From IMG/VR virus record IMGVR_UViG_2563366963_000007: a DNA stretch of 42,685 bases. One strand, 5' to 3'. Both the position numbers and the translations under genes were made by a program. The notes below the pieces were generated by a model. It saw only the letters and a program-made list of their open reading frames with translations, did no database searches and had not been told where the DNA came from. Source of the stretch: a virus. Lineage: Duplodnaviria; Heunggongvirae; Uroviricota; Caudoviricetes. This document shows positions 1 to 42,685 of this stretch, piece by piece. How positions within the stretch are numbered: position 1 is the first letter of the stretch; each line of letters opens with the position of its first letter.

Positions 1-10112: not shown

Positions 10113-10498
10113 AATATCAGCTCCATATTATTAAACTCTAATCGCTGTTGTGTTTCGATATCTGTTGCGATAATTAATATTGTTATTTTCCCGATATCCA
10201 CTGCTAACACATTTATTCTGTCAATTCTGACGCGTGGTTCCCATCGTGCTATTGCGCCAGCGCTTTCCATGATTATTCGCATAGCAAGCGACGGATCTGT
10301 GGGATTATCAACAAGATCAAATAATTTGCTGCCATATTCCGGCAGCATTACACGCGTCCCCAGCGGGGTCGTTAAAATATCAACGATAGACTGACGAATG
10401 TGATCAGTCCCCGATAAAAGTTTACCGGTGTTACGGTCCATTCCAAGCATCTTTACGCCATTGGTTGGTTCGGTTGTTGAGTTTCCCCGTCCGGACAT
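10109..10498 (-). CDS. baseplate assembly protein W (gp25-like)
   Basis: 129-aa ORF between V and J; pattern IRQSIVDILTTPLGTRVMLPEYGSKL typical of the GPW/gp25 family; the true start may be an internal Met. Confidence 0.7.
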   Translation of the reverse strand: MSGRGNSTTEPTNGVKMLGMDRNTGKLLSGTDHIRQSIVDILTTPLGTRVMLPEYGSKLFDLVDNPTDPSLAMRIIMESAGAIARWEPRVRIDRINVLAVDIGKITILIIATDIETQQRLEFNNMELIF

Positions 10499-11370
10499 AT
10501 ATGAGTGTGTCCGTTATACGTTGTGCGGACTTCAGTTATTGTGCCTTGTCGGTCCTGCACCTCTTGCCCTGCTAACACACTACCGCGAGTTGTGATATTA
10601 CCTGTTCCACCGTTATCTCCAGTGACAGAAATATCGTTACGGAATGTCGCTAATTTATCTACTACTAATGTCTCGGTAATATGCGTTGGACCAGCTAGTG
10701 TTATACCACCCGGAGCCCACGCGCTGATTGTTTGAGCTGTCAGCGATATTCTGTTCGCAGCAGTAACACTAACAGAACTCGTTGCTATAACGTTCACTAA
10801 ATCAGCATGTGCGTTAATTGTATCTGTCGCTGTGACATTAATAATATCAGCGTCTGCGTTAATTAATTTCCCACCATGGATATTAACTACATTTTCGCTA
10901 TTAATAGTAACATCTGCGCGTCCAAATATTTCTATTTCAGACTCACCGAGTATTTTTACCACGCCGTCCGGTACGCCCTGCCATGTCAGAGTGTGATTTT
11001 TTGTGTTATACGTCATCGTAGCCCCGTCACAGTATGCAGTGACATGATCATGGGGGTCATTGCTTGGCGGAGCTTTGTCGTCAATGTGCAGCCCGAGCAT
11101 AACTACACCGTTCCGCGTATCCCCACCCTCAGAAACAACAGTAACGGGATCGCCCACTGATGGTGCGCTCCAGTCGACGCGTTCTGAGGTGGCGTGAGTA
11201 AACCACTGCAGCCAGCCTGACTGGTGTTCGCCACCAAATGAGACTCGGCAGCGTGGAGGATTCATTTTAACTGCAGCTATCGTGCCGCGTTTAACTGCGT
11301 CACGCAGCCTGCGCGCGTTCTCCGCTGCAGCATATTCATCGTCCGATTGGGCCATAATAGTCGCCCTCAT
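10453..11370 (-). CDS. baseplate spike / assembly protein V-like
   Basis: 305-aa ORF; N-terminal pattern CRVSFGGEHQSGWLQWFTHATS...WSAPSVGD resembles gpV, with a C-terminal beta-helix-like repeat region. Confidence 0.65.
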   Translation of the reverse strand: MRATIMAQSDDEYAAAENARRLRDAVKRGTIAAVKMNPPRCRVSFGGEHQSGWLQWFTHATSERVDWSAPSVGDPVTVVSEGGDTRNGVVMLGLHIDDKAPPSNDPHDHVTAYCDGATMTYNTKNHTLTWQGVPDGVVKILGESEIEIFGRADVTINSENVVNIHGGKLINADADIINVTATDTINAHADLVNVIATSSVSVTAANRISLTAQTISAWAPGGITLAGPTHITETLVVDKLATFRNDISVTGDNGGTGNITTRGSVLAGQEVQDRQGTITEVRTTYNGHTHICPDGETQQPNQPMA

Positions 11371-11872
11371 GTTCTGCGCCGATATCTGGTGCTATTCCGA
11401 CGTATATATTTTTCAGGGTCCCCTGTGAGGGATAATCGAAAATATCTGGACCAACGCCTACAACCTGCGTGAACGACACGCACTGAACTGAATGCGAACC
11501 GACTGACTGCCCGTTTTTAATCCAGTCGCACGGTTCCGCGTCGCTGAATTTTGCCGGTTTAGTTCCGGGACCGAACATTCGCCCATTGATCCAGCTCGTC
11601 ATATAGAGCGCTGCATTCTGCGATTTCAGTCCGTACTGATCAGCTGCAAATTCACGCAGCAAATACAAATTACACGACAGCTCGACTGACTGAATTGAGC
11701 CTGGAACCGATTCGTCACTCTGTGACCAGTTGCTGATTTCCAGGAACAGAGCTGGCGTTTCAAATCCAGCCGGAATTTCCGGATAAATTCCGAATGTTTT
11801 GATGAACGGTATTTGTAAAACCGCGCCTTTAACGCGATCAAGATATTCGTCAAATGCATCCAGTCCGCTCAT
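11336..11872 (-). CDS. putative tail completion / virion morphogenesis protein
   Basis: 178-aa ORF between the head-completion genes and baseplate V; assigned by position only (R/S-like slot). Confidence 0.3.
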   Translation of the reverse strand: MSGLDAFDEYLDRVKGAVLQIPFIKTFGIYPEIPAGFETPALFLEISNWSQSDESVPGSIQSVELSCNLYLLREFAADQYGLKSQNAALYMTSWINGRMFGPGTKPAKFSDAEPCDWIKNGQSVGSHSVQCVSFTQVVGVGPDIFDYPSQGTLKNIYVGIAPDIGAEHEGDYYGPIGR

Positions 11873-12549
11873 AATCGTTTACCTGTTTTTGGGTCTACGT
11901 GGACATTACCTTTCACGCGACCGCGCAAATCTTTCTCAAAAAAACCCATAAAAACAGGGCCAATGTTTTCAAAAATATAATCATCGATAGCATCCTCCAG
12001 CGCGTCGTGCACAGGTACGCGAGCCTCTTCGATTCCTCCGCGATCCAGTCGAATCCAGACACTTTTCGCACCGTAGCGTTTCGCTACGAATGAATCGGGC
12101 CAACTCATCATCGCCAGCCCTGCACTTTTGGGTGTAAAAGTTGCCCCTCTAGCGCCTTTTTTGGTTTTCAAAAACAGGCCGGTCTCAAGATCGCGAGGCT
12201 GTTTTTGCCTCCGTGGATTTTGTAATCGCCCCTTTAGCTCAGATACCCGGAAATCATTCAGACCGTACCAGAGCTTGGCGCTGCTCAGGTCTCCTGCCCC
12301 TTCTTTTGTAAAATTACGGCGCTTAATGAACGGCTTGATTCGTTTATCTACGGCCTTATGATTTTTAGCTGCCAGTGCAGTCAAAATCATTCCTGCTGAA
12401 ATTCGGTGCATATGTTTTGCAGTTCGGTTCAGCGCCCTGTTGTATACCATTAACATTTGATGTTGCGTCGCGCTGATTTCGACTCTGAGCTGCTCCAGCG
12501 CCGAAACATCGATATCGAACATCTGCGCGTTACTACGTAAATCGGCCAC
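11869..12549 (-). CDS. putative tail completion / neck protein
   Basis: 226-aa ORF in the head-to-tail junction region; no motif recognised. Confidence 0.3.
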   Translation of the reverse strand: MADLRSNAQMFDIDVSALEQLRVEISATQHQMLMVYNRALNRTAKHMHRISAGMILTALAAKNHKAVDKRIKPFIKRRNFTKEGAGDLSSAKLWYGLNDFRVSELKGRLQNPRRQKQPRDLETGLFLKTKKGARGATFTPKSAGLAMMSWPDSFVAKRYGAKSVWIRLDRGGIEEARVPVHDALEDAIDDYIFENIGPVFMGFFEKDLRGRVKGNVHVDPKTGKRL

Positions 12550-12580
12550 GGTTCCCCCTTAAGTGGGACCGAGGTCCCAC

Positions 12581-12961
12581 TTAGTATTTTGAATACTCGC
12601 TGTTTTCGCTGGACGTGTGAGGCTCTAAAAAAATATTCGTGAGCCCTGTGCCATCAGGTTGAGGCTCTTTAACCACGTAATCGGTCCAGCCAGACCAGGT
12701 AACAGAGCCGTCAGGTTCGATGCTGCGCTGCTTTGGAACCTGGACGACGTCACGCGCAACAACGCCAGCGACGTCGTCCGAGAGCGCCGTCAGGCTCGTT
12801 ACTGTACCGGTAATAAAACCAGCGTGAGGAACGTCAACGCGCGCGTAAGGCTCGTTGAAAATAGCGATAATGGGGTCGGTTTTACCGCGTAATTTAACGG
12901 GCCGTCCCCACTCACGGATCATCTCCTCGTCGCCGGCCCGGAGGTCATCGTAGTAGCTCAT
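12581..12961 (-). CDS. putative head-tail joining protein (FII-like)
   Basis: 126-aa ORF following the FI-like gene in lambda-type order. Confidence 0.4.
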   Translation of the reverse strand: MSYYDDLRAGDEEMIREWGRPVKLRGKTDPIIAIFNEPYARVDVPHAGFITGTVTSLTALSDDVAGVVARDVVQVPKQRSIEPDGSVTWSGWTDYVVKEPQPDGTGLTNIFLEPHTSSENSEYSKY

Positions 12962-13377
12962 AGAGCGTAAACGTGATCAGCTGCGATAAGGTCTGCGACC
13001 TCCGGTGAATCAACAACAATTTCACGGCCTGCGGCAACAATCTCGCGAACGCGACGCCCGTTCACGTAGTGATAAACGTCCAGCGTGTTACGCAACTTGA
13101 CGCGGCGCGTAGCCGGTGCGAGCTCCTGCTCTTGTGACTGTGAAACGATAGCGCTCGCGATTGATTGAGCGAGTTCATTATCGGTCCCGGACGCAGTATT
13201 CACTGTAATCTCGATGCCTCCCGCGTCACCGGATTGCTCGTTCAGAATATCGAGCTCTGACTCAGCGCCGGCAACGATTGATTCCAGTTCCGCAATAGTC
13301 CCGCTGCGCGGTAATTCGCGACCGAGCTGAGCGCTCAGATCGTCAATACGCGCCAGCAATTCTGTTTTTGTGCTCAT
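12958..13377 (-). CDS. DNA packaging protein FI-like
   Basis: 139-aa ORF; N-terminus MSTKTELLARIDDLSAQLGRELPRSGTIAELESIVAGAESELD parallels lambda FI; directly after the major capsid gene. Confidence 0.55.
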   Translation of the reverse strand: MSTKTELLARIDDLSAQLGRELPRSGTIAELESIVAGAESELDILNEQSGDAGGIEITVNTASGTDNELAQSIASAIVSQSQEQELAPATRRVKLRNTLDVYHYVNGRRVREIVAAGREIVVDSPEVADLIAADHVYAL

Positions 13378-13390
13378 GTTGATTCCTTAA

Positions 13391-13414
13391 CAAAAAAGAG
13401 CCTTTCGACTCTTA
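13391..13414 (-). terminator. hairpin plus U-tract downstream of the major capsid gene
   Basis: Minus-strand RNA AAGAG-UCGAAAGG-CUCUU followed by UUUUG, overlapping the capsid stop codon. Confidence 0.4.
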
Positions 13415-14446
13415 CGCGATTTTTACGACAACGAACGCGTCGGCGTCCGTGAGGACCATTGCTGGCGCGGATTGCGTCATTGTTTGCGTCACTGCCGGAT
13501 CACCGGTAGTGGTCCAGACTTTTGGATAGCGCGTCGCTTCGGAAATACCCTCTTTCAGCGCGTCTTCGTCCTGAATTGCGCCATAAGTGCGGAGCCCGCG
13601 GTTTTTTGTGTTGCCAAGGATCATCGTGTTATCCGGCATATAACGCGTTTCAGTGTCTGTTACCGGGTCGAGGTATTGCCCTTTGTAGACAAACAGCGCA
13701 GTGTCGCCGTAGTAGCCTTTAAAGCTGACAACGTCGCCCAGGTTTTTCAGCGCGACCTCGAGCTGGCTGTTTGAGCCACGGCGCGTATCCAGTGCCGTCC
13801 AGAATTTTTTAAAACGCTTCAACTGCTTCCAGGCTTTACCATCCATGATGATCACGTTAACCGCACCGGAGGCGAGGTCCGCGTAGGATTCAATATCGTC
13901 GCTCGGGTCATACGTTTCCGCGTCCTGAGTCGACCAGGCTGTCGAACCGGACTGAGTGACGTTATTCGTCGCGCTGCGGCTCATGTCGATCTCATAGGTC
14001 TCGATATTGCTGCCGGAAACAGTGTATTTACCGTACAGAACAGCCTGTACCGCCTGGAACTCTTCGAGCTGGCTGATGCTCAGTTCCTCATCAAGCAGGT
14101 TCTGCATGATGATTTTTGCACGACGTTCGACCGGCGTTTCCGGCTGGCCAATCTGCTCACCGGCTGCGCGCTTGATGCTCATATTCGGATTGATCGTGTG
14201 CTTGGGTTTCGTGTAACCCGGTTTGAAATGGTTCGTTGAATAGCCGCGAGTGCGGTCAACTTTGCCGGTGATCATCGGCGCGCAGTACACGGCCATGTTC
14301 ACTTTTCCCGGGATTTTATCCAGAAAAACCTCTTCGCTCGTAAACGTGTAGGTCTCACGGAAAAACAGCTTTAAAAACAACGGATTGAACTTAAATACCT
14401 GCTGTGTCGCGGTAATCAGTTCTGACGTAGTAAACGAATCGCTCAT
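13412..14446 (-). CDS. major capsid protein (lambda gpE-like)
   Basis: 344-aa ORF; strong similarity along its length to lambda E as recalled (QQVFKFNPLFLKLFFRE...RRAKIIMQNLLDEEL...LPDNTMILGNTKNRGLRTYGAIQD...YPKVWTTTGDPA). Confidence 0.9.
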   Translation of the reverse strand: MSDSFTTSELITATQQVFKFNPLFLKLFFRETYTFTSEEVFLDKIPGKVNMAVYCAPMITGKVDRTRGYSTNHFKPGYTKPKHTINPNMSIKRAAGEQIGQPETPVERRAKIIMQNLLDEELSISQLEEFQAVQAVLYGKYTVSGSNIETYEIDMSRSATNNVTQSGSTAWSTQDAETYDPSDDIESYADLASGAVNVIIMDGKAWKQLKRFKKFWTALDTRRGSNSQLEVALKNLGDVVSFKGYYGDTALFVYKGQYLDPVTDTETRYMPDNTMILGNTKNRGLRTYGAIQDEDALKEGISEATRYPKVWTTTGDPAVTQTMTQSAPAMVLTDADAFVVVKIA

Positions 14447-14462
14447 TTATATATCCTGTTAT

Positions 14463-14500
14463 AAAAAAACCGCCCGGAGGCGGCTTGTTTTGAGTTTTTT
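14463..14500. terminator. GC hairpin flanked by A-run and T-run (bidirectional terminator-like)
   Basis: CCGCC-CGGA-GGCGG at 14470-14483, preceded by AAAAAAA and followed by TTGTTTTGAGTTTTTT; lies between the decoration and capsid genes. Confidence 0.45.
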
Positions 14501-14504
14501 GCTA

Positions 14505-14834
14505 TCAGCCGACGCTGATCGGCGTACCCGCAAATGCTGATTTGCGTTTAGCTACGTCGGTAACCGTACCCCAGTTAATCGCCGTGTAACGGAACGAGCC
14601 TGATTTATAGTACGAGCAGTCTGCAGAACTGGAGCCAGTATTAACTGCGGTGGCAGTGAGGCCAATAGCTTTACCGACTGAGCCGTCCCAAACCTTAAAC
14701 GTCCCGACAGTAGCGTCGAGCATAATCGGTGTCAGCCGGGGTACGTTGATCCCGCCCTGAAAATGACCGACGGTCGTGACAACAAGGTCAGGCCCAAGAA
14801 TAAAATCGTCCGGGCTATACGTTTCTGTAGTCAT
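14505..14834 (-). CDS. head decoration protein (lambda gpD-like)
   Basis: 109-aa ORF; C-terminal YYKSGSFRYTAINW...KRKSAFAGTPISVG parallels lambda D. Confidence 0.8.
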   Translation of the reverse strand: MTTETYSPDDFILGPDLVVTTVGHFQGGINVPRLTPIMLDATVGTFKVWDGSVGKAIGLTATAVNTGSSSADCSYYKSGSFRYTAINWGTVTDVAKRKSAFAGTPISVG

Positions 14835-15238
14835 TATTCATCCCCTAAAATTGAACGCCCTGCAGCAACCAGCATCGAGACGTTTGCGGTTGTTCCTGTT
14901 GCCGTAGTACTGCCAGCATCCTGAATAGTCGCTGGTGATTCAGTGCTCATTAGTGTATCGAGCGCCGTTTCTGTCCGCGCCTGCGCCGTTTTAGGTGCTG
15001 CAGCGAGGACTACCTGCGCCTGCCCGACCGTCATCCCGGGGACGCCAGCGAGCGCTTTTGCCTGCGCCTCGCGCCCAACAGCTTCGGGACAATTGATGAT
15101 GGCCATCACACGCGCCAGTTCGCTTGATGCGGCGTCCGCGCGAATCTGCTCCGTGTTAAACTCAACCTGCGCGACAGTAGTCGTGGTCGCGGTTTGTTCT
15201 GTGGTCGTGGTCTCCGCCGTGGTTTCTGTACCAGACAT
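14834..15238 (-). CDS. putative nested in-frame scaffold protein (Nu3-like)
   Basis: Internal ATG at 15238 (Met302 of C) preceded by GGAG 6 nt upstream; Thr/Ala-rich start MSGTETTAETTTTEQ like lambda Nu3, which is nested in C. Confidence 0.3.
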   Translation of the reverse strand: MSGTETTAETTTTEQTATTTTVAQVEFNTEQIRADAASSELARVMAIINCPEAVGREAQAKALAGVPGMTVGQAQVVLAAAPKTAQARTETALDTLMSTESPATIQDAGSTTATGTTANVSMLVAAGRSILGDE

Positions 15239-16141
15239 AAAGCGCTCCATTTTTGGTTTCAGTGCGTCGGCCATCACTGCGATAGCGTCCGCGTAATTAA
15301 CGAGTTGATCAGCGAGACCAGATTTAATCGCGTCCGCGCCGATAAATACTGCAGCTTCCGTGGCCAGCACCCTGGATTTTTTCAGCCCGGTATAATCCGA
15401 GACTTTTTGCGCGAACTGCTCGCGCGTGCTGTTAATACTCAGCTGGAATTCGTCGCGAACGTCGCCTGGCAGCTGGGAATACGGGTTCCCGTCAACTTTG
15501 TGCGCGCCGGCGTAAATCAGCGTCACGTCGACGCCAGCAATCTCCAGCGCTTTTTCGACGCAGCGGTGAGCCATCAGGACACCGATTGAACCAACTGTGC
15601 CTGTCTGCGTTATCAGCCGGCGCGAACACGCTGACGCCAGCAAATAGGCAGCGCTGCAGGCCGTATCGCTGGCCAGCGCCCACACAGGTTTTTGCTCTCG
15701 CGCCCGGGCGATTAAATCAGCAGTATCAAACGCGCCGGCGACTTCACCGCCAGGGGAGTCAATATCAAGCAGGACCCCTCTTACATCGGGATCAGAAATC
15801 GCCTGCTGCAGGCGTTTTGCGATTCCGTTGTAACCGCTCATCCCGCTAACTGGGTTGATATAACCCAATTTATGAACCAGCGTCCCGGTAACCGGCAGAA
15901 CGGCTATACCACGCTCCACGCGATACGATTTCTGGCGTGTTCGCTCGCTGCTGTCCCACCCCATCGCGAGCGCGTTCATTTCGTCGCTGTTCATTACCTC
16001 TCCAGACGCTGTATCAATCAGTCGCCCGGTACCGAACCGGTCGCTCAGCGCCGAAAAAAATACCCGCGCGTAGGTGGGCTCCAGCAAAAGCGGTTGATTG
16101 AACGCCCTGGCGGCGAGGTGCGGAAAATTGTTCCACGGCAT
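14834..16141 (-). CDS. head maturation protease / minor capsid protein C (S49 family)
   Basis: 435-aa ORF; similar along its length to lambda C as recalled (LLEPTYARVFF...GIAVLPVTGTLV...KPVWALASDTACSAAYLLASACSRRL...HKVDGNPYSQLP). Confidence 0.85.
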   Translation of the reverse strand: MPWNNFPHLAARAFNQPLLLEPTYARVFFSALSDRFGTGRLIDTASGEVMNSDEMNALAMGWDSSERTRQKSYRVERGIAVLPVTGTLVHKLGYINPVSGMSGYNGIAKRLQQAISDPDVRGVLLDIDSPGGEVAGAFDTADLIARAREQKPVWALASDTACSAAYLLASACSRRLITQTGTVGSIGVLMAHRCVEKALEIAGVDVTLIYAGAHKVDGNPYSQLPGDVRDEFQLSINSTREQFAQKVSDYTGLKKSRVLATEAAVFIGADAIKSGLADQLVNYADAIAVMADALKPKMERFMSGTETTAETTTTEQTATTTTVAQVEFNTEQIRADAASSELARVMAIINCPEAVGREAQAKALAGVPGMTVGQAQVVLAAAPKTAQARTETALDTLMSTESPATIQDAGSTTATGTTANVSMLVAAGRSILGDE

Positions 16142-17715
16142 CAGTTACCTCCCCAGCCGTTATCGTTGGTATTTGAGGGGTGAGATACAGACCATGACGG
16201 TTCGCTCAGCCCCATTTCACGCCGGCGCTGAATTTCGTATTCCTGCTGCTCCATAACCTCCTCGTAATCCTGTCCCTGCAGCGCCAGTTCGTTCTGATAC
16301 GTGCTGAGGCCAGTTGTGATGCGCATGGCGCTCTCCTGAACCTCTTTCAGCCCATCAATCGCCATGCGACCAGCGCCGATCCAGAGCGCGTTCGTCCAGG
16401 AGTTCCGCGCCTCATAAAACGACCGGACAGCTGAGCGTGGCAGGGTGATAATTCCGCGTGCCAGCGCCTCTTCAAACCAGCAGCAGAACATCAGCGACGC
16501 CTGTCGCGCGGCGATAAAACGTCGACGCCCCATGAAAAATCGCCAGCTGACGTTAGCACTGGCCCGGGCGCTGGAGTAACTGACCTGGCTGTAGTCCCGG
16601 CTAAGTTCTTCGTATGACGCGCCAACGCCAGCTGCAACGTAACGCAGGAGTGATTTTTCCAGTGAACTAAAACCAGCATCAGCATTCTGAGCGGTCTGTA
16701 AACTGAGTTTGTCGCCGGGATGCAGGTGGGGAACTTTCACACCACCGAGCTTGATATTTGCGCCGTTGTAGTACGTCACGTAACTCTGAATAAACGAATT
16801 CAGCGGGTTCGAGTCGATATCAGTACCCGCGCCGGCGATATATTCAAACGCCTGCTGGCTGTCGAGCTCTGATTCGATTGTCGCGGCATACATCGCCTTC
16901 ACAATGGCGCTCTGCAGTTGTGTTTGCTGCAGTGTGTCGAGCATTTTCAGGCGCTCCATGACGCTGTAAAAAATATTGTCCCCGCGGGTCTGTCCGTCCT
17001 CGAGCGGCTCGAATATGTGGATGAATGCGTGTCTGCCGCTGCTGAGCTGTGCTGGGATACGCCGGCATTTACCGACTCCGCCGAGAGGGTAAGTATCCTC
17101 GGCTATCCAGTACCCGACCGCGGCCCCGTTTTTATCGATATCAACACCGGCGCGGCGAAATTGAGTGTCAGCTGCGTAACCCGGATTTCGAATCCGTTTC
17201 GGTGAGACCATTTTGAATCGCGTCCGAAAAACGCTGCCGGCACTACTCTCCCAGACTGGTTGTACGCAGGTTTCACCGTTGAAAGCGTGAGTAGCCACGC
17301 CCTCGCGGATCATCATTGTGAACGTCCGTTTCCGCTCGATATCAATCGTGCAGTGAGGGTCCTCGGCGTATTCAGTCCACGCTACCTCGACGTCACGCGC
17401 CAGCGCCCTGGCGTCCTCGCGAGATATGCCGAGGTAACGCCAGTTAGGGCGATAACTCAACTTAAACAGATTGCCGACGATATGATCCTGGTGCAGCTGC
17501 ACGGCGTTCGACGCGACGCCGTTATTGCGAACGAGATCGTCTGCTCGCGCGTTACCGCGATAAAAATTCGGCAACAGTGCTGCGTCGGCGCTCTGCTGTG
17601 GTGCGTTCCAGTCAATCAGCTGGCCACCGAAACCGGGACCGCCGCCGTTATACCCCGCGTAACGGCGTAGTGGCGTTTTACCGTCAGGCCCGAGCAGCTG
17701 CTGCGGAGCAGTCAT
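16141..17715 (-). CDS. portal protein (lambda gpB-like)
   Basis: 524-aa ORF; long blocks matching lambda B as recalled (LLGPDG...AGY.GGG.GFGGQL...ARADDLVRNNG...LQSAIVKAMYAATIESELD). Confidence 0.9.
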   Translation of the reverse strand: MTAPQQLLGPDGKTPLRRYAGYNGGGPGFGGQLIDWNAPQQSADAALLPNFYRGNARADDLVRNNGVASNAVQLHQDHIVGNLFKLSYRPNWRYLGISREDARALARDVEVAWTEYAEDPHCTIDIERKRTFTMMIREGVATHAFNGETCVQPVWESSAGSVFRTRFKMVSPKRIRNPGYAADTQFRRAGVDIDKNGAAVGYWIAEDTYPLGGVGKCRRIPAQLSSGRHAFIHIFEPLEDGQTRGDNIFYSVMERLKMLDTLQQTQLQSAIVKAMYAATIESELDSQQAFEYIAGAGTDIDSNPLNSFIQSYVTYYNGANIKLGGVKVPHLHPGDKLSLQTAQNADAGFSSLEKSLLRYVAAGVGASYEELSRDYSQVSYSSARASANVSWRFFMGRRRFIAARQASLMFCCWFEEALARGIITLPRSAVRSFYEARNSWTNALWIGAGRMAIDGLKEVQESAMRITTGLSTYQNELALQGQDYEEVMEQQEYEIQRRREMGLSEPSWSVSHPSNTNDNGWGGN

Positions 17716-17945
17716 AATCGAACTCCCACGGGCCGACGGCGTCCCGTACTCAGACCGAGCTGTGATTTCAGCTCGATAATGTACGTTCGGAGCTGCTCAA
17801 TACTCGCCTGCGAGTATTGATAGCTCCGGTTATTTCCTGCTGAATCGCCGTGAGACAGCGACACGGTCGATTTACCCGTTAATAATTTGTGCAGAGCGAT
17901 TTCCGCTTCCAGCAGTCGTTCTGTTAAAACCTCGCGCGACGTCAT
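17712..17945 (-). CDS. head-tail joining protein W-like
   Basis: 77-aa ORF between terminase large and portal genes; ends ...IIELKSQLGLSTGRRRP like lambda W. Confidence 0.75.
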   Translation of the reverse strand: MTSREVLTERLLEAEIALHKLLTGKSTVSLSHGDSAGNNRSYQYSQASIEQLRTYIIELKSQLGLSTGRRRPVGVRL

Positions 17946-19906
17946 TAGCTCCCTCCGAGCATTCTGGCCATCTCCTCGAGAGACAGTTTGTTTTGTGATT
18001 TTTTCCGTTGCTCAGCGAGCGTCTCGAGATTGAGCTGGAAACGAATTTTACTGATACGCAGCGCTGCCAGTCCGTACACCCAGCAGTCGAGCGCCTCATT
18101 TCGCCGGCCCTGGTTGTCCCAACGATAAACGACGCGACCGTTAATGAGTTTCGGGATCAGAACCTCGGAGACGAGCTGTTTTGCCTCTGTCGTGCTGAAT
18201 ATTTCGTCGTCGTTGGGAAAATGAATCGCACCTGGTGTCGCCGATTTGGAGTCGGGTTCCAGCTGCAGGCGCATTGCGAGCAGGTCTTTCGCTGTATCTG
18301 TCCCAATCAACGACAAATACACTTTATTCGCGTTACGGGTACGAGGCATATTTACGACCGGCTGGCCGTATGAGCTCGCGCCCTTGATTGGAATGACCCA
18401 CAGCGGACCGAGTTTCAGCGAGCGGTTATAAACGACCTGCGCATCTATACCACCGGTATCCCACGCCCAGCGACTGACGCCGATTGTGGTCCCGTCGCTG
18501 CGCCGGTATTGTTTGCGAATCACTCCGTCGACGCGCTGCAGCGTGTCCTCCTCGTCGTAGCGACCGAGGACGATTGTTTTATCAATCAGCCAGCACTCCT
18601 CCTCGGCTCCCCAGCCCCACACATAACACTCGTAGCGCCCGGACGTCTGAGAGTCGATGCCGCCGGTTATATAAACAACACCGTCAGGAACCTGGCTGGC
18701 GTATTTTTCCCGGCGATTAACCAGAATATCGTGCTCCAGCTGCTCGCTGGCCACGTCGCTCCAGAGTTCGCCGAGCGTCGTGTTATGAAACGTCTTTTCC
18801 TTGAGCGGGTCGCCTTTCGCTTTCAGCCACTCGCTGACAATCTCGCCCCATCCATCGAGGTTTAGTGAATACAGGGCGTTTATCACGATCGCAGCGTGTT
18901 TCGGCGCGCGAACGACGCCACCGTCATGATCAAAAAAATGAATGCCGTCTCGGGTCCAGGTGCAGTCCTCGGCTATCCAGCGCCCCCCGAACTCCATTTT
19001 TTCGAGATCGCGATAGTAAAAATGTTCCGGGCAGTGGCAGCACTGGTAATACGCGGACGACGATTTCGCCTCATTGGTCTGCAGGCTGTTATCCCATTTG
19101 AGGCCGTATTCGATACCGTCGAAACCAAATACCAGGACCTGCTCCTCGCCACAATGCGGACATGTCAGGTAAAAACGAAACGTCAGATCGGCAGCGTCTT
19201 CGAGCATTTCGATATGACTTTTGCCGGTAACGGTCGGCGTCGAACCAAAAATCGCCTTCGGGTACGCTGCCCCTTTAATTCGAACGAGCGCCAGTTCGAT
19301 GGGCGAGCCCTCGCCTTTGCCTTTTTTGGCAACTTCCAGCGGCCAGCCGTCAACTTCGTCACCCTCGACAACCTGTTTCGTTAGTCGCCGGAAATTTCCT
19401 GGTGCACTCGCGCCGCGAAAATCAAGAATCGCGCCGCTCATTTCTTTACGCTGGAGATTGTTACGCTCGTTGCTTTTATCCCAGTCGGGGAAAATTTTCT
19501 GAATCACTGGCATTTCGGCGATAGCGGGGTCAACCTCGTCGGCGACAAATCCATCCGATTCGTCATCGATAGGCTGATAGACCACGGCACTACGTTTTTT
19601 GTGCTCAGCGAAATAGAGCAGCGCCGCGACGAGTATTTTTGTATAACCGAGACGAGCTGATTTGCGAACAGACACGATTTTTATCGCGTCGTTCGTCATC
19701 ATATTGAGCATCACTACCTGGACCGGCTGAGTCGTCCAGTGCCCAGCGATGTGGCTGGAGCCCTCAGGGAGATAAAAATATTTATCAGCCCACTCAACAC
19801 CCGTCATCGGTATCGTCACGCGCAAGGGATTCAACCCTGTCGAGATCGCGTTCGATATCGCTGACATCGTAATCGCTGAAGTCGATTCGTATGTCTGACA
19901 ACTCAT
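17945..19906 (-). CDS. terminase large subunit (lambda gpA-like)
   Basis: 653-aa ORF; extensive similarity to lambda A as recalled (VEWADKYFYLP, CPHCGEEQ, TTLGE, WGWG, IPIKGAS, LIGTDTAKD, EALDC.VYGLAALRIS). Start may be Met14 at 19867. Confidence 0.9.
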   Translation of the reverse strand: MSCQTYESTSAITMSAISNAISTGLNPLRVTIPMTGVEWADKYFYLPEGSSHIAGHWTTQPVQVVMLNMMTNDAIKIVSVRKSARLGYTKILVAALLYFAEHKKRSAVVYQPIDDESDGFVADEVDPAIAEMPVIQKIFPDWDKSNERNNLQRKEMSGAILDFRGASAPGNFRRLTKQVVEGDEVDGWPLEVAKKGKGEGSPIELALVRIKGAAYPKAIFGSTPTVTGKSHIEMLEDAADLTFRFYLTCPHCGEEQVLVFGFDGIEYGLKWDNSLQTNEAKSSSAYYQCCHCPEHFYYRDLEKMEFGGRWIAEDCTWTRDGIHFFDHDGGVVRAPKHAAIVINALYSLNLDGWGEIVSEWLKAKGDPLKEKTFHNTTLGELWSDVASEQLEHDILVNRREKYASQVPDGVVYITGGIDSQTSGRYECYVWGWGAEEECWLIDKTIVLGRYDEEDTLQRVDGVIRKQYRRSDGTTIGVSRWAWDTGGIDAQVVYNRSLKLGPLWVIPIKGASSYGQPVVNMPRTRNANKVYLSLIGTDTAKDLLAMRLQLEPDSKSATPGAIHFPNDDEIFSTTEAKQLVSEVLIPKLINGRVVYRWDNQGRRNEALDCWVYGLAALRISKIRFQLNLETLAEQRKKSQNKLSLEEMARMLGGS

Positions 19907-20360
19907 TTAAGGCTATCGCCAGCTCCTCTCGTAATACACTGCTCGCCTCTTGCGGCATCTCCGGCCAGACCTTTTTCAGGCGTGGTGGCCACGACTCGAC
20001 GCGGGTACGTAATTCAACGGCGACGCGAGATACAGCGACGCTAATTAATTCAATTGGCGCGTAGCGTTTAGCGAGAATGCGGCGTTTTACTCGTGCCATC
20101 AGGATTCGCTCCTGTCGTTCCTCATTTTTCAGCCACTGCTCGCGATTTTTTTCGGGAGAATTGTCCCCCGCTTCCGGTTCGTCATTACTAGTTGTGTCGC
20201 GTCTATTGCTCCGGAGATAACGAATATAAAAATGGCGCCATGCGTCTAGCTCCCAATCACCACGTCCTTGTGGGACTGGTGCTCCCGGAAGTTTTGCGAG
20301 ATCGCGCAGACGACGATCAGATAGCAGTAAATGTGCTGCAACCTCAGCCTGACTTGCCAT
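19794..20360 (-). CDS. putative terminase small subunit (Nu1-like)
   Basis: 188-aa ORF directly upstream of the large subunit gene; GAGGA 7 nt before the ATG at 20360; assigned mainly by position. Confidence 0.5.
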   Translation of the reverse strand: MASQAEVAAHLLLSDRRLRDLAKLPGAPVPQGRGDWELDAWRHFYIRYLRSNRRDTTSNDEPEAGDNSPEKNREQWLKNEERQERILMARVKRRILAKRYAPIELISVAVSRVAVELRTRVESWPPRLKKVWPEMPQEASSVLREELAIALNELSDIRIDFSDYDVSDIERDLDRVESLARDDTDDGC

Positions 20361-20713
20361 TAAAAATCCTCACCGGAACCGGAAATACCCAAAATGAAAA
20401 AATACTAAAAACGAGCGAGTTTTTGCGCGTCTACCGACCCTCGGTGTTTTGGATTTCGGAAAGGACCCGCGACCAGGGGGCTATCTCCCTTTCAGGACAG
20501 GAATTAGGGGCTCGCATCAGGTTCATCAAACTCAACTGTAGCCTCGCGGCGTACTTGTTTGCATACATCAGCTTTGTGTATCTGATTATCAGCGTAAGCT
20601 TTCACTTTGGCAGCGAGCCATCCTTTTGTGCTGTATCGATAGACTACCGAACAAGTTTTCCATATATGTATATATCTTGAACTTATTGATATCATTACAG
20701 AAAAACAACAACC

Positions 20714-20974
20714 ATGAGAACGCAAAAAATGAACAGAGAAAAAATTGAAGCCTTAATGAGCGTAATATTAAAAGAAGCTGACCCAAAAAAGTTTCCTGAG
20801 AAGTTATCAGAGGACGCCATCGTATCTTTTTATCGTGCGAACTCCTCTTATCTAAATTGTTCAACTTTAAGAGAATGGCTAAGCGGCGAAGCAGAGCCTT
20901 CAGATGAGATACTTCAGAAGATTATGGTTCAGAACAACTGGCGCGCAACAAAATGGTCAAATCAGTTACCTTAA
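20714..20974 (+). CDS. hypothetical protein (opposite-strand moron between lysis and packaging genes)
   Basis: 86-aa ORF in an AT-rich stretch on the strand opposite to all neighbours; weak ribosome-binding site; no family recognised. Confidence 0.3.
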   Translation: MRTQKMNREKIEALMSVILKEADPKKFPEKLSEDAIVSFYRANSSYLNCSTLREWLSGEAEPSDEILQKIMVQNNWRATKWSNQLP

Positions 20975-20988
20975 TCTGTTGAATGTGT

Positions 20989-21012
20989 GCCGCCTTAAAA
21001 CAAAAAGGCGGC
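20989..21012. terminator. GC-rich hairpin between convergent genes
   Basis: GCCGCCTT-AAAACAAA-AAGGCGGC between the 20714..20974 (+) gene and the lipoprotein (-) gene; no clean U-tract. Confidence 0.35.
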
Positions 21013-21033
21013 CTCTCGTTAAAGTAAATTACC

Positions 21034-21228
21034 CTATTTTCCACCAAGGCATGAAGCCTCTGCCCCGGTTGAATCAATACAACCACCGTTCGCAGTAGTA
21101 ATCTTCGTACCCGGCGCGATCATCACGTGTTTAATACTGCTGCCGTCAGCGCGAGTCGCTTCGGTGTATGTCGAATGTGTGCAGCCTGCCAGCGTGAAGA
21201 ACGCGACAGCTAAGAGAAGTTTTTTCAC
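21034..21228 (-). CDS. small lipoprotein (possible spanin-like or moron lipoprotein)
   Basis: 64-aa ORF with signal peptide and lipobox (LLLAVAFFTLAGC); last gene of the lysis cassette; not Pro-rich and no partner i-spanin seen. Confidence 0.5.
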   Translation of the reverse strand: MKKLLLAVAFFTLAGCTHSTYTEATRADGSSIKHVMIAPGTKITTANGGCIDSTGAEASCLGGK

Positions 21229-21235
21229 GTTTTAC

Positions 21236-21715
21236 CTACGCTTCTGAGATAGATTTCTCAGCATTCACCAATGGAAGTGATTGTGGAACATCCGTTTGAC
21301 CTGCTGGCCAGCGGTAGCCTGTTACGCGGGAACGAGGAAAAGCTTTGATATTTACTTCATCTGCCTGGTTGCCCCCCAAAATCATTAAATCCCCGGCGGC
21401 ATTTTTCCCGACAACAAAGCCGACGTGACCACCGCCAGACCGAGACAGAATAGCAATGCATCCATAGGCGGGTTCCTTCAGTTCATTACCCCAATCGAGA
21501 TAAGAATTCGCAGACTCAAAACGCGTTGAGCGAATACCCGCACGTTCCAGCATTGCCCCGGTGAAAGCAGCGCACCACGGTGTTTCGTCATCCTTAATGC
21601 CGCCGCGTTTGATATCTTTCCAGTACTGCACAATTTCTGCAGCATGTTGCTTCCCTTTCATTTCCCGAATGCCGAGGTTTTTTCGAGCCTCGATTAGCCA
21701 TTTAGGATCCGTCAT
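21236..21715 (-). CDS. putative endolysin (cysteine-peptidase-type cell wall hydrolase)
   Basis: 159-aa ORF after two membrane-protein genes; candidate catalytic Cys (ETPWCAAF) and His (GGHVGFV) in NlpC/P60- or CHAP-like spacing. Confidence 0.5.
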   Translation of the reverse strand: MTDPKWLIEARKNLGIREMKGKQHAAEIVQYWKDIKRGGIKDDETPWCAAFTGAMLERAGIRSTRFESANSYLDWGNELKEPAYGCIAILSRSGGGHVGFVVGKNAAGDLMILGGNQADEVNIKAFPRSRVTGYRWPAGQTDVPQSLPLVNAEKSISEA

Positions 21716-21987
21716 TACCTGTCTCCTGTTATTTTTGAAATATTCCCTCGTGCCCGCCAGACAGCAATACAGATGGTGAGGTTGAGAAAGAACTCTGCGG
21801 GATCAACCTGCGTATATTTCCCGTAAAAAATTCGTAGGGCTATCCACGCAGCAGACAGAATCGCGAGGTAAGCAGTTAGTGAGATGAAAAAACGATAGCG
21901 GCCTGTTTTTTGAAAAAACATCAACCGTAGTGCCAACATCAGACAAATAATTGCATTGGCATTGATGAGGACAGAGTGCAGGGTCAT
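21715..21987 (-). CDS. holin/antiholin-like small membrane protein
   Basis: 90-aa ORF with 2-3 hydrophobic helices, between holin and endolysin. Confidence 0.45.
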   Translation of the reverse strand: MTLHSVLINANAIICLMLALRLMFFQKTGRYRFFISLTAYLAILSAAWIALRIFYGKYTQVDPAEFFLNLTICIAVWRARGNISKITGDR

Positions 21988-22370
21988 TATTTCATCCCCT
22001 TATCTGATTTCCATAAACGAGCTTGTGACATGATCCGCAACAGTGATGTAACGCTGATTACTGATGCAACCAGTGCACCAATGGCGGGAGAGACTTTTAC
22101 TGTTACGGGAGGGTTCAGGTGACTCAGCACCGCGTTCAGAATACCGGTAATGATGGCTGACGCTGTCTCAGCGCAATACACACCGCCAACAAACGAAATG
22201 AGTGCGAAAATAACCTGCTTCCAGAATCGATGCTGCCCGGACGACAACACATAGAGAGCTGCGCCTGCCAGCGCACAGATCATCACTGCAGGTGTTGCCT
22301 CAGGAAATAACGCAGCAAACGTCACCCCCGCCGAGCCAGCAGCAACGCCAGCGGTTAGAGGTTCAGACAT
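21987..22370 (-). CDS. putative holin
   Basis: Start reassigned to the ATG at 22370 (MSEPLTAGVAAGS...), which has AGGAAA upstream; about 127 aa with three hydrophobic segments; first gene after the late promoter/terminator. Confidence 0.5.
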   Translation of the reverse strand: MSEPLTAGVAAGSAGVTFAALFPEATPAVMICALAGAALYVLSSGQHRFWKQVIFALISFVGGVYCAETASAIITGILNAVLSHLNPPVTVKVSPAIGALVASVISVTSLLRIMSQARLWKSDKGMK

Positions 22371-22390
22371 GATTTTTCCTGATTCAGAAA

Positions 22391-22414
22391 CGACAAAACC
22401 CCGCCGTGGCGAGG
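22391..22414 (-). terminator. tR'-like intrinsic terminator in the late leader
   Basis: Minus-strand RNA CCUCGC-CACG-GCGGGG followed by UUUUGUCGUUU, about 70 nt downstream of the TATAAT at the Q stop codon. Confidence 0.55.
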
Positions 22415-22481
22415 TTCTTAGAAATCTGGCAACATACCAAATTAGCGTCAAATATGGCCTATTTTGTTCGTTTTTGCAAGC

Positions 22482-22487
22482 ATTATA
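22482..22487 (-). promoter_or_regulatory. candidate late promoter (PR'-like) -10 hexamer
   Basis: Perfect TATAAT on the minus strand overlapping the Q stop codon (GTATAATG); -35 is weak. Confidence 0.4.
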
Positions 22488-23154
22488 CGCAAACGTCGTC
22501 TAAATGGTTCTGATAATGATGCAAAGTTGCAAGAAGTGCCACTTCATCAAGTGCTCTCACCGCCTCTTTCATTCCTACCCAGTGCAGGGAGTATGTTTCG
22601 CACCAGGTGGAACGAGAAACCGACAGCATTCCTGCTAGGGTAGATCCGGCCATCTCCTTAAAATCCTCGCGTTTATTTGCTGCTGCGACCGCCTGCACGG
22701 ACAACCACACCAACGAAAGCAGGCGCTTAACTACTTTTCTCTGAGTTGACGCGGGGATGTTTCCTTTATAGCGACTCCAGACAGCCTCACAAATAGCTGT
22801 TTGGTGTTTGAATGCCAGGTTACCACCGTAGCAATAACGCAACCACGCTTGCTGACTTGCATCCAGCGAGTTCACAGAACGCCGCCAGGATGAATCAGCA
22901 AATTCAAAATCACTCATCGGCGGCGCGGGGCGACGTCTGCTGAAACTTTCCAGAGCGTAAACTGGCGTAACCAGAGCATCAACGGTCCGGTCCTCCAGCT
23001 GCACACGGTGAATATGTTTGCGTGGGTATGCGTTTTTGTCTGCCGGTGGGTGCTCACACAATGCTTCCAGTTGCCCCTTAGAACCACCAGACAAATCCCG
23101 CAATGCAGCGCGCAGTTTTATGCGGGTATATTCCAATAAATACTCGTTACTCAT
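22483..23154 (-). CDS. late-gene antiterminator Q-like protein
   Basis: 223-aa ORF immediately upstream of the late promoter/terminator and lysis genes; overall resembles the lambdoid Q family as recalled. Confidence 0.55.
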   Translation of the reverse strand: MSNEYLLEYTRIKLRAALRDLSGGSKGQLEALCEHPPADKNAYPRKHIHRVQLEDRTVDALVTPVYALESFSRRRPAPPMSDFEFADSSWRRSVNSLDASQQAWLRYCYGGNLAFKHQTAICEAVWSRYKGNIPASTQRKVVKRLLSLVWLSVQAVAAANKREDFKEMAGSTLAGMLSVSRSTWCETYSLHWVGMKEAVRALDEVALLATLHHYQNHLDDVCV

Positions 23155-23447
23155 CAGATAAACTCCTCATCGCGCCAGATAGCCAGTGTTCTGAAAACTC
23201 CCTCAGCGTGCATCAACAACAATGAGTCGTGCTCGTAATCCGTTTTTGTACGTCCGTCGATGGCATCGTGACACGCACTGCAGGCGATAGCGCCCTGCAT
23301 ATCGTGAGGTTTGATGGCTGTGCCGCACGTTCCGGCGAGACGATAATGAGCCAGTACGCTGGTTTCAGGATTGTGATTGCACACACCGGGGATACGCACA
23401 GTACAAGCGCGACTGCGTGCAGCTTTTCTCAGGTCGATTTTTTTCAT
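23154..23447 (-). CDS. YbcO-like (DUF1364) protein
   Basis: 97-aa ORF; DLRKAARSRACTVRIPGVCNHNPETSVLAHYRL...IACSACHD closely parallels E. coli DLP12 YbcO as recalled. Confidence 0.65.
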   Translation of the reverse strand: MKKIDLRKAARSRACTVRIPGVCNHNPETSVLAHYRLAGTCGTAIKPHDMQGAIACSACHDAIDGRTKTDYEHDSLLLMHAEGVFRTLAIWRDEEFI

Positions 23448-24040
23448 GATGTGTAATCCAGCAGCTGCGCGGCGGCATTTTCAGCGGCCTCCTGAGAGGC
23501 AAATGTGCGGAACAAAATATAATTCCACAGCACATCTAAAACGGCTGAATACAGTTGACCGAACTCAAGATCGTCCATCGCTGCAAACGAGATTGAACGA
23601 GGTACGCGCATCAAACTGCCGTCTGGCATCTGATGAACGTCATAAAACCCAGCTTCCATAATCGCCCATGCGCGAAACGCCTCGAACGACTTCACCGCAC
23701 TGATACTCCCCGCGCGCTTTTCCGACTCATCGAGAAGATACTGATCAGCCAGCTCTGCCATGACATCACCGTGTCCACCGTAATACGCCAGTAACTTAAC
23801 GTAGCCGTGAACCAGTTCGCGCTCCGCAGGAGAAATAGCCCCTCCGGACGGATGCCAGTAATCAAAGCCCAGGTTGAGAAGTGAGAAAAATTTACGATGA
23901 AACGCGGGATTACGCGCCTGTTTGAAATCTGCATACACAACAGCACCTGGTTTGACTCGTTCAGTCAACCAGCGTTGCGTGTCTGGTGTCGCGGGTATTA
24001 GCGAACCGCCGGATACCCTGATAAATGAATGCTGCGCCAT
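23444..24040 (-). CDS. YbcN-like (DUF1367) protein
   Basis: 198-aa ORF; motif NPAFHRKFFSLLNLGFDYWHP parallels YbcN as recalled. Confidence 0.55.
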   Translation of the reverse strand: MAQHSFIRVSGGSLIPATPDTQRWLTERVKPGAVVYADFKQARNPAFHRKFFSLLNLGFDYWHPSGGAISPAERELVHGYVKLLAYYGGHGDVMAELADQYLLDESEKRAGSISAVKSFEAFRAWAIMEAGFYDVHQMPDGSLMRVPRSISFAAMDDLEFGQLYSAVLDVLWNYILFRTFASQEAAENAAAQLLDYTS

Positions 24041-24117
24041 GGTTAACTCCAGGTGGCGCGGCAGTGTTCAGAAAATGGTGCCGGGTGTTCAATCCAGCAC
24101 CGATATTATACCGTGTT

Positions 24118-24297
24118 TTACGCGTCAGGGGGTGTAATAGTATATCCAGCTATTTCTGCCAACTCGAGAAACGCCATCAGGCTGGCAATCCGCTCATCAT
24201 CGGTCAGAACACGCACACCAACGATGTGTCCGTCCTTACGCTTGATAACAGCCCGGCATGTTTCCGGTAGTTCGCCTATAGATTCTTGAATATTCAT
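24118..24297 (-). CDS. hypothetical small protein
   Basis: Start reassigned to the ATG at 24297, preceded by GGGGGGAAG; 59 aa. Confidence 0.3.
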   Translation of the reverse strand: MNIQESIGELPETCRAVIKRKDGHIVGVRVLTDDERIASLMAFLELAEIAGYTITPPDA

Positions 24298-24391
24298 GTC
24301 TTCCCCCCAATGCCACAACCTGTATATTTATACAGTATTTTATGGCATTTGTCATAACGCCAAATACAATGAGGGAATAATGAACAATTAT

Positions 24392-24441
24392 ATTCACGTC
24401 GTGAATTTTATTAAACGGTTTTATAGGGGATTAAACCGTTT
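24392..24441. promoter_or_regulatory. intergenic palindromes
   Basis: ATTCACG-T-CGTGAAT (24392-24406) and AAACGGTTT-N11-AAACCGTTT (24413-24441) between two minus-strand genes. Confidence 0.3.
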
Positions 24442-24448
24442 ATGGTCA

Positions 24449-25090
24449 TTATTTATCACTCCTGTAAATTGGAATTAACCATTTTCTAATCGTCGACGCT
24501 GCAGGTGGGTCAGAGTATTTCGCCACAAAAATACCGGATATGTATTGCACGCCACGCGATAATGGCGCTGTCGGGTTTTCAGTAAAAAAACGATCAGCCA
24601 GTTCAATGGCTTCGCTTTTTAATCTGTGCTGTGGTCGTCCTCCGCCCTTTGTTCCCAGGTATCGCGCCAGTTGTTTGAAACGGTAGGCGATGATTAACGG
24701 TCGCATCATCATATTGAAAAAATCGCGGGCATCGTTGTCAGCGCCTTGCGCTATCAACAGTGCAAAAAACAGATACGGGATTATGTACACTTCAGGAGAT
24801 ATACGAACCCGTTCACAAGTTGGTGGAGCCAACTCAATAAGTAAGTCAGCCAGCGGATTCCCCTTTTCTCCACGTTTGTAATAGCGATACAGCGGCCCGA
24901 TATCAAGTTCACTCACGTCGATTTCAGGATGCCCGGCAACGACTGTACGTATCTCTTCTGCCAGAGCGTCAAATATTGCCCCGGTCCGTTCAAGATAGAG
25001 CCTCCGGGTCGAACCGCGATCATCCAACGCCCGTAACATATCTAACCGGCTAACGAAAGTTTCAGGCCAGTCCTCATAGAAGGTTTTCAT
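24449..25090 (-). CDS. hypothetical protein (nin-region, unknown function)
   Basis: Start reassigned to the ATG at 25090 (MKTFYEDWPE...), with GAGGT 5 nt upstream; 213 aa. Confidence 0.45.
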   Translation of the reverse strand: MKTFYEDWPETFVSRLDMLRALDDRGSTRRLYLERTGAIFDALAEEIRTVVAGHPEIDVSELDIGPLYRYYKRGEKGNPLADLLIELAPPTCERVRISPEVYIIPYLFFALLIAQGADNDARDFFNMMMRPLIIAYRFKQLARYLGTKGGGRPQHRLKSEAIELADRFFTENPTAPLSRGVQYISGIFVAKYSDPPAASTIRKWLIPIYRSDK

Positions 25091-25333
25091 AATTACCTCG
25101 AATAATAAAAACTGCACTATTTGCACAATTTATTATTCGTTTTCACGCCGCTGAGTTCTATAAAAAAGAAAAAACCTCCGAGGCAGGGTTTTGTTATGGC
25201 TCGTTAAATCATCATCCAACTTTTTAGACTGAACGGTGATACTTGCAAATATTTGAAAATATGGGCTGGAACCCTATCTTATGATGTGCCTGGTAATTTA
25301 TATTGTTGGGTCTTTATATCATGAGGAATCACT

Positions 25334-25567
25334 ATGGGTACGTTAGGCAACCAGCCGTGCAGAAGTCGTTATGAGTTCGATGATTTTAATTTAGCCAATC
25401 GAGCTGCGGCTCTTACTAAGTTAGCAAAAGAAACTGGTGTATCGGTGGATACCTTAATCAAACTTGAAATTGCTATGCAACTGAATCGGCTCAACTCCAT
25501 CCTTATCGAAAACGGTGACAAGATGGACGAGAATCTGGCAGGTATTGGCGAGATACTGCAGAAGTGA
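25334..25567 (+). CDS. small protein with possible helix-turn-helix
   Basis: 77-aa ORF with GAGGA 7 nt upstream; segment LAKETGVSVDTLIKLE looks like a helix-turn-helix; first plus-strand gene of the accessory cassette. Confidence 0.4.
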   Translation: MGTLGNQPCRSRYEFDDFNLANRAAALTKLAKETGVSVDTLIKLEIAMQLNRLNSILIENGDKMDENLAGIGEILQK

Positions 25568-25573
25568 GAGTAG

Positions 25574-25600
25574 CCCCTCTTCTGAGGGGTTGCACATTTA
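25574..25600 (+). terminator. hairpin downstream of the 77-aa gene
   Basis: CCCCTC-TTCT-GAGGGG followed by TTGCACATTTAAAAT (weak U-tract). Confidence 0.4.
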
Positions 25601-25866
25601 AAATATTAAGGGCGGTCTTCTTCACGTACACAGTCACCTGGTCGAATCGTTCACGCATACTGAGTACAAAAAATCTCAACGATAAGATCAGGTTAGACCT
25701 GTATTTTCCAGAAACATATAGACGCCTAAAAAAACACTAAACTCATGATTATCATGTATGTTTTTACTGGAAACATTGAACCATCCACAATACAGCGTAA
25801 AAAGCAAGCAATTCACAAGATTTTAAAGTGATTTATCTGGAAGACTTTACTACTAACAGTTAATAT

Positions 25867-25911
25867 CGTACCAGAAGTGCAGAATTTGCACTTTTACAGG
25901 AATGTGGTACG
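25867..25911. promoter_or_regulatory. nested palindrome upstream of the ImmA-like gene
   Basis: CGTACC-AGAA-GTGCAGAATTTGCAC-TTTTACAGGAATGT-GGTACG, about 55 nt upstream of the 25966 ATG. Confidence 0.4.
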
Positions 25912-25965
25912 GAACATGCTGTCTATATTTCAACCAATAATCGTAATGCAGTAACTGGAGGAGCT

Positions 25966-26454
25966 ATGGCTACCAACCCAAGAGAGCACGCCCGGCGAGT
26001 GCTGGACACGTTCTGGTGCGGGCGTGGTTTCCCTGTTGATCCAGCGAAAATTGCTCACGACATGGGATTAGATGTTTTTATTACCGATCTTCCTGGGAAA
26101 GTTTCTGGCGCACTGATTAAACAAAAAGATCAAGATCCAGCGATCTTTCTAAACAGTGATGACAACAAAGTTCGTCAACGTTTTTCATGTGGGCATGAGT
26201 TGGGGCATTACATCGCCCGGCAAGCATCGCATAGCGATGAATATGAGTACGTTGATTTACGTGGCGAAACCGCAAGCGCCGGAACGCATCCTGATGAAAT
26301 TTTTGCAAACAAGTTCGCAGCAGAACTTCTGATGCCGGTAGATGAGGTCAGAAAACTGCACGCTGACGGTCAACCAAGTTATATAATGGCGCATTATTTT
26401 GGCGTATCTGACGATGCGATGACTTATCGTTTAAAGAACTTGAGGTTGGGGTAA
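25966..26454 (+). CDS. ImmA/IrrE-family zinc metallopeptidase
   Basis: 162-aa ORF with GGAGG upstream; canonical HEXXH (CGHELGHYI) followed by EIFANKFAAELLMP, the signature of the ImmA/IrrE (M78) family. Confidence 0.8.
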   Translation: MATNPREHARRVLDTFWCGRGFPVDPAKIAHDMGLDVFITDLPGKVSGALIKQKDQDPAIFLNSDDNKVRQRFSCGHELGHYIARQASHSDEYEYVDLRGETASAGTHPDEIFANKFAAELLMPVDEVRKLHADGQPSYIMAHYFGVSDDAMTYRLKNLRLG

Positions 26455-26463
26455 CGCTTTAAA

Positions 26464-27069
26464 ATGCCATCGGATGACGATTTTAACAGCCGTTTCAAAC
26501 AGGAAGTAGCACGCAGACTGAAGGATTCCCTCAACCTACACCGTCAGTTAGCAGAAGAGGTTGAGCCGGAGGACGATGAAACTCCGGTTCAGTCTCCTGA
26601 CGAAGCTTCACCTCAGCCAAAGGTTTCGCACGCCCCCAAAAAAACGGCTGTCCGTATTCGCGGAATAGCCAGAAAAAGAGCTGCCGAAGCTCGCAAAATG
26701 GCTGTAGCTGCGTCTAGCAAAAGAATTCCAACTGCTACACCCTCTCAACAAGTCACCCGTACTGAGAGTAAAATCTTGACCGAGTTCACATCTGTGAAAC
26801 AGGTGAATTCACTTGATACCGAGCATGAGCGCAAACAACTCAACAACAAAGATTTTGAAGCAGAAATCGCTCTAAAAAAACGATACGGGAAATGGTTCCT
26901 GATTATCCTTGCTTTCCAACTTCTGATAATGAATGGTGTATTTATTGCCGACGGCGCAGGTAAGCTGGAATTTGAGGATTTAACACTACAGTTGTACATG
27001 GGCGGTACTTTGACAGAGGTATTCGGCCTCGTGCTGGTCGTGACAAAATACCTTTTTAAACGCAAGTAA
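26464..27069 (+). CDS. membrane protein with charged N-terminal region and C-terminal two-helix anchor
   Basis: 201-aa ORF starting 7 nt after the peptidase stop codon; two hydrophobic helices at the C-terminus (WFLIILAFQLLIMNGVFIADGAG and GGTLTEVFGLVLVVTKYLF). Confidence 0.55.
   Translation: MPSDDDFNSRFKQEVARRLKDSLNLHRQLAEEVEPEDDETPVQSPDEASPQPKVSHAPKKTAVRIRGIARKRAAEARKMAVAASSKRIPTATPSQQVTRTESKILTEFTSVKQVNSLDTEHERKQLNNKDFEAEIALKKRYGKWFLIILAFQLLIMNGVFIADGAGKLEFEDLTLQLYMGGTLTEVFGLVLVVTKYLFKRK
26998..27069 (+). repeat. direct repeat copy A (3' end of the membrane-protein gene)
   Basis: 72-bp segment about 92 percent identical to 30421-30492. Confidence 0.85.
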
Positions 27070-27314
27070 CTCTCTCGGTCCAACAGTCTTTCGAAGGCCC
27101 TGATCAAAGGGCCTTGATAAATTAGCAGTGCGTTGAAAACAGATAGTTATTCCCATCAGCTCCAACGTAATACACATCAAAAAAATCACCATTCTTTTGC
27201 TCTAACGTCAACACCTACCCTTAAAAAAATAATTCTCCAAGAATGAGAAAGTTATTGTGTGTATTAGATAAGATATGAGCTGACACATCTATGGCGTGGA
27301 GCCAAATTTAATAT

Positions 27315-27346
27315 GACAGTCCGCTCTGTGCCATAAGCGGACTGTC
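27315..27346 (-). terminator. 11-bp perfect inverted repeat hairpin
   Basis: GACAGTCCGCT-CTGTGCCATA-AGCGGACTGTC about 190 nt downstream of the 27532..28230 minus-strand gene; AT-rich flanks. Confidence 0.35.
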
Positions 27347-27531
27347 AATAAACAGATTCACTTGTAAATCTTGAAGCTATACATATTTACTTTCAATGAT
27401 AAATAAAAGAACTATCCAAAAATCACTGAGAGCATATTTTAACTAACCCTCCGCTACTATTAACATAAATTTCACCCAACCATAATTAAATTGATACATA
27501 TAGCAACTTACCTTGATACGAATCATCTGGG

Positions 27532-28230
27532 TTATATTTTTCCATATTTTTTTCCGTCAAATCGAATCATGCCAGGATCAAGAAAATTAATTAAATCGAT
27601 TAACGCGTGCTGTATTCTGATTAGCCTTTCTTTATAAATTCCGATATCTCTTGTCATATTTATCACTTCATTGTTTAAATCTAAAAAAAATGGCTCATTG
27701 ATAAAGCAATTTTCCTTTGTGAAACTGCCGTAACCTATGCAATCAAATCCAGTATCTGTTGATATCAGCATCTTTTCTGCAATAGCTCTCTGCTCTCCTA
27801 TGAAAAACATAAAATACTGACCAAAGACGTCTGTTTGGATTAATGAGTTAATATTGTTCTGTAATCTAATAAACTCCCTCATTTTTTTATTTTTTTCTAG
27901 GCTAAGGTATTGAATGTCTATGCGGGCAGCTTCTGTCCATGCAAAAAACTGGGAAAAAAGAAAAACAGTATTGTTGATAACATAATCTTGTTGGCGCTTA
28001 TTCCCATTATGATAAAACTCTTCAATGAACCCCAATTCTAATATATTATAAATACGGCTTTGTAAGTCTGAAGCTGAGCGAATTAACGGTTCAATATAGT
28101 ACTGATGTTTTCTCCTTACATCCAGTGATTCATTGAGCTTGTTTATTCTATTCTGATTATAAGTAGATATAGCAATAGAGATTATAGCTATTGCACCACT
28201 AATAAAGCTTGAAATTAATGCCGTACCCAT
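27532..28230 (-). CDS. hypothetical membrane-anchored protein (orphan, low GC)
   Basis: 232-aa ORF with one N-terminal hydrophobic helix and a C-terminal domain of unknown family; strongly AT-rich codon usage. Confidence 0.5.
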   Translation of the reverse strand: MGTALISSFISGAIAIISIAISTYNQNRINKLNESLDVRRKHQYYIEPLIRSASDLQSRIYNILELGFIEEFYHNGNKRQQDYVINNTVFLFSQFFAWTEAARIDIQYLSLEKNKKMREFIRLQNNINSLIQTDVFGQYFMFFIGEQRAIAEKMLISTDTGFDCIGYGSFTKENCFINEPFFLDLNNEVINMTRDIGIYKERLIRIQHALIDLINFLDPGMIRFDGKKYGKI

Positions 28231-28793
28231 CTAAAAGTCCTTTGATTCTTGCTTGGTTAACAAAATGACATAATTTTATTTAATGCCATAACAACTTAAC
28301 AATATATCATAATATGATTATTATGGTGTAGCTTGTCGCATCTACGCTCCATTACAAACAGATGTAAGATATAACCTATATGTTTTAGCCAGCAAATTCG
28401 AAAGCATTCAAAGTAGTCTCATCGAACTCTCGAAACCCTATGTCTTCGGGTATAAAATATTTAAATCCATTTGCATAATATCGACTCATGTTTATTATAT
28501 TCTCCCCATTCACCATTAAGATTTGACATTATTTTCAACAATCGGTTATTGCAAGATTGAAATATATTTTTACTTGACACAATATTCCATGTAGCCCAGC
28601 GATTCGACTTACCCCCAACTATACGGACAATCTAAATTAAATCGATGATTTTTTGATACATTCTCCTCTCTCCATTACTTTATGTTTTTGTTCCCCAAAA
28701 ATACCTTGCTCTCTAAAAAATAATTGTTCTTTAAGTTCAAAATCGAGATCTACATGAGCGTTAGATACAAAGCTAATATGTTGAAATGTCTTT

Positions 28794-28802
28794 CCCCCCC
28801 CC
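28794..28802. repeat. homopolymeric C9 tract
   Basis: Nine consecutive C in an ORF-free AT-rich stretch. Confidence 0.8.
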
Positions 28803-29418
28803 ATAACGGCATTGTTATCTAAACTATGTTACACAAATATAATATTACCCTTTCAACGTAATCCAAGAATAAGATTAATGCCATTATATATATCATAAAT
28901 ATGATATTTTGTATATTTTTATCATTTAGCCTTGATTGTACTAGGTGTACTCTCAACGAAGTAGGGAAAGTCTGTTCCTCGCTCACAGCTGCCCTTCAGT
29001 AAGCGAAAAAATGCCTACTCGGTGCCATATACAGCCATTGTTATTAACAGCAGGGAATAATTCAAAACTGAAATTAAATATCTACCTTTTACAGTAGAAA
29101 TAGTTCCTCCAGGACACTATCCATTGCCGGGCACAATCACTCGGGGTATAACGATATAAAATATGTTCATGATAGTGCAGGTTCGTATATTAAGTTCAGC
29201 AGCGAAAACATGCCTTACAGGTTTCCGGTTTTGGGAGCGTCGTTACAGGATCCTGCGCATACCGTTCCCATCTGTTGAATTAAAGGTTTCACAGCCTTTG
29301 CCGATATCACCTTTTACCTTACCTGTGATGCGTTCAGTGCTCAGCGTTGTTTACTGTAGCTCTCGGGACTGATTACAGACCGCGTCTTAAAAACCAATCC
29401 TTACTCTAAAGGGAATTC

Positions 29419-30342
29419 ATGAGATTAAAATACTCAGTACTCTTACTCGCCATTGCCCTTACAGGCTGTGATAACAAAAAAGATGAGATCGGTTGTTCTT
29501 CGGAAATAACCCAGTCAGCTCTCATGGATTTATTAAAAAAATCTGCTTATGAAGGACTCTCTGAACAGGTCGATAAATACCCTGATGTTACTAATCAGAC
29601 CAAACGAAGCACACTGGACAAGATCAAACTAGCCATCTCTGAGATCTCCACAACATCAAGTGACACGGGCAGCACAATGAAAACTTGTGAAGGGACCGTG
29701 ACGATGACTCTATCTGCGAACGAGTACGTCCAGCTTTCAGATGCTTACAGAAAGAATTTTAATCGTAATCTCGATAAGCAAATGGAAAGCCTGTTTTTGG
29801 AGAACAACGCAAACGCCTTTTCAAAACGTATCACCTACACCGTGCAGGCGACCGACGATCAGAAAAACGTTTTTGTAAAAACCTCTACTGATAATCCGAT
29901 ATCAGTGGGCGCCGCTTTACTGACATCGCTTTCCATTATCACCCCGATCGTTGAGCAGCAGAAAATCCAGCAGGCTAAGGATGCCCAACAGAGTCAAATT
30001 GAAGCGGAACAACAGGTGCAACTCAGGGCGCAAGAACAGGCTAAGTATGAGGCGGAGAAGCAAATAGAGAGACAGGCACAACTTCAGCCGCAAAAAGCTG
30101 ACAACCTTGATCAGTCCCGAATGGCATTTGCGAATGCCGACTCTGATTTGAGTACCGTCTGGAGCAAGTTAACCCCGGCGAAGAAAAAAGATTTGCTGCC
30201 TTCTCAGCGTCAGTGGATCAAAACTAAGGATGCTATGTGCGGTAAAGTTTCAATGCAGGGAACAGATGCTGAAGTCAAGAAAATGGTCGACTGCCAGACG
30301 CAAATGACCCTTTCAAGAATCGCTTTCCTCAGAAACCAATAA
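29419..30342 (+). CDS. lipoprotein with DUF1311 / LprI-like C-terminal domain
   Basis: 307-aa ORF; signal peptide plus lipobox (LLAIALTGC); Gln-rich coiled-coil middle; C-terminal LPSQRQWIKTKDAMC...MVDCQTQMTLSRIAFLRN resembles DUF1311. Confidence 0.6.
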   Translation: MRLKYSVLLLAIALTGCDNKKDEIGCSSEITQSALMDLLKKSAYEGLSEQVDKYPDVTNQTKRSTLDKIKLAISEISTTSSDTGSTMKTCEGTVTMTLSANEYVQLSDAYRKNFNRNLDKQMESLFLENNANAFSKRITYTVQATDDQKNVFVKTSTDNPISVGAALLTSLSIITPIVEQQKIQQAKDAQQSQIEAEQQVQLRAQEQAKYEAEKQIERQAQLQPQKADNLDQSRMAFANADSDLSTVWSKLTPAKKKDLLPSQRQWIKTKDAMCGKVSMQGTDAEVKKMVDCQTQMTLSRIAFLRNQ

Positions 30343-30358
30343 CTGAAGTCTCCTTCAA

Positions 30359-30388
30359 GCTGGCGCCAGGTGTTAACCTGGTGCCAGC
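30359..30388. promoter_or_regulatory. 30-bp near-perfect palindrome after the lipoprotein gene
   Basis: GCTGGCGCCAGGT-GTTAAC-CTGGTGCCAGC, 17 nt after the stop codon; no U-tract. Confidence 0.4.
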
Positions 30389-30420
30389 TTAGTCATCAAG
30401 TGCATATGTAACTGTTTTAT

Positions 30421-30492
30421 ATGGGCGGTACTTTGACAGAGGTATTCGGTCTCGTGCTGGTCGTGGTCAAATACCTTTTTAAGCGCAAATAG
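30421..30492 (+). repeat. direct repeat copy B (orphan 3' gene fragment)
   Basis: Duplicates the last 24 codons of the 26464..27069 gene (MGGTLTEVFGLVLVVVKYLFKRK) with a stop immediately upstream in frame. Confidence 0.85.
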
Positions 30493-30516
30493 AGTATTTC
30501 CGCCCCAAACAACCTG

Positions 30517-31335
30517 TCAAAATGCTGAATTAGCAACGGATATAGCCGACTTTTTCCCCATTACCATCAATTTATCCAGTGTCATACTTCGCAGATTGTC
30601 GCTGTGGATCACCAGATACCCTGCCCGCTCAGCGATCTCTTTGAAAGCGTCAAAGGTCATCAGATGTTCGCCTTTGGCAACATGGCGCATCCCGGTCACT
30701 TTTCCATTTTTGATAGTGGTGATAAAAGAAAAATCTGGAATGGTTGGGTGATTTTCATCGAGTAGCAGGCAGTGGATGTATTCAATCGCCTCTAACATTT
30801 GCGTCTGTGACAGTTGTTCTATGTGAGAGACGGCGAAGCGTTGATGAATCATGGTGTAGGCATCGGGATACATCATGCCTTTCTTGCCGACCAGTATATT
30901 AACGGCATCACGCAAGGGAGTACGGTCATCGGTAGTTGTACTCCGCCTCTCTGGACGCTGGCTAAAATAACAATCTTCCAGCTTTTCGAAAACTTCCCAG
31001 GCCTGTTCTGTTTCCAGCATTTTGGCATGGCGAGCTGCGCCGCGTTCTGTCCAGAGAATGAGGGATCGGGTATGTTTAGCAACTGACTGACTATCTGTCA
31101 GTCTGTTTTTGAAGTCGCGTAATTCATTACCTTCCAGCTTAAAAAAATGCTTTCCTACGACAAATCTGGCGATGTTGCGCTTGAAGTTTTGCTGGATACC
31201 ATTTACTTCCGTGCCATACAAACTGGCAAGCAATTCAGTAGTGATGACGGGAAGTTGGTTATGATGTAGCGGAGAAAGGGATTCCGCAGATATTTGGACT
31301 GTCATCGCAGTGGCCTCACTTAGTGTTTTTTTCAT
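30517..31335 (-). CDS. putative antirepressor (ORF6N-domain protein)
   Basis: Start reassigned to the ATG at 31335; N-terminal LPVITTELLASLYGTEVNGIQQNFKRNIARFVVGKHFFKLEG matches the ORF6N domain of phage antirepressors as recalled. Confidence 0.5.
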   Translation of the reverse strand: MKKTLSEATAMTVQISAESLSPLHHNQLPVITTELLASLYGTEVNGIQQNFKRNIARFVVGKHFFKLEGNELRDFKNRLTDSQSVAKHTRSLILWTERGAARHAKMLETEQAWEVFEKLEDCYFSQRPERRSTTTDDRTPLRDAVNILVGKKGMMYPDAYTMIHQRFAVSHIEQLSQTQMLEAIEYIHCLLLDENHPTIPDFSFITTIKNGKVTGMRHVAKGEHLMTFDAFKEIAERAGYLVIHSDNLRSMTLDKLMVMGKKSAISVANSAF

Positions 31336-31465
31336 CACCACCAGCGACGCCAATCATCTGGTGGTGAGCTGTGCAGGGTTGGCGTAACCGGCTAAGTGAA
31401 CCCGGCGCTTCCACAGAAGCCCCCACACAGCCCACCATAATGCGAATGTGGCCGTGCCTAACACA

Positions 31466-31486
31466 TAAAAAAACCGCTAACGCGGC
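31466..31486 (-). terminator. short hairpin plus U-run
   Basis: Minus-strand RNA AGCCGC-GUUA-GCGGUU followed by UUUUUAU, between the 31578..31799 gene and the antirepressor gene. Confidence 0.35.
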
Positions 31487-31577
31487 TATGCGTCACTTAG
31501 ATATCCGGGACGCCAATCCCGGCAACCGATTTTGCGGCTGCGCGGAAACTATAGCCCCGGACTTTTTCTAAGTCAAT

Positions 31578-31799
31578 TCAATCAACTTCAAACCTCCGGT
31601 GTTCACATTCCATACACTCAACGGGAACATCATCGCGATGCAAGTCCACATATCCGACCCGCTTATACAACTCAATAATGTCCGGTAACGTGACCAGATG
31701 TTTTTCCGGTTCCAACACCTCAGCCCGGGTTACTTTGTAATCTGAAATATAGAGCACTATCCGCCCGTTCCGTGGTAACTCCAGTTTATCGCCAAACAT
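31578..31799 (-). CDS. hypothetical protein
   Basis: 73-aa ORF with ATG start preceded by GGAGGGAAAGGAC. Confidence 0.35.
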   Translation of the reverse strand: MFGDKLELPRNGRIVLYISDYKVTRAEVLEPEKHLVTLPDIIELYKRVGYVDLHRDDVPVECMECEHRRFEVD

Positions 31800-31986
31800 G
31801 TCCTTTCCCTCCGGGAAACCAATGATATTGACGATATTACACCCACAACGATTCGTTTTACGTCACTCCGCAATCACCATACATCCGTACCAATCCGTAC
31901 ATTCCCACCACAAAAACGATATTTGACAGGCACTGGTAATAGATTTTTAACGCGTGCTATTGCCTTGCGACGTATTTTCAATTCAC

Positions 31987-32211
31987 TCATACAGCCTCCC
32001 TGCTCTCAAACGGACGAATATTGGTTGGTTCTCCACACGGAATAGCCCAACCCAGCCAGGTAAATATTTTCAGGTCACACATCGCGTCATACCGTTCGCC
32101 AGGATTCACATCCACCATGCTGCAGGCAATTTCATATTGTTCACCATTATCAGTCAGTGCGATCTGGTCATTAATAAACCGGGGCACAAATGCAAGAAAA
32201 AGTTCTTTCAT
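31987..32211 (-). CDS. hypothetical protein
   Basis: 74-aa ORF in the early-right operon; overlaps the upstream gene by 4 nt. Confidence 0.35.
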   Translation of the reverse strand: MKELFLAFVPRFINDQIALTDNGEQYEIACSMVDVNPGERYDAMCDLKIFTWLGWAIPCGEPTNIRPFESREAV

Positions 32212-32519
32212 GAAATTCTCCGCTCAAAATAAACAAACTGATTCACCGCTCCGATCGGCATTTCGAGTTTTTCTGCGATATCCTGGCGATTAATACCCGA
32301 CTGATGTAATTCCCTTGCCAGCTCGATATCTTCCTGGAGGTATTTCACTGACTGGTGATAATTACCCCGCAGATACATACAGATTTTCAGCTCGCGCGCT
32401 TTTGTGCGTACCGCTGCACCGGTTCTGCCAATAAGCTGCCCTATACGTTCAACTGTCATGCTGCCCGCACATTGTTTGATGATTACGACTTCCGCACGCA
32501 CCCACCGTTTGTATTTCAT
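32208..32519 (-). CDS. putative DNA-binding protein
   Basis: 103-aa ORF with two helix-turn-helix-like segments (MTVERIGQLIGRTGAAVRTKAREL; GINRQDIAEKLEMPIGAVNQF). Confidence 0.35.
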   Translation of the reverse strand: MKYKRWVRAEVVIIKQCAGSMTVERIGQLIGRTGAAVRTKARELKICMYLRGNYHQSVKYLQEDIELARELHQSGINRQDIAEKLEMPIGAVNQFVYFERRIS

Positions 32520-32752
32520 TGTTCCATCACCCCTCTCCAGTAGTTCAGACGCTCTCTGAAAAATTCCCGGTACGTATCTGGCGTCATTCCGATTTGCTCA
32601 ATCACGCTTCCCCTCGGAATACGTTTCTCAAAGAGTTGGCGGATCAGCGCCGCCGCTCGCATGTCGTAGTGCTCTTTAAGCTGGTATTCCTGGGGCCATT
32701 TGGCGCGGTTGTGTGGTAAGCCGGGCGGCAGGTAATCTGATTGCCCGGCCAT
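32516..32752 (-). CDS. hypothetical protein
   Basis: 78-aa ORF, translationally coupled to its neighbours. Confidence 0.35.
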   Translation of the reverse strand: MAGQSDYLPPGLPHNRAKWPQEYQLKEHYDMRAAALIRQLFEKRIPRGSVIEQIGMTPDTYREFFRERLNYWRGVMEQ

Positions 32753-32753
32753 A

Positions 32754-33164
32754 TCACGCCCCTTTCTTTGCTATCGGAGTGATGGAACTCAGCAGCAGGC
32801 GGCAGCGACCAGGCGCGCCAATGCGCTGCCCGGTTATCTTGTCGTAAGTTTCATGCGGTGAGGCACACCAGGTTGTCGCTGTTTCGTGGAGTTTCACTTG
32901 CCGCTCACCATTTCTGCGAATCGCGATCCCGGTGTGCGTTTTGCCCTTACGTTTCACTGCTGGCGCTGCGGCTACGGATGCCTGACGGGCAGGCTTAGCA
33001 GGGGTTGAAAAATTGCCTGCTTTAGGTCTTGGCACAAAAACCGCGCGAGTGCGCGCACGTGGCCCGACGTTCATATTCCACAAAATGACGTCGAGATAGT
33101 TTTTACCGTCGTCTATGTGTCCTTTGTCCGACGGGTACTCTAATTTGCCTGGAGTGGTGGTCAT
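32754..33164 (-). CDS. hypothetical protein
   Basis: 136-aa ORF; ATG preceded by GAGGAAAGACCA and by a CUGACCA-loop hairpin. Confidence 0.4.
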   Translation of the reverse strand: MTTTPGKLEYPSDKGHIDDGKNYLDVILWNMNVGPRARTRAVFVPRPKAGNFSTPAKPARQASVAAAPAVKRKGKTHTGIAIRRNGERQVKLHETATTWCASPHETYDKITGQRIGAPGRCRLLLSSITPIAKKGA

Positions 33165-33184
33165 TGGTCTTTCCTCGGTTATTT

Positions 33185-33201
33185 CACGCTGGTCAGGCGT
33201 G
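33185..33201 (-). repeat. CUGACCA-loop hairpin, copy 1
   Basis: Minus-strand RNA CACGC-CUGACCA-GCGUG, immediately after the DnaB stop and 8 nt before the next gene's ribosome-binding site. Confidence 0.6.
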
Positions 33202-33202
33202 G

Positions 33203-34645
33203 TTAAAATTCATTTGTGCGAGAATTATCGCTACGGGAATAACGTTTATTTTTTTCTGAGCGGTCGTTGGTAAGGCGATAAACCTCCTCATCGCTGATAT
33301 CAATAACTGAGCCATTTTTCATCAGGGCATAGGCTGTTCCCGATGGTCCTTCGCGGTTCAGACGTAGCAACATTTCCATGAGATTTGGGTCGGCATTTTC
33401 GTTATAAACAGCATCACGATAGAGGCCAATCCAGACATCGCAATCTTGTTCGATCTGCCCGGTATCTTTACTGTCGCTCGGGTTAGGCCGCTTATCGGCA
33501 CGTTCTTCAAGCTTTCGGTTGAGTTGCGTCAGCAGGACCACAACACAATCCAGCTCTTTTGCCAGGTTCTTCAAACCGGTTGTGATATCGCCATACGCAA
33601 TATCCCTACGCTCTGCCGATTCGGTCTTCATCAGCGTCAAATAGTCAATTGCCACCAGGCCAACCGAGCCACGCATCCGTTTAACTTTTCGACATTCAGC
33701 GACAATATGCGCAAGGGTTACACCTGCCGTGCTGTCAATCATCATGTTGGATTCGGCAATCTCCCCCGCCTTTGCTATTGCGAGACTCAATTCAGATTCA
33801 TCGTTAGGGCCAAGATAAAAAATCTCCGAATTGACCTTTGCTTCCTGCGCAACCATGCGTTCAATGAGACTTCTGTCAGTCATTTCCAGGCTAAATACCA
33901 GCGTCGGCAAACGATGATTCAGAGCAAAATGCACCGCAATTTTATTAAACGCGGCTGTCTTGCCCATTTTTGGCCGGGCACCAATAACGACCAATGAACC
34001 TCTTAACGCCTGCTTTGGTGCCATTAAGCGATCAAGGCTTTCGATTCCGAGCGTTAGTCCGGCTGCATGTGCTGGATCATTGAAACGGCGCTCAAGGTCA
34101 TCTATCCAGTCATCGACGACTTCACTTGCCGGACGCAAACCGCCCTTATGCCCGGTACGGGAATGTTCGGCCACCTGCCCAATCACTTGCTGAACGGCGG
34201 TGATCCTGTCAGTAGCAGTCATATCTGCAGGCTGGATCATAATCTCCAGACAAGAATTCAACTTTTCCACGGCATAACGAAGAATGGCTTTTTCACGTAC
34301 AATTTTCGCGTAGTTGACCATTGAGGCCGGAATCGCCGCCTTACTCATTTCAGCCAGGTATGCGAATCCCCCCACGCGCTCATACAGCCCCTTCGATTCC
34401 ATCAGTTCGGTCAGTGTTATCAGGTCAGTTGGTTTATCAGCTTGAAATAATCCTTTGATCTCCCGGTAGATAACCTGATGCGCATTGATATAAAACGTTT
34501 CCGGTTTCAGTAACGCAAATACCGCATTGGTTCTGTCGTGGTCGGTATTCAGCATCAGACAGCCCAGAACAGCCTGTTCTGCGTCAACGCTGTACAGTGC
34601 AATCGCGTTATTTATCATTTGCGCGTTCTTCCTTGACCGAAACAT
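33203..34645 (-). CDS. replicative DNA helicase (DnaB family)
   Basis: 480-aa ORF with Walker A GARPKMGKT and the characteristic DnaB N- and C-terminal domain pattern. Confidence 0.85.
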   Translation of the reverse strand: MFRSRKNAQMINNAIALYSVDAEQAVLGCLMLNTDHDRTNAVFALLKPETFYINAHQVIYREIKGLFQADKPTDLITLTELMESKGLYERVGGFAYLAEMSKAAIPASMVNYAKIVREKAILRYAVEKLNSCLEIMIQPADMTATDRITAVQQVIGQVAEHSRTGHKGGLRPASEVVDDWIDDLERRFNDPAHAAGLTLGIESLDRLMAPKQALRGSLVVIGARPKMGKTAAFNKIAVHFALNHRLPTLVFSLEMTDRSLIERMVAQEAKVNSEIFYLGPNDESELSLAIAKAGEIAESNMMIDSTAGVTLAHIVAECRKVKRMRGSVGLVAIDYLTLMKTESAERRDIAYGDITTGLKNLAKELDCVVVLLTQLNRKLEERADKRPNPSDSKDTGQIEQDCDVWIGLYRDAVYNENADPNLMEMLLRLNREGPSGTAYALMKNGSVIDISDEEVYRLTNDRSEKNKRYSRSDNSRTNEF

Positions 34646-35363
34646 AGCAGCGTTCGGTAATCAGATAATCAAGATTTTTACGCCGCCAGAATCCTCCCCT
34701 GCCATTTGGCCTGTCCTCCAGCATCCAGCGACAATTGCCACCGATAAATTCCAGATAGGCCCGCCAACGGGACTCATTGAAATTGAATTTTTTCCAGAAA
34801 GTGCGAAGGTGTTTTTTTCTGCCGTCAGTGAGGATTTTCACTGGTGGCATCTCTGGCAAAATCTCGTGATAGGTATCGAGTATCACCTGATAATTTATTC
34901 TCTGGTCGGCAGGTTGTTGGGTGTCGGCGTCAGCCGATTCACCATCAGTAATAATCTCTGTAGTATTCTCTGTAAGAATGTTTGTTGGTTTTCCACGTAC
35001 AGGCCTGGTGGTTTTCCCCTCACCTGTATGTGGTTTTTCCGCATCCTTGTATGCGGACGTAAGTAGCTGGCACAACACATCATTATCGATTTTGTAGTAC
35101 AGCCTGGCAGGCAAGCCCTGTTTACGTTCCAGCAAGACGCCGAGACCACGTAGTTTTTTGCGCGCGCCCTCCTGCTCGTATCGTGAAAGCCCTGTTTCCT
35201 CTTCCCACTCATCCTGGGTTTTATATACCCAGCCGTCGTCAGTTGTTCTGTTTGTCCAGTACGTCAACTGCGACAGAAACAATGCGGCAGTCACGCCCAT
35301 TTCAAGACGGATAAAACTTCTCTGGAAGGCTATGGGTCTATCAAGTAACGGGAGGATGTTCAT
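34608..35363 (-). CDS. replication initiation protein (O-like replisome organizer)
   Basis: 251-aa ORF directly upstream of the helicase gene; N-terminus resembles phage replication-initiator N-terminal domains. Confidence 0.55.
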   Translation of the reverse strand: MNILPLLDRPIAFQRSFIRLEMGVTAALFLSQLTYWTNRTTDDGWVYKTQDEWEEETGLSRYEQEGARKKLRGLGVLLERKQGLPARLYYKIDNDVLCQLLTSAYKDAEKPHTGEGKTTRPVRGKPTNILTENTTEIITDGESADADTQQPADQRINYQVILDTYHEILPEMPPVKILTDGRKKHLRTFWKKFNFNESRWRAYLEFIGGNCRWMLEDRPNGRGGFWRRKNLDYLITERCYVSVKEERANDK

Positions 35364-35584
35364 ATGCCCAAAGCCTCTGAGAGAACGCGACAGCCAGCCT
35401 CATAGGCAGCGCCAGAGAGATTTTGCTCACGCAGTTTCGCTTTTTCTTCTTCGTACTTTTCCCATACAGAACGTGCAGCTGCGACGCGGCCATCGAATAT
35501 GGGGCGGATCTCTGCAACATGTGCCGGGCGTCCATTCAGGTGCCAGCCGTTACGCCAGGTAATGCGGTCAATATGTCTTAACAT
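35360..35584 (-). CDS. hypothetical protein
   Basis: 74-aa ORF; ATG at 35584 preceded by GAGGAAAGACCG; 4-nt overlap with the O-like gene. Confidence 0.4.
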   Translation of the reverse strand: MLRHIDRITWRNGWHLNGRPAHVAEIRPIFDGRVAAARSVWEKYEEEKAKLREQNLSGAAYEAGCRVLSEALGI

Positions 35585-35607
35585 CGGTCTTTCCTCGGTA
35601 TAAGTTA

Positions 35608-35624
35608 AACGCTGGTCAGGCGCT
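35608..35624 (-). repeat. CUGACCA-loop hairpin, copy 2
   Basis: Minus-strand RNA AGCGC-CUGACCA-GCGUU (one G-U pair), starting at the stop codon of the CII-like gene and 9 nt before the next ribosome-binding site. Confidence 0.6.
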
Positions 35625-36100
35625 CATGCATGGTGGTCTTGCGCAGTGCGTATCACTGCTCCTCGCGTCGCTACCAGCGCCGCTATTGCTTCGTCAATTT
35701 CCTGAATAGTTAACTCTGGCGCGAAGTGGAGATGTACAGCGTTAATCGCTTCCACCCCTTCTTTTGCCGCCAGCGTTGCCAGCAAAACGGGATCGCCCGG
35801 CGACTCCAGACGTGCCCGCCGTTCTGCGGGTAGCACGGCTTTCATCACACTGGCCAGCACCTGAGTTTTTCGGCGCGCCGCCGTTGTCTCGCCACGTAAC
35901 CAGCGAAAGATTTTCTGCCGATTGTTGTTGATGGCTCTCCAGTCCACGTTGCCGTCCGCGTCCTCAAATTCATGTAGTCTCAACTCATCATTGCGTCCCT
36001 GACTGAACCAGGCCCGGCAGATTTCAATCGTGACGAGTTCCTGCCCTGCCCTTGCCGCCCAGGTCAAAATCTCTTTTTGTAATTCCTCTTGGTTTTCCAT
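35624..36100 (-). CDS. putative CII-like / early regulatory protein
   Basis: 158-aa ORF in the cII position (just after cro, before replication genes); family not firmly recognised. Confidence 0.35.
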   Translation of the reverse strand: MENQEELQKEILTWAARAGQELVTIEICRAWFSQGRNDELRLHEFEDADGNVDWRAINNNRQKIFRWLRGETTAARRKTQVLASVMKAVLPAERRARLESPGDPVLLATLAAKEGVEAINAVHLHFAPELTIQEIDEAIAALVATRGAVIRTAQDHHA

Positions 36101-36158
36101 AGCGTCTCCTGTCGCTAAAAATTGATTACGCTTAATCAGATTTGGGGCTCACCAACAG

Positions 36159-36389
36159 TTAAGCTGCTTCCGTTTTAGGCAAGCTGTCATCTGGGTTTGG
36201 GTAAAGATCCGGTCTAAGATCATGAGGGGTCACGCGCCATTCAAGAGCTTCAGATGTGCGCAAAACCTCTTCACCGGGAACCCGTCCTTTGAACCAGAGG
36301 CTTACCGTTTGTGGTTTTTTCCCTAATCGCCGCCCTAACTCGGATTGACTCATTACGGAAAGAATTTTGTCTTGCAGTTGTTTATCCAT
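36159..36389 (-). CDS. Cro-like repressor (HTH)
   Basis: Start reassigned to the ATG at 36389 with AAGGAG 5 nt upstream; MDKQLQDKILSVMSQSELGRRLGKKPQTVSLWFKG is a Cro/YdaS-type helix-turn-helix; divergent from the CI gene. Confidence 0.65.
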   Translation of the reverse strand: MDKQLQDKILSVMSQSELGRRLGKKPQTVSLWFKGRVPGEEVLRTSEALEWRVTPHDLRPDLYPNPDDSLPKTEAA

Positions 36390-36410
36390 ATGGACTCCTT
36401 GTGTCCGCGT

Positions 36411-36480
36411 CATCATTACAAACAATAACTGTAATTACAAATTATATTTGCAATGCTCCCTACAATTAAACCTTGTATCC
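36411..36480. promoter_or_regulatory. right operator region with divergent promoters
   Basis: Repeated ATTACAA half-sites: ATTACA-N9-TGTAAT (36415-36435), ATTACAAAT-TAT-ATTTGCAAT (36434-36454), TACAA-N7-TTGTA (36461-36478). Minus-strand TATAAT at 36441-36446 and plus-strand TACAAT at 36461-36466. Confidence 0.55.
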
Positions 36481-36487
36481 TTACGGT

Positions 36488-42685: not shown

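What the first reader, a model, noticed from the sequence alone, without database searches (positions are those of the whole stretch)
25334..27069. Accessory cassette: small HTH-like protein, ImmA/IrrE metallopeptidase and a membrane-anchored protein
Between the nin-type genes and the antirepressor, on the strand opposite to the early-right operon, lie three co-oriented genes: a 77-aa protein with a helix-turn-helix-like segment, a 162-aa ImmA/IrrE-family peptidase (HELGH plus EIFANKFAAELLMP), and, 7 nt downstream, a 201-aa protein with a charged N-terminal region and two C-terminal transmembrane helices. A nested palindrome (25867-25911) sits in the peptidase promoter region. HTH plus ImmA-like peptidase pairs are known damage-responsive switches that control phage induction and some anti-phage operons (for example CapH/CapP of CBASS); a membrane protein as the regulated output would fit an abortive-infection or superinfection-exclusion effector. 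The combination is not one I can match to a named system.
Basis: partly seen in the sequence, partly recalled or inferred. Interest (0 to 1): 0.75.

Follow-up and report, generated by a model that had tools for sequence, protein, structure and literature searches.

The report
Peptidase plus membrane-protein gene pair
A prophage of pandemic E. coli ST131 carries an undescribed, widely conserved two-gene unit, a small zinc peptidase of the ImmA/IrrE family always followed by a two-helix membrane protein, that sits in a known anti-phage hot spot and probably acts as a protease-controlled membrane "kill or exclude" switch.

Summary
The three ORFs, the HELGH/EIFANKFAAELLMP motifs, the two C-terminal membrane helices and the nested palindrome are all real. 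The cassette, however, has two genes, not three. The 77-aa gene has its own hairpin. It is missing from sister prophages that keep the pair. It models as a two-helix hairpin and gave no HTH match.

The 162-aa M78 peptidase and the 2TM protein are tightly linked. The peptidase lay directly upstream, on the same strand (genome loci: gap −23 to +15 nt), of every full-length 2TM gene whose upstream DNA was visible: over 50 loci, about 40 distinct, from Proteobacteria, Nitrospirota, Desulfobacterota and Bacillota and their phages. No other neighbour recurs among the 21 genome loci, and no HTH gene does. The 2TM domain has about 724 cluster representatives and no Pfam or PADLOC model. The peptidase lacks the HTH and GAF domains of CapP.

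In a sister prophage the same slot holds the validated defence gene PD-T4-3.

Best reading (about 0.4): the membrane protein, not a repressor, is the peptidase's partner or substrate. The pair would be a post-translational abortive-infection or toxin–antitoxin-like switch. Whether the peptidase activates or restrains the membrane protein is unresolved. I found no paper describing it. I rate it a new variant of a known kind.

The parts
25825..25965 (+). Conserved 5' region of the module (promoter/leader). It contains the nested palindrome at 25867-25911 and the GGAGG ribosome-binding site.
   Evidence: About 270 nt upstream travel with the pair in E. coli GF43 and E. whittamii. The last ~140 nt are also alignable in Salmonella L009, including the outer palindrome arms; the inner arms differ. 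The 56-nt palindrome folds with z = -4.5. The consensus scan found no strong sigma-70 site here. There is no LexA box and no Rfam match. Function is unknown.
25966..26454 (+). 162-aa single-domain ImmA/IrrE (M78) zinc peptidase. Catalytic residues are H77-E78-x-x-H81 plus E111. C75 and the YEYVDLRG loop are characteristic of the family.
   Evidence: PF06114 7.7e-18. PADLOC capP 2.4e-25, matching only the peptidase part, profile positions 3-151 of 242. PDB 7t5t CapP 1.7e-4, core only. HExxH is intact in 117 of 120 homologues and Cys sits at position -2 in 111 of those 117. Invariant columns come from the alignment.
26464..27069 (+). 201-aa membrane protein. N-terminal helix at 4-32, disordered variable linker at 33-119, conserved juxtamembrane helix (LD..R..L.N.D..E..LKKxY), then a two-helix membrane hairpin carrying conserved polar residues Q152, N157 and E185. 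Predicted topology is N-in/C-in.
   Evidence: AF2 model. Alignments. Hydropathy and charge. 724 cluster representatives at E <= 1e-3. No Pfam, PADLOC or PDB family.
27094..27115 (.). Perfect 8-bp stem hairpin (AAGGCCCT-6 nt-AGGGCCTT) 25 nt after the 2TM stop codon. Likely the end of the two-gene transcription unit.
   Evidence: Inverted repeat I16. It has no T-run, so the terminator scan did not call it. Its role is an inference.
30411..30491 (+). Relic of the last ~80 nt of another 2TM gene. It forms an 81-nt direct repeat, 89% identical, with 26988-27068. The two copies bracket the 232-aa gene and the LprI gene.
   Evidence: The same relic lies between LprI and ORF6N in viral contig L061. 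It explains the 'second place' seen in most E. coli genomes.
25334..25567 (+). EXCLUDED from the module. The 77-aa gene is an independent neighbouring accessory gene, modelled as a two-helix hairpin with no HTH match.

Best explanation
Genes 25966-26454 and 26464-27069 form a self-contained two-gene module with its own 5' region and a hairpin after its 3' end. It is probably expressed from the prophage independently of the lytic operon, which is an inference from its antisense orientation.

The first product is a cytoplasmic, single-domain ImmA/IrrE-type zinc peptidase. The second is an inner-membrane protein with a cytoplasmic N-terminal region and an N-in/C-in two-helix hairpin.

I propose that the membrane protein has taken the place of the XRE repressor that is the usual neighbour-encoded substrate of M78 peptidases. 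In this model the peptidase binds the conserved amphipathic juxtamembrane helix, about residues 117-141. Like ImmA, IrrE and CapP, it stays latent until a stress or infection signal arrives. It then cuts once near the invariant L137-K138-K139, a hydrophobic-basic site comparable to F|R in CapH (PMC13228613) and L|R in DdrO (recalled, not checked here).

The cut would remove the variable N-terminal 'lock' and leave a ~64-aa holin-sized two-helix peptide. That peptide would oligomerise through its conserved Q/N/E residues and depolarise the membrane. The result would be aborted infection, or exclusion of a superinfecting phage, to the benefit of the prophage.

Shown here: the gene anatomy, the obligate pairing across phyla, conservation of the catalytic motif, the absence of any HTH partner, and the hot-spot location. 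Inferred: that the 2TM protein is the substrate, the cut site, the direction of control, membrane damage as the output, and the trigger.
For: (1) Obligate synteny. All 21 loci from the species-representative genome collection have an orthologous M78 peptidase (phmmer 1e-31 to 1e-112) directly upstream on the same strand. The gap is -23 to +15 nt in 20 of them; in L020 the 2TM ORF is cut short. The same holds for 18 of 18 full-length hits in viral contigs, all 12 enterobacterial places returned from 5 look-ups, and 6 of 6 loci in a distant Firmicutes-phage branch. Two of three look-ups that started from the peptidase found the 2TM partner.

(2) No other recurrent neighbour. The flanks range from housekeeping genes to integrase and a Mu-type portal, so the pair is autonomous and mobile.

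(3) Catalytic HExxH is intact in 117 of 120 peptidase homologues.

(4) The loop between HExxH and the third zinc ligand aligns with the regulatory 'cysteine switch loop' of CapP (PMC13228613). In this family it is the conserved sequence YEYVDLRG, with D97 and R99 invariant. This fits a latent, regulated enzyme.

(5) In the characterised M78 systems read here (CapP/CapH, IrrE/DdrO, ImmA/ImmR) the protease cuts one partner protein that is usually encoded next to it (PMC13228613; PMC12323379).

(6) Across phyla, the only conserved cytoplasmic part of the 2TM protein is the ~25 residues before TM1.

(7) Hot-spot context. The same slot in the same prophage backbone holds PD-T4-3 (PADLOC 5.7e-138) in strain TUM13936. 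Elsewhere the pair lies beside Hok and ParDE.

(8) The pair is antisense to the lytic operon and has a hairpin after its last gene, as expected for a gene expressed in the lysogen.
Against: There is no experimental data of any kind.

The N-terminal 'lock' is mostly disordered. Its length (about 25-130 residues) and sequence vary greatly, which is odd for an autoinhibitory domain.

Catalytically dead peptidase variants persist next to intact 2TM genes in at least three lineages: RELGR in L030, EELGF in five Firmicutes viral contigs and HKIGH in P0251. This fits a binding or neutralising role at least as well as an activating one.

The peptidase-first, translationally coupled gene order is the classical antitoxin-toxin order.

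The 162-aa enzyme has no recognisable sensor domain, so the trigger is unknown.

The 2TM domain matches no holin family.
Confidence: 0.4

Rival explanations
1. Toxin-antitoxin or addiction module in which the peptidase is the negative regulator. The 2TM protein is an intrinsically toxic membrane protein. The co-translated M78 protein keeps it harmless by sequestering its juxtamembrane helix and/or by constantly clipping it. The toxin is released when the peptidase is inhibited, titrated or no longer made, for example after loss of the element, phage-induced host shut-off, or a phage-encoded inhibitor.
For: Peptidase-first, overlapping or near-overlapping gene order, as in type II TA operons. 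Every full-length 2TM gene whose upstream DNA was visible had a peptidase, whereas one peptidase orthologue was found without a 2TM gene (L039). Dead-active-site variants remain paired with intact 2TM genes. IS1 knocks out the 2TM gene while the peptidase stays intact in at least 5 ST131-type genomes. The pair occurs as small insertions between housekeeping genes, as TA loci do. A Zn-peptidase-containing antitoxin is known from RosmerTA (bioRxiv 10.1101/2022.05.11.491447).
Against: HExxH is kept in 97.5% of homologues, so catalysis matters. Among the M78 enzymes read about here, the characterised ones are signal-activated switches rather than constitutive degraders. The IS1 insertions are probably a single clonal event. 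Only one orphan peptidase was seen. The truncated-peptidase records I checked were homopolymer-indel or low-quality-assembly artefacts. The asymmetry therefore has no statistical weight.
Confidence: 0.3
2. Superinfection exclusion. The 2TM protein sits in the inner membrane and blocks DNA entry or another envelope step of incoming phages. The peptidase matures or tunes it, or removes it on induction.
For: It is a prophage accessory gene antisense to the lytic operon. The periplasmic loop is the most variable part of the membrane domain. Between otherwise near-identical alleles, 6 of 18 amino-acid changes fall in residues 161-171, while the adjacent peptidase gene differs at only 3 of 489 nt. 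Known exclusion proteins are small inner-membrane proteins (general knowledge, not tested here).
Against: It does not explain why a cytoplasmic protease is an obligate, translationally coupled partner in every phylum. Many copies lie outside prophages, next to housekeeping genes. Conserved polar residues inside both membrane helices suggest a pore or oligomer rather than a passive plug.
Confidence: 0.1
3. Trans-acting anti-repressor protease. The peptidase cleaves an XRE-type repressor encoded elsewhere, either this prophage's own CI-like protein or that of a competing element. The 2TM protein would be a membrane tether or regulator of the protease.
For: The prophage's CI-like repressor (36473-36898) has an HTH_3 domain and no S24 autocleavage domain. 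That is the architecture of ImmR, DdrO and CapH. ImmA-type proteases induce phages and ICEs in this way (PMC12323379).
Against: The gene lies about 10 kb from the repressor, whereas classical immR-immA genes are adjacent. The prophage already carries an ORF6N anti-repressor-type gene. The pair occurs without any recurrent HTH neighbour and outside prophages. Sister prophages with the same backbone lack the pair altogether, so it is not part of the induction circuit.
Confidence: 0.1

Closest known systems
ImmA/ImmR (ICEBs1, phi105, staphylococcal phages) and IrrE/DdrO (Deinococcus)
   Same: The protease is of the M78/COG2856 zinc-peptidase family, with HExxH plus a downstream Glu. It is small and single-domain like ImmA (about 169 aa, from memory). 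It is carried by a mobile element and encoded next to its presumed partner.
   Different: The partner gene is a two-helix membrane protein, not an XRE helix-turn-helix repressor. There is no DNA-binding component and no link to the prophage immunity region. Any output is therefore post-translational rather than transcriptional.
CapP/CapH regulators of CBASS and other immune operons
   Same: This is the best PADLOC and PDB match of the peptidase core. The loop between HExxH and the third zinc ligand aligns with CapP's regulatory switch loop. The setting is defence-related.
   Different: CapP is about 290 aa and has HTH and GAF domains that bind ssDNA (PMC13228613). This protein is 162 aa and lacks both. 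There is no CapH and no downstream immune operon, only one small membrane protein.
RosmerTA (RmrT/RmrA) and PD-lambda-2
   Same: Both are TA-like anti-phage systems in which one component carries an M78 Zn-peptidase domain. RmrA profiles hit the peptidase at 6e-12.
   Different: In those systems the peptidase is fused to an Xre HTH domain (the RmrA profiles are 357-400 positions long; PD-lambda-2B is a HigA-like HTH fused to a peptidase). In the E101 module of Rousset (cited for this configuration) and in PD-lambda-2 the toxin or toxin-like gene lies upstream of the peptidase gene. Here there is no HTH, the peptidase comes first, and the partner gave no RmrT or other PADLOC match beyond a JetC hit at E = 0.05.
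Class II holins/pinholins and small membrane Abi effectors (for example the 2TM effectors of CBASS)
   Same: The predicted N-in/C-in two-helix hairpin has a basic C-terminus. The membrane domain of ~64 aa is holin-sized. Polar residues are conserved within the helices.
   Different: There is no sequence or profile similarity to any holin family, and only E = 0.006-0.02 to the PADLOC '2TM effector' profile. The gene is not in the lysis cassette, which has its own holins at about 21.7-22.4 kb. It carries a long cytoplasmic N-terminal extension.

Membership tests
Peptidase_M78 / ImmA-IrrE family (the enzyme) | Pfam PF06114 domain scoring above the gathering threshold | tested here: met
   64.9 bits against a cut-off of 22, E = 7.7e-18, covering residues 32-157.
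Peptidase_M78 / ImmA-IrrE family (the enzyme) | HExxH zinc-binding/catalytic motif plus a downstream Glu ligand | tested here: met
   H77-E78-L-G-H81 and E111 are invariant in the paired alignment. HExxH is intact in 117 of 120 homologues.
ImmA/ImmR- or IrrE/DdrO-type protease-repressor switch (the system) | An XRE-family HTH repressor encoded next to the peptidase as its substrate | tested here: not met
   No recurrent neighbour other than the 2TM gene in 21 genome loci. The 77-aa neighbour gave no HTH match and is absent from sister loci.
ImmA/ImmR- or IrrE/DdrO-type protease-repressor switch (the system) | Signal-dependent cleavage of the repressor that de-represses target genes | not testable with these tools
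   Needs biochemistry.
CapP/CapH | CapP architecture: peptidase, HTH and C-terminal GAF domain (~290 aa) forming the ssDNA groove | tested here: not met
   The protein is 162 aa. It matches capP profile positions 3-151 of 242 and 7t5t residues 79-152 of 291. The architecture is as described in PMC13228613.
CapP/CapH | Adjacent CapH HTH repressor and an associated immune operon (CBASS and others) | tested here: not met
   No HTH gene and no CBASS, BREX or similar genes. Downstream there is only the 2TM gene, then a hairpin.
RosmerTA | RmrA antitoxin, an Xre HTH fused to a Zn-peptidase (profiles of 357-400 positions) | tested here: not met
   Only the peptidase part of the RmrA profiles is matched, for example positions 166-266 of 363. 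The protein has no HTH domain.
RosmerTA | An RmrT toxin partner | tested here: not met
   The 2TM protein's only PADLOC hit is JetC at E = 0.05.
Type II-like toxin-antitoxin module (generic) | Two small, translationally coupled genes that move as a unit between unrelated genomic contexts | tested here: met
   Gap of -23 to +15 nt in 20 of 21 genome loci. Flanks are unrelated.
Type II-like toxin-antitoxin module (generic) | One product is toxic and is neutralised by the other | not testable with these tools
   Only indirect hints: IS1 in the 2TM gene, one orphan peptidase, and dead-site variants.
Holin (class II/pinholin) | Membership of a holin sequence family and a location in the lysis cassette beside the endolysin | tested here: not met
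   No Pfam holin hit. The window's holins and endolysin lie at about 21.2-22.5 kb on the other strand. The predicted topology does resemble class II holins.
Known anti-phage defence systems (PADLOC-DB v2.0) | All components match the profiles of one catalogued system | tested here: not met
   The peptidase hits only the capP, RmrA and PDC-M69B peptidase profiles. The 2TM protein hits none.

The most novel reading that the evidence does not exclude
This would be a phylum-spanning, previously undescribed class of two-gene conflict modules. In it an ImmA/IrrE-type peptidase has exchanged its usual DNA-binding repressor substrate for a membrane-embedded effector. The signal would then be turned directly into membrane permeabilisation with no transcription step: a protease-gated, holin-like suicide or exclusion switch. 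About 8% of complete E. coli genomes carry it, including the pandemic ST131 lineage.
Probability: 0.35. Interest if true: 0.8.

Novelty: new variant of a known kind. Interest (0 to 1): 0.65.

Why it matters
M78 (ImmA/IrrE/CapP) peptidases are understood as stress-activated proteases that cut a neighbouring HTH repressor. That model underlies prophage and ICE induction, the Deinococcus radiation response and the regulation of CBASS.

This module keeps the protease but replaces the repressor with a conserved two-helix membrane protein, in bacteria from at least four phyla and in their phages. If the membrane protein is the substrate, the family's logic extends from transcriptional switches to direct control of a membrane effector. 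That would also define a new, compact abortive-infection or TA-type system.

The module is easy to test, being 1.4 kb with two genes. It is common in a clinically dominant E. coli lineage, and it lies in a prophage slot that elsewhere carries a validated defence gene. The 2TM domain, with about 724 clusters at 50% identity, has no model in the Pfam-A copy searched.

Tried and rejected
- **Three-gene cassette with an HTH regulator.** Rejected, see the observation check.
- **Membership of CapP/CapH or RosmerTA.** Rejected on domain architecture and the missing partner.
- **Foldseek searches.** The 2TM model against viral structures and the 77-aa model against PDB returned nothing below E = 1. 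PDB profile searches were also empty.
- **tblastn of the 2TM protein.** No hit in 50,697 deposited phage genomes. The only hit in 72,556 plasmid records was a mislabelled 4.9-Mb chromosome. The only phage record matching the DNA ends inside the module.
- **Regulatory signals.** There is no LexA box upstream and no Rfam family in 25100-27500. The consensus scan found no strong sigma-70 promoter between 25700 and 25965. A weak candidate -10 (TAATAT, 25861-25866), conserved in Salmonella, would place the palindrome at the transcription start. I do not rely on it.
- **A conserved small ORF or third gene in the 400-nt spacer.** None is conserved beyond E. coli.
- **Natural knock-outs of the peptidase with an intact 2TM gene, as a test of the antitoxin model.** The candidates P0282 and P0325 proved to be a low-quality assembly and homopolymer-indel artefacts, so they are uninformative.
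- **Literature.** Nine full-text searches and reads of seven papers, including DefensePredictor, a domain-centric defence screen, Vassallo 2022, Millman 2022 and Rousset 2021, found no description of an M78-2TM pair. RefSeq accessions WP_000224749, WP_001138663 and WP_000536919 occur in no held paper.
Full report
**Where the window comes from.** It is a lambdoid prophage of E. coli. The region 25130-27300 is 100% identical to the chromosome of strain ZH063 and many O25b:H4-ST131 genomes. RefSeq annotates the surroundings on the minus strand as capsid, terminase, lysis, Q, DUF1364, DUF1367, then further on ORF6N, helicase, YdaT-like and a Cro-like regulator. A divergent CI-like HTH gene follows. 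The peptidase gene is found at full length in 431 of 5,426 complete E. coli genomes, and so is the 2TM gene. All copies are chromosomal.

**The observation.** The three plus-strand ORFs exist at the stated coordinates.
- The 162-aa product is a Peptidase_M78 protein, E = 7.7e-18, with CGHELGHY and DEIFANKFAAELLMP.
- The 201-aa product has an acidic and basic N-terminal part and two C-terminal helices. AF2 gives H4-32, a disordered stretch at 33-119, then H120-164 and H174-199, with mean pLDDT 66.
- A 19-residue hydropathy window exceeds 1.6 at 142-165. Charges follow the positive-inside rule: LKKRYGK before TM1, an acidic 11-residue loop, and KRK at the C-terminus.
- The gap between the two genes is 9 nt, not 7.
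- The palindrome at 25867-25911 is real and nested. As RNA it is more stable than all 200 shuffles.

**The 77-aa gene is not part of the unit.**
- Pfam finds no HTH family; the best hit is MerR at E = 0.13.
- AF2 (pLDDT 80) gives two long helices, 17-34 and 38-76. That is a helical hairpin, not a three-helix DNA-binding HTH.
- Neither Foldseek nor a PDB profile search finds any relative.
- A G+C-rich hairpin follows its stop codon, and about 400 nt separate it from the peptidase gene.
- It has only 15 homologues. A 53%-identical one sits alone in a different prophage, next to a ParE-like gene.
- In E. coli GF43 and STEC434, and in E. whittamii, the same prophage slot keeps the peptidase-2TM pair. 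The 77-aa gene is replaced by an unrelated minus-strand gene, and the downstream 232-aa gene is replaced by a 134-aa gene plus a GIY-YIG/T5orf172 gene.

**The pair is an obligate, ancient two-gene module.**
- The 2TM protein has 48 close homologues in Enterobacteriaceae. In every context examined, a 162-aa M78 gene lies directly upstream. These contexts are: beside the integrase and a tRNA attachment site in Klebsiella, E. coli and Salmonella; after the antiterminator in a Serratia prophage; and in the nin region beside Hok and ParDE in Cronobacter.
- A profile of the family finds 724 cluster representatives at E <= 1e-3, and 181 at E <= 1e-10, among 1.84 billion proteins. They share the C-terminal domain LKKxY-x7-QLxxMNxVF-x3-G-x3-L-x8-LYmGGTLxEVFGxVxVxTkYLF, with polar Q, N and E residues inside the helices. 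Neither Pfam nor PADLOC has a model for this domain.
- A scan of one genome per species returned 21 loci. They come from Gamma- and Betaproteobacteria, Nitrospirota, Desulfobacterota and a Bacillota MAG. All 21 have an orthologous peptidase (phmmer 1e-31 to 1e-112) directly upstream on the same strand. The gap is -23 to +15 nt in 20 of them; in L020 the 2TM ORF is cut short.
- Clustering all neighbours of those loci finds no other family present in more than two loci. Flanking genes include sucCD, rpoD, pheT, alkaline phosphatase, an integrase and a Mu-type portal.
- In IMG/VR contigs, 18 of 18 full-length hits are paired.
- A distant AT-rich branch in Firmicutes phage contigs is paired in 6 of 6 loci, and sits just after the endolysin in the two loci inspected.
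- Starting from the peptidase instead, Pectobacterium and Salmonella orthologues have the partner. One phage contig (L039) does not.

**What the peptidase is and is not.**
- Its 120 best homologues are nearly all 147-198 aa and lack additional domains. 117 keep HExxH, and 111 of those have Cys two residues before it.
- It matches only the peptidase part of the capP and RmrA profiles, and only residues 79-152 of the CapP structure 7t5t.
- CapP and IrrE sense ssDNA in a groove formed with HTH and GAF domains (PMC13228613). Those domains are absent here.
[quoted passage not shown] This suggests, as an inference, a regulatory lid over the active site.
- Sporadic active-site losses occur next to intact partners: RELGR in L030, EELGF in five Firmicutes viral contigs and HKIGH in P0251.

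**Context supports a conflict role.**
- The slot is mosaic. With the same backbone, strain TUM13936 lacks the pair and carries instead five other genes. One is a full-length PD-T4-3 (PADLOC E = 5.7e-138), a defence gene validated by Vassallo et al. 2022 (PMC9519451).
- An 81-nt relic of another 2TM gene's 3' end lies between LprI and ORF6N, at 30411-30491. It forms a direct repeat with 26988-27068 around the 232-aa and LprI genes, evidence of cargo swapping at this site.
- Between the window and the GF43 allele, the peptidase gene differs at 3 of 489 nt. The 2TM gene differs at 44 of 606 nt, giving 18 amino-acid changes, 6 of them in the periplasmic loop.

**Mechanism.** I commit to a protease-controlled membrane effector in which the 2TM protein is the peptidase's direct partner and substrate. 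My reasons are:
- the strict and exclusive synteny;
- the conserved catalytic site;
- the rule that M78 enzymes act on a neighbour-encoded protein;
- the fact that the only cytoplasmic segment of the 2TM protein conserved across phyla is the juxtamembrane helix ending in the near-invariant L-K-K/R.

The direction of control is not settled. I give 0.4 to signal-triggered cleavage that unlocks a holin-sized pore, leading to abortive infection. I give 0.3 to the peptidase acting as an antitoxin-like restraint. That reading is favoured by the gene order, the dead-site variants, the single orphan peptidase and the IS1 hits in the 2TM gene, but none of these carries statistical weight. Exclusion at the envelope, and a trans-acting anti-repressor role, get 0.1 each. 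For the latter, the CI-like repressor does lack an S24 domain.

**Comparison with known systems, and novelty.** The enzyme is a member of the M78 family. The system fails the defining tests for ImmA/ImmR, IrrE/DdrO, CapP/CapH and RosmerTA, because it has no HTH partner or fusion and no GAF domain. It is absent from PADLOC v2. I found no paper describing it. I therefore rate it a new variant of a known kind: an M78 protease-partner module whose partner is a membrane protein.

Noticed in passing
window 27020-27052 and 26029-26061; also 24692-24725: E. coli type I-E CRISPR arrays carry perfect 33-34-nt matches to this prophage region. One spacer in strain 23CRST027 (CRISPR between ygcE and queE) matches the 2TM gene, and its protospacer has a canonical AAG PAM. 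A 33-nt match inside the annotated CRISPR array of strain GCM39-10-2-9-3-1 falls in the peptidase gene. A third lies in the neighbouring 225-aa gene (strain LI60C3). About 10 genomes show only such short matches for each of the two module genes.
   Followed up: partly
window 26988-27068 and 30411-30491: An 81-nt direct repeat, 89% identical. The second copy is a relic of the 3' end of another 2TM gene, between LprI and ORF6N. The repeats bracket the 232-aa and LprI genes, which suggests cargo exchange by recombination at this sequence.
   Followed up: yes
L040 (NZ_CP030337.1) and hits H12-H16; equivalent to window ~26975: IS1 is inserted in the 3' part of the 2TM gene. It truncates the product to 171 aa and removes the second helix, while the peptidase stays intact, in at least five ST131-type genomes. 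This is probably one clonal event.
   Followed up: partly
window 27532-28230 (-): A 232-aa protein with an N-terminal membrane helix (phrog_5606, no Pfam family). It gives a weak PADLOC hit to RTasTM, the membrane partner of a DRT reverse-transcriptase defence system (E = 1.8e-5). There is no RT gene nearby. Sister prophages replace it with a 134-aa gene plus a GIY-YIG/T5orf172 gene.
   Followed up: no
L076 (NZ_CP134358.1, strain TUM13936) 8152-14223: The backbone is the same prophage but the slot has different cargo. Three unannotated genes, a full-length PD-T4-3 (PADLOC 5.7e-138) and an HNH endonuclease replace the whole 77-aa/peptidase/2TM/232-aa/LprI set. This marks the slot as a defence hot spot.
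   Followed up: partly
L066-L070 (IMG/VR Firmicutes-type phage contigs), L030, P0251: Peptidase orthologues with a destroyed active site remain full-length and coupled to intact 2TM genes. The variants are EELGF, RELGR and HKIGH in place of HExxH. In L066 and L070 the pair lies between the amidase endolysin and a convergent 107-aa XRE gene.
   Followed up: partly
window 25966-27069 versus L041, L015, L048: Divergence is strongly unequal within one operon. The peptidase differs at 3-4 of 489 nt and 0-1 amino acids. The adjacent 2TM gene differs at 41-44 of 606 nt and 16-18 amino acids, clustered in the linker and in the periplasmic loop at 161-171. The cause could be a recombination breakpoint or diversifying selection.
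   Followed up: partly
window 36473-36898 (+) and 30517-31350 (-): The CI-like repressor is HTH_3 only, 130-142 aa, with no S24 autocleavage domain. An ORF6N protein is encoded about 5 kb away. Induction therefore probably runs through an anti-repressor or a protease rather than RecA-stimulated self-cleavage.
   Followed up: no
window 25334-25567 (+): The 77-aa protein (phrog_5550) is a stand-alone accessory gene with its own hairpin. It has an invariant MGTLGNQ N-terminus and an invariant MQLNRLNSILIE segment in its only two diverged homologues. Its function is unknown.
   Followed up: partly
L039 3995-4555: This was the only context found in which a peptidase orthologue lacks the 2TM partner. 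It is a phage-like metagenomic contig, and the next gene is convergent.
   Followed up: no

What the first reader, a model, noticed from the sequence alone, without database searches (positions are those of the whole stretch)
26998..30492. Low-GC island bracketed by a duplicated gene 3' end
The last 72 bp of the membrane-protein gene (26998-27069) recur at 30421-30492 at about 92 percent identity, where they form an orphan 24-codon fragment with a stop immediately upstream in frame. The 3.35 kb between the copies is much more AT-rich than the rest of the prophage and carries an orphan membrane protein gene (27532..28230), about 1.2 kb without a credible ORF, and a DUF1311-like lipoprotein gene (29419..30342). 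This is the footprint of cassette gain or replacement by recombination at a short conserved gene end.
Basis: seen in the sequence. Interest (0 to 1): 0.65.

Follow-up and report, generated by a model that had tools for sequence, protein, structure and literature searches.

The report
Prophage defence hotspot with duplicated gene end
An E. coli ST131 prophage carries two separately acquired accessory-gene modules between two copies of an 81-base gene end, and related genomes show that copy being used as a recombination handle, which makes this a clear but fairly ordinary example of phage mosaic evolution.

Summary
An 81-nt direct repeat (26988-27068 / 30411-30491, 89%) brackets a 3.4-kb low-GC segment in a lambdoid prophage found unchanged in about 400 complete E. 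coli genomes, mostly ST131.

The site lies between a membrane-protein gene and the ORF6N antirepressor gene. It is a hypervariable hotspot with at least seven occupancy states in related prophages, including the defence systems PD-T4-3 and PDC-M25.

The repeat is recombinationally active:
- One near-identical prophage (GPEC172) has lost the island by a crossover inside the 29-nt identical tract.
- An Escherichia whittamii prophage has stacked two cassette sets by an unequal crossover in the orphan copy.

The island is composite, not one cassette:
- 27260-28989 is the "lysogenic protein" cassette already known from the Z region of the P2-like phage P2-EC58.
- 28990-30420 is a separate LprI lipoprotein module that always travels with the orphan.

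The AT-rich cassette has its own boundaries. These are 23-24-nt palindromic sites (GTCCGCT..GTGCCA..AGCGGAC and GTCCGC..CGCTC..AGCRGAC). They delimit dozens of different cassettes in P2-like and lambdoid hotspots, sometimes in arrays.

The duplicated gene end is a new member of a known kind. The palindromic boundary sites are the part worth following up.

The parts
25966..26454 (+). ImmA/IrrE-type metalloprotease gene, conserved left flank of the hotspot
   Evidence: PF06114 at 7.7e-18 and PADLOC capP at 2.4e-25. Present in all occupancy states.
26464..27069 (+). 201-aa protein gene with two predicted C-terminal membrane helices. Its last 81 nt are repeat copy 1.
   Evidence: ORF listing. Matches phrog_5346 only. 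The 3' end is the 'A-type' allele, shared with L003, L004, L010 and L013.
26988..27069 (+). Direct repeat copy 1 (functional gene end)
27094..27115 (+). Hairpin AAGGCCCT-GATCAA-AGGGCCTT just after the gene. The L003/L012/L024 lineages diverge from the window at 27091.
   Evidence: Read from the sequence. Breakpoints.
27262..27342 (+). About 81-nt boundary element. It consists of a 57-nt leader plus palindromic site HP-B (27319-27342, GTCCGCTCTGTGCCATAAGCGGAC).
   Evidence: Matches the annotated 'left inverted repeat' of P2-EC58. Found at 2546 places in 2149 of 5426 E. coli genomes. All contexts diverge within 1-3 nt after GCGGA(C). L004, L010 and L013 switch cassette at 27341/27342. Scores as a terminator on the minus strand.
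27532..28230 (-). 232-aa 'lysogenic protein' gene, the cargo of the AT-rich cassette
   Evidence: 92.9% aa identity over residues 23-232 by tblastn and 91.4% over the whole 232 aa to ORF1 of the P2-EC58 Z region. dN/dS is 0.25. About 290 homologues, none with a Pfam domain. AF2 pLDDT 87: a helical bundle with no specific fold match. Weak PADLOC RTasTM hit at 1.8e-5.
28231..28969 (.). ORF-free upstream part of the P2-type cassette (promoter region plus decayed sequence, including a C9 run at 28794-28802)
   Evidence: Alignment to P2-EC58 and GDAR2-2 shows indels that are not multiples of three and no conserved ORF. The P2-EC58 record annotates -35/-10 and an RBS here.
28970..28989 (+). Truncated palindromic site HP-A (GTCTGTTCCTCGCTCACAGC|), the right end of the P2-type cassette
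   Evidence: Aligns to the start of the annotated 'right inverted repeat' of P2-EC58. Homology stops at 28989.
28990..30410 (+). LprI module: upstream region, lipoprotein gene 29419-30342, and terminator-like hairpin 30357-30390
   Evidence: PF07007. Carried with the orphan in L002, L003, L012, L014 and L024, with left boundaries at 28976, 29010 or 29018. L010 keeps only the remnant from 30221.
30411..30492 (+). Direct repeat copy 2: orphan 3' end of a different ('B-type') allele of the 201-aa gene
   Evidence: The seven differences in 72 nt cause only one amino-acid change.
30517..31353 (-). ORF6N-domain antirepressor gene, conserved right flank
   Evidence: PF10543 at 1e-21 and phrog_4792.

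Best explanation
The segment is an accessory-gene and anti-phage-defence hotspot in the early (nin-like) region of a lambdoid prophage. It lies between a membrane-protein gene and the convergent ORF6N antirepressor gene.

It currently holds two independently acquired modules:
- A 1.7-kb AT-rich cassette encoding a membrane-anchored 232-aa 'lysogenic protein'. This is the same cassette that sits in the Z region of some P2-like phages. It is bounded by the same short palindromic sites, which also serve as a terminator.
- A 1.4-kb LprI-family lipoprotein module.

Origin of the repeat (inferred). The 81-bp orphan is the 3' end of another allele of the membrane-protein gene. It was left behind when a cargo-bearing segment was anchored by homology in or upstream of that gene, and its far end was joined non-homologously 81 bp before the recipient gene's stop codon. 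This is homology-facilitated illegitimate recombination, or unequal recombination, between two diverged phages.

Later use of the repeat (shown by comparison). The two copies have since served as short homology arms:
- A crossover between them deletes the whole island and leaves an intact chimeric gene.
- An unequal crossover between the orphan of one phage and the full gene end of another stacks cassette sets in tandem.
- Part of the cargo is replaced at other recurrent breakpoints.

Function (inferred from context only). The cargo genes are lysogen-expressed morons, probably for phage exclusion or envelope protection.
For: Hotspot status.
- At least seven occupancy states lie between the same flanks: empty, the window state, GIY-YIG+LprI, PDC-M25, a four-cassette array with PD-T4-3, SMEK/methyltransferase, and GIY-YIG+LprI+PDC-M25.
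- Alternative fillings include PD-T4-3 at 1.7e-137 and PDC-M25A/B at 3e-157 and 5e-96.

Composite island.
- 27260-28989 is 86% identical to the P2-EC58 Z region and to a P2-like prophage, where it lies between the tail-fibre-assembly and sheath genes.
- The LprI module has its own distribution and left boundaries.

Deletion through the repeat.
- In GPEC172 the gene abuts ORF6N. Its end follows copy 1 up to 26997 and copy 2 from 27035 on, so the crossover lies in the 29-nt identical tract.
- The rest of that prophage has 9 differences in 34 kb outside the repeat overlap: 6 of 12 mismatches in 22.2 kb and 3 in 12.3 kb.
- About 403 genomes carry the island, and more distant relatives also have LprI plus the orphan. 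The empty state is therefore derived.

Unequal crossover.
- L024 equals L003 up to the orphan and equals L004 from the orphan on, overlapping only in the repeat. The orphan keeps the L003-type 1-nt deletion, then switches to the A-type end and the downstream spacer.

Allelic origin.
- Seven nucleotide differences in 72 nt give only one amino-acid change.

Gene under selection.
- dN/dS is 0.25 for the 232-aa gene. Coding identity is 94% against 86% for the whole cassette.
- Homologues lie in P2 remnants and next to SIR2-HerA.
Against: - The founding non-homologous junction at 30411 is therefore inferred, not observed.
- The direction of the GPEC172 difference (loss rather than gain) rests on parsimony, not on a phylogeny.
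- No function was tested. The 232-aa protein has no informative fold match, and its PADLOC hit is weak.
- LprI has no defence annotation and no homologue in the phage collection.
- The crossover tracts are very short (29 nt, and about 14 nt in L024). This is at or below what RecA normally uses, so a phage recombinase or another route has to be assumed.
Confidence: 0.7

Rival explanations
1. The empty arrangement (gene directly abutting ORF6N, as in GPEC172) is ancestral for this prophage lineage. The 3.4-kb island entered as a circle or linear fragment carrying one hybrid copy of the gene end, by Campbell-type homologous integration. The repeat is then the product of integration rather than an old leftover.
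For: The GPEC172 sequence is exactly what an unoccupied target would look like if the exchange point is in the 29-nt tract. Integration and excision are mirror images and cannot be told apart from one pair. The B-type end next to ORF6N forms an intact, translatable gene in GPEC172.
Against: The LprI-plus-orphan arrangement is shared by prophages 3-9% diverged from the window and by another species. GPEC172 is nearly identical to the ST131 prophage everywhere else. One empty genome stands against about 403 occupied ones. The first 10 nt of the orphan (ACTGTTTTAT) differ from GPEC172 (ACAGTTGTAC), as expected for loss by a crossover downstream of them.
Confidence: 0.12
2. The island is a small integrative element that inserts site-specifically into the 3' end of the membrane-protein gene and brings a replacement gene end. 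The two copies are then attL and attR, as for elements that target tRNA genes.
For: Direct repeats flank the island, and the target gene stays intact. Loss in GPEC172 is precise.
Against: No recombinase is present in the island. The only ORFs with support are the 232-aa protein and LprI, and neither has a recombinase domain. The content between the repeats is composite, and its parts have different boundaries in relatives. Crossover positions inside the repeat differ between events: the 29-nt tract in GPEC172 and the last ~14 nt in L024.
Confidence: 0.05
3. The orphan arose by a local tandem duplication within one genome and has simply drifted since.
For: Two copies in direct orientation 3.4 kb apart.
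Against: The substitution pattern is that of two functional alleles, with 6 of 7 changes silent or inside one codon. The orphan's downstream context (ORF6N) differs from that of the gene end (spacer plus boundary element). Both contexts occur separately in other phages. Other lineages carry frameshifted orphans, so drift does occur but does not explain the window's copy.
Confidence: 0.04
4. The AT-rich cassette, and cassettes in this and other phage hotspots generally, are moved by a dedicated site-specific recombinase acting on the two palindromic sites. The sites share arms but differ in their centres, so cassettes are exchanged rather than excised.
For: See the section on the most novel reading. 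Switch points lie inside the site centres in four cassettes found in two contexts each. Arrays have A-B junctions. No empty P2 Z site exists in 1764 genomes.
Against: No recombinase was identified. The sites also look like ordinary terminators. The number of independent informative events is small. The primary instances were collected with an exact pattern, which inflates conservation inside the site.
Confidence: 0.2

Closest known systems
Foreign-DNA cassettes of the Z/fun region of P2-like coliphages (GenBank AJ512683, phage P2-EC58 'proviral Z-region, ORF1'; Nilsson, Karlsson & Haggard-Ljungquist 2004, known to me by title only)
   Same: Same gene (91-93% aa identity). Same 760-nt ORF-free upstream stretch. 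Same left inverted repeat and the first 20 nt of the right one. Same AT-richness.
   Different: Here the cassette sits in the early region of a lambdoid prophage, not between tail genes G and FI. The right repeat is cut and fused to an unrelated LprI module.
Phage moron and defence hotspots (P2/P4 hotspots, Rousset et al. 2022, PMC9122126; hotspot survey, bioRxiv 10.1101/2024.10.15.618418)
   Same: Conserved flanks, many alternative fillings, known defence systems among them, and low GC.
   Different: This particular hotspot (ImmA-partner gene / ORF6N in a lambdoid prophage) and its duplicated gene end were not found in the papers I could search. Rousset's P2 hotspot is the cos-proximal old/tin one, not Z.
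Relaxed homologous recombination between temperate phages driven by Rad52-like recombinases (De Paepe et al. 2014, PMC3945230)
   Same: Mosaic borders at short, diverged stretches of homology, and exchange among lambdoid prophages.
   Different: The homology used here is only 81 nt at 89% identity, with 14-29-nt identical tracts. Which recombinase acts was not tested.
PeSL regulatory cassettes of T4-type phages (Arbiol et al. 2010, PMC2839356)
   Same: Short conserved stem-loop and terminator motifs flank non-essential genes in hyperplastic regions. Recombination between them gives insertions, deletions and replacements.
   Different: PeSLs include a strong early promoter and occur in virulent T4-type phages. 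The sites here are two 23-24-nt palindromes with a shared arm sequence, in temperate P2-like and lambdoid phages. No mini-circles have been shown.
Integron cassette arrays
   Same: Arrays of mostly single-gene cassettes separated by a conserved structured junction.
   Different: No integrase is adjacent. The junction is not an attC (no R/L boxes were looked for or seen). Genes lie in both orientations. The cassette boundary falls in the centre of the palindromes.

Membership tests
Phage accessory-gene / defence hotspot | Same conserved flanking genes with different content in related phages | tested here: met
   At least seven occupancy states between the 201-aa gene and ORF6N.
Phage accessory-gene / defence hotspot | Known defence systems among the alternative fillings | tested here: met
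   PD-T4-3 at 1.7e-137, PDC-M25A/B, and a SMEK-domain protein.
Phage accessory-gene / defence hotspot | The cargo in this window protects against phage | not testable with these tools
   Only context and a weak PADLOC hit (RTasTM 1.8e-5) are available. A plaque assay is needed.
P2 Z-region cassette (P2-EC58 ORF1 type) | Homologous gene plus flanking inverted repeats | tested here: met
   86% nt identity over 27260-28989. The left repeat is complete and the right repeat is present for 20 nt.
P2 Z-region cassette (P2-EC58 ORF1 type) | Location between tail genes G and FI of a P2-like phage | tested here: not met
   The neighbours here are ImmA, ORF6N, a replicative helicase and Q antiterminator genes.
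Integrative element with att duplication | Recombinase gene carried by the element | tested here: not met
   No recombinase domain in any ORF of 27070-30420.
Integrative element with att duplication | Fixed crossover position in the repeat | tested here: not met
   The GPEC172 crossover is in the 29-nt tract. The L024 crossover is in the last ~14 nt.
Integron | intI integrase with attI next to the array | tested here: not met
   No integrase near the hotspot. The prophage integrase is about 12 kb away, at the prophage end.
Integron | attC sites between cassettes | not tested
   The junctions are A-B double palindromes. No attC model was run.
PeSL-like mobile regulatory cassette | Stem-loop that terminates transcription | tested here: inconclusive
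   HP-B matches a terminator pattern on the minus strand (13-bp stem followed by a T-rich tail). This is a consensus scan only.
PeSL-like mobile regulatory cassette | Strong sigma-70 promoter within the motif | tested here: not met
   Promoter-like hits in 26900-30650 are at chance level (12 found, 11.7 expected), and none lies in the element.
Known RNA family | Match to an Rfam model | tested here: not met
   No credible hit in 26900-30600 at E up to 1.

The most novel reading that the evidence does not exclude
The two palindromic sites that bound the AT-rich cassette are HP-B (GTCCGCT-NN-GTGCCA-NN-AGCGGAC) and HP-A (GTCCGC-NNNT-CGCTC-NN-AGCRGAC). They may be heterospecific targets of an unidentified site-specific recombinase, with the same binding arms and different crossover centres. 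Cassettes would then be swapped between P2-like, lambdoid and other prophage hotspots by paired B-with-B and A-with-A exchanges. This would be a natural counterpart of recombinase-mediated cassette exchange, building integron-like arrays without an adjacent integrase.
Probability: 0.2. Interest if true: 0.8.

Novelty: new member of a known kind. Interest (0 to 1): 0.45.

Why it matters
The locus gives a fully documented example, in a clinically dominant E. coli lineage, of how a prophage hotspot gains, stacks and loses accessory genes through an 81-bp leftover of a neighbouring gene. The empty, single and stacked states are all available for comparison.

It links a lambdoid hotspot to the classical P2 Z hotspot through a shared cassette and shared boundary sites. 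Defence cargo therefore appears to circulate between unrelated phage families.

It identifies short palindromic sites that mark cassette boundaries in hundreds of phage loci. If these sites are recombination targets rather than mere terminators, they would explain how such hotspots are filled. They would also offer a sequence tag for finding new defence genes.

Tried and rejected
- **Rfam.** A scan of 26900-30600 gave only chance-level hits, snoZ101 and mir-81.
- **ORF-free stretch.** I looked for a hidden or frameshifted gene in 28231-28969 by comparing three versions. No ORF is conserved and the indels break frames, so I treat it as decayed or regulatory DNA.
- **Earlier LprI context.** I looked for the LprI module without the orphan. 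None turned up in E. coli genomes, IMG/VR or the phage collection (no LprI homologue at all).
- **L004 pseudogene.** The 'zinc ribbon' pseudogene of L004 is not a longer version of the orphan.
- **L002 second copy.** L002 does not carry a second upstream copy of the gene end. The 'query 1492' coordinate was the repeat cross-matching.
- **Literature.** A search for the site sequences gave no paper. The Nilsson 2004 and Odegrip 2006 papers are not held, so what they say about the P2 inverted repeats is unknown to me beyond the GenBank annotation.
- **'Class 2' hotspot.** This hotspot (after the helicase-loader gene, before a DinI-like gene) has no megablast match in E. coli complete genomes, so I did not pursue it.
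- **Extra hairpin.** A GTCCG...CGGAC hairpin at window 10509-10530 is within chance expectation, about 2 per shuffled window.
- **Orphan as a small gene.** I considered the orphan as a 23-aa hydrophobic peptide gene. I rejected this because other lineages have a frameshift in it and no ribosome-binding site is evident.


Full report
**What the window is.** The 6.5 kb around the finding is 100% identical to the chromosome of E. coli O25:H4 ST131 strains, including EC958 and JJ1886. It occurs essentially unchanged in about 403 of 5426 complete E. coli genomes. RefSeq annotation and my domain scans give this order:
- lysis genes, Q antiterminator, DUF1364 and DUF1367
- an ImmA/IrrE metalloprotease gene (25966-26454, +)
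- a 201-aa gene with two C-terminal membrane helices (26464-27069, +)
- the island
- an ORF6N antirepressor gene (30517-31353, -)
- small genes, a replicative helicase and the immunity region

The prophage sits next to a tRNA-Leu gene, with its integrase at the window's right end. The island therefore lies in the early, nin-like region of a lambdoid prophage.

**Checking the observation.** The repeat is real and is the only long direct repeat in 25000-32500: 26988-27068 against 30411-30491, 81 nt at 89%. The orphan has an in-frame TAA three codons upstream of its ATG. GC is 0.329 in 27070-28989, 0.441 in 28990-30420 and 0.482 for the window. The ORFs are as described, and 28231-29418 has no ORF above 69 aa. 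The seven differences between the 72-nt copies change only one amino acid, T to V. That is the signature of two functional alleles, not of a decaying duplicate.

**Is the repeat a dispersed element?** No. An IMG/VR scan with a degenerate 72-nt pattern found ten stretches, all at this locus. In E. coli genomes it occurs only as the gene end and the orphan.

**A single-copy version exists.** I searched with an artificial 'empty site', the full gene joined to the sequence downstream of the orphan. One genome, the chicken isolate GPEC172, matched end to end at 99.4%. There the gene directly abuts ORF6N. Its end follows copy 1 through ACAGTTGTAC and follows copy 2 at every diagnostic position from GGTCTC onward. 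The exchange therefore lies within the 29-nt tract ATGGGCGGTACTTTGACAGAGGTATTCGG that the two copies share. Elsewhere the GPEC172 prophage differs from the window at only 12 positions in 22.2 kb, six of them inside the repeat, and at 3 positions in 12.3 kb. Prophages 3-9% diverged, and one from another species, already carry LprI plus the orphan. The empty state is therefore most simply a recent deletion by recombination between the two copies. This rests on parsimony, because I could not build a phylogeny.

**The site is a hotspot.** Related prophages fill the same interval differently:
- nothing (GPEC172)
- the window's content
- a GIY-YIG/T5orf172 cassette plus LprI plus orphan (APEC20/16; an IMG/VR contig)
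- a two-gene AAA-ATPase system with no orphan (GF131)
- a four-cassette array ending in a GIY-YIG gene, then a 120-nt LprI remnant plus orphan (IMG/VR L010)
- a 5.1-kb SMEK/methyltransferase set joined to the last 13 nt of the gene end (L013)
- in Escherichia whittamii, the GIY-YIG+LprI set followed by the AAA-ATPase set

PADLOC identifies PD-T4-3 (1.7e-137) and PDC-M25A/B (3e-157, 5e-96) among these. This is an anti-phage defence hotspot.

**The orphan as a crossover arm.** The E. whittamii locus equals the APEC20/16 type up to the orphan and equals the GF131 type from the orphan onward. The two similarities overlap only in the repeat. Its orphan keeps the APEC-type 1-nt deletion and GACT variant. 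It then switches, within the last ~14 nt, to the A-type end (AAACGCAAGTAA) and continues into the spacer that normally follows the full-length gene. That is an unequal crossover between one phage's orphan and another phage's intact gene end, and it stacked two cassette sets. Together with the GPEC172 deletion, this shows the repeat acts as a recombination handle.

**How the repeat arose.** The left edge of the orphan is the same in all lineages, about 20 nt after the LprI terminator hairpin at 30357-30390. Nothing upstream of it resembles the gene. LprI was never found without the orphan. I infer a single founding event. In it, a cargo-bearing segment anchored by homology in the gene region was joined non-homologously 81 nt before the stop of a recipient gene of another allele. 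L013 shows a different junction at -13, so the gene end has been hit more than once. This step is inference.

**The island is composite.** Window 27260-28989 is 86% identical to GenBank AJ512683, 'Bacteriophage P2-EC58 proviral Z-region, ORF1'. It is also 86% identical to a P2-like prophage, where it lies between the tail-fibre-assembly and tail-sheath genes. The 232-aa protein is 91-93% identical to that ORF1 ('putative lysogenic protein'). Coding DNA is 94% identical against 86% overall, and dN/dS is 0.25, so the gene is maintained. The 760 nt upstream has frame-breaking indels and no conserved ORF.

The protein family has about 290 detectable members across Proteobacteria and no Pfam domain. 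It gives a confident helical-bundle model with an N-terminal membrane helix (pLDDT 87), no specific fold match and a weak PADLOC match to a reverse-transcriptase-associated membrane protein (1.8e-5). Homologues sit in a P2 remnant in Providencia and next to SIR2-HerA in a xanthomonad. Its function is unknown. A lysogen-expressed exclusion or abortive-infection role is my guess from context.

The second module, 28990-30410, carries a lipoprotein with a C-terminal LprI/DUF1311 domain.

**Cassette boundary sites.** The P2-EC58 record annotates left and right inverted repeats. The left one corresponds to window 27262-27342. GF131, L010 and L013 all share the window's sequence up to 27341/27342 and then diverge. 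This roughly 81-nt element occurs at 2546 places in 2149 of 5426 E. coli genomes:
- after gene G of P2-like prophages, with different fillings
- in a CPS-53-like prophage
- downstream of nanQ in strain HS
- in a Nissle 1917 island

In an alignment of eleven contexts, all sequences diverge within 1-3 nt after ...GTCCGCTCTGTGCCANNAGCGGA(C).

With fuzzy matching I counted 168 copies of this site (HP-B), with 54 upstream and 77 downstream sequence clusters. I counted 62 copies of a second site, HP-A (GTCCGC-NNNT-CGCTC-NN-AGCRGAC), with 37 upstream and 15 downstream clusters.

Cassettes run from HP-B to HP-A and are 0.55-5.8 kb long, forming 27 clusters among 44. Arrays have HP-A, 18 nt, then HP-B between cassettes. 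The window has HP-B at 27319-27342 and an HP-A cut after AGC at 28989, where the LprI module begins. The primary instances were selected with an exact pattern, so conservation inside the site is partly by construction. The sharp loss of similarity outside it is not.

**Where the switch lies.** Four cassettes each occur behind two unrelated upstream contexts: L042/L010, L064 and L047/L087, L069/L118, and L105/L135. In these, positions 8-9 of HP-B follow the context and positions 16-17 follow the cassette, so the switch is within GTGCCA. Two cases for HP-A place it at CGCTC|NN. One of the L010 cassettes also occurs in a P2 Z site (L138).

Among 1764 E. coli genomes with P2 Z flanks, none has an empty site. 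The smallest filling is about 430 nt. Shared arms with different centres, exchange without excision, and arrays are what heterospecific recombinase sites would give. However, HP-B also scores as the terminator of the 232-aa gene, no recombinase candidate exists, and the informative events are few. I therefore rate this reading at about 0.2. I keep short-homology recombination at conserved terminators as the default, as described for lambdoid phages (PMC3945230) and for PeSL motifs in T4-type phages (PMC2839356).

**Comparison with what is known.** Hotspots of defence genes in prophages, AT-rich morons, and mosaic borders at short homologies are established. The 232-aa cassette and its inverted repeats have been in GenBank since the P2-EC58 work. 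I did not find the following described in the texts I could search (key older papers are not held):
- this particular lambdoid hotspot
- the documented deletion and stacking through an 81-bp orphaned gene end
- the sharing of cassette and boundary sites between P2-like and lambdoid hotspots
- the two-site architecture with arrays

**Verdict.**
The gene end is used in recombination for loss and stacking, but the island is composite and its AT-rich half came with its own boundary sites.
- The finding itself is a new member of a known kind, of moderate interest.
- The boundary-site system is the lead that could be more than that.

Noticed in passing
window 29419-29450: A type I-E CRISPR spacer (ATGAGATTAAAATACTCAGTACTCTTACTCGC) carried by more than 100 complete E. 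coli genomes matches the first 32 nt of the LprI gene exactly. A functional ATG PAM lies on the protospacer strand.
   Followed up: partly
window 26172-26206: Another annotated CRISPR array (strain JX21CE8) has a 35-nt perfect match inside the ImmA/IrrE gene. I did not inspect the array.
   Followed up: no
window 3811-4866: An IS5-family transposase ORF (3842..4810) lies in a segment that is absent from the otherwise near-identical GPEC172 prophage. It looks like an IS insertion in the tail-gene region of the ST131 prophage.
   Followed up: partly
window 27000-30500 (other genomes: H5, H70, H71, H152): A few ST131 genomes carry an IS1 copy inside the island or the LprI module.
   Followed up: no
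window 28794-28802: A run of nine C (G9 directly after an ATG on the minus strand) lies in the ORF-free stretch. P2-EC58 has CATCTCCCC at the same place, so it is not conserved. It is a possible slippage-prone tract of no evident function.
   Followed up: partly
L002 (NZ_CP182365.1) 1-4000; L029 (Nissle 1917): In strain Br_54_kylling everything left of window 28976 is replaced by an island with a short site-specific integrase gene and an ETEC_3214-family gene. The same island in Nissle 1917 has an HP-B-type hairpin beside it. The junction in L002 lies inside the HP-A remnant.
   Followed up: partly
E. coli genomes with P2-like prophages; L155: None of 1764 genomes with P2 Z-region flanks has an empty Z site. 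The smallest filling is about 430 nt of apparently decayed sequence (THO-015).
   Followed up: partly
window 25966-27069: The ImmA/IrrE protease (PADLOC capP 2.4e-25) is followed 10 nt later by the 201-aa two-helix membrane protein, on the strand opposite to the surrounding phage genes. This may be a regulated two-gene module in its own right.
   Followed up: no
L118 and about 40 other IMG/VR loci ('class 2'): The same HP-A/HP-B junctions bound a hotspot between a P-like helicase-loader/activator gene and a DinI-like gene in lambdoid phages. These phages have no megablast match in E. coli complete genomes and are presumably from other Enterobacteriaceae.
   Followed up: partly

What the first reader, a model, noticed from the sequence alone, without database searches (positions are those of the whole stretch)
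27532..28230. Orphan low-GC membrane-anchored protein as a candidate single-gene exclusion or abortive-infection factor
A 232-aa protein with one N-terminal transmembrane helix and a C-terminal domain I cannot place, encoded on the opposite strand inside the AT-rich island, with its own AT-rich upstream region and a strong downstream hairpin (27315-27346). Isolated, foreign-composition membrane proteins in prophage accessory islands are frequently exclusion or abortive-infection factors.
Basis: inference. Interest (0 to 1): 0.55.

Follow-up and report, generated by a model that had tools for sequence, protein, structure and literature searches.

The report
Stand-alone relative of a defence membrane protein
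This prophage gene is real and encodes a membrane-anchored protein from a large uncharacterised bacterial family; its only known relative is the membrane partner of a validated reverse-transcriptase anti-phage system, so a defence role is plausible but untested.

Summary
The ORF (27532-28230, minus strand, 232 aa) is real. It has one N-terminal TM helix, 32% GC against 48% for the window, a Shine-Dalgarno site, a strong downstream hairpin and dN/dS of 0.12-0.25. It is not an orphan: the family has about 1,900 representatives at 50% identity across many phyla, no Pfam or NCBIfam model, and no specific fold match. All 46 sampled members match PADLOC's RTasTM models. Those models are built on the 1TM partner of the validated "RT-nitrilase + 1TM" (UG5) system of E. 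coli E101. Profile-profile comparison gives 96% probability, E 2e-9. RTasTM genes overlap an RT gene, but no homolog of the window gene has an RT or nitrilase beside it, and at least 90% of E. coli carriers lack that RT. The gene travels in a 1.7-kb cassette also found in the Z locus of phage P2-EC58. Here it fills a variable prophage slot where a sister prophage carries a GIY-YIG nuclease. Best reading: an autonomous membrane-tethered cytoplasmic module, most likely anti-phage. The phenotype and mechanism are inferred, not shown. It is a new variant of a known kind, of moderate interest.

The parts
27532..28230 (-). CDS, 232 aa: membrane-anchored protein ('lysogenic protein', phrog_5606; RefSeq WP_000536231.1 in strain SK1144)
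   Evidence: ORF. Full-length phrog_5606 match at 7e-163. dN/dS 0.12-0.25. RefSeq annotation.
28162..28224 (-). Codons for residues 3-23: the single N-terminal transmembrane helix
   Evidence: Kyte-Doolittle 19-residue window above 1.6 only for windows starting at residues 1-6. 220 of 234 family proteins have exactly one such segment. The AF2 model has a continuous helix over residues 3-65.
27535..28101 (-). Codons for residues 44-232: conserved, predicted cytoplasmic helical-bundle domain with invariant D55 Q57 S58 R59 N62 Y83 Q94 W98 E100 R103 G145 E146 Q147 R148 Q207 D218 P219
   Evidence: Alignment A1. AF2 pLDDT 87, pTM 0.79. Residues 37-187 align to the RT-associated 1TM family at hhalign probability 96%.
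28238..28242 (-). Shine-Dalgarno AAGGA, 7-nt spacer to the ATG
   Evidence: Read from the sequence. P2-EC58 annotates an RBS at the equivalent place.
28273..28302 (-). Best-placed sigma-70-like match (TTGTTA, 18 nt, TAAAAT; 9 of 12), 43-72 nt upstream of the ATG. Candidate promoter only.
   Evidence: The number of such matches in the region is not above the shuffled expectation. The P2-EC58 depositors placed -35/-10 about 200 nt upstream instead.
27314..27347 (-). Palindromic hairpin, terminator-like, 185 nt downstream of the stop codon. It is the 'left inverted repeat' of the P2-EC58 Z-region cassette.
   Evidence: 13-bp stem. -26 kcal/mol, z = -5.2. Identical element in P2-EC58. It also occurs 3' of an unrelated gene in another island in about 190 genomes.
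27260..28989 (-). 1.73-kb cassette shared with the phage P2-EC58 Z region (86% identity overall): gene, hairpin and ~760 bp of AT-rich non-coding upstream DNA
   Evidence: No conserved small ORF, no Rfam match and no RefSeq feature in the upstream part.
27092..29017 (.). Variable cargo slot of this prophage family, between the 201-aa membrane-protein gene and the lprI-family gene
   Evidence: The strain D217-5 prophage has flanks at 91-98% identity, but the slot holds a GIY-YIG nuclease and two small hypotheticals.

Best explanation
The gene encodes a bitopic inner-membrane protein: a 3-residue periplasmic N-terminus, one TM helix that continues into a long stalk helix, and a cytoplasmic helical bundle of about 190 residues with a strictly conserved polar cluster.

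Shown:
- It belongs to a large, phylogenetically scattered, uncharacterised family.
- It is a remote homolog, with the same predicted architecture, of the 1TM protein encoded immediately downstream of the UG5 RT-nitrilase in a validated anti-phage system.
- Unlike that protein, it has no RT or nitrilase partner.
- It moves as a small self-contained cassette between unrelated temperate phages and other mobile elements, and it occupies a swappable cargo slot.

Inferred: it is an autonomous anti-phage module expressed from the lysogen. The proposed mechanism is that the cytoplasmic bundle uses its conserved R59/Y83/Q94/W98/R103/E146-Q147-R148 surface to bind a phage-derived cue (a protein, or nucleic acid or nucleotide). 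The stalk and TM helix then oligomerise and compromise the inner membrane, or arrest the cell, so that infection aborts. RT-nitrilase systems would have recruited a diverged copy of this module as an optional effector or anchor, and rare relatives have bolted an S1 protease or a LuxR-type HTH onto it as alternative outputs.
For: Homology:
- The window protein hits PADLOC RTasTM at E 1.8e-5.
- 46 of 46 family members hit PDLC03799 (best 9.8e-11), and 35 of 46 hit PDLC03013.
- The E101 1TM protein taken from Table S2A of PMC9122126 matches those two models at 5e-164 and 1e-122 over its full length, so the models are that protein.
- hhalign of one E101 sequence against A1 gives 95%, E 3.5e-8. A1 against A7 gives 96.2%, E 2.2e-9 over 144 columns.
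- The two AF2 models have the same order of secondary-structure elements, including a beta-hairpin at the conserved Cys-x-x-Tyr.
- R59, Y83, Q94, W98, R103, E146, Q147, C164 and Y167 are conserved in both families.

Validated relative: the RT-nitrilase + 1TM cassette protects against phage (PMC9122126). RTasTM genes overlap the 3' end of a ~960-aa RVT_1 gene.

Autonomy:
- No conserved neighbour in 80 loci, and no RT or nitrilase among the flanking genes scanned.
- The E101-type RT is in 38 of 5,426 E. coli genomes, against 425 with this gene.

Mobility and hotspot:
- The cassette is shared with the P2-EC58 Z region.
- The Providencia homolog lies among P2-like tail genes beside an AAA_15 ATPase.
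- An 85% homolog is on a relaxase-bearing island.
- The slot holds a GIY-YIG nuclease in D217-5.
- Some homologs sit beside SIR2-HerA, HsdR, an nSTAND1 NTPase, a helicase-nuclease or PLD genes.

Topology. Output-type fusions: S1 protease and LuxR HTH.
Against: - No experiment addresses this protein or any member of its family; the literature searches found none.
- The role of the RT-associated homologs is unknown. [quoted passage not shown] Rousset et al. tested the two-gene cassette, not the TM gene alone.
- Homology is remote (19-25% identity) and covers the bundle only.
- The neighbourhood signal is weak and uncalibrated. By my rough tally from family-level counts, about 9-12 of 148 adjacent ORFs hit PADLOC models at E < 1e-10, against about 12-16 of 107 distal ORFs. 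So there is no enrichment next to the gene. Many neighbours are housekeeping genes such as pullulanase, UvrC, YchF and MCCase.
- A single TM helix is a minimal pore former, and oligomerisation was not modelled.
Confidence: 0.42

Rival explanations
1. Membrane-tethered sensor or adaptor without killing activity. The conserved bundle binds a ligand or partner and passes the signal to something else: a host or prophage protein here, an RT-nitrilase in the UG5 systems, or a fused protease or HTH in rare relatives. In the lysogen it could tune prophage induction, or another defence system, and would not itself stop phages.
For: - The fusion partners are output-type domains placed C-terminal to the conserved domain: an S1 protease in P0129 and P0130, and a LuxR HTH in P0206.
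- The related TM proteins are dispensable for defence in the RT-nitrilase systems studied, as expected of a modulator.
- The strictly conserved polar residues lie on several helices of a soluble bundle, which looks more like a binding site than a membrane-disrupting device.
Against: - Most family members are about 240 aa with no fused output and no conserved neighbour, so a dedicated partner would have to be encoded elsewhere or be universal.
- The gene moves alone between phages of different types, which favours a self-sufficient function.
Confidence: 0.22
2. Superinfection-exclusion protein that blocks genome entry of incoming phages at the inner membrane, like P22 SieA or T4 Imm.
For: - It is a small membrane-anchored protein carried by temperate phages.
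- It lies in the P2 Z locus.
- It is constitutively carried by hundreds of lysogens without obvious cost.
Against: - Only about 3 residues are predicted to be periplasmic. The conserved domain is on the cytoplasmic side and has no paired cysteines.
- The family is widespread outside prophages, in Acidobacteriota, Cyanobacteria, Actinomycetota and others, which is unlike the narrow, phage-specific Sie proteins.
- Its only detectable relative works with a cytoplasmic RT-nitrilase.
Confidence: 0.1
3. An accessory membrane protein with a role unrelated to phages, such as envelope or stress physiology or host fitness, that happens to hitchhike on mobile elements.
For: - Many homologs lie among ordinary metabolic genes. 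One lineage has it tightly packed between an amidohydrolase and the MCCase alpha-subunit gene.
- Neighbourhood defence hits are not enriched close to the gene.
- Other cargo in this same island includes a lysozyme-inhibitor LprI-family lipoprotein, which is not a classical anti-phage gene.
Against: - The distribution is sporadic: 268 of 185,579 species genomes by a pattern-limited scan.
- It shows foreign composition, and repeated carriage on phages and on a mobilisable island.
- The only homology found is to a defence-system component.
Confidence: 0.18
4. Decaying or functionless passenger ORF.
For: The upstream 760 bp of the cassette looks like non-coding or decayed DNA with no conserved ORFs.
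Against: - dN/dS is 0.12-0.25, and the ORF is better conserved than its flanks.
- 23 columns are invariant across 46 sequences at 35-85% identity.
- The AF2 model is confident.
Confidence: 0.03

Closest known systems
RTasTM: the '1TM' protein of the UG5-large 'RT-nitrilase + 1TM' anti-phage system (E. coli E101 P4-like satellite, plasmid pFR76; Rousset et al. 2022, PMC9122126; PADLOC PDLC03013 and PDLC03799)
   Same: - Similar length (229 against 232 aa), one N-terminal TM helix, and the same predicted series of helices with a small beta-hairpin.
- Profile-profile homology over 144 columns.
- Shared invariant R, Y, Q, W, R, E-Q, C and Y positions.
- Carried in a phage or satellite cargo hotspot.
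   Different: - 19-25% identity only.
- RTasTM is always next to, and overlapping, an RT-nitrilase gene. It is confined to 29 clusters of Enterobacterales.
- The window family has no RT neighbour, is about 60-fold larger and spans many phyla.
- D55, E100 and D218 of the window family are not conserved in RTasTM.
Drt1b, the transmembrane accessory protein of DRT type 1 (UG1 RT-nitrilase)
   Same: A small TM protein that optionally accompanies an RT-nitrilase. Its function is unknown, and it is speculated to act like the ion-channel effector of the Hailong system (PMC13275509).
   Different: There is no significant sequence relationship: only 1 of 46 family members touches the PADLOC Drt1b model, at E 0.005.
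SLATT-domain membrane effectors (CBASS, RADAR, UG17/DRT10, AbiA, UG23)
   Same: A mobile membrane module that is plugged into different defence systems, including RT systems, as an effector or accessory, and that also occurs detached (PMC9226505). This is the best functional analogy for how the family may behave.
   Different: SLATT proteins have 2-3 TM helices. There is no Pfam SLATT hit here and only one TM helix. They are not homologous by any test run.
Lysogenic-conversion genes of P2-like phages: Z/fun, tin, old, and the Abi-P2 reverse transcriptase
   Same: - It has the same kind of genomic niche. The homolog in P2-EC58 is the sole ORF of that phage's Z region.
- P2-EC58 also carries an Abi-P2 RT in a variable region of its genome (PMC9508834).
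- The P2 old and tin genes have previously reported anti-phage activity, and P2-like phages carry a hotspot of anti-phage systems (PMC9122126).
   Different: No sequence similarity to any of them was detected. In this window the gene is in a lambdoid-type prophage, between the nin-like region and Q, and not in a P2 genome.

Membership tests
RT-nitrilase + 1TM system (UG5-large; PADLOC 'DRT', RTasTM component) | Protein homologous to the 1TM component | tested here: met
   46 of 46 family members hit PDLC03799, with the window protein at 1.8e-5. hhalign A1 against A7 gives 96.2%, E 2.2e-9. The homology is remote, not subfamily-level.
RT-nitrilase + 1TM system (UG5-large; PADLOC 'DRT', RTasTM component) | Gene lies immediately downstream of a UG5/UG1 reverse transcriptase fused to a nitrilase | tested here: not met
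   The window neighbours are ImmA, a 201-aa TM protein and LprI. No RVT_1 or CN_hydrolase was found among the flanking genes of 80 homolog loci. True RTasTM genes overlap an RVT_1 gene.
RT-nitrilase + 1TM system (UG5-large; PADLOC 'DRT', RTasTM component) | A matching RT-nitrilase is present elsewhere in the same genome (action in trans) | tested here: not met
   The E101-type RT 5' end is in 38 of 5,426 E. coli genomes, against 425 genomes with this gene. More divergent RT-nitrilases were not searched.
RT-nitrilase + 1TM system (UG5-large; PADLOC 'DRT', RTasTM component) | Confers phage resistance | not testable with these tools
   This needs cloning and phage challenge. Only the two-gene E101 cassette has been tested (PMC9122126).
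DRT type 1 accessory protein Drt1b | Match to the Drt1b profile | tested here: not met
   1 of 46 members at E 0.0051, and none for the window protein.
SLATT membrane effectors | 2-3 TM helices and a match to the SLATT Pfam models | tested here: not met
   One TM-like segment and no SLATT hit in Pfam at E up to 0.1.
Phage moron (autonomous accessory cassette) | Deviant base composition relative to the phage | tested here: met
   GC 0.323 for the cassette against 0.482 for the window.
Phage moron (autonomous accessory cassette) | Present or absent among otherwise related phages, and found in unrelated phages | tested here: met
   The slot is replaced by other cargo in D217-5. The same cassette is in the P2-EC58 Z region.
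Phage moron (autonomous accessory cassette) | Own terminator | tested here: met
   Hairpin 27314-27347, z = -5.2, followed by a U-rich tail that is only moderate (TATTAAATTT).
Phage moron (autonomous accessory cassette) | Own promoter, with expression in the lysogen | tested here: inconclusive
   Promoter-like sites exist at 28273-28302, but they are not above chance in this AT-rich DNA. No expression data were available.
ClyA-type alpha-pore-forming toxins | Significant fold similarity to the ClyA, Hbl or Smh bundle | tested here: not met

The most novel reading that the evidence does not exclude
The family is a widespread, fully autonomous single-protein immune module, with sensor and membrane effector in about 235 residues. 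RT-nitrilase (UG5) systems later captured it as their TM component. Its conserved Arg/Tyr/Trp/Gln/Glu pocket would then recognise the same class of signal as in those systems, for example single-stranded DNA or a nucleotide product. That would make it a handle on the still unexplained role of TM partners in RT-based defence.
Probability: 0.2. Interest if true: 0.7.

Novelty: new variant of a known kind. Interest (0 to 1): 0.48.

Why it matters
- **An open question becomes testable.** The membrane partners of RT-nitrilase defence systems (Drt1b, RTasTM) have no known function. This work shows that the UG5-associated one is a small offshoot of a much larger family of stand-alone genes found across bacterial phyla. 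That points to a self-sufficient module that RT systems borrowed, much as SLATT proteins are borrowed.
- **A tractable test case.** The E. coli copy sits on a 1.7-kb cassette. It is in about 8% of complete E. coli genomes, mostly the pandemic ST131 lineage, so it may contribute to that lineage's phage resistance, which is relevant to phage therapy.
- **If no phage phenotype is found,** the family remains a conserved membrane-tethered domain of unknown role that deserves a Pfam entry.

Tried and rejected
- **Pfam and NCBIfam scans:** nothing for this protein. The CNNM hit (E 0.057) is only the TM helix.
- **PDB sequence search with the profile:** one chance hit at E 1.1.
- **Conserved-partner search in 80 loci:** none found. 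The one recurrent 'operon' (an amidohydrolase and MCCase subunit genes) is a lineage-specific insertion in near-identical genomes.
- **Hidden partner gene or ncRNA in the 760 bp upstream:** no conserved ORF between the window and P2-EC58, no Rfam match, no RefSeq feature, and no conservation in Pantoea, Citrobacter, Rahnella or Serratia homolog loci.
- **Flanking inverted repeats as a mobility signature:** the left 'repeat' is simply the terminator-like palindrome, which also occurs 3' of an unrelated gene elsewhere. The window has no good right-hand copy.
- **Near-versus-far PADLOC neighbourhood test:** no enrichment adjacent to the gene and no proper genomic background, so it is not used as support. 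One call failed on the size limit.
- **Literature searches:** searches for 'RTasTM', 'lysogenic protein' and ST131 prophage defence found nothing on this gene.

Full report
**1. What is there**

The window is a chromosomal E. coli prophage. In strain SK1144 the identical region lies next to tRNA-Leu/Cys/Gly, pgsA and uvrC. It contains an integrase, cI/cro-like regulators, a DnaB-type helicase, Q, lysis genes and head and contractile-tail genes, nearly all on the minus strand of the window.

The reported ORF exists exactly as stated: 27532..28230, minus strand, ATG start, 232 aa. It has an AAGGA Shine-Dalgarno sequence 7 nt upstream. GC is 0.32 for the ORF and 0.319 for the 760 bp upstream, against 0.482 for the whole window.

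The downstream hairpin is real and strong. It spans 27314-27347 with a 13-bp stem, -26 kcal/mol, z = -5.2, and none of 200 shuffles folds as well.

The protein has a single hydrophobic segment at residues ~3-23. The 22 residues after it hold 5 K/R and 2 D/E, so by the positive-inside rule the C-terminal ~200 residues face the cytoplasm (inference from an established rule).

It is a genuine gene. dN/dS is 0.25 against the P2-EC58 copy and 0.14 against an 85%-identical homolog. The ORF is 94% identical to P2-EC58 while the co-travelling flanks are 81%.

**2. It is not an orphan**

The protein matches phrog_5606 over its full length, at 7e-163. The word-indexed search found 290 relatives, some named 'lysogenic protein'; that name appears to derive from the P2-EC58 record's 'putative lysogenic protein' label. 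The exhaustive profile search found 1,913 representatives at 50% identity with E ≤ 1e-3, and 421 with E ≤ 1e-30. A scan of one genome per species found relatives in 268 species: Pseudomonadota, Acidobacteriota, Cyanobacteria, Actinomycetota, Bacteroidota, Bacillota and others.

None of these proteins has a precomputed Pfam domain, and the window protein matches no Pfam or NCBIfam model. Of 234 family proteins of 200-300 aa, 220 have exactly one TM-like segment.

The alignment (A1, 46 sequences at 35-85% identity) shows 23 invariant columns. They include D55, Q57, S58, R59, N62, Y83, Q94, W98, E100, R103, G145-E146-Q147-R148, Q207 and D218-P219. These are polar residues spread over several helices of the soluble domain.

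**3. The one informative relationship**

PADLOC gave a weak hit to 'RTasTM (DRT)' at 1.8e-5. I tested whether this is consistent across the family. All 46 members hit model PDLC03799 (best 9.8e-11), and 35 hit a second RTasTM model.

To learn what the model represents, I read Mestre et al. (PMC9226505) and Rousset et al. (PMC9122126). I extracted from Rousset's Table S2A the 229-aa '1 TM' protein 2 of plasmid pFR76, the validated 'RT-nitrilase + 1TM' system of the E. coli E101 P4-like satellite. That protein matches the two PADLOC models over its full length at 5e-164 and 1e-122. The models are therefore that protein's family.

- **Direct comparisons.** BLASTP gives 25% identity over 97 residues, E 0.001. 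hhalign of the single sequence against A1 gives 95%, E 3.5e-8. After collecting and aligning the RTasTM family (A7), profile against profile gives 96.2%, E 2.2e-9 over 144 columns, covering window residues 37-187.
- **Shared residues.** R59, Y83, Q94, W98, R103, E146, Q147, I150-G151, C164, Y167 and F170 are conserved in both families.
- **Shared architecture.** An AF2 model of the E101 protein (pLDDT 86) has the same succession of elements.

Homology is therefore well supported but distant.

**4. How it differs from that relative**

RTasTM proteins form a small group of 29 clusters, all Enterobacterales. They are encoded immediately downstream of a ~960-aa RVT_1 protein, with the two ORFs overlapping by a few bases.

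The window family is different:
- In 80 loci no neighbour family is shared by more than 7 loci.
- Pfam scans of 58 same-strand neighbours, and of the 10 largest adjacent genes, found no RT or nitrilase.
- In E. coli the E101-type RT occurs in 38 of 5,426 complete genomes, against 425 genomes for this gene. So at least ~90% of carriers lack it.

The window gene is thus a stand-alone member of the superfamily. It fails the defining contextual feature of the RT-nitrilase + 1TM system.

**5. Genomic behaviour**

- **Shared cassette.** The gene lies in a 1.73-kb cassette (window 27260-28989) that is 86% identical to the Z-region of phage P2-EC58. There it is the only ORF, annotated 'putative lysogenic protein' and flanked by 'inverted repeats'. 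The left repeat is the terminator-like palindrome and the right is a degenerate copy.
- **Upstream DNA.** The 760 bp upstream has no ORF conserved between the two phages, no Rfam match and no RefSeq feature. It is not conserved in more distant homolog loci. I treat it as a non-coding leader or flank.
- **Variable slot.** The prophage has a variable slot at 27092-29017. In strain D217-5 the same flanks (91-98% identity) enclose a GIY-YIG nuclease and two small hypotheticals on the same strand.
- **Other contexts.** The Providencia homolog lies among P2-like tail genes beside an AAA_15 ATPase and a DUF2971 gene. An 85% homolog sits on an island with AlpA, MobC and a relaxase. A Xanthomonadaceae homolog follows a SIR2-HerA pair. 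Others follow HsdR, an nSTAND1-CHASE2 NTPase, a helicase-DUF559 nuclease or PLD genes. Many others sit beside housekeeping genes.
- **Neighbourhood test.** A near-versus-far PADLOC comparison showed no enrichment next to the gene. By my rough tally from family-level counts, about 9-12 of 148 adjacent ORFs hit, against about 12-16 of 107 distal ORFs, at E < 1e-10. I do not count the neighbourhood as evidence either way.
- **Clonal carriage.** The 409 near-identical E. coli copies are mostly ST131-lineage genomes. The count therefore reflects clonal spread of one prophage.

**6. Mechanism**

Shown: a bitopic membrane protein family with a conserved, predicted-cytoplasmic helical domain; homology to a component of a validated defence cassette; autonomy from RTs; carriage as a mobile cassette in phage cargo slots.

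Inferred: the protein is an anti-phage module. Rare relatives carry an S1 streptogrisin-type protease (P0130 has the His/Asp/GDSGS pattern, E 3e-6 to PDB 1hpg) or a LuxR HTH C-terminal to the conserved domain. This suggests that the conserved bundle is the sensing or regulatory part, and that in the plain ~235-aa proteins the output must be the TM and stalk helix itself.

My best guess follows from that. The conserved Arg/Tyr/Trp/Gln/Glu surface binds a phage cue, which drives oligomerisation and membrane damage or growth arrest, giving an abortive-infection-like outcome. I put about 0.4 on 'anti-phage function' and well below that on this particular mechanism.

Cautions: the role of the RT-associated TM proteins is unknown, and related RT-nitrilase systems defend without a TM partner (PMC13275509; PMC13436386). 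Oligomerisation was not modelled, and there are no experimental data for any family member.

**7. Rivals**

- A non-lethal membrane sensor or adaptor (0.22).
- A non-phage accessory function (0.18).
- Classical entry exclusion (0.10). This is disfavoured by the cytoplasmic orientation and the broad distribution outside prophages.
- A functionless passenger (0.03). This is contradicted by purifying selection.

**8. Novelty and verdict**

The gene was deposited in the P2-EC58 record as a 'putative lysogenic protein', and I found no characterisation of it since.

What is new here is its placement as the stand-alone, far larger branch of the superfamily that contains the UG5 RT-associated TM protein. 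That makes it a new variant of a known kind. It is not a member of the RT-nitrilase + 1TM system, because the adjacency criterion fails.

Interest is moderate. It offers a simple, testable route into what these TM partners do, and the gene sits in a clinically important E. coli lineage. The defence role itself remains unproven.

Noticed in passing
window ~29419-29450 and ~26174-26206; L096, L097: Type I-E CRISPR spacers in other E. coli genomes match this prophage island perfectly (32 of 32 nt). One targets the first codons of the lprI-family gene. It is in NZ_CP028578.2 next to cas2e and in at least 7 other listed genomes; the 122 records in the 90-95% identity band probably include more. The other targets the ImmA/IrrE gene and is in NZ_CP178438.1. 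Both lie between canonical repeats.
   Followed up: partly
window 27092-29017 vs L095 2693-4797: This is a cargo-swap hotspot. A sister prophage in strain D217-5 has the same flanks (91-98% identity) but carries a 134-aa hypothetical, a GIY-YIG nuclease family protein and a 65-aa hypothetical in place of this cassette.
   Followed up: partly
window 25966-26454 and 26464-27069 (+ strand): An ImmA/IrrE metalloprotease (Peptidase_M78; PADLOC CapP-like at 2.4e-25) is followed 10 nt later by a 201-aa protein with a hydrophobic C-terminal region (phrog_5346, no Pfam). This may be a protease plus membrane-protein module of its own.
   Followed up: no
window ~26998-27068 and ~30421-30491: A direct repeat of about 70 nt (about 93% identical) duplicates the 3' end and stop codon of the 201-aa gene downstream of the lprI-family gene. 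It brackets the variable slot plus lprI, and may be a recombination scar.
   Followed up: partly
window 28794-28802: A C9 homopolymer (G9 on the gene's strand) lies about 565 nt upstream of the ORF, directly after the ATG of a non-conserved 55-aa ORF (28637-28804). Its length is 8, 9 or 10 in different ST131 genomes. This could be slipped-strand variation or a homopolymer sequencing error. The tract is interrupted in P2-EC58.
   Followed up: partly
window 27305-27346; L098 and L099 4001-4042: The terminator-like palindrome also occurs, at about 90% identity, in about 190 E. coli genomes that lack the gene. There it sits just 3' of an unrelated 366-aa hypothetical gene, in an island with an integrase fragment and dynamin-family and RdcB genes.
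   Followed up: partly
window 29419-30342 (+): An LprI-family (lysozyme inhibitor) protein of 307 aa with a lipoprotein-type signal (…LTGC), carried as further prophage cargo (phrog_5094).
   Followed up: no
P0129, P0130, P0206 (family members outside the window): Rare relatives fuse the conserved membrane-anchored domain to a C-terminal S1 streptogrisin-type protease. P0130 has GDSGS, while P0129 has GDVGS and is possibly inactive. Another relative fuses it to a LuxR-type HTH.
   Followed up: partly
NZ_LR890693.1 (H2) and NZ_AP022044.1 (H22): In at least two ST131-type genomes an IS1 element has inserted within the cassette region. The match is split into two pieces around an IS1 transposase.
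   Followed up: no
L039, L041, L044, L048, L055, L061: In one group of near-identical Blastocatellia and 'Heliomicrobium' MAG contigs, the homolog (253 aa, TM helix retained) is wedged with overlapping ORFs between an amidohydrolase gene and the methylcrotonyl-CoA carboxylase alpha-subunit gene.
   Followed up: partly
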